Virus record (IMG/VR): IMGVR_UViG_3300047553_000184
Span: 1-30,968 of that record
Length of the DNA stretch: 30,968 bases
From: a virus
Lineage: Duplodnaviria > Caudoviricetes
Direction: 5' to 3' (one strand)
This document shows, one piece after another, positions 1 through 30,968 of this stretch (position 1 is its first letter; each line of letters begins with the position of its first letter). The position numbers were made by a program, and so were the translations under genes. The notes beneath the pieces were generated by a model. It made no database searches. It saw only the letters and a list, made by a program, of their open reading frames with translations, and was not told where the DNA came from.

Positions 1-127
1 GCAATATAAGAGTCTAGAAGCGTTGTATTGAGCGCGGTTAAAGTACCTGCAAACGCTTGAGTTTGTAGTTCGTTGTAGATACCACTTCCAATGATGTCAC
101 GAATGTATATCTCTTGACTCTCTTTGA
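1..127. repeat. Terminal direct repeat copy 1 (circular assembly overlap)
   Basis: Identical to 30842-30968. A CDS reads through the join. Confidence 0.97.
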
Positions 128-221
128 TAGCATTCTTAAGGAGTTTGTCATCGACATTCTCGTTGATAGGCGTATTGTCTTTCAAATACGTTGTCGAAAC
201 GAAGTATACAAAGTTTGTCAT
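1..221 (-). CDS. 5' part of putative head-tail adaptor/connector (187 aa in total, continues to 30499 across the circular join)
   Basis: ATG at 221 overlaps the portal stop (ATGA). Reads MTNFVYFVSTTYLKDNTPINENVDDKLLKNAIKESQEIYIRDIIGSGIY... in frame into the 30499-30834 ORF. Position between portal and tail terminator suggests an adaptor. Confidence 0.8.
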   Translation of the reverse strand, partial: MTNFVYFVSTTYLKDNTPINENVDDKLLKNAIKESQEIYIRDIIGSGIYNELQTQAFAGTLTALNTTLLDSYI

Positions 222-2104
222 TTCTTTCTTCTTACTACTTTAGAAGCCCAAATATGTCTGCACGATGGGCGATGCACGGCAGGTGATGAATCGGGAATAG
301 TATACCAACCACCACGACGCTTCCATACGTCATAACCTAGAAGCGCACTCATAGCGTTGATGTCTTCACGAGAATACACGCGATTAACGCGTACGACGCT
401 ACGACAAAACTCACGAGATGTGTCGATGATGATATCGCCTTTTGTGTTTGGTGCTTTCTCGTATTTATAGCGTACGAGTAACTCAGTTTGAATGTCTGCG
501 ATTTCTCTCAAGCCATCGTCTGTGATTGTCAAACCACCTTCTGCGGGTTGAATCATTCCCGTCTTATTCAAGTTGTCTATTGCTTGAGACACTTTCAACA
601 AGTCTGCGTCTATGATGTTAACAACTTCGCCTATTGTGATACCCTTGTTTTCTTTGATTGTGTTCAAGATTGCTTTCTCGATGTCACTAGCGAAAGTCAT
701 TTTTACTTCTTCAAAGAGAGAAGCATCTTCACCAAATTGAGAGAAGACTTTCAAATCGCGCTCGTCATCCCAACCGAAAGGGTTTGCTTTTGATAAAGCG
801 ACTGCTTCTGCACCTGCGATGTTGTCGCCATTTGCGATAGGTGGTAAACCTGCAAGTTGACGCTTCTCGTTGATTGTCATATTTGACAAGACGTTGTTCG
901 CTACCAAAGGACTCAAAGAGTTGATTGCGTCGTTCAAGTTTGATTGAATCTTCACGGTAGAAAGTTCTGGCAATCCCAACTCTTTACGCGCTTCTTCGTT
1001 TGATATCAAGTTACGAGTATACAAGTCTAAGTAGTCCAGTCCTAGAGGTGGTTTGTTGATAGTCTCAAGTTTGACGGGAGAGATGAAAGAGAACAAGTAG
1101 GTAAGTTGCTCATCCATTTTACCTTGACGCGGTTCTACATACGATTGTTGAAACATCTCGTATGCTTCAATCATTTCGCTTCGACCACCTAGTTGACCTT
1201 CTACGCGAACGCCGAACAACATCGGAGAGTTGATTTTGTGACCTACAAAAATCTCTTGTTGAACCGTCTTGTTCAAGATATCGAATTGCTTGTCGAAGTC
1301 GCTAGGTTGAATGTTTGATACAATCGACTCTCTTTCGTTCGGGTCGTTATACATCAATATCAAACCACCTGCGTTGTCTGTACCTTGATAAGAGTCTTTG
1401 AATCTACGCTTTGCCTTTCTCGCTTCTTCGGGCGTAGGTACACCCTTAAACATTTGTATCAAGGTTTGCGCTGAGAAGCCATTCTTGATAGAGTTCAAAT
1501 GCCAATTAGAAACTTCTGTGTCAATCTCGATGTACTTCAAAGCACCTACATAGTCGGGCAAAGGGTAAACACCTTGACCGGGTCTATACATCTTGTAGTA
1601 GAACAACTGCTTTGACTCGCGAGTGTTCTCGTTGAAAGGGTTGTAGTGAACAATCTTTTCTCTACGATTTGACCAATCTTCGCTATAATAGTAGCAATCG
1701 TCTAGACCTACTCGTACATTCTTGAAAGGTAGGTGGTAAAGTTCTGCGATTGCAGTCTTCGCACGATTCCAAATTACTTCGATTGCAAAGCCATTGAACA
1801 ACTCTAGGTCGTAAGCGATTTTTTGCTTTACTTCTTCAAACGACTCGTATGTGTTGATTGACTTTAGTTTTGCTTCTGCTTTTGCTACGTCTTGTGTGTT
1901 CTCACCTACGATAGCAGTTCCTACACCTGCAACATATGACGCTTTTGACGATACAATAGCGTTGTGTTTGGGTGATTTAGAGAACAAGTCTACTAGTAAA
2001 TCGGGGTACAAGTTGTCATCTCCAAAGTTGTATATGTCTTTCGACTTATTCTCTTTGAATGTCGGTAGTTTATTCTCGTGAAATTGAAGTCTCTCGAAGT
2101 TCAT
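218..2104 (-). CDS. Portal protein with C-terminal extension
   Basis: 628 aa. Portal-like motifs (NSIKNGFSA, GTDNAG, MLFG, NEEARKELGLP), followed by a ~200-aa extension ending in REFCR...PSCRHIW. Confidence 0.85.
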   Translation of the reverse strand: MNFERLQFHENKLPTFKENKSKDIYNFGDDNLYPDLLVDLFSKSPKHNAIVSSKASYVAGVGTAIVGENTQDVAKAEAKLKSINTYESFEEVKQKIAYDLELFNGFAIEVIWNRAKTAIAELYHLPFKNVRVGLDDCYYYSEDWSNRREKIVHYNPFNENTRESKQLFYYKMYRPGQGVYPLPDYVGALKYIEIDTEVSNWHLNSIKNGFSAQTLIQMFKGVPTPEEARKAKRRFKDSYQGTDNAGGLILMYNDPNERESIVSNIQPSDFDKQFDILNKTVQQEIFVGHKINSPMLFGVRVEGQLGGRSEMIEAYEMFQQSYVEPRQGKMDEQLTYLFSFISPVKLETINKPPLGLDYLDLYTRNLISNEEARKELGLPELSTVKIQSNLNDAINSLSPLVANNVLSNMTINEKRQLAGLPPIANGDNIAGAEAVALSKANPFGWDDERDLKVFSQFGEDASLFEEVKMTFASDIEKAILNTIKENKGITIGEVVNIIDADLLKVSQAIDNLNKTGMIQPAEGGLTITDDGLREIADIQTELLVRYKYEKAPNTKGDIIIDTSREFCRSVVRVNRVYSREDINAMSALLGYDVWKRRGGWYTIPDSSPAVHRPSCRHIWASKVVRRKK

Positions 2105-2111
2105 TACTAGT

Positions 2112-2139
2112 AAATAGCGTTTATTCTTTTTTGTCTTTG
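2112..2139 (-). promoter_or_regulatory. Putative phage late promoter (AAGAC-N14-GCTATTT)
   Basis: GCTATTT lies 7 nt before the portal ATG. The same motif precedes other structural genes. Confidence 0.55.
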
Positions 2140-2285
2140 ATAAATAGCATCATAAATCCACCGCCTAAGAATACAGAAACCTCGCTCAATGTCGTCTTCT
2201 CAAAGAATACTAGTACGAATGAAGCGATAATCACTCCAATTCCTAGAGCAGTAGTCTTCCAATTCTTGAAGATTCTATCTATCAT
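2121..2285 (-). CDS. Putative holin, 54 aa (not in ORF track)
   Basis: MIDRIFKNWKTTALGIGVIIASFVLVFFEKTTLSEVSVFLGGGFMMLFIKDKKE has two hydrophobic segments and a charged tail. ATGA-coupled to the upstream ORF. Confidence 0.65.
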   Translation of the reverse strand: MIDRIFKNWKTTALGIGVIIASFVLVFFEKTTLSEVSVFLGGGFMMLFIKDKKE

Positions 2286-2401
2286 TTGCCTTGACCTTTA
2301 TACGGCTTTGCGCTTTTGTGCTTGTTGACGTGCTTAGTGTGTCGACGAAGTTTGTTCTTTGGCTTCGCTCTAAATACACTAGTATTGCTAGTCTTTGCCA
2401 T
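2282..2401 (-). CDS. Small highly basic peptide, 39 aa (not in ORF track)
   Basis: MAKTSNTSVFRAKPKNKLRRHTKHVNKHKSAKPYKGQGK fills the gap exactly, with overlaps at both ends. Confidence 0.65.
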   Translation of the reverse strand: MAKTSNTSVFRAKPKNKLRRHTKHVNKHKSAKPYKGQGK

Positions 2402-2579
2402 CTAGTTTCTCGATTTTTTTAGCGTAGTAACGAATCGCGAACAATCCCGATACAATACCAACAAGAGCCAGAATAAGAGAAAAAAGAGGTTGCCAAGTGG
2501 TCGCAAAATGTAGCACCGCAGACGAGCAAGAAATACCCGTAGCGATGTTAGCGATAGTATCATTTTCAAAGTGTTTCAT
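2388..2579 (-). CDS. Small membrane protein (holin/antiholin-like)
   Basis: 63 aa with TM segment LFSLILALVGIVSGLFAI and a basic C-terminus. TAATG overlap with the upstream gene. Confidence 0.6.
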   Translation of the reverse strand: MKHFENDTIANIATGISCSSAVLHFATTWQPLFSLILALVGIVSGLFAIRYYAKKIEKLDGKD

Positions 2580-2950
2580 TATTTAACGCTTTCAATTTGT
2601 GGCTCTGGCAATTTGCAGTACTCACTCTCTGGGTACTTCTCGCAAAAAGTTTTCAAATACAAATTGTCATCCCCTGAAAAGGTGTGAACGCCCACCGGAG
2701 GGGGGAAAACCTCAAACGGGGCAAAACTTGCGGGGGGTTCTGAATAAAACAGAATGTCAACCGCCCATTTGTCGGACTGCTTTGTGCAAACGGGTTTGTC
2801 ATCTTCCGTTCCCCACTCTAAACAAATGAAGCCAATTTCAACAACTGCGCAATCCTTCCACGATGTTGTGTCGTCGGTGGTTTGTTGTATGTCTTTTTGG
2901 AGTGTTGCCCATTCGGTAGGGGTGAACTCGTATTTTCTAAAACTTTTCAT
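2579..2950 (-). CDS. Hypothetical protein, possible fibre partner/chaperone
   Basis: 123 aa directly downstream of the fibre gene, with the same atypical base composition. Confidence 0.6.
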   Translation of the reverse strand: MKSFRKYEFTPTEWATLQKDIQQTTDDTTSWKDCAVVEIGFICLEWGTEDDKPVCTKQSDKWAVDILFYSEPPASFAPFEVFPPPVGVHTFSGDDNLYLKTFCEKYPESEYCKLPEPQIESVK

Positions 2951-2954
2951 TGTG

Positions 2955-4664
2955 TTAAATTGTCAGGGATTGTAATTGTGCGTTGGTTAAATTGGTAGTC
3001 CCTAAAATGTATTCACTCACTTTGCCTATACCAATGTTAGAACCCGCGCCGTCATCTGCGCCAAATCTTGTTAGAGTTCCACTCGAAAAGAAAGTTAACC
3101 CCGTGGTTTCTTGTACTTGCGTTCCGTTCACATAACAAACGGCGCGACCTCCGCCCCATCCAATGGCAAATTTAATTTTTTGCGTTAAGGTTATACCGTA
3201 GTCGGTAACGAAAATAGTACTTCCCGCTTTGAAAATTCGCGGGGTAACATAGCCCGTTGTTGCATTAAAAGAAAACATAACCCTATTTTGAGTTGTGCCA
3301 TCGCTTACGCTCATAATTGTAGATTGCGCGCCATAAGAATTGGTCAGCCCTTCAACTTCGCCCGCAATAAAACCTTCAGATTGCCCAATCAACGAACTAA
3401 TGCCCGTCTTTTGACAAGCATCCGCCACCCTTGTGGCACTTGATGATGTTGTTGGTCCTATATAACTTGTGGCGTAACTTGACGCTTCCAATTGTGCGCC
3501 CCATATAAACACTCCATCTGTTCCGTTGCCCGCATATGCCGTTGCGCTACCATCTTGTGAAACTAAAACACGAAATCCAAAAACACCACTTGCGGGAATT
3601 GGAACTACCGCGATACACCTAAACCAACCATTGCCTATATTTTCAATGCTAACGGAGGTCATGTCAACATTTGTTGCAACGCCCGTATTTAGGTTAAAAT
3701 AACATTGTTTTCCCGTTTGCCCATCTTCCCAAAAACGAATAAAATTAATGCCCGATTTTTTCGCAAAAATACTCATTGTGTAATTTTGTGCCGTTACACT
3801 TGAAATGGTTGTGCGAAATTGGTGTACTCCGTTTGTTGTGTCTGCAATAATCAAATCCGCGTTTTGCGTTCCGTCGGGACTTGTAGTATTGTTTGCCGAT
3901 ATTGTTGCGTTTGTTTTACTCCAATACGCATTATCAAACTGCTCACTATATTGCGCCAAATTCGTACTCTGTTTCTCCAACAACAAACTCGGACACCCGC
4001 CCCCGCCATTTTGGTAGGTTAGGCGTGGAACATTTAATCGGTCGGTTGTGGGGAAATAGGGTTTGGCGGTTGAGCCGATGTTGAGTTGTGCGCCCCAAAT
4101 GTAAATGGATTTACCAGTTTGTGACAAATCGGGGAAAATGTCACAGTTTGAACTTGTTACACTTAGGGTCAAAGTTCTTGTTACGGTAAATCTTTGCCAT
4201 TCGGTTGTTACCGTTATGTCTTCAACTGTTGATGGGTATGCGCCCCCATTTTCTTCAATCCTCAATCTCGAACTTACCGTACCCGATGCACATTTTGCGT
4301 AAACACTAAATGTAACAGTTTGACCAATTGTGGTTGAAATTTGTTGTCTAATTACAGAAGGTTGACCGCTTGCATTTGTTAAAGTGTCTGCGGTTGTTGT
4401 TCCGTTTGGTGCGGATGTAGTATTTGCCGTAATTGTGGCACTATTCAATTTAGACCACGCCGCGTTGCTAAATTCCTCTGAATATGTTGCCAAATTCCAA
4501 GGCGTCACCTCAACCAATCCCGCACTATTGATGCGTGTTCCGTTGGATGCACGAGTGAAACTTAAATCGCCGCTTCCGTCGGTTGGAACGGGAGAATATA
4601 CAACATCTTCTTTGTATCCGCTAGGAATCATCACTAGCGATGCTTGACTCAATAGATTGCTCAT
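2955..4664 (-). CDS. Fibre/spike protein (putative receptor-binding) with duplicated beta-sandwich modules
   Basis: 569 aa, Thr/Ser/Gly-rich. Two internal repeats (NLxxYSExFxNAxWSK...IWGAQL) and a lectin/LamG-like C-terminal region. Confidence 0.75.
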   Translation of the reverse strand: MSNLLSQASLVMIPSGYKEDVVYSPVPTDGSGDLSFTRASNGTRINSAGLVEVTPWNLATYSEEFSNAAWSKLNSATITANTTSAPNGTTTADTLTNASGQPSVIRQQISTTIGQTVTFSVYAKCASGTVSSRLRIEENGGAYPSTVEDITVTTEWQRFTVTRTLTLSVTSSNCDIFPDLSQTGKSIYIWGAQLNIGSTAKPYFPTTDRLNVPRLTYQNGGGGCPSLLLEKQSTNLAQYSEQFDNAYWSKTNATISANNTTSPDGTQNADLIIADTTNGVHQFRTTISSVTAQNYTMSIFAKKSGINFIRFWEDGQTGKQCYFNLNTGVATNVDMTSVSIENIGNGWFRCIAVVPIPASGVFGFRVLVSQDGSATAYAGNGTDGVFIWGAQLEASSYATSYIGPTTSSSATRVADACQKTGISSLIGQSEGFIAGEVEGLTNSYGAQSTIMSVSDGTTQNRVMFSFNATTGYVTPRIFKAGSTIFVTDYGITLTQKIKFAIGWGGGRAVCYVNGTQVQETTGLTFFSSGTLTRFGADDGAGSNIGIGKVSEYILGTTNLTNAQLQSLTI

Positions 4665-4807
4665 AAGTTGTTAAGTTTACGCAATAGACAAGAGATACCT
4701 TCGTAGTAGCCACCATCACTTGTGATGCGAGACTTGTACGCTTTTACGATATCCCAACCTTGACCCTTGTATAGACGGCTTCGAGTGCCAATTCCTACGC
4801 CTATCAT
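4661..4807 (-). CDS. Small protein, 48 aa, coupled to the fibre gene (not in ORF track)
   Basis: MIGVGIGTRSRLYKGQGWDIVKAYKSRITSDGGYYEGISCLLRKLNNL. Its stop overlaps the fibre ATG (ATGA). Confidence 0.7.
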   Translation of the reverse strand: MIGVGIGTRSRLYKGQGWDIVKAYKSRITSDGGYYEGISCLLRKLNNL

Positions 4808-4811
4808 ACGA

Positions 4812-5072
4812 TTAGTAACCGATTACAGAGCCAGAAGATATCACAAAACCTGTGATTTTCGATGCGCCACCCGCAGGAAGATACGCACCTTGTTGAAGAG
4901 TAACGCCACTCAAACCACGAGTAGAAAGTACGTTTGTACCATCGACAGAGAATGAAGTGAAAACGGTGTCTTCTTGTACGACTAGTGCGCTATATGCTAC
5001 ACTTGTCACGGTTGATGCGCTATGGTATTTGAAACCATCGCCACCCGCCATAATGCTTGTTGAATTGCTCAT
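4812..5072 (-). CDS. Small beta-rich virion protein, 86 aa
   Basis: Start reassigned to ATG 5072 (MSNSTSIMAGG...), which is ATGA-coupled to the upstream stop. Ends ISSGSVIGY. Confidence 0.65.
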   Translation of the reverse strand: MSNSTSIMAGGDGFKYHSASTVTSVAYSALVVQEDTVFTSFSVDGTNVLSTRGLSGVTLQQGAYLPAGGASKITGFVISSGSVIGY

Positions 5073-5314
5073 ATATTTTTGCTTAGATTGTAGAGTTTGT
5101 TCTTTATACAAATAGCACTTTCTAAATAAGTGACTCTTTTTAGATACGCGTAATAGATTGGTAAATAATCATAGTATCCTTCTTGAGGTACATTGTATTG
5201 TTTTGAGTCAAGAGTAGGTACATATGTTTCGTTGATTAATTGTACATCATTTTCTTTTGATACGAGCGTAGGTACATAAGTCTTTGAGTTCGTCGTGACA
5301 TTATGTTGGTTCAT
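5069..5314 (-). CDS. Hypothetical protein with TYVPTLxSK repeats
   Basis: 81 aa ORF overlapping both neighbours, with an internal duplicated motif. Confidence 0.6.
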   Translation of the reverse strand: MNQHNVTTNSKTYVPTLVSKENDVQLINETYVPTLDSKQYNVPQEGYYDYLPIYYAYLKRVTYLESAICIKNKLYNLSKNI

Positions 5315-5642
5315 AGAACACCTCCAATAGTTGTACCTCGTTAACTTTAAGAATACCGCTTTCGACTAGTTCGTCTGCAAGATTTGGGTTTGTATTTACT
5401 GCGCTAGTTTGAGCGTAGACTTTATACTCGTATTCTCCTGTGTAGAAATCGTAGTCGCTCTCGTCTATTTGAAATTGATTGTATCGTTCTTTGTGAATAC
5501 TTACATCACTAAGAATGAAATTCGTGATAGTATCGGTCAATCTATGATGAACAGAGAATAAATAAGTAGGATTTGATATCGTTGTTTTTTCACTCAACGT
5601 CAAATACCAATACTTCGTTTGATTTTTTTCAATGACTAGCAC
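5301..5642 (-). CDS. Putative virion structural protein, 113 aa
   Basis: Start reassigned to GTG 5642 (MLVIEKNQ...), 6 nt after the GCTATTT motif. The longer track start runs through a terminator. Confidence 0.65.
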   Translation of the reverse strand: MLVIEKNQTKYWYLTLSEKTTISNPTYLFSVHHRLTDTITNFILSDVSIHKERYNQFQIDESDYDFYTGEYEYKVYAQTSAVNTNPNLADELVESGILKVNEVQLLEVFYEPT

Positions 5643-5648
5643 GTAAAT

Positions 5649-5676
5649 AAATAGCGAGTAGTTTGATATGTAACAA
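5649..5676 (-). promoter_or_regulatory. Putative phage late promoter (TTGTTAC-N14-GCTATTT)
   Basis: Immediately downstream of a terminator and 6 nt before a GTG start. Confidence 0.6.
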
Positions 5677-5700
5677 AAAAGGGAGAGCCGAAGCCCTCCC
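5675..5700 (-). terminator. Rho-independent terminator after the major tail gene
   Basis: Minus strand reads GGGAGGGC-TTCG-GCTCTCCC-TTTTTT: 8-bp stem with one G-U pair, UUCG loop, U-tract. Confidence 0.9.
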
Positions 5701-5744
5701 AATTCTGAAAACTAATATGAATCAAGAACAACTACAAATGTACG

Positions 5745-6251
5745 TTAAATTCCTAACGCAGTCACTACGCTAGATTGTAATTTGTAAGGTGCTTCCGCTT
5801 CGATTGCTGACAAAGTCACTTCGTAACCATTTGAATCACCCATAGCAGTACCGCTATTTGCAACCATCGCAGTCACATCGCATCCATACTCGTTACCTAC
5901 TAACCAATACGCATCGTTGTTGTCACGTACGATTGTGTACGTGCGACCTTGTGCGAGAAGTTTCATCTCGTTGCGCTTAGTAGTAGACAAGCGACGCAAT
6001 TTGAATGCTACGTCACATTGATTGAAAGTAGTACCATTCTCAACTGACACGTTTGTAGTGTTAGTCATTGAGCCAGTACCCTTTGGCAATTCATAGTCAT
6101 AAACATCACCACTTACTACGGTGGTTGCAGTAACTTCGCCACTCGCAATAGTGAATTTTGAAGCAGTCCACGAAATCAAGTGGATGCTCTTGATACCTCC
6201 GATTGAATCTTTACAATCTAGAGTGAAACCTTGAGTGAGAAGACAAGCCAT
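5745..6251 (-). CDS. Major tail (tube) protein
   Basis: 168 aa directly after the capsid gene. Motifs CKDSIGGIK, ENGTTF and GTAMGDSNGYEVTL match tail tube proteins I recall from Bacteroidota siphoviruses. Confidence 0.75.
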   Translation of the reverse strand: MACLLTQGFTLDCKDSIGGIKSIHLISWTASKFTIASGEVTATTVVSGDVYDYELPKGTGSMTNTTNVSVENGTTFNQCDVAFKLRRLSTTKRNEMKLLAQGRTYTIVRDNNDAYWLVGNEYGCDVTAMVANSGTAMGDSNGYEVTLSAIEAEAPYKLQSSVVTALGI

Positions 6252-6264
6252 TGTTTATGTTAGA

Positions 6265-7194
6265 TTAGAGGGTGAAATATACAACTTCGCTAGGGTAAGC
6301 AACTTGAACACCATACTTGAAAGTAGTACGGAAACGAACCTCGTCGTTGTCCTCAGAGTACCACAATTTGTATGATTCTTCTTCGTTTGCCAAGTCAGTA
6401 CCTACAAAGAAGTTGCTCAAAGAACCTGCAACGATTTTGCTAGTACCACTCAAACCACCTACGGCGATTAACTTCATATTTGTGCCGGGGTAAACCATTT
6501 CCATCGCTTCACTTGCTTCTACTGCGTAGTGGTACAAGTTAGCGTTCTTCAAGTTTACAAGCATCAATTTGAAAGCATCTACACCGATGAAGCAAACCAA
6601 GTCACTCTTAGTAGCAACACGAGCAGGAATGTTGGCGTAAACTTGGTCTAAGATATCGTCGATGTTTGCGCTAGTGATAGAAGTGAAAGTGGTAGGCGCA
6701 GAGTTTGCCAATGTTGGAGAAGCACCAGAGATAATCTTGTTGAAACCATCAAAGCGGTTCAAGTTAGGGTTACCGCTAGTAGTGTCACCTTGCCACATAG
6801 CAATCTCGATGTTCTCAGCGATTACCGCAGATTTTTCGCTACCGATTTGCTCTTCGAAAGGAATCATAGTAGGAGAACCCGCCATAATTTGAGTTTGCAT
6901 CCACTTTGCTTCCAAAGTCTTAGGACACAAAGTCTCTTCTACTTTAACTGCACCAACGGTGATGTTACGTTGAGTGAAAGTAGTAGCACCGCTAGGATTG
7001 TAACCACAACCATCGGCTTGAAAATAAACGGTAGAAGCCAACAAGTTCAAAGAAGCAGACGACTTAACGCCTACCTGCACTTGACCTGCGCTTTGCAAGG
7101 TTGAAGCGGTTTTAGAACCGAACAACGCTTTTACCAACAAGTCAGTTGACTGCTCATTGGTGTAGTTGTTGAGGGAAGATACAACGAATGACAT
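6265..7194 (-). CDS. Major capsid protein
   Basis: 309 aa following protease and scaffold. Motifs ETLCPKTLE and WQGDT...FDGF. Strong A-rich start context. Confidence 0.85.
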   Translation of the reverse strand: MSFVVSSLNNYTNEQSTDLLVKALFGSKTASTLQSAGQVQVGVKSSASLNLLASTVYFQADGCGYNPSGATTFTQRNITVGAVKVEETLCPKTLEAKWMQTQIMAGSPTMIPFEEQIGSEKSAVIAENIEIAMWQGDTTSGNPNLNRFDGFNKIISGASPTLANSAPTTFTSITSANIDDILDQVYANIPARVATKSDLVCFIGVDAFKLMLVNLKNANLYHYAVEASEAMEMVYPGTNMKLIAVGGLSGTSKIVAGSLSNFFVGTDLANEEESYKLWYSEDNDEVRFRTTFKYGVQVAYPSEVVYFTL

Positions 7195-7219
7195 AGTATT
7201 TTTTTGTTTTTTATTTGGT

Positions 7220-7771
7220 TTATTTCTTTAATGCGTTTGCAAATTTCTTCAAGTTCTCGAACTGAGACTCTACTTTGCTAGGAGTGTGAGGTTTCTTGGT
7301 AGGTTCGTCGCTGGGCAAGTCAATTACTTTCTCAACCAACTCAACTACTTTAGACATTGCCTCTTTGTGAGATGCTCTCTCGCTTACCAAAGATTCGATA
7401 GAAGCAGTCAACTGAGCAATCTTAGACTCAAGAGTTTCTACGACTTCGTTGAAACGAGCAACGGTAGCGAACTCTTCGGCTTCAACTGAGATTTCTACTT
7501 CGGGAGTTTCCATCTCTGGCTTAACGATTTCAGTTACAACGCCATCAAGAGTAGTCACAAGAGTGCCGTCTTCGATTTCGTGTGTTGCGTCGGGTGCAGG
7601 AATATCGCCCTCAGCAGTTTCTACCATTACGATAGTACCTACTGACAACTCACCCTCCCATTTTACGATAGTACCATCCTTTAACATAGCAGTCTCAAAG
7701 GAGATACTTTTTTCTTCTTCAAATCCCAACAAAGTGCGGACTTGTTTTAGAGTTTCTTTTGCGTTCATCAT
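7220..7771 (-). CDS. Capsid scaffolding protein
   Basis: Acidic and coiled-coil, between protease and capsid genes. Start reassigned to ATG 7771/7768 (MMNAKETL). Confidence 0.7.
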   Translation of the reverse strand: MMNAKETLKQVRTLLGFEEEKSISFETAMLKDGTIVKWEGELSVGTIVMVETAEGDIPAPDATHEIEDGTLVTTLDGVVTEIVKPEMETPEVEISVEAEEFATVARFNEVVETLESKIAQLTASIESLVSERASHKEAMSKVVELVEKVIDLPSDEPTKKPHTPSKVESQFENLKKFANALKK

Positions 7772-7775
7772 AGTA

Positions 7776-7803
7776 AAATATATTTTGTTGTTTAGTGTTG
7801 CAA
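7776..7803 (-). promoter_or_regulatory. Putative phage late promoter variant (TTGCAAC-N14-TATATTT)
   Basis: Same spacing as the other copies, 7 nt before ATG 7768. Confidence 0.5.
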
Positions 7804-7805
7804 TT

Positions 7806-8390
7806 TTATTGACCATCCCATTGAGCAAGAACCCGCTTCAACTCCTCTAGAACTTTCATCTCTTCGTCTACTTCGCTCACGAAATCAAAGACTCCTTCTA
7901 CTGAGAAACCCTTGAACTCACCTGCTTTGACTTTTGCCCATACATCGTCGTTGTCTATTAAGTAAGACACGAACCACGAACCATCTGCTACGTCTTCGTA
8001 CCCTTTAGGAGGCATCACACCTCTCTCTCTATCTACGATGTAAGACTCAAACAAAGACACACCTTCTTCGATTGGTGTTTTGTGATGAGCGTTTACACTA
8101 TCGTACTTGTTTGACCTTGCCCACTTCTTCGCTATCTTAAAAATAGAATCCTTATCAAATACAACATAGTATTCACCACGAATAGCATCGCGTCGATAGA
8201 TAGGCATATCAGCAACCATAGCAACTCCTGAAACAATTCTTTTTTCTTCATCTTGAATCGCAAACTTTTGAGTGTTGTTAAATGCTTGAAAGTCTCTTTC
8301 GACTGCGGGTGCTTCAACAAGCGATACAAAGTCGATGCCAGTTTCTTCGTCAAACTCGTTGATGTCTAGTCGATAGATTGGTAGATTCAT
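7806..8390 (-). CDS. Prohead protease (XkdF-like)
   Basis: Motifs VSLVEAPA, NAHH, GSWF and KGFSVEG. Start at 8390 or 8396. Confidence 0.8.
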   Translation of the reverse strand: MNLPIYRLDINEFDEETGIDFVSLVEAPAVERDFQAFNNTQKFAIQDEEKRIVSGVAMVADMPIYRRDAIRGEYYVVFDKDSIFKIAKKWARSNKYDSVNAHHKTPIEEGVSLFESYIVDRERGVMPPKGYEDVADGSWFVSYLIDNDDVWAKVKAGEFKGFSVEGVFDFVSEVDEEMKVLEELKRVLAQWDGQ

Positions 8391-8396
8391 ACTCAT

Positions 8397-8423
8397 AAAT
8401 AGCGTTTATTTGACAATAGATAC
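8397..8423 (-). promoter_or_regulatory. Putative phage late promoter (GCTATTT; weak upstream element)
   Basis: AATAAACGCTATTTA is identical to the portal upstream sequence and lies 6 nt before ATG 8390. Confidence 0.5.
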
Positions 8424-10130
8424 TTTTTTGTTGTTTGACACTCGTTGTTGTGTGCGAGTGATGTCACCCTCAAGTACGTAGACGCGTTGTTGTTGAGTGA
8501 GTTGTTCGTTGCCACCTTGTTGCAATAGAGACGAACTTGTTTGAGGTGCGCTCATTTGTGGTACACCACCACCGCTTTGTTGAGTTGCTTGTTGAGAATT
8601 GTACTTTGTTGCTTTCAGTTTTGCTACTTGAGCGAGACCAAAAGCACCTGCGATACCTGCTTGAATAAAAGGGTAAGCGGGGACGACTGCCGTGATTGGT
8701 GATTCTTGCGCAGTCTTGAACGCGTTTTGCACACCCTCAATAGTAGACATGATAGTCGACGCAATCTTCATCGCCTTAGAGAAATTGAATGCTCTCTTTT
8801 GTGACTCTTCGTCTTGACGTGCGAAAGCGTCTGCTAGTTCTGTACTTAAATCAAAGAAACTCTGTGCAAGGTCGATGAGTTCTGCGTTGTTTACTGCAAC
8901 GAACAATTTGAACTTCTCTGCTTCTGTGTATTGACGTTGATAGGTTTGCTCTGCGAGTTTGACTTTTGTCTTTTCGCCAAACTGAACCTCTTTGACTTCT
9001 TTTGCTATACCTTTTTGAACGTCTTTGAGTTGTTTGTCACGAAGTTCTTGACGTTTGTAGTTGTATATGTTCTCAAGGACAAGAAGTGCTTCTTGATTCT
9101 CTACATATTGACGACGAGTATTTGCATACCATTGTTGAAGTGCGAGTAAGTCTTTGTCGTTTTCTTCTGCTTGAAGTACTCTTAATTCTTGATTTAAGGT
9201 ACGAACCTGCTCACGACGCTCTTTCGCTTTTTCGTTTGCTTCTTTTGCTCTATCTGCGTTGTACTTTTTCTCTTCTTCTGCGAGAATAGCAAGAGCATTC
9301 TTTGTGTCTAGTACGATTTTGCCCCATTCTTTCTCTGTATTCTTTCCGTAGTTCTTACGCGCTTGAGCAAGTTCATTCTCTAGTTTTTGACGTTGCTTAT
9401 TGAATGCACCTATTTCGTCTCCTCTTGCTTTTAGAAGTGCAATCTCTCTGTCTAGTTGCTCATTGTTTTTCTCAGTTGCTTTGTTGTATTTCTCCAATGC
9501 TCTCTCACTTGCGCTAGTGATACCTACAAAGTCTGTGAATTGTTGTACGAGACCACCGATGAATGAAGCAAAAGTTGACAAGCCGGGAATCAATCCCATA
9601 ATCGCGTTTTTAATCTTGTCGAAGTTTGCTATGATGAGAGTCAACGCTACACCTAAGACACCAAACGCAAGAGTTGAGATACGCCCTAAAGATTGAAACG
9701 CTTGAATCACACCGCCTTTGATGTTCTTTGCGATAGCGGTGAATTGTTGCTGAATTTTGCCAAGTCCTTCTAGACCATCCGCAAGAGCCATCGCCCCTTG
9801 AAGTTTGACCATTGTCTTTTGTAGGTCTTCGCTCTCGCTACCAAATAGAGCCATCGCACCTTGCGCCGCTTGAAAGCCACGAGCGACACCTTGAACAATC
9901 GTTTGTACTTGTGCGAACTTATCGGGGTTGACTGCTGACACTCGGTCATTGAAGTCTTCCATTCTATCACGAAGCAAAGCCAGTTTCTTTTCTGCTTCTA
10001 CTGCTTCTGGCGAGAACTCACCAAAGGTGCGAACTGCTTCTTGTGCTTCGATTGTTGCTTGACGAATCTCGCCTTTGAACCCTTTAAGATTCGATTTGAC
10101 TTCGAGTTCTACCGTTGATTTAATAGCCAT
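8406..10130 (-). CDS. Tape measure protein
   Basis: 574 aa, Ala/Gln-rich and helical, with hydrophobic segments and a coiled coil. C-terminal RVYVLEGDIT motif. Confidence 0.8.
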   Translation of the reverse strand: MAIKSTVELEVKSNLKGFKGEIRQATIEAQEAVRTFGEFSPEAVEAEKKLALLRDRMEDFNDRVSAVNPDKFAQVQTIVQGVARGFQAAQGAMALFGSESEDLQKTMVKLQGAMALADGLEGLGKIQQQFTAIAKNIKGGVIQAFQSLGRISTLAFGVLGVALTLIIANFDKIKNAIMGLIPGLSTFASFIGGLVQQFTDFVGITSASERALEKYNKATEKNNEQLDREIALLKARGDEIGAFNKQRQKLENELAQARKNYGKNTEKEWGKIVLDTKNALAILAEEEKKYNADRAKEANEKAKERREQVRTLNQELRVLQAEENDKDLLALQQWYANTRRQYVENQEALLVLENIYNYKRQELRDKQLKDVQKGIAKEVKEVQFGEKTKVKLAEQTYQRQYTEAEKFKLFVAVNNAELIDLAQSFFDLSTELADAFARQDEESQKRAFNFSKAMKIASTIMSTIEGVQNAFKTAQESPITAVVPAYPFIQAGIAGAFGLAQVAKLKATKYNSQQATQQSGGGVPQMSAPQTSSSLLQQGGNEQLTQQQRVYVLEGDITRTQQRVSNNKKVSIVK

Positions 10131-10133
10131 ATT

Positions 10134-12980
10134 TTATCCGTTACCTATTACATAAAAATTTGAACCATCGCAAACTATCCACTTCTTCTCGTAGTGGTTT
10201 GTGATTGATTCGTCTGTACTTCCATTGATGAGCGCGGTTGTTGCCGTGTCGATTGTGATTTGATGATTCGATGAGAGTTTCAAGAATACCCAATGTTTAC
10301 CGATTAAACCTGTTGGGTCTGGGAGAGTGACGGTGAAACCTGCTATACTTGAGTCGCAAAGAATCAACCAATCGTTTTTGGTTACGTTGTAGTTTGTTGT
10401 CTCTGTGCGAACTGCACCACCACTCAAGAAATTAGGGTACATCTCGTAGTTCCCTACATACAAAGTGTTTGGTTTAGTGATAGCAAAGTCATCACAAACA
10501 ACCGCCATAGAATTATCTGCACCCTCTAAGAAAGAAGTGTTGACACTCGCAAACGCACTAGAGTTGTCATTGTTTGACGATTGTACAATGTCGTCTCCTA
10601 CAAATACGCCACTACCGCCGTTTGTTGTACCTACTGAGACTCCCTTGATTCCCGGCTTAAATGGGATATTTCCACCGGGGTAGATATCGCCATAAGTCTC
10701 GCCTTGTTGCCCTTGTCCTGTACCTGCACCGATTGTCTTTTGTGTGATTGTAGCAGGTTGTATGAATTGAGCGAGTAAGAACTCACACAAATAGACTGAG
10801 TCACCATTCGGGTCGTAGTCTTCTATCTTATTCAAACGCCAGTATTGACCCTCGAAGAAGTAAGCATCGCTAAAAGACAAGTTCAAATAGTCTTTCGTAG
10901 TAATGCGAAAATACCCTCTTAGAATCTTTGAGTTCTTCGACGTGATTTCAGTCAAGAAACGATAGTAGTATGTATTGACAAGATTCGCGTTTGTGTACTT
11001 ATATCCTGCACCTAGACCAATCTCTCGAGGCATACCGAAATTGATGTCGAAAGTAGGGTTCGAGATAGAGTCAAGATGTGTAGTGATTGGAATAGAGAAA
11101 CGATTTGAGCGATTGAGTCCTACACCTGCGTATTGAGCGTAGAGCATCCAGTTGACACCACTCACCAAACCGCTATAATACATCACACGTAAGTCACCAT
11201 CTTGAGCGTTTGGTACATACGACAAGACGAAGTTCTTTTGATTGTTGTAAGAGCGTATTTGCGTAGGCGAGAAAACGACCTCAATCTTCTTCTCTTCTTT
11301 TACGAATTGATTCTCGACTTGATATGTACGAGAGCCGTACGTCGTTTGATAAGACTCTTGATACAAGACGTTTGCATCGTCTTTGCCCTCTTTGTATTGA
11401 AACTTGTATGGGTTTGCTTCTAGTTCTCCCATAGGTACAATCTCGACGCTTTGATAATAGTCTAGTTTTTGTGTCCAATCTACCTGCGCACCATTATAGA
11501 AGTCGTCACGAGGTACGATTCTCAACTCTTTAGGGTTGTCTCTATCCGCTTCAATATACAAATTGAACATCTTGACAAACGAGAGTAACAACTCGCTTTG
11601 TTTTACTTCGCTATTCAAGAAGACTGAGAAGTCGACGGTCTCACCATAGCCATAAGTATAAGCCGTCAAATTGTTCTCGATGTTAGAACCTATTCCAATG
11701 TCTACTTGGAATTGACTATTTGTGAGATTGTATTGATTTGCTTCATCCCATACTTGAACAAGTTTGATTTCTACTACATCGCCATTGAGCAACGTACTAG
11801 GTGCAAAATACAAGTCTATGTTGAAAGCAGGTGAGCCAAAATCTACCGTCACGGTTGACGTAGTCTTTTTGATTCCGTTTACGTACAACCCAAAGACTAG
11901 CCAGATGTCCTCTTGATAAACGGGCATATATCCCGTAGAGTTGTAGTTGACATCTAAAGAAACATCAAAGACGTAGTTTCCCCCAACAGGTGCAGTGTAT
12001 TGTCCTGTCGATGTATTGTAGTTACCTCCGTTGTCATAGTTCCCACTCGTTGAGTCGTTTTGAAAAATGATAGTCGACAACAAGTCTAGTGACTGAGTGG
12101 TTGTGATACGAGACGCTCTGAATCGACGTGCTTCGAGAGCAGTAGCATCTACCGTCAAAGACGATGACGGTGGTATCACTAAGTGTTTGAATCTTTCGCT
12201 ATTGAAGAAAGAGTCATTCGTGTAAGTGTACGACGCGTTTGAGAACATCTTGTCAACGATGGTCTTTGCGTACAAGCAAGGTGTGAACTCGTTAGTCTCC
12301 CATAGAGAGATATTGCGAGGGTGACCCTTGTCAATCATTGCGTACATATAGCCATCGCCATAAGCAAACGCTTGAGTTGAGCCGTTTTTGTAGATTTGAG
12401 TTGCCCACGAATCAATGACATTCCCACTAGAGAGGGTGTGATTGTACTCGCTAAAGTCGAGAGCATTGAGTTTGCGTTCACTTAGTGTGGTGAACAAGTC
12501 CGCAGTTTGCCCGTGAAGAGTTACTTCGTACACGATGTGTGTAGAGTCGTCAACACGAATAGACAATAGACGCAAGAACCCTCTCAACTGCTCTATCCCG
12601 TCACTATATAAGATGACATCTGCTTTGAGATTGGGGTTGTAATCATACGCAAATTGAACATTCGATTGTATCGTTTGCTCTACTTCAAACAAGTGAGAGA
12701 AAATAATGTTGTTTGTCTTTGAGCCGGGAAGTTCAATAGTCTTACTCCATTCGCTTGAGCGAGATTGCGGTTCTCTTATATCTGCGATTGAGCGCGTTAT
12801 GAGTGTACTTATGTTGTTGTAAGTGTCGAGTTTTCGTTGTACCCAAGAACCACCTAGAGCGATTTCTTTTGAGATACGACAAGACTCGCCTTCTTCAACG
12901 CCACTCAAGATACGACTCTCGTAGTTTGCTTCGATTGTCTCAAGCAACGACGCAGGAATCGACACATAAATTTCTATCAT
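10134..12980 (-). CDS. Tail tip/hub protein
   Basis: 948 aa in the tail module. N-terminal SIADIREP...SKTIELPG, and a C-terminal beta domain (FTVTLP...DGSNFYVI) typical of tail proteins. Confidence 0.7.
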   Translation of the reverse strand: MIEIYVSIPASLLETIEANYESRILSGVEEGESCRISKEIALGGSWVQRKLDTYNNISTLITRSIADIREPQSRSSEWSKTIELPGSKTNNIIFSHLFEVEQTIQSNVQFAYDYNPNLKADVILYSDGIEQLRGFLRLLSIRVDDSTHIVYEVTLHGQTADLFTTLSERKLNALDFSEYNHTLSSGNVIDSWATQIYKNGSTQAFAYGDGYMYAMIDKGHPRNISLWETNEFTPCLYAKTIVDKMFSNASYTYTNDSFFNSERFKHLVIPPSSSLTVDATALEARRFRASRITTTQSLDLLSTIIFQNDSTSGNYDNGGNYNTSTGQYTAPVGGNYVFDVSLDVNYNSTGYMPVYQEDIWLVFGLYVNGIKKTTSTVTVDFGSPAFNIDLYFAPSTLLNGDVVEIKLVQVWDEANQYNLTNSQFQVDIGIGSNIENNLTAYTYGYGETVDFSVFLNSEVKQSELLLSFVKMFNLYIEADRDNPKELRIVPRDDFYNGAQVDWTQKLDYYQSVEIVPMGELEANPYKFQYKEGKDDANVLYQESYQTTYGSRTYQVENQFVKEEKKIEVVFSPTQIRSYNNQKNFVLSYVPNAQDGDLRVMYYSGLVSGVNWMLYAQYAGVGLNRSNRFSIPITTHLDSISNPTFDINFGMPREIGLGAGYKYTNANLVNTYYYRFLTEITSKNSKILRGYFRITTKDYLNLSFSDAYFFEGQYWRLNKIEDYDPNGDSVYLCEFLLAQFIQPATITQKTIGAGTGQGQQGETYGDIYPGGNIPFKPGIKGVSVGTTNGGSGVFVGDDIVQSSNNDNSSAFASVNTSFLEGADNSMAVVCDDFAITKPNTLYVGNYEMYPNFLSGGAVRTETTNYNVTKNDWLILCDSSIAGFTVTLPDPTGLIGKHWVFLKLSSNHQITIDTATTALINGSTDESITNHYEKKWIVCDGSNFYVIGNG

Positions 12981-14107
12981 TGTCTTTGTCTCTTACTATC
13001 AAACGAATATACAACGTCTATTTCTAGATTGAAGACTTTATCTTGTACGTGCTTCTTGACTTCGTAGTTTGAAGTCTCGATGTTGACTGCTACGAGTGTA
13101 GTGCCGTCGTACATATACACGACAGGCGAATCAATCAAGTCTTTCAACCATTCGCTTTGTGCTTCTGTAATCCAGTTTGAGAACAATTTGACCCTATGAG
13201 TTGAAATTGTGTCGTAATTTCTTGACTTAAAAGATGAAGTTTGATACGCGTATGTAGCACCTAGTGTGTAGGGATTTGCTTTGTACGTCTTGCGTTGAGT
13301 GTCGTATGTGTCTCGTCGCACCTTGTTGAATCGGAAAGAATCAAAGCCACCTAGAGAGTTCAAGAAGAACAAGTCTGTTGTCTCGTACTTTGAACACTCA
13401 TCTACTAACGTCACACGATACGTCTCGCTTAGTGTTGTACCTCCGTTCTTAAGTACAATGTCGTAGTATGTAGCACCGCTTGGGATTGTCAACTGAGACC
13501 CGCTAGGAATGCGTACAATCGTTGACGTAGGTAGACTCAAGGTTTGTGTACTTGCGTCGCTATACGTCACGACTGCGCTTGTAGCGGTATTTCTAATTGC
13601 GTACAAGAAGTCTTTTTGTGTGCGTTGTATAATCTTTGAGCGAATGGGTGTCAAGAATTTGCCGTCACCATCCATCGTGTATTGACCATTGTAATTTACT
13701 AAGTCAATAGCGTTAAGTGATGCGTTCCATACATTGCCAGTTGCACTCGTCAAGTTTGTGTACTCTACGACGCTACCTGTTGCACTTGCGCTATACTCAT
13801 ACCCGAACTCTACCTTGTACGACATTGCACTATTTGTGCAACCACTAGCGAGAGTGTCGTTGATATTGAAGTCGTATGTGACGTAGTTCTCTAAAATGCG
13901 AGAGATATTGAAGACACCTTTGTTAGTTGAGCCGTAGTAGATAGGTGCTTTGAGTTTTGCAAGAGTCGTAGTGTTTTGCTTTACTTCACAAATGAACTTG
14001 AAATTGTCTTTTGTGTAGATTGCACCGCTTGACTCTGTGATTACGAAGTTCGTATCATTGTAAGCAGGTGCGTTCGCGTTTGGTTGTTGTGTGATTGAGA
14101 GTGCCAC
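12977..14107 (-). CDS. Tail/baseplate structural protein (distal-tail-like)
   Basis: 376 aa, GTG start, FLNSLGGFDSFRF motif, coupled to the hub gene. Confidence 0.65.
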   Translation of the reverse strand: MALSITQQPNANAPAYNDTNFVITESSGAIYTKDNFKFICEVKQNTTTLAKLKAPIYYGSTNKGVFNISRILENYVTYDFNINDTLASGCTNSAMSYKVEFGYEYSASATGSVVEYTNLTSATGNVWNASLNAIDLVNYNGQYTMDGDGKFLTPIRSKIIQRTQKDFLYAIRNTATSAVVTYSDASTQTLSLPTSTIVRIPSGSQLTIPSGATYYDIVLKNGGTTLSETYRVTLVDECSKYETTDLFFLNSLGGFDSFRFNKVRRDTYDTQRKTYKANPYTLGATYAYQTSSFKSRNYDTISTHRVKLFSNWITEAQSEWLKDLIDSPVVYMYDGTTLVAVNIETSNYEVKKHVQDKVFNLEIDVVYSFDSKRQRQ

Positions 14108-14113
14108 GTATTA

Positions 14114-14141
14114 AAATAGCATCGCAACACTCTCGTCTCAA
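14114..14141 (-). promoter_or_regulatory. Putative phage late promoter (TTGAGAC-N14-GCTATTT)
   Basis: Intergenic, 6 nt before GTG 14107. Confidence 0.6.
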
Positions 14142-14149
14142 AATGATTA

Positions 14150-14446
14150 TCACAACATCTCGTTAAGAACTGCGATGACGTAAGGTTGAAAACCCTTGTT
14201 TGCGCTTTGCTCTAGTCGTTTGTTACGCTCTTGCGTTTGTGCTTTGTAGTATGCTATGGCATTGAAGAACTCAATCAATGGCATCTCTAGGAAGAACTCC
14301 CATTTTGTTCTGTCACGATTAGCCATCTTATCGACAAGTTCAAGCCACGAAAAAGGACTTACCTCTACTTTGTCAAGTTGCTCATCTCCTGCTTCAAATA
14401 ATCGAGGGTAGCGGTCAACAACTGCGGATAGAGTGCCAAGAAAAAA
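14150..14446 (-). CDS. -1 frameshift extension of tail assembly chaperone (gpGT-like)
   Basis: The open frame overlaps the chaperone 3' end, is entered at a T TTT TTC heptamer, and has no convincing start of its own. Confidence 0.7.
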   Translation of the reverse strand, partial: FFLGTLSAVVDRYPRLFEAGDEQLDKVEVSPFSWLELVDKMANRDRTKWEFFLEMPLIEFFNAIAYYKAQTQERNKRLEQSANKGFQPYVIAVLNEML

Positions 14447-14913
14447 GACGCGTATGAATAAGCAAACGAACAACTCAAAGTCTTGAACGACTCGCATCGT
14501 TCCTCAAAGTTGGTCGCTACTTGACCTTTTGGGATTTTCACACGATAGCCAAAGATGTCTACTTCATACGAGAGCATCGCCAGAATCTTGTGTAGGTTCT
14601 CAATGATATCGTCTGCTTTGATTTGTTGTAAAGCGATGAAGTGATGACCTTGCATCTCTTGAGCGTTTGTGATAAGGCGATAGCGTTTCTTCATATGCTT
14701 GAAAGCGAACATCGGCTTGTCTTGTGGTAACTCATTCAAGAAATTCAACTTCTCTACTTCTTCGAGAATCTTCTTGAGAGACATCTCTTCGACTTCGTCT
14801 ATGTCTAAGCGATTGACGATAGCGATTTGATGTATACGACGCTCGACTCCTTCAAAGTGATTTATAGAAGCGAGTTCTTGTAGTTGTTCGATTGTTATGT
14901 TTTTCCAATTCAT
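14365..14913 (-). CDS. Tail assembly chaperone (gpG-like)
   Basis: 182 aa with a slippery site near the 3' end and an overlapping -1 frame ORF. Confidence 0.7.
   Translation of the reverse strand: MNWKNITIEQLQELASINHFEGVERRIHQIAIVNRLDIDEVEEMSLKKILEEVEKLNFLNELPQDKPMFAFKHMKKRYRLITNAQEMQGHHFIALQQIKADDIIENLHKILAMLSYEVDIFGYRVKIPKGQVATNFEERCESFKTLSCSFAYSYASFFLALYPQLLTATLDYLKQEMSNLTK
14440..14446 (-). other. Programmed -1 ribosomal frameshift site T TTT TTC
   Basis: X XXY YYZ heptamer in the correct phase (TCT TTT TTC). A -1 shift gives FFLGTLSAVVDRYP of the downstream ORF. Confidence 0.7.
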
Positions 14914-16101
14914 TTATGCAAAGTAAAATAATCCCGGTCTATTTTTTGACTTACAATCTAAAGCGAGAGCAAGTGAGCAAACGCAATCGTCGTGTAGTCC
15001 ACTAGGTGCGCTATATCTCACACCTGTACGAGTGTACTCATACTCGAAAGACTCCATCTCATATCCGATAGGGTCTTCGGGAAAGCGTATCTCGTTGCGT
15101 TGTACTGCAAGAACTAGACCTTCGATGAGTTGCTGCTTCGATTGCGATGTGAACTTGAAACCTTGCGCACGAGAACACGCTCTTTGAATCTGTTCTACGA
15201 CAGGGTCTCCTACGCCAGTAGAGTCGATGTAAGCAGGTGTGTTCTGTACGAGTTGAATGATGCGTTGTTGAGTTTGCCCCCAATCGCTTTGAAAGCGTTC
15301 GCAATATGATACGCAATTATTCGCATCGATACCAATTATCACCGTGTAGTCGGTGTACTTTGCTAAGTCAATTCCATACGCTACGACTTGAGAGTTTGTA
15401 GTAGGTTGGTAACAAGCACGAATCGAGTCAATACCAAATGGGTTTGATTTATCGTCTGCGGGTTCTGCTAGATACAACTCATCGAACACGTGTTTCGGTA
15501 AGTCTCTCTTTGCTTGTTCTACTTCATCGAGTTGAAGTATGCCTTCATTGACTGCGTCGTATGCCGTAATCTTGAAGTACTCGTAGTCTTTCTCTCCTTG
15601 CTTTGCGCGTTCACCTAGTTTGTAGAACCAATTCTTTTTCCCTTTGACGTTTCCGATAAGTTTGCATTTGCCTTGTGTAGCCGTAAGAGTAGAACGAAGA
15701 GCGAACCAAGACTCTTCTCTCGCTCGTGATGCTTCGTCAAAGACACAAGCATAGACATCGTCACCGTATAGGTTGTCTGGCTTCTCGGCGCTCTTGAACT
15801 CTATTCTCGCACCTGTTGGAAGAGTCAACAACAACTTCGACTCATTCGTGATAAAGAAGTTCTTGTCGCTCACCTGCGTCTTCATACGACGATACGCAAT
15901 TTCTGCTTGTTGGTACACAGGTGCAACCCACCACACACTTTGACCATCTCGCAACTTGAGTGCTTGTTCGAAGAGCCAAATGATGTGTGATGCGGTCTTA
16001 CCTGTTTTAGTACTCGCCGCCGTGATTGTATACCTCGCTTGTGAGTCGAGTATGTTCTTTTGGTAAGAAGTCAATCTAGGGCGAATGTACTCTATTTGCA
16101 T
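14914..16101 (-). CDS. terL: Terminase large subunit
   Basis: YQ adenine-binding motif, Walker A (STKTGKT), Walker B (CVFDEA), nuclease motifs GIDLA, IDSTGVG and HDDCV. Confidence 0.93.
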   Translation of the reverse strand: MQIEYIRPRLTSYQKNILDSQARYTITAASTKTGKTASHIIWLFEQALKLRDGQSVWWVAPVYQQAEIAYRRMKTQVSDKNFFITNESKLLLTLPTGARIEFKSAEKPDNLYGDDVYACVFDEASRAREESWFALRSTLTATQGKCKLIGNVKGKKNWFYKLGERAKQGEKDYEYFKITAYDAVNEGILQLDEVEQAKRDLPKHVFDELYLAEPADDKSNPFGIDSIRACYQPTTNSQVVAYGIDLAKYTDYTVIIGIDANNCVSYCERFQSDWGQTQQRIIQLVQNTPAYIDSTGVGDPVVEQIQRACSRAQGFKFTSQSKQQLIEGLVLAVQRNEIRFPEDPIGYEMESFEYEYTRTGVRYSAPSGLHDDCVCSLALALDCKSKNRPGLFYFA

Positions 16102-17087
16102 ATGCTCTCGTAGAACTTAATTCGTTCGATATTCCACAACTTGATATCGTGAAACTTCTTGCAATAAGTAGCGTTTGAAGAACCTAAGTGCGAAGCGTTG
16201 CTCATCGCTTGTTTGATTGAGTCGTACCACTCGTCATTCTTTGCGAAGATGACACCACCATTGTCGATGTGGTTCAAGTATGGCTCACAAGCACTCACAA
16301 CGATAGGCAAGTCATATGCACTCGCTTCGAGAATCTTCAACTCACTCTTGCATGAATTGAACTTTGTTGATTGAAGAGGTGCGATTGCTACGTCGAAGTG
16401 TTTATAGACTTCACCGTAAGCGTTTGCGCTAGTGCCTCGTACGACGTGAAACCAATCACCTTTAAACATTGAGCAAATCGAATCCCAGATATCGCTTGGA
16501 GTATACCCACACAAGTAGAAGTCGATGAGACCTTCTTCACCTAGACGAGTGATGTCGTCGACGATGAGTTTCAAATCTTCGTGATGTGTGATACCACCAA
16601 CCCAACCGACTTTGAATTTCTCATTTGCTAGTCGTGAGTGTTTCCATTGTTCGTGTTCGTAGTCTAAGCAATTAGGCAGAACGATTGCGTTCTTGTTGTA
16701 CTGCTTGACTTGGTCGAGTAGTTGTGGCGTTGTGCAGGTCACACCATCTGCGTAGTGAAGAGCGTCTTTGATTGCGTTCTTGATTCCGTGACGATACGCC
16801 CAATAAGCGGGGTTGAATTTAGGCAACACCCAGTAGTCGTCAACGTCTACAACATACGGAGTCTTCGATTGAGCAATCTTCTTCAAGATGTCGTAGTGAT
16901 GCTTTCCTAGCCAACGATTAAAGACTACAAGGTCGTAGTTCTTAAAGTCGACTAGATTCATCATTGTATCGCTATCTTGAGCAATATCTATTGTAGCGTA
17001 GTCGTCGAGTTGTAGACGCATCAAAGGCGTATAAATTCGATGGTAGACTACGCCATTCATTCCGTCTGCTAGTGCTAGTATTCTCAT
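16092..17087 (-). CDS. GT-B fold glycosyltransferase
   Basis: 331 aa. Motifs VDVDDYW, PN, VGWVGGITH, and DVAIAPL...KSELKILEASAYDLPIVVS. Confidence 0.85.
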   Translation of the reverse strand: MRILALADGMNGVVYHRIYTPLMRLQLDDYATIDIAQDSDTMMNLVDFKNYDLVVFNRWLGKHHYDILKKIAQSKTPYVVDVDDYWVLPKFNPAYWAYRHGIKNAIKDALHYADGVTCTTPQLLDQVKQYNKNAIVLPNCLDYEHEQWKHSRLANEKFKVGWVGGITHHEDLKLIVDDITRLGEEGLIDFYLCGYTPSDIWDSICSMFKGDWFHVVRGTSANAYGEVYKHFDVAIAPLQSTKFNSCKSELKILEASAYDLPIVVSACEPYLNHIDNGGVIFAKNDEWYDSIKQAMSNASHLGSSNATYCKKFHDIKLWNIERIKFYESICK

Positions 17088-17272
17088 AGTTTCTCAATTT
17101 CTTGTTTTACTTCGTGAAGATAATCGTATATCTTATGGTCAGCGAGAAAATAAGCAACCTTAAGCATCTCATCAACTGCAATCAAGGCACAAGCGATGCC
17201 TTCGTTTCTTTGTTGCAAACCTACGACGCTAAACTTGTCGACTAGTTCTATGGCTTTCTCTTTTGGTGTCAT
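17084..17272 (-). CDS. Hypothetical protein (MTPKEKA-type)
   Basis: 62 aa, overlap-coupled on both sides. Confidence 0.7.
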   Translation of the reverse strand: MTPKEKAIELVDKFSVVGLQQRNEGIACALIAVDEMLKVAYFLADHKIYDYLHEVKQEIEKL

Positions 17273-17454
17273 TCGTTTGGTGCGATTGGTATGGGCATCC
17301 AGTACTCTACTTGAATAAGTCGATTCGTGTGTTCATCGACCCACATATCGTCAAGGTATCTAGCGAGTGCTACTTCGCCTTGATACGTCTTCACGAGTTT
17401 TATCTCGTCGTCTTGCGGTGGCAAAACATCACTACCTCTCCACGTCTTCTTCAT
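17269..17454 (-). CDS. Hypothetical protein (DUF551-like WMPIP end)
   Basis: 61 aa with a W...LP...YWMPIP pattern, overlap-coupled. Confidence 0.65.
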   Translation of the reverse strand: MKKTWRGSDVLPPQDDEIKLVKTYQGEVALARYLDDMWVDEHTNRLIQVEYWMPIPIAPNE

Positions 17455-17660
17455 TAGAACTTAGGTTTTGGGATTGAGATTGAGTGAGTCGCTTTTGACT
17501 TCTCGTTTGCTACCTTCATACGATTGCAGTTGATACGAACATCTCCGTATTGATTGACGATGAGTTCACCGCTTTCGATAGCGTCTTTAAGTTTCTTGAT
17601 GTTGATTGATAGGTTGAGTCCGTACTCATTCTCCCATCCGTTTCCGATGTAGGTTGTCAT
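17454..17660 (-). CDS. Hypothetical small beta protein
   Basis: 68 aa, TAATG-coupled on both sides. Confidence 0.65.
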   Translation of the reverse strand: MTTYIGNGWENEYGLNLSINIKKLKDAIESGELIVNQYGDVRINCNRMKVANEKSKATHSISIPKPKF

Positions 17661-18025
17661 TAGTCTAGTTTAAGTGTTATTTTGATTGGTTCTTCTGTTT
17701 TGATTGTAGTCTCTACTTCTTCTTTTGGTTTACCGTGTACTCTCGTGAGTAAAGTCTCAAGCGAGAAGAGAGAGTTCTTGTCGTGTGATTTAAGTAGCGC
17801 ACCTGCGACGATGCGTTCTAAGATAGTGTAGTCGTTACCCTTGTCAATCTCTGTGAGTTCTTCTCTTGACATTGCGACCATATTCATTAAGGTTTGATTG
17901 ATGTCGTCTTTTGAATACCCTAGACCCTTGAGTTGAGTGACTAGTTTTTTTGGTCTTCCGTTAGGGTTTGCTTTGTTTCCTACTTGAAATGGCTTCAAGT
18001 TTTGGAGTTGTTTTTCAGTTGGCAT
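17660..18025 (-). CDS. terS: Terminase small subunit (putative)
   Basis: NLKPF...NPNGRPK N-terminus. Lies between HNH and TerL. Confidence 0.7.
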   Translation of the reverse strand: MPTEKQLQNLKPFQVGNKANPNGRPKKLVTQLKGLGYSKDDINQTLMNMVAMSREELTEIDKGNDYTILERIVAGALLKSHDKNSLFSLETLLTRVHGKPKEEVETTIKTEEPIKITLKLD

Positions 18026-18046
18026 AGTTCTCGTGTTAATCTCTCG

Positions 18047-18304
18047 TTATTGACGCTTACTCAAAGCGATTCGATGCTTCTCTTTGAGAAAGTCTTTGTA
18101 CTGCTTTTGGTCTCCGAACTTCGTGTGACATTCTCTGCACAACGCTTGAAGATTTGTGATGACATCTTTTGTGTTTGACCCTCCCATTCCACGTGCTTCG
18201 ATATGGTGAATGTCGACGGCAGGTCTCTCACATACTTCACAACCTATGTAGTCGCTTATTGCGTACTCAAAGTAGTCAAGGTATATCTTCGTGTGCTTCT
18301 TCAT
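18047..18304 (-). CDS. HNH endonuclease
   Basis: CEVC...DIHHI...NLQALCRECH. Confidence 0.9.
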   Translation of the reverse strand: MKKHTKIYLDYFEYAISDYIGCEVCERPAVDIHHIEARGMGGSNTKDVITNLQALCRECHTKFGDQKQYKDFLKEKHRIALSKRQ

Positions 18305-18522
18305 ATTTCTAGGTTGTACTCGTTGAGTAGTTGATATAGTTTGTCTCTTGTCTCTTGTAGTGCTTTGTGAGTGTCTTCGCTTTGTGTGTCGGGTGCGTAC
18401 TTTATCAAACCTCTCAAGTGTTGGTCTAGATGAAACGCAACCATAGCGAACTTGTGACCATTGACTGCGAGTTCAAATTGTTCTCTCTCTTCTGTCAAGT
18501 CAAACTCAAGTATTGCTTTCAT
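18301..18522 (-). CDS. Hypothetical protein
   Basis: 73 aa (MKAILEFDL...), coupled to HNH. Confidence 0.7.
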   Translation of the reverse strand: MKAILEFDLTEEREQFELAVNGHKFAMVAFHLDQHLRGLIKYAPDTQSEDTHKALQETRDKLYQLLNEYNLEI

Positions 18523-18525
18523 CTT

Positions 18526-18711
18526 TTACTCGTTAGTATTATACTCATTCGTCTCATAGATTTCTTTTGCTTTTGAGAAACCTGCGTTGTATGCCATTTG
18601 TTGCTCTAGTTTTTCCAACATCGTAAAGTTGAAGATGAGACTCTCTGACATTTCAAAGTCTGGCACTTGTTGACGCACGTGTTCAATAAGTCGTTCCATT
18701 GGTGTCTTCAT
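18526..18711 (-). CDS. Hypothetical protein (small paralog family)
   Basis: 61 aa, MKTPM...EQQMAYNAG. Confidence 0.65.
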   Translation of the reverse strand: MKTPMERLIEHVRQQVPDFEMSESLIFNFTMLEKLEQQMAYNAGFSKAKEIYETNEYNTNE

Positions 18712-18914
18712 TGCTTGACGTATTTTTGTTCGTAGTATTGTTTTGGTGTGATTTTCAAATCGAGTAAGCCACTTATAGCACCTTCACAATGAGCGTGTTT
18801 CATTTGCCACTCTTCAATACGAATTAACTCTTTACACTTCACAATCAATGTCATTGGTATAGTGTCATCGTGCGCCATTAACTCATCGTACATTTGTTGC
18901 ATTGCCGTTCTCAT
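18708..18914 (-). CDS. Hypothetical protein (small paralog family)
   Basis: 68 aa, MRTAM...QYYEQKY. Confidence 0.65.
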   Translation of the reverse strand: MRTAMQQMYDELMAHDDTIPMTLIVKCKELIRIEEWQMKHAHCEGAISGLLDLKITPKQYYEQKYVKQ

Positions 18915-19044
18915 TGCTCTTTGATATTTGTTGCATTTCGTGAGACATTGCTATGATGAGATTGATTAAATCAACATTATGACTTACTACCTTATTGTCT
19001 TCGACTTCGATTGTAATGTCTTTGTATGTTATTCTCACTCTCAT
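18883..19044 (-). CDS. Hypothetical protein, 53 aa (not in ORF track)
   Basis: MRVRITYKDITIEVEDNKVVSHNVDLINLIIAMSHEMQQISKSNENGNATNVR. ATGA-coupled and fills the gap. Confidence 0.55.
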   Translation of the reverse strand: MRVRITYKDITIEVEDNKVVSHNVDLINLIIAMSHEMQQISKSNENGNATNVR

Positions 19045-19352
19045 AGTTTCTTTCTCCTTCTCTTTGGTTGCTCATCATCTGCGATAGTCGCTCTTTCGAT
19101 TGCTTGTTGTTTCTCTCTCCATTCTGCTTGTTCTTTGATTGAGTTGAGTTTCTGTTGACAGAATATCAATAGAGAAAAATAACTCTCTACAAAGCAAGTA
19201 GAGCAAGAGGGCATAGAACGCCCGTAGAGTGATTGATAAACGCTTCTCAAACGATGCGCTTCTTCTGGGTTCAATGACAACACTTGTGTCTTTTTGTACT
19301 CGTTGTATTTCGGTTCTAGACTTACAACGAACTCGATGTCTTCAAAAGTCAT
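19041..19352 (-). CDS. Hypothetical CxxC protein
   Basis: 103 aa with SCSTC and a basic C-terminus. Confidence 0.7.
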   Translation of the reverse strand: MTFEDIEFVVSLEPKYNEYKKTQVLSLNPEEAHRLRSVYQSLYGRSMPSCSTCFVESYFSLLIFCQQKLNSIKEQAEWREKQQAIERATIADDEQPKRRRKKL

Positions 19353-19609
19353 ATTTTAGTTTCTAATAGTGCAACAATGATAGTAGAGATAGACGCGTAG
19401 AGAATACCTACGAGACCGTATTGATAAAAGAAGTAACCAAGACCAATCCAAAACGACATACAAAATGCGCAGTCGAGAGGTTTCATTCTTCGCCAGTTAA
19501 AAGGATTACGACCATAGATTAAAGTCTTTAAGTAGTCCGCAGGTTTGCCAAAGTTTACGAGTATGACGCTGAATGACGCGATACCCAAGATTTCTAGATG
19601 TGTCATCAA
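19349..19609 (-). CDS. Membrane protein with CxxC (DUF1360-like)
   Basis: 86 aa, hydrophobic, with DCAFCMSFW. Confidence 0.65.
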   Translation of the reverse strand: MMTHLEILGIASFSVILVNFGKPADYLKTLIYGRNPFNWRRMKPLDCAFCMSFWIGLGYFFYQYGLVGILYASISTIIVALLETKI

Positions 19610-19854
19610 TAATGATTTTTGTAGTATAGTTGTGCGAGAATTTGCGCTTTGCTTGAGTGCGCGTTCAAGTCTGTCTCATAGCCGTCGACAAATGCTTTCT
19701 TCAATAGTGCTTCTTCTTCTTCTACGAGTCCTTCAAATTGCTTGTGAAGTCTTCTTACTTCTTCTGCTTTCAAAGTGTCGCCACCTTCTTCGTGGATGTT
19801 TGCGAGATTCGTCAAAAATCTATCAACGAATTTCATTGGGGTTTGTTTTCTCAT
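19606..19854 (-). CDS. Hypothetical protein (small paralog family)
   Basis: 82 aa, MRKQTPM...KKAFVDG...LYYKNHY. Confidence 0.65.
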   Translation of the reverse strand: MRKQTPMKFVDRFLTNLANIHEEGGDTLKAEEVRRLHKQFEGLVEEEEALLKKAFVDGYETDLNAHSSKAQILAQLYYKNHY

Positions 19855-20362
19855 ATTGTTCTTGTACTAGTTGTTTCATTAATTTAACTACGCGTAAGAT
19901 TTCTCGTACGCTAATTCCTGTTTTGCGATGCAAAGAACGTGCGCTATTTCCATCGAGCCACATCTTGAATAGTTCTCTCTCGTACCAATGAGATGACTCA
20001 ATGATGAAGTCGTATGCGCGTATCTTGCTTCTCTCTTCTTCATATTCTTCTTCTTCTACTAGATGGTCTTTGTCGTCACTATGTAGGTGACACTCGTACA
20101 CATCAACATTGTCGTAAATGCGATTTTGTTGAAATGGGTGACGATTACCATTGATGGCGGTGTGAAGTACCTTGATAGCCCACCATTGTAAGTAACCGTC
20201 GTTGTGTAACTTCTCAACATATGCGTCTTCTTTTTCGAGTAGTAGTAGAAAAAAGTATTGATATAGTTCTCTTGCTAGTTCTTTGTTCTTTGAGATGCGA
20301 AGACACGTATCGAAAACCCACTTTTGAGTCGTTAGATTTTCGATGATTTGTGACTTCTTCAA
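19823..20362 (-). CDS. Phage sigma-70/ECF-like factor
   Basis: 179 aa. Region-2-like ARELYQYFFLLLLE and region-4 HTH (WYERELF...SARSLHRKTGISVREI). TTG start. Confidence 0.7.
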   Translation of the reverse strand: MKKSQIIENLTTQKWVFDTCLRISKNKELARELYQYFFLLLLEKEDAYVEKLHNDGYLQWWAIKVLHTAINGNRHPFQQNRIYDNVDVYECHLHSDDKDHLVEEEEYEEERSKIRAYDFIIESSHWYERELFKMWLDGNSARSLHRKTGISVREILRVVKLMKQLVQEQYEKTNPNEIR

Positions 20363-20367
20363 CGATG

Positions 20368-20398
20368 CAAATATAGAAAAAGATTTTGTATTTACAAA
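20368..20398 (-). promoter_or_regulatory. Bacteroidota primary-sigma promoter for the sigma gene
   Basis: TTTG-N19-TATATTTG matches the -33/-7 consensus. Confidence 0.8.
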
Positions 20399-20441
20399 TT
20401 ATTTTTTCTCAATGCTTACAAAATAGCCGTCTTTCTCATAT

Positions 20442-20945
20442 CTATTCTTCGTACGCAACACATCGCTCTCTTCTTTCAGTATGTGAATCGACGACGATAG
20501 ATTCTTTGTTGCTATAAGAATCCAATAGTTCGAGAGTTTGTTGATGGGTTTTGGCGAATTGTCTGTCATATTCTATCAAATCTTGTGTTTGACGTACGCT
20601 ATGTATGATTGTTGAATGGTCGCGATTTATGATTCTACCTATCGACTCAAATGACATACGCAAAGTCTTTCTACAAATGTAGTTAAAAGTGTGACGAGCG
20701 TACAAGACGTGTTGTCGTCTGTTGTGAGAATAAATGTCATCGGGTGTGATATCCCATATTTGACAAATGCTTCTCATCACATCTTCCCATTGTGCTTTGT
20801 TTCTAGTTATGTCAATCTTTGGTCGCAAGATTTCTCTCTTTAGACTTTGAATCATTTTCTCATAGTTGTTCTTTTGCTCGATTAATAACAAGCGTTGTCT
20901 TTTTAATTCTTGTTTTAATAGATGTATTTCTTGATAGTGTGTCAT
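20442..20945 (-). CDS. DnaA C-terminal (domain IV) HTH protein
   Basis: YARH...SIGRIINRDHSTIIHS signature and an N-terminal coiled coil. Confidence 0.85.
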   Translation of the reverse strand: MTHYQEIHLLKQELKRQRLLLIEQKNNYEKMIQSLKREILRPKIDITRNKAQWEDVMRSICQIWDITPDDIYSHNRRQHVLYARHTFNYICRKTLRMSFESIGRIINRDHSTIIHSVRQTQDLIEYDRQFAKTHQQTLELLDSYSNKESIVVDSHTERRERCVAYEE

Positions 20946-21808
20946 ATTTTTTTGTGTTTAGAATCTATAATCATTGGCGTTGTGTATGTCCATTTGACGC
21001 GATGATGTAATCTATTTGAAGTAAAACCCATCATTGAAACTTGAATGGAAGATGGATGGTACAAAACGCTATGAAATGATTTTACGTATGTACCACTACC
21101 TAAATAAGCGTCAGTCATACCGCCCTTTTGGCTCTGTGTAGCGGCCTGTTCTAATCCTATAAATGGCAACGTCAAAAATAAATGTCCTCTACTTCCTAGA
21201 GTTGTATAGGTATTGACATCTTCATTGATTGAGCCAAAAAATTGAAAATACCTATCTACTGAACAGATGAAACTATTCATACATTTCCTCGCATTATGTT
21301 TGTAATTGCTTATCATACCACATCCTGCTCCGCCAATAAAGTCACCACCTTGCGCAAATGCAATACTAGTACAAGTTGTAGACTTAAAAAAGTCTAAATA
21401 AATTTGAAAATACTTGTCTAGATTCTTAGCGAATCCACTTGTCATATACTTGCCATCGATAAAGCGATATCTGAATGAAGTGTAGTCGTCGTCAAGTTGT
21501 ATAAAGTATTTTATACCTATTTGTTTTGCAATGTGAAAACAAGCGTTCCTAGCGTGAATTATGACTTTGCGATTGTCAAAATTATTCCCCTCGTCTATTG
21601 AGTCAGCCATCGCTTTCTTGTCAAACACTTTTACCATATCGTCGCCATACTTTCGTAAGTAAGTATCAAGTGTTTTGTCTTCATTGTCAACAATTAGATA
21701 GATTGAACCTGTATAGCCACACTTTTTAAGTGTCTGCAATGTCTTGACGTTGTCAGGTCTACCGTGAGTCAAAATAAATACCGCAAAATTATTGTCCATA
21801 TTCTTCAA
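20942..21808 (-). CDS. GT-A fold glycosyltransferase, TAGT/GREB1-like
   Basis: Motifs FILTHGRP, ARN, QLDDDY (DxD), MNSF, INEDV and GGMT. Confidence 0.75.
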   Translation of the reverse strand: MKNMDNNFAVFILTHGRPDNVKTLQTLKKCGYTGSIYLIVDNEDKTLDTYLRKYGDDMVKVFDKKAMADSIDEGNNFDNRKVIIHARNACFHIAKQIGIKYFIQLDDDYTSFRYRFIDGKYMTSGFAKNLDKYFQIYLDFFKSTTCTSIAFAQGGDFIGGAGCGMISNYKHNARKCMNSFICSVDRYFQFFGSINEDVNTYTTLGSRGHLFLTLPFIGLEQAATQSQKGGMTDAYLGSGTYVKSFHSVLYHPSSIQVSMMGFTSNRLHHRVKWTYTTPMIIDSKHKKI

Positions 21809-22187
21809 GATATTGAGTTTTTATTTCGTCACATAGTTTGACGTAGCCGTATTGTATTGCTTTCTCAAAATCTATAATCACTAAAGCAGAGCGTTCCATC
21901 AAATGTTGCATCTCTTTACTAGCGTGTGAGTAGTAGTCAGCAATTTTCTCATAGTTAAAAACAAGATGCCTCATTGTTGCATCAATCAAAAACGATTTTT
22001 CATCTTCATTCAATGTAGAAGATTCAATTTCTTTAATTAAGCGTTGAGTCTTTGATTTGTCACAAAGTTCAAGTATGTGAGGTTTCCTATTCTTTGGTTC
22101 GTAAATAGGTGCTTCAATCTTACTCGTGTACTTTTGTTCTTCTTCATTAGGTGCGTAGTCTGCACCAAATAGATTAATTTGTTTCAT
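21789..22187 (-). CDS. Hypothetical partner of the TAGT-like enzyme
   Basis: 132 aa, overlaps the GT start and shares its AT-rich composition. Motif KIADYY...SALVIIDFEKAI. Confidence 0.7.
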   Translation of the reverse strand: MKQINLFGADYAPNEEEQKYTSKIEAPIYEPKNRKPHILELCDKSKTQRLIKEIESSTLNEDEKSFLIDATMRHLVFNYEKIADYYSHASKEMQHLMERSALVIIDFEKAIQYGYVKLCDEIKTQYLEEYGQ

Positions 22188-23416
22188 ATGCGTTCTTTGT
22201 ATTCTGTTAGTTTGCCTTCAAAGGTTGTTGGTATCGTACAACACTCACCGTTTCTATTCTTTGCTATTATCAACTCGGCTTCTTCAACGTCTGGCTTCTC
22301 TTGGTCATAGTATGCAGGTCTAAAAGGAAACATCACAATATCTGCGTCTTGCTCAATCGCACCGCTCTCTCTCAAGTCACTCAACATCGGTCTTTTGTCT
22401 GCTCTCTCTTCGCTCTTACGAGACAACTGCGCAAGAACAATGACCGTGATTTTCAATTCTTTTGCCAGTAGTTTAAGCCCTCGTGATATCTCTGCTATCT
22501 CTTGCTCACGATTTGCTTTTGTACCTTTGATTAATTGAATGTAGTCAATCACTAGCAAGTCAAGACCTTTGCGAGACTTGTGTAGTTTTGCTTTTGCTTT
22601 TATTTGGGCGATAGAAGTATCAACGTCATCGTCTATGTGAAACTCGATAGATTGATTGTTTGCGACGTGTATCACTTTGTCGATTTCATTTTGTTCTAGA
22701 CGACCATTGCGAATCTTCCAATTCTCGATAGAACCTATCAAAGACAAGTATCGTTTCGCGAGTTGTTCGTTGCTCATCTCAAGAGATAAGAATAGTGCTT
22801 TGTAGTTATACTTTGCGAAGTCTTTTGTGAGAGTGAGAGCGATTGCAGTCTTACCCATTCCCGGTCTACCTGCTACTACAATCAAATCACCTTCGTTGTA
22901 ACCTCCAATGTATTTGTCTAAATATCTCCATCCTGTTTGTTTACCTGTTAGCGCACCACCTTTGAGACTATTGTCAACGATTTGGTCAACGACTTTGTTT
23001 GTGACTTTGACGATTGAGTCTGGCTCTTTGTGAGTTGAAAATGTAGTCTCTTCAAGAATGTTTTGAATGTCTTTGACCATCTCGCTCAAGTCTTTTGTCA
23101 AGTTCAAATTTGACACTCTATCTACAAGTGTTTTCTTTATGTACTCGTATTCAAGAGTCTTCAAGTGTACTTTGATATTTGACATTCCACTTGCTTCTTG
23201 TTGAATACGAATAATCTCAAGAACTTCTACTCGTGTAAAGTACTTTGATAAAGTCACAAGGTCAACAGGTTGATTCTCGTAGTAGAGTTCTGTCATCGCG
23301 TCTACAACTCGACGAGATAAATCTTGAGTAAACCAATTCTTATTGATTTGTGGTAAGAAGTGTCTTGCATCATTGTAGAAGAGCAAGTTTGATAGTATCA
23401 TTTGTTCTAGATTCAT
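22184..23416 (-). CDS. dnaB: Replicative DNA helicase, DnaB-like
   Basis: GRPGMGKT, SLEM, VIDYIQL, LAQLSR, SDLRESGAIEQDAD, KNRNG. Confidence 0.96.
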   Translation of the reverse strand: MNLEQMILSNLLFYNDARHFLPQINKNWFTQDLSRRVVDAMTELYYENQPVDLVTLSKYFTRVEVLEIIRIQQEASGMSNIKVHLKTLEYEYIKKTLVDRVSNLNLTKDLSEMVKDIQNILEETTFSTHKEPDSIVKVTNKVVDQIVDNSLKGGALTGKQTGWRYLDKYIGGYNEGDLIVVAGRPGMGKTAIALTLTKDFAKYNYKALFLSLEMSNEQLAKRYLSLIGSIENWKIRNGRLEQNEIDKVIHVANNQSIEFHIDDDVDTSIAQIKAKAKLHKSRKGLDLLVIDYIQLIKGTKANREQEIAEISRGLKLLAKELKITVIVLAQLSRKSEERADKRPMLSDLRESGAIEQDADIVMFPFRPAYYDQEKPDVEEAELIIAKNRNGECCTIPTTFEGKLTEYKERI

Positions 23417-23994
23417 AGTGTTGCAAGTTTATGAGTATTTGTTGAGACTTTCAAGTTGTTTGGTTTCCACGTACGAACTGCGCTCTTCCAATCTTTCATT
23501 TTGTTTTTACCTATCATCCATCCTTTCGACTCGTAGAAATCAAAGAACTTGTTTGAGACATCGTTCATACCTATTGAATCCATATATTCTCTCAACTCGT
23601 CTAGAGTTGGTTTAGTAAAACGATTACTCTTTTTATTATATATATCTTCATTTTCATTTTCATTTTCCATATGTTGTTCATATGATAAAGATGTGTTTTT
23701 CATATCTTCTTTCTTTTTACGATTATTTGCTCTTGATTCACTATACTTCTTTCTCTTCTCAAACTCTTCTCTCATACGCAAATTGTAAAATCCTTCTTCG
23801 CATTTCTCGAATTTGTCAAAGATATCTTCATCATATGTCTCACATATCTTCAACATATCTTTCTCGCTTAGTACACCTTTTTGATGTTGTATGCAAAGTA
23901 GACGAATGTATTTGCCTACTTGTTCATTTGACATCAATGTTGTGCCTGTTAAAAAGTCGCTAGTATAAAATAATACTGCTGGGTCTTTGCTCAT
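23413..23994 (-). CDS. Replication initiator (YdaU/DUF1376-like N-terminus)
   Basis: Start reassigned to ATG 23994 (MSKDPAVLFYTSDFL). C-terminal FFDFYESKGW...MKDWKSAVRTW. Directly upstream of dnaB. Confidence 0.8.
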   Translation of the reverse strand: MSKDPAVLFYTSDFLTGTTLMSNEQVGKYIRLLCIQHQKGVLSEKDMLKICETYDEDIFDKFEKCEEGFYNLRMREEFEKRKKYSESRANNRKKKEDMKNTSLSYEQHMENENENEDIYNKKSNRFTKPTLDELREYMDSIGMNDVSNKFFDFYESKGWMIGKNKMKDWKSAVRTWKPNNLKVSTNTHKLATL

Positions 23995-24004
23995 TTTTTG
24001 TATT

Positions 24005-24054
24005 AAAAAACCCTCGTACAAATACCGAAGTGCGAGTTCGATACTTGCCGAGGG
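24005..24054 (-). terminator. Leader terminator/attenuator hairpin before the initiator
   Basis: CCCTCG-GCAAGTATCGAA-[CTCGCAC]-TTCGGTATTTGT-A-CGAGGG-TTTTTT, ending 10 nt before the ATG. Confidence 0.8.
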
Positions 24055-24095
24055 CAAATGTCTTTGGTTAGTTGTCTCGCACACAACTCTAATAC
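24005..24095 (-). ncRNA. Structured leader/small RNA with two hairpins and complementary loops
   Basis: Hairpin 1 AGTTGT-[GTGCGAG]-ACAACT. Its loop is the reverse complement of the terminator loop. Bounded by a promoter and a U-tract. Confidence 0.6.
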
Positions 24096-24099
24096 TTTA

Positions 24100-24130
24100 C
24101 AAAAGTAGTACTTTGTAGATAAATAGCAAA
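24100..24130 (-). promoter_or_regulatory. Bacteroidota primary-sigma promoter for the replication operon
   Basis: TTTG-N19-TACTTTTG. Confidence 0.8.
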
Positions 24131-24331
24131 CTATTTTTTCGTTGCGATTGAGTATCTACCAAATCCCTCGGTCTCATCACATACAATGTCGAGACCTTCT
24201 TTGTGTCTGAGCGTATGAATAAGCGCGGCGAGTCGAAACGAGCCATACAAATTCAAAGCGTCGATTGGTGTGATTGACTTACCATTCATCAAATGAGTCT
24301 TCACTTTCTTGAGTTGCGATTCTTTTTTCAT
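24131..24331 (-). CDS. Winged helix-turn-helix protein
   Basis: 66 aa, SITPIDALNLYGSFRLAALIHTLR. Confidence 0.75.
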   Translation of the reverse strand: MKKESQLKKVKTHLMNGKSITPIDALNLYGSFRLAALIHTLRHKEGLDIVCDETEGFGRYSIATKK

Positions 24332-24720
24332 ATTTGTCTGTGATTAATTTTTAATTTGTCAAGTCCTTTTGTGTCGTGATACAAAGTTTCAAATACTACA
24401 TTACGTATACCACTTTGTTTAATAATTTTTGAGCATTGCATACAAGGCGACATCGTGACGTACATAGTTGCATCTTGAGCGTTTATACCTGCTTTTAAGA
24501 TAGCGTTCATTTCTGCGTGAATGACTTCGTCTTTCGTCACATCGTTCTCTTCGCACTCGTTACAAAATCCACTAGGTGTACCATTGTAACCATAAGCCAC
24601 GATATTTCTGTCTTTGACTATGATTGCACCCACTTTTGCACGATTGCATCTTGAAAGTTTAGAGACGGTGTGAGCGATGTCCATATACATCACATCGAAT
24701 TGTTCACTTCTCGTCATCAT
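24328..24720 (-). CDS. dCMP deaminase (ComEB-like)
   Basis: KVGAII...GYNG, HAE and PCxxC zinc motifs. Confidence 0.9.
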   Translation of the reverse strand: MMTRSEQFDVMYMDIAHTVSKLSRCNRAKVGAIIVKDRNIVAYGYNGTPSGFCNECEENDVTKDEVIHAEMNAILKAGINAQDATMYVTMSPCMQCSKIIKQSGIRNVVFETLYHDTKGLDKLKINHRQI

Positions 24721-24796
24721 ATTTACCTATGTAAAATCCAAGAACGAACGCTAGTAGAATAAATCCGTACCAAATTGCCATTTGTGTATTTGTCAT
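24704..24796 (-). CDS. Single-pass membrane peptide, 30 aa (not in ORF track)
   Basis: MTNTQMAIWYGFILLAFVLGFYIGKYDDEK. ATGA-coupled. Confidence 0.5.
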   Translation of the reverse strand: MTNTQMAIWYGFILLAFVLGFYIGKYDDEK

Positions 24797-25128
24797 TGTG
24801 TTCTAGTTTTAACTACTTGTACTATTTCATAGAAATTGTCACCGTATACTTCGTAGTATGTGTATAAACCACCCAAAGGAAATAATTGCAAATCCATTGA
24901 ATAAGATTCTTGTAGTTGAGAGCAGACATCTGAAAGCGTAGGTTCGCTATCAAATACACAAATTATGTCGTTGTCTTCGTTGATAAGAACATAAGACATA
25001 CCATTCAGTCGATTTGATAAGAACTCAGCAAATATCTTCTTCTCGAATCTACCTACTATTTCTTGATTGTGATACACTCGATACTCGATAGAGCCATTCA
25101 CATTTGCTTCTACTATTTGTGTATTCAT
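24793..25128 (-). CDS. Hypothetical protein
   Basis: 111 aa, coupled on both sides. Confidence 0.7.
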   Translation of the reverse strand: MNTQIVEANVNGSIEYRVYHNQEIVGRFEKKIFAEFLSNRLNGMSYVLINEDNDIICVFDSEPTLSDVCSQLQESYSMDLQLFPLGGLYTYYEVYGDNFYEIVQVVKTRTQ

Positions 25129-25337
25129 CTTGCTTTGCCTTTATAGAATTTGAAGTCATAGATTGCTTTTGAGAACTCATCAAAATTCGCGATTGGTTCA
25201 TCTTTCTCGAATTTATAAGGTGTTGCCTCTGGCATCTCACGAAGTCTCTTAGAGTTTCTCTTGATGCAATGGTGGGCATAACCTATCGCAAACGCAACAG
25301 GTGTGCCAATGATTAGATAAATGATGTCTAGTGCCAT
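25125..25337 (-). CDS. Small membrane-anchored protein
   Basis: 70 aa with an N-terminal hydrophobic segment. Confidence 0.65.
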   Translation of the reverse strand: MALDIIYLIIGTPVAFAIGYAHHCIKRNSKRLREMPEATPYKFEKDEPIANFDEFSKAIYDFKFYKGKAR

Positions 25338-25351
25338 AGTTATATAAATAG

Positions 25352-25380
25352 TGGGGGCTTTTACACCCCCATTTTTTTTT
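25352..25380. terminator. Intergenic GC hairpin, possibly a bidirectional terminator
   Basis: TGGGGG-CTTTTACA-CCCCCA followed by a T-run on +. The minus strand has only CTATTT after the stem. Confidence 0.55.
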
Positions 25381-25642
25381 AGAATTTGTATTGAGTAAAA
25401 AGTTCAAATGTCATACCGGGAGTGATTTGCAAATCTCCATTCTCATCTTTGCTCATATAGATATAATTCTTTTGAGTCAACTGTGAGATGTACCCTTTCA
25501 CTTGCTCTTGAGTTAATTGATTTACAAATTCAATCACTTCATTGAAGTAAGTGAAACATCCACGAGTGTACTTGTAAGATGCGTCTACGATTGCTTTGAG
25601 AACTAGAGTTTCGTTTTCGTTTAAGTTGTTGTTGTTTTTCAT
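25379..25642 (-). CDS. Hypothetical winged-helix-like protein
   Basis: 87 aa with its own promoter. EQVKGYISQLTQKNYI helix-wing pattern. Confidence 0.65.
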   Translation of the reverse strand: MKNNNNLNENETLVLKAIVDASYKYTRGCFTYFNEVIEFVNQLTQEQVKGYISQLTQKNYIYMSKDENGDLQITPGMTFELFTQYKF

Positions 25643-25661
25643 ATCGCTTTGTATTATGATT

Positions 25662-25692
25662 CAAAACTACACCTTTTTTTTATATATGCAAT
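25662..25692 (-). promoter_or_regulatory. Bacteroidota primary-sigma promoter
   Basis: ATTG-N19-TAGTTTTG with an A-rich upstream region. Confidence 0.75.
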
Positions 25693-25726
25693 ACACTCGA
25701 AAACTTTTTTTTCTATTTATTTTGTT

Positions 25727-26365
25727 TTATGACAATTCTATGACACTCTTGAGCATATTACCTGCGTAGTATAACTTCTCGTCAATCAAGTCTTTCACGT
25801 CGTCAAGTGTTATATTTACTACGTGCAACTTGTGTGAATCTTGAAATCTAGGGTCGTACGAAACAAAGAACGCGTTCTCACAAGCAGACGCAATCATACC
25901 CATTTGTACTTGCCAGTAGTACTCGCTATGAAGCGACTTCAAGTCTTCGTTTGTTTTGATTGAGAAGTTGCGAAGATGAACACCGCTATTGAAAGGACAT
26001 TTTATCTCAACGATAAAGTCATCACCTAACGCATCGGGAGAATATCCACCAAACTCACCGTATTCGATGAAGACGAACGTCTCACCTCCGTAGTAAGTAG
26101 CGAGAGTGTTGAAAGGGTCAAACGCTTCGTATGCTTGTTTCTCGTGTTCTTTACCCCAATCAAGAGCGCGACCATAGATTTCGTTTCTTTGGTTCGTGAG
26201 AATCTCTGCACCTTTCTCGTAGATAAAAGTCTTCGCGGTCTCGCTCAAGTACTCCGATTTGTTTCTCGGAGTACCCATCAACTTGTGAATTTGTGAAGCG
26301 GTAAATCTTGTGCGTCGCAACTCTAACCATTGCTCTTCACTTTGTGTAGTCGTAACCATTCTCAA
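25727..26365 (-). CDS. YqaJ/lambda-type exonuclease
   Basis: WLELR...FTAS, WGKEHE, SPD, EIKCP, YYWQVQ. Confidence 0.9.
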   Translation of the reverse strand: MRMVTTTQSEEQWLELRRTRFTASQIHKLMGTPRNKSEYLSETAKTFIYEKGAEILTNQRNEIYGRALDWGKEHEKQAYEAFDPFNTLATYYGGETFVFIEYGEFGGYSPDALGDDFIVEIKCPFNSGVHLRNFSIKTNEDLKSLHSEYYWQVQMGMIASACENAFFVSYDPRFQDSHKLHVVNITLDDVKDLIDEKLYYAGNMLKSVIELS

Positions 26366-26369
26366 TCAT

Positions 26370-26903
26370 TCATTTGACACTAGACAACAATTTGTAGTCA
26401 ACTTCACTCAATGTGTACTTTTGAGTAATGTCACTAATCTTACCACCTTTTTGAATGTGTTCTACTGCACGTTGCCAGTTTGGGTGTTTAGGTGTGAGAG
26501 TTTCTTTTTGTGGTGTGCGTCCCATTGCTTTCTCTCCATCGTCATCGTCGTCGATGTTAAGACCTAAGATTGCACCTAGAGCGTAGCGTCGTGCGTAAGT
26601 GATTGCAGAACCCATCGCTTGAGGGTCGTTTTGTTTTGCGACAGGCATCTTGTACGACGCTTCAATCCATTCACCGCTCTCGCTATGAATTAAGATAGTT
26701 GTCAAAGCGTCATCGTCTGGGAGTTGTGCAAACGCAAGACCGCACTCACTCAATGGTTTTTGAATAGTGTCTAAGATGTTCGCTAAAGATGCGTACTTAG
26801 ATTTGAAAAATGGGTTGTTTGCTTCTTTCGACACTTTGCCGATTGATGCTTGAAACTTGCACAGAGCAAGTCCAATGTTCTTGATTGATTCGCTTTTGTT
26901 CAT
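26370..26903 (-). CDS. erf: ERF-family single-strand annealing protein
   Basis: NPFFKSKYA...QAMGSAITYARRY...DDDDG. Start reassigned to ATG 26903. Confidence 0.9.
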   Translation of the reverse strand: MNKSESIKNIGLALCKFQASIGKVSKEANNPFFKSKYASLANILDTIQKPLSECGLAFAQLPDDDALTTILIHSESGEWIEASYKMPVAKQNDPQAMGSAITYARRYALGAILGLNIDDDDDGEKAMGRTPQKETLTPKHPNWQRAVEHIQKGGKISDITQKYTLSEVDYKLLSSVK

Positions 26904-26904
26904 A

Positions 26905-27096
26905 TTAGTTTTCGATTTGTTCAATGATTTCTTTTGCCGTCTTGAATACTTTGACCGCCGTAGGGTGATACACGTCACCTTTCAAATACTTACGAATAGT
27001 AGGGAGAGACAAACCTGTTCTCTCGTGGATAGTCTTTTGAAGACCGTGATAGTGTTTGTGTTTTAGTTCTTCTTGAATTTGCTCTATGTTTGTCAT
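26905..27096 (-). CDS. Small HTH (Cro-like) regulator
   Basis: IHERTGLSLPTIRKYLKG. First gene after an early promoter. Confidence 0.7.
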   Translation of the reverse strand: MTNIEQIQEELKHKHYHGLQKTIHERTGLSLPTIRKYLKGDVYHPTAVKVFKTAKEIIEQIEN

Positions 27097-27102
27097 ACCT
27101 CA

Positions 27103-27133
27103 CAAAAGTACAACAATTCTTTCATAATGCAAA
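27103..27133 (-). promoter_or_regulatory. Bacteroidota primary-sigma promoter (early operon)
   Basis: TTTG-N19-TACTTTTG. Confidence 0.8.
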
Positions 27134-27144
27134 CAAAAAGAAAA

Positions 27145-27693
27145 TTATTTTATATCTATCGAGAAGATTCTGTTTCCTAGTTTAGTAGCAAGTTCTGTCG
27201 AAATGCCGTCTAGAAGTTGTTGATTCCATACGTTGCGTATGAACTTTGTCGGTTTGATACCTCGACGACCTATCGCGATTGCGATTGCTTGTGCTTTGTT
27301 GCGTCGTGCAGTAGCGAGGTCTTCATTCTTTGAACCTCGTACTTGTATACCTTTGTCGATGAGCCATTGTTCGATGGCTTGTACGGGTGGGCGTTTGCCA
27401 CGACGACGACCTCCGTCGACATACTCTGCGTAGTCTTCCATTCCTAGACGCATCGTCAATGATGTAGGCGTTCTAGTAGTCTCAAGAGGTTTGATAGATT
27501 GTCTTAACTTACCACTAGCGTTTGAATCGTATGTAAATTTCCCTCTTCGCTTTGGCTTGTCAAGTTCTTCTTGAAGTTGAATCGTTACTTTATTCCAAAA
27601 GTTTGCAATTATTTGATTCAACTCGCTATCACCTTTCGTGACGAAAGAGTCTGCGCGTTCTCCTAGCCCGTTCAAAAATTCATCAAAGGTCAT
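27145..27693 (-). CDS. Neck/tail-completion protein (HK97 gp10-like)
   Basis: ASGKLRQSI, YAEYVDGGR, PP...IEQW, GIKPTKF. Confidence 0.7.
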   Translation of the reverse strand: MTFDEFLNGLGERADSFVTKGDSELNQIIANFWNKVTIQLQEELDKPKRRGKFTYDSNASGKLRQSIKPLETTRTPTSLTMRLGMEDYAEYVDGGRRRGKRPPVQAIEQWLIDKGIQVRGSKNEDLATARRNKAQAIAIAIGRRGIKPTKFIRNVWNQQLLDGISTELATKLGNRIFSIDIK

Positions 27694-28297
27694 TGAGCAT
27701 CTCGATTAATTGTGGGTGAGGGTAAACATCTATCTTGTCTTTGCGTACTGAGTTATGGGTGAAGACTCCATTCTTCCCACTCAACGCTCTCTTCGTCACT
27801 TGCCAAATATCCTCGTTGTAAGTCAAGTCGATTGCGTATTTCTCTCTCCATAACAAGAGCAACTCTTTGACGCTTTCGATTTGCTTCGTTGTGTAGTTCT
27901 CGAAGTACTCATATCCTTTGTAAGGTGTGTCAAGTTTGCAAACGTCTTTCACTTCTTTACCGACGTAGTTGTAGTACTTCGTTCCTTTTTTAGTCAAGTA
28001 CCCCCAATTACACAATTCGATACCGATAGACGACTTATCTAGATTTGTGTATGGTAGACCCAAGAAATGAGACGACTTGAGACCTAAGTGATACGCCCAA
28101 AACTTCGAGTCAAACCCTTGCACGATTTGACCATCACGAGAGATAGCGACACAAGTAGCGACTTTGATAGCGTCTGCTTCCCAAAACTTGAAAGTTGAGA
28201 GAGCATCTGCGCCACCTGCCGTATGATGCAAGTAGATTTGTTTCTTCGTTGTTTCTTCTGCGTTATAGCCCTTGAACGGAGTTTGCTTGATATTCAT
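27683..28297 (-). CDS. Endolysin, N-acetylmuramoyl-L-alanine amidase
   Basis: IYLHHTAG, SIGIEL, TH...KID zinc-amidase motifs. Confidence 0.88.
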   Translation of the reverse strand: MNIKQTPFKGYNAEETTKKQIYLHHTAGGADALSTFKFWEADAIKVATCVAISRDGQIVQGFDSKFWAYHLGLKSSHFLGLPYTNLDKSSIGIELCNWGYLTKKGTKYYNYVGKEVKDVCKLDTPYKGYEYFENYTTKQIESVKELLLLWREKYAIDLTYNEDIWQVTKRALSGKNGVFTHNSVRKDKIDVYPHPQLIEMLNDL

Positions 28298-28496
28298 TTG
28301 TGAGTCGTGTTAAGTACCAATTCGCTTTCTTTAAGTCTTCGAGACGATTCTTTTTCTCGAATCGCCACACATATTTCAAGACGTTGCCTTTGAGATATCC
28401 GTAGAACGCTTCTTGTGTCATAGACGCTTTGATTGCTTCTATTGCTTCGACATCTCCTGTCTTATAGTGGTTTGGGTTTATCGCATCTTTTTCCAT
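28263..28496 (-). CDS. DUF3310/SaV-like protein
   Basis: NPNHY...EAI...GNVLKYVWR...EDLKKANWYL. Confidence 0.85.
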   Translation of the reverse strand: MEKDAINPNHYKTGDVEAIEAIKASMTQEAFYGYLKGNVLKYVWRFEKKNRLEDLKKANWYLTRLTNEYQANSVQGL

Positions 28497-28711
28497 CGTG
28501 ACGCAAAAGTATAAAAGTCCTCGTCAATTATCAATGAATGACCGCCATTTAAGAAGAGTTGAGTGTGTTCGTGATACGCGCTAATCGCTACAACTTGACG
28601 CAAATCGACAAGACCTTCTTCAAGATATTCGATAATCTCTGGGTCGACTCCCATCTCAAGAAACGCGTTGTCGTTTCTCTCTTCGTGAACGATTAAGACA
28701 TCTACAATCAT
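28478..28711 (-). CDS. Hypothetical protein
   Basis: 77 aa, acidic, overlap-coupled. Confidence 0.65.
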   Translation of the reverse strand: MIVDVLIVHEERNDNAFLEMGVDPEIIEYLEEGLVDLRQVVAISAYHEHTQLFLNGGHSLIIDEDFYTFASRWKKMR

Positions 28712-29550
28712 AGCGTTTTGTGTGTGTAAGCGTGAATCTTTCTACCTTCATTCTCGTCTCTAACAGGTTTGAGAATAAGCCAACGCCCTCCGATTGGTTT
28801 AGGTGACGCACCTCTCTCGACGTGCCATCCTTTAGAGCCGTCTCCATACTCTTCTTTGTACGCACTTGTACGAATCATTAAGATATCGCGTTGTTGTACC
28901 GTGTCTTTGTGTGTGAGATACTCTACCGTGTAAGTCAACTCGTAGTCTTCGTGAACGTGTCCCATCCAAATCGCGTCTGCGCCCTCGACGTTGACACTCA
29001 TACGATTGTGTTGAATAGTGCCTCGTGTAACTGCACCACCGCCACCAAATCCGTGCATATATTTGATAGCGTAACTTATCGTATGTTTCTCGCCAGTACG
29101 GAAAGCATAGCGAATCCATCCACCATAGCCACCTACTTGAATTTGTGTATCACACTTGTAGTTAAGAAGAGTGACAAAGCGTTCGATTATGTCTGTCTCT
29201 TGACGCTTCAAGATGGCGGTTTCGTGGTTGCCATAACCGATTAACTTGATGAGATGTGCGTAAGGTGCAAACCAATCAACCGCCGTGTTGATAATAGCGT
29301 CGAAGTAATTTGCGACGTTATGCTCTTCTCGAATATCGCTCTTCGATTTGCGAGGGTCGTAGGCACCTTGCATCAAACAAAACAAGTCCCCATTTATGAG
29401 AATATCGTGATTCCCTTTTAATGCTTCGTCAAGATGTTTCTTGAGTAATGCTCTGTCACATTTAGGATTATCCCAATGTAAGTCAGAGATGAGTAGAACT
29501 TTTGTTTCTTCCCACGATTTGTCGATTCGGATGACGTTATTTTTCTTCAT
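28708..29550 (-). CDS. Calcineurin-like metallophosphoesterase
   Basis: SDLH, NGDLF, GNHE, HG and GHVH motifs. Confidence 0.9.
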   Translation of the reverse strand: MKKNNVIRIDKSWEETKVLLISDLHWDNPKCDRALLKKHLDEALKGNHDILINGDLFCLMQGAYDPRKSKSDIREEHNVANYFDAIINTAVDWFAPYAHLIKLIGYGNHETAILKRQETDIIERFVTLLNYKCDTQIQVGGYGGWIRYAFRTGEKHTISYAIKYMHGFGGGGAVTRGTIQHNRMSVNVEGADAIWMGHVHEDYELTYTVEYLTHKDTVQQRDILMIRTSAYKEEYGDGSKGWHVERGASPKPIGGRWLILKPVRDENEGRKIHAYTHKTL

Positions 29551-29873
29551 ACAATAAGACCAAGCACAAAAGCAATAACAGAGAAGACTAAGATTTGTGA
29601 TTTAAGCGTCTTCTCGTGCGTTCTAAGCGACTCGATTTCGATTTGCTTAGTTTGTATAGTTCGTGCTTGAATTGTGCGAATAGAGTCGATTTGTGCGATT
29701 TCGATAGAATCTAGTAAAATCAACTTTTTGTAGTCGAGAACTTTGCGTCTCGCTTTTGCGCCCTCAACGAGATAGTGATTCGCTTGTGAGAGAGTCAATG
29801 TGTCGATGCAAATTGATTGCCCTTTTAAGTCCGTCGCTAGTACGAGAAAAAGTGTCAACATACATCGTGTCAT
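29547..29873 (-). CDS. Envelope protein (signal peptide, coiled coil, C-terminal TM); spanin-like
   Basis: Probable start at 29873 or 29861. Overlaps the upstream TM-protein gene. Confidence 0.5.
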   Translation of the reverse strand: MTRCMLTLFLVLATDLKGQSICIDTLTLSQANHYLVEGAKARRKVLDYKKLILLDSIEIAQIDSIRTIQARTIQTKQIEIESLRTHEKTLKSQILVFSVIAFVLGLIV

Positions 29874-30069
29874 ACATATAAATAGAATCGCGTAGAATCT
29901 GTTTCTTGAATCGCACTTTTTCGATAGTATCTTCATAGTAAGAAATCGTCTCAATGTACATTGGTTCTTTCTCAATCGGTTTGAAATTGAAGAAAGCGTA
30001 CGCAATGCTACACAGGTACAACGCAACTATTAGCCAAGTAAGGAGTAGAAATCTGGAATTGGATGCCAT
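29764..30069 (-). CDS. N-terminal TM protein; i-spanin-like
   Basis: MASNSRFLLLTWLIVALYLCSIAYAFF followed by a soluble domain. Confidence 0.5.
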   Translation of the reverse strand: MASNSRFLLLTWLIVALYLCSIAYAFFNFKPIEKEPMYIETISYYEDTIEKVRFKKQILRDSIYMYDTMYVDTFSRTSDGLKRAINLHRHIDSLTSESLSR

Positions 30070-30451
30070 AACCTGCGACAATGTCTGTTTTTGCGTCATA
30101 GAATGGCTCTGCCGTGCTACTCACTATCAACTGAAAATCTTCTAAGTTGTTGTAGTGGTAGTCGATTAGAGACATAATGTCGATAATGATTTGAGCAGTA
30201 TCGCTCAAGACTTCGATTGTGTTTGACTCGCTCTCGAATACTCTATCGAATACTAAAAGAGCAAAGCGATAGTTCACATATCGCCCGTCACGAGTTGCTA
30301 AATCAAAGCCGTCTGGCACTAACCAAACGAGAGGGTAGAACTTCACCTCGTCGACTGCTAGGTTGTATTCTGCGCCAACAGAGAACTTGCCTACCATCTT
30401 ATGACTTTCGACTTGAGTTCGTATTTTTGCTATGATTTGATTTAGTGTCAT
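30008..30451 (-). CDS. Tail terminator-like protein
   Basis: 147 aa, acidic. YPLVWL, EVLSDT and AEPF...VAG pattern. Follows the adaptor. Confidence 0.65.
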   Translation of the reverse strand: MTLNQIIAKIRTQVESHKMVGKFSVGAEYNLAVDEVKFYPLVWLVPDGFDLATRDGRYVNYRFALLVFDRVFESESNTIEVLSDTAQIIIDIMSLIDYHYNNLEDFQLIVSSTAEPFYDAKTDIVAGYGIQFQISTPYLANSCVVPV

Positions 30452-30498
30452 TCTTTAAGAATTTGATGAGTTTGGCTTCGTTGTTTTTTTGCCACTTA

Positions 30499-30968
30499 TT
30501 ATCTCTCGTCGGGCGGGAAGTCATAGTTCCAGAAACAATCGTCATAGTCTGTTGGTAAATAGATACCTCCTACAAAAGTAGTGCTTGATGGGCGAATAGT
30601 ATCAAAGGTCGAGCCGGGATTCAAAAACAAAGGATAGTCGTTTGTGTATTCTCTCAAGTAATCTCTCAAACGATTGGCGTAGTACTCTGCTTTATCACGA
30701 TAGCGATTCTCTAAAAGAGTCAACTCGTCTACACTTATTGCACGAGCGTTGTCACTCTCTCTACTTGCTACGCTCTTATTCATCAATTTGAACGTCATAG
30801 GAAGCATCGCTTCGCACAAAGTATAGTACTTCAAGCATGGTGCAATATAAGAGTCTAGAAGCGTTGTATTGAGCGCGGTTAAAGTACCTGCAAACGCTTG
30901 AGTTTGTAGTTCGTTGTAGATACCACTTCCAATGATGTCACGAATGTATATCTCTTGACTCTCTTTGA
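30499..30968 (-). CDS. 3' part of putative head-tail adaptor (starts at 221 across the join)
   Basis: Frame is open from the window end to TAA at 30499. Confidence 0.8.
   Translation of the reverse strand, partial: KESQEIYIRDIIGSGIYNELQTQAFAGTLTALNTTLLDSYIAPCLKYYTLCEAMLPMTFKLMNKSVASRESDNARAISVDELTLLENRYRDKAEYYANRLRDYLREYTNDYPLFLNPGSTFDTIRPSSTTFVGGIYLPTDYDDCFWNYDFPPDER
30842..30968. repeat. Terminal direct repeat copy 2
   Basis: Identical to 1-127. Confidence 0.97.

Follow-up and report, generated by a model that had tools for sequence, protein, structure and literature searches.

Genomic Context and Anatomy of the Leader

The window (the whole stretch of DNA analysed, 30,968 bp) is a complete phage record with direct terminal repeats, and all of its recognisable genes lie on the minus strand. 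A putative replication initiator of 193 aa (23413–23994, minus strand) gave a weak match to DUF1376 and matches to primosomal-protein PHROGs, and its stop is overlapped by the gene for a DnaB-like replicative helicase (22184–23416, minus strand; PF03796, E 5.7e-89). Relatives of the initiator in Porphyromonas phages are annotated as 'replication initiation protein', and a Bacteroidota host is suggested by the promoter type together with the cultured phages that carry the same leader design (see below). On the 5' side lies a 66-aa winged-helix gene (24131–24331, minus strand; PF14090), a neighbour rather than an obligatory part of the element described below, as such a gene was found 5' of only 13 of 132 elements.

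The interval between the winged-helix gene and the initiator carries a leader element that was read directly on the minus strand. The first-pass annotation of this DNA had placed a promoter before the leader. It is present and of the Bacteroidota sigmaA type, with a TTTG -33 box (24127–24130, minus strand; we take TTTG to be the -33 consensus of such promoters) at which the winged-helix gene ends, and, 19 nt further on, the -7 box TACTTTTG (TAnnTTTG; 24100–24107, minus strand). No sigma-70-type promoter was listed at the leader by the promoter scan. In the accessible text of a study on Flavobacterium (PMC9723704), the -7 box occupies positions -12 to -5, which puts the predicted start site at 24095 and the length of the terminated RNA at about 91 nt.

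The two hairpins, their loops, the U-tract and the distance to the start codon that the same annotation had claimed proved exact. Hairpin H1 (24070–24088, minus strand; sequence and fold) has a stem of 6 bp formed by AGTTGT (24088–24083) and ACAACT (24075–24070), and it displays loop L1, GUGCGAG (24076–24082, minus strand), the 5' half of a putative address code. A single-stranded linker (24055–24069, minus strand), assigned from spacing and geometry as part of the conserved L1–L2 distance, leads to hairpin H2 (24011–24054, minus strand; sequence and fold), an 18-bp intrinsic-terminator stem with three G-U pairs (24041/24025, 24044/24022 and 24048/24018) and one bulge (A at 24017). The tip of H2 is loop L2, CUCGCAC (24030–24036, minus strand), the 3' half of the code, which covaries with L1. 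The U6 tract (24005–24010, minus strand), identified from sequence, is the predicted 3' end of the RNA, and after 10 nt the initiator ATG follows at 23994. L1 and L2 are exact reverse complements and, as had been stated, the complementarity ends at the loop edges, where the flanking positions form U/U and A/A mismatches. The computed energy of the L1:L2 duplex was -10.5 kcal/mol. The fold of 23985–24110 had an MFE of -34.2 kcal/mol (z = -3.77), and none of 200 shuffles was equally stable. A small alternative hairpin within the 5' arm of H2 (24043–24059, minus strand; -6.5 kcal/mol) was seen in nascent folds; a counterpart at -3 kcal/mol or better occurred in only 22 of 77 homologues, and in the clade of the window this hairpin may, judging from the folding model, delay the zipping of the terminator.

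No promoter box was found between U6 and the initiator ATG in the window scan, so the initiator appears reachable only through the terminator of the leader. A -7-only box at 23824, inside the initiator gene, could serve dnaB. The succession of promoter, hairpin with U-tract and gene, no promoter lying between them, is that of an intrinsic-terminator attenuator. With consensus boxes, no promoter was found on the plus strand in 22583–26416 of the window.

Just 3' of the winged-helix gene, the -7 box is overlapped by an imperfect inverted repeat (24093–24116, minus strand) that could be an operator; inverted repeats of at least 6 bp were present in 32 of 77 homologous promoters, a figure that stands without a background rate. 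Several homologues have an additional ATG immediately 3' of the U-tract, 10–20 nt before the real start, and the ORF that begins there is very short or out of frame; positions 23995–24004 of the window hold no such ATG.

Loop Complementarity in Homologous Leaders

A single 7-mer match could be due to chance, since this 7-mer occurs elsewhere in the window. Three collections of homologues were assembled without regard to the loops: by a terminator pattern scan, by scans for promoter plus terminator and by initiator homology. In the terminator scan, a complement of at least 7 nt between the 5' part and the terminator tip was present in 16 of the 24 matches with a -7 box, compared with 6 of 93 matches lacking the box and 2.8% of mismatched pairs. 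The promoter-plus-terminator scans revealed such complements in 78 of 92 and 32 of 45 strong elements, against cross-pair (mismatched) rates of 2.8% and 4.9%, respectively. Among 36 loci chosen by initiator homology, promoter and terminator were detected in 28, and 22 of these had at least 6 Watson–Crick loop pairs; three of the other six were inspected, and each keeps 6 pairs through one G-U. The leader was absent in seven of the 36 loci (L026–L029, L031, L045 and L046), and in L022 it was present though missed by the detector. The loop–loop complementarity is thus beyond chance, and the covariation check in homologous leaders that had been proposed with the first-pass annotation gave a strong signal.

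The homologues form two subtypes. In type A, which includes the window, the loops are about 7 nt long; in type B, a code of 8–9 nt lies inside a first loop of 14 nt, and the second loop has 10 nt. Of 85 representatives, five were dropped because no enclosing fold was found and three more were doubtful, which left 77; in the cluster, geometry and flank analyses, seven of 139 elements were dropped, leaving 132. In sequence-only alignments, both-side changes were seen at every one of the 7 kiss pairs in type A and at 6 of the 8 in type B, and the covariation score was reached by 0 of 500 shuffles; these alignments consist of elements pre-selected for at least 6 complementary bases, the unbiased figures being those of the loop-blind scans and the protein-picked loci. 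The three loop-proximal H1 pairs likewise all showed both-side changes in an alignment of pre-selected elements. The 140 elements contained 70 loop strings, some overlapping and a few due to chance, and 29 distinct 7-mer codes remained after filtering. The central kiss pairs took up to five pair types, and G-U was tolerated. At the first two pairs, the kiss edge was conserved as G-C (32/40) and U-A (36/40), and the closing pairs were U-A/A-U in 22 of 26. From the comparison of sequences, the L1:L2 pairing is real and conserved.

The L1–L2 distance had a median of 50 nt (IQR 49–53 nt; 80 of 85 representatives). The scan patterns allowed a much wider range, and this tight spacing argues for pairing within one molecule. 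Of the two strands, the sense strand gave the more stable fold in 73 of 77 homologues, and 192 of 1271 H2 pairs were G-U. Both observations indicate that the element acts at the RNA level, and they bear out the earlier remark that the wobble pairs work on this strand. Antisense -7 boxes, by the consensus, were found in 15 of 77 homologues, a frequency not above the background of 20%, and only 1 of 77 was accompanied by a -33 box. In many homologues, the stem starts close to the predicted +1, and the next ATG follows a median of 11 nt after the fifth U (10th–90th percentile, 2–21 nt). Within 45 nt after the terminator, complements of L2 that could serve as a third pairing site near the start codon occurred at the cross-pair level; the window has none, and a 7-nt complement of L2 after the terminator was present in 1 of 50 type A elements (L010).

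Type B elements carry conserved unpaired motifs beside the code (alignment A3), AUA in loop 1 and a GA-rich internal loop in H2. These motifs may make tertiary contacts or form a protein or ligand site.

Distribution and Gene Neighbourhood

Two narrow patterns matched about 500 and 140 IMG/VR stretches, chance hits included. The element was located 5' of 48 clusters of downstream proteins and 3' of 47 upstream clusters. The largest downstream group was of the DUF6291 type (39 of 132), followed by NUMOD4/HNH proteins, a small ORF and DUF1376-type, HTH_36 and Lin1244_N proteins; a scan of 13 downstream proteins gave matches to DUF6291, DUF1376, HTH_36, Lin1244_N and NUMOD4/HNH and a weak ParB match, and five had no match. 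The first-pass description of a replication-initiator leader stands in that the initiator of the window appears reachable only via the terminator, but the element is not specific to this initiator and moves as a cassette. The code of the window was found 5' of four different gene clusters, and the DUF6291 initiator cluster lies 3' of 18 code strings. Such mixing indicates that the neighbouring protein does not read the code, and recognition of the code by the initiator or by the upstream winged-helix protein was rejected on this ground.

A search of 45 records with two covariance models revealed two copies in two records, and the copies in each of the two-copy genomes (those two records and the cultured phage tooticki6-1) carry different codes. 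In one complete 62-kb phage (G309, elements L562 and L566), two replication modules each have their own leader with a different code, one module containing an HTH_36 protein and the other a DUF6291 protein followed by a helicase-like ORF. The second leader of tooticki6-1 is located 5' of a NUMOD4/HNH-type gene, and in many relatives (L008–L019; 1866–2500 in the full-length loci) a NUMOD4/HNH endonuclease-like ORF lies between leader and initiator. Homing by such a gene could help to move the cassette.

The leader was present in 10 of 11 cultured-phage loci found by initiator homology or by DNA similarity around the initiator. The carriers are the Flavobacterium phages tooticki6-1, lillamy9-1, hemulen6-1, mumin6-1, snusmum6-1, morran9-1 and elemoA, the Cellulophaga phages phi19:3 and phi13:2 and the Olleya phage Harreka_1. 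Several of these leaders are identical to each other. The covariance models scored the tested ones weakly (best E 0.01–0.05), which marks them as distant members of the design. No leader was found in the 6.2 kb examined of the Nonlabens phage P12024S, and DNA searches of cultured phages with two leaders returned chance matches only. Phages of the Flavobacterium hosts LMO6 and LMO9 carry three codes, each before a different replication module. In Baltic Flavobacterium phages (L623–L625 compared with L617, L622 and L626), the module after a near-identical leader is replaced wholesale, initiator-primase against helicase-VirE, and the code changes too.

Neither a tyrosine integrase (PF00589, 0/32) nor a resolvase (PF00239, 0/32) was found in the carriers, and an HTH_3 match above the cut-off was obtained in two of 32. 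The study that isolated them (PMC7077304, accessible text) detected no lysogeny genes in the mumin phages and calls tooticki6-1 lytic. In the 11 of 64 parts of the GTDB bacterial genomes that were pattern-scanned, none of nine strong terminators had a kiss. The models R1 and R2 gave no match in sets of 5, 151 and 151 bacterial genomes, the two larger searches having scored only 27 candidates per genome, a depth that could miss prophage copies.

Cassette Exchange and Change of Code

Twenty-one tree-linked pairs of elements had both 200-nt flanks at least 85% identical. In 13 of them, 0–7 bases differed inside the element and the code was kept. The code changed in the remaining eight: seven had 19–36 differences in the element, and in one the differences were nearly confined to the loops. 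Not all swap pairs are independent of each other, as L052 occurs twice. In the clearest swap pairs, identity was 0.88–1.0 in the 50 nt on either side and 0.69–0.76 inside, with the breaks at the -7 box (the upstream boundary) and the U-tract (the downstream boundary). Conversely, 97%-identical elements were found in unrelated flanks. By these alignments, the cassette is exchanged between the -7 box and the U-tract independently of the initiator family.

Among near-identical elements, compensated changes affected 15 of 352 kiss pairs, frequently two or three pairs together, as compared with 6 of 1280 stem pairs, and code changes of two and three pairs occurred in elements otherwise 90–97% identical. 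The total share of changed base pairs was similar (4.3% in the kiss and 4.8% in the stems). Per-site change in the flank-matched pairs was only modestly higher in the kiss (0.15) than in stem (0.097) and unpaired positions (0.119). These last two comparisons count against the mechanism proposed below, in which selection for new codes is presumed.

Proposed Mechanism

The reading that we favour, giving it a little less than an even chance, is that of a kissing-loop attenuator, likely acting in cis, with shut-off in trans by its own terminated RNA. The host sigmaA is predicted to start transcription at about 24095, after which H1 would fold and display L1. About 50 nt later, L2 would emerge and pair with L1, the pairing being indicated by covariation and its timing presumed. 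The kiss would tie the tip of H2 to H1, the linker would be too short for the full 18-bp stem and the terminator base would be left open, so that RNA polymerase would enter initiator-dnaB while the start-codon region beside the stem would stay open as well. Transcripts without the kiss would end at U6 as RNA of about 91 nt. As its level rises, this RNA might bind through its loops to L1 or L2 of newly made transcripts that carry an identical code, so that the kiss in cis would fail and transcription would terminate. Such a trans step would time and limit the expression of the replication genes and would suppress a later-arriving phage of the same code, and this suppression would select for new codes and for cassette swapping.

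The role of the kiss as an antiterminator in cis, which accords with the earlier suggestion that loop–loop pairing decides between termination and read-through, is probable from modelling. In folds lacking the last 12 nt of H2, the L1:L2 pairing dominated in 35 of the 50 elements of type A and in 25 of the 27 of type B, whereas with the full H2 stem it dominated in none of 77; these nascent folds follow a nested model, as ViennaRNA cannot score pseudoknots. A rough geometric model was built on assumed dimensions of helices and linker. For the window, the kiss together with a full H2 takes up 0.9–1.0 of the linker contour length, a share that falls to about 0.5 when only 12 bp have formed. Among the homologues, about twice the linker length is needed with a closed lower H1, and an opened lower H1 gives a borderline fit (median 0.78–0.87). 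No conserved classical antiterminator was found (median gain of 2.2 against a cost of 11.7 kcal/mol). With no conserved alternative helix paying for the opening of the terminator base, the kiss is the only conserved switch candidate found.

The trans step is favoured by the changed cassettes within matched flanks, by the compensated kiss pairs in near-identical elements and by the three codes among phages of the same Flavobacterium hosts. Several points weaken it. As the geometry is borderline, the two loops of a completed RNA might pair with each other, which would leave neither free to act in trans. With no integrase found and cultured carriers called lytic, there would be no lysogen in which a repressing RNA could persist. 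That the two leaders differ in code in each of the three two-copy genomes speaks against one immunity RNA serving the whole genome. A further point against this step comes from engineered pT181 attenuators, the specificity of which does not depend on the loop alone (PMC3753616, accessible text).

Relation to Known Systems

Rfam 15 gave no matches in the window at the gathering score and none at E up to 10 in 23900–24200. It gave none in 20 homologous loci either, and 20 more yielded two weak snoRNA chance matches outside the elements, in line with the first-pass failure to assign the RNA to a named family. Fremin et al. likewise drew on IMG/VR, and 1241 of their candidate structured RNAs are predicted to contain terminators (PMC10690425, accessible text); the words 'kissing' and 'Bacteroid' had no match in the main text of that paper, the alignment supplements of which may hold an unnamed entry. 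The literature searched, motif surveys included and subscription journals outside its scope, contained no description of the leader in the text accessible. By sequence comparison, these leaders make up a real RNA family of Bacteroidota phages that was met with neither in Rfam nor in the literature searched, and to which a regulatory function is ascribed by inference.

The guanidine-IV riboswitch is a close counterpart in build. As described in the accessible text of PMC11611296, it also comprises about 100 nt with a 5' hairpin, a long terminator hairpin and a tip-to-tip kissing loop, and has no classical overlapping antiterminator; its kiss sterically hinders the terminator, the linker becoming shorter as P2 grows. 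It differs in that its kiss nucleotides are highly conserved, whereas the core of the leader kiss varies over the 29 codes. Moreover, guanidine drives its kiss and it precedes a mepA-type exporter gene, whereas no ligand is known for the leader, which precedes phage replication genes and had no exporter among the 13 downstream proteins scanned. If the cis mechanism is right, the leader would represent a natural case in which the steric kissing-loop principle of this riboswitch operates without a ligand.

The trans step would follow the logic of the P4 CI RNA, a short leader-derived RNA that pairs with an upstream complement and ends its own replication operon early (PMC4825925, accessible text). 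The upstream target of CI (seqA) has its likeness in L1, complementary to L2 on the same leader. Unlike P4, which has a second target (seqC) downstream, the leader showed no downstream site, and CI is processed from a longer transcript in the lysogen whereas the leader RNA would end at an intrinsic terminator carrying the pairing loop. P4 also integrates and forms lysogens, in contrast to the 32 carriers without an integrase match. Judged by this analogy, P4-like logic would explain the cassette swapping, but the lytic lifestyle and a finished RNA that may kiss itself make it less likely. P1/P7 c4 presumably belongs with P4 immunity. By analogy, the leader is best classed as a transcriptional attenuator that would work in cis like guanidine-IV and perhaps in trans like P4 CI.

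The plasmid systems with which the leader had initially been compared, pT181 and ColIb-P9 (the latter reportedly with a repZ pseudoknot), fit poorly, because they depend on a counter-transcribed antisense RNA, and the frequency of antisense boxes among the leaders does not exceed the background. They share loop–loop recognition controlling a replication initiator, and in the accessible text of PMC3753616 loop variants can give specificity groups. However, complementarity to a counter-transcribed RNA is automatic, whereas both loops of the leader lie on one transcript and each code change takes two separate mutations.

Alternative Explanations

An attenuator acting in cis only is a possible reading, albeit on balance an unlikely one. 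The kiss would set or adjust read-through according to how fast the polymerase elongates, to Mg2+, or to the binding of a host protein or small ligand where the loop edges are conserved; the short RNA would then be a by-product, with a code that drifts or hitchhikes. Covariation, spacing and nascent folds fit it equally well, the guanidine-IV riboswitch operates in this way (PMC11611296, accessible text), and the conserved kiss edges and closing pairs, like the unrelated codes in copies of one genome, agree with it. It leaves unexplained the different whole cassettes in nearly identical flanks and the two- and three-pair code changes in elements of 90–97% identity, and the kiss core seems too variable for a typical aptamer. 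The attenuator with trans shut-off would account for the exchange. If extended, it leads to a tentative proposal, credible but more doubtful than not: an RNA-only exclusion and timing system of lytic phages, in which the leader would serve as promoter cassette, as a kissing-loop antiterminator that needs no ligand and, after termination, as its own repressor in trans. The code of 6–9 bases would set exclusion groups, which co-infecting phages would swap in the manner of lambdoid immunity modules, with no need for a repressor protein, an antisense gene or lysogeny.

It is improbable that the product that matters is a stable sRNA of about 91 nt with another job, e.g., as a decoy for a host protein or defence system, the genes being reached by leak or by a protein antiterminator. 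Its own promoter, the strong terminator and a stem near the predicted +1 in many homologues would suit such an RNA, and the kiss is perhaps just compatible with a full H2 when the lower H1 opens; however, the element leads replication modules in both freshwater and cultured phages, with the ATG a median of 11 nt after the fifth U, and such a position suits a cis element. Very unlikely is the same fold with another output, in which the kiss would either act mainly on translation, holding the stem away from the start region of the first gene, or promote termination. With the ATG 2–21 nt after the fifth U, the stem would overlap the ribosome footprint, and initiation in Bacteroidota does not rely on Shine–Dalgarno sequences (PMC9723704, accessible text), yet the U-tract is kept even in elements found by protein homology alone, and sterics favour a kiss against the terminator rather than with it. 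Hardly credible at all is a plasmid-type antisense system, or a DNA inverted-repeat operator or origin read by the initiator or the winged-helix protein. The element does precede an initiator and the inverted 7-mers could be half-sites, but this reading is largely refuted by the background level of antisense boxes, the better folding of the sense strand, the free combination of codes and gene clusters and the G-U pairs accepted in the kiss.

The family is widespread and heads replication modules in Bacteroidota phages. If the favoured attenuator is correct, it would offer an answer to how lytic phages without a repressor time their replication and compete in co-infection, a question made directly testable by the cultured phages of Flavobacterium sp. 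LMO6 and LMO9 with their three codes. The many short-code attenuators occurring in nature would, in addition, provide a useful set of tools for controlling genes in Bacteroidota.

Other Features of the Window Phage

A ParB-like gene and a TET-associated glycosyltransferase (TAGT) gene directly follow dnaB (20942–22187, minus strand), and a group 1 glycosyltransferase gene precedes the terminase gene (16092–17087, minus strand). This gene content suggests a DNA-hypermodification pathway in a 31-kb phage. The intergenic gaps examined included 4665–4811, 5703–5744 and 26979–27144, and two-element promoter-like boxes were few in intergenic gaps, being found near 27110, 25669, 24107 and 20375.
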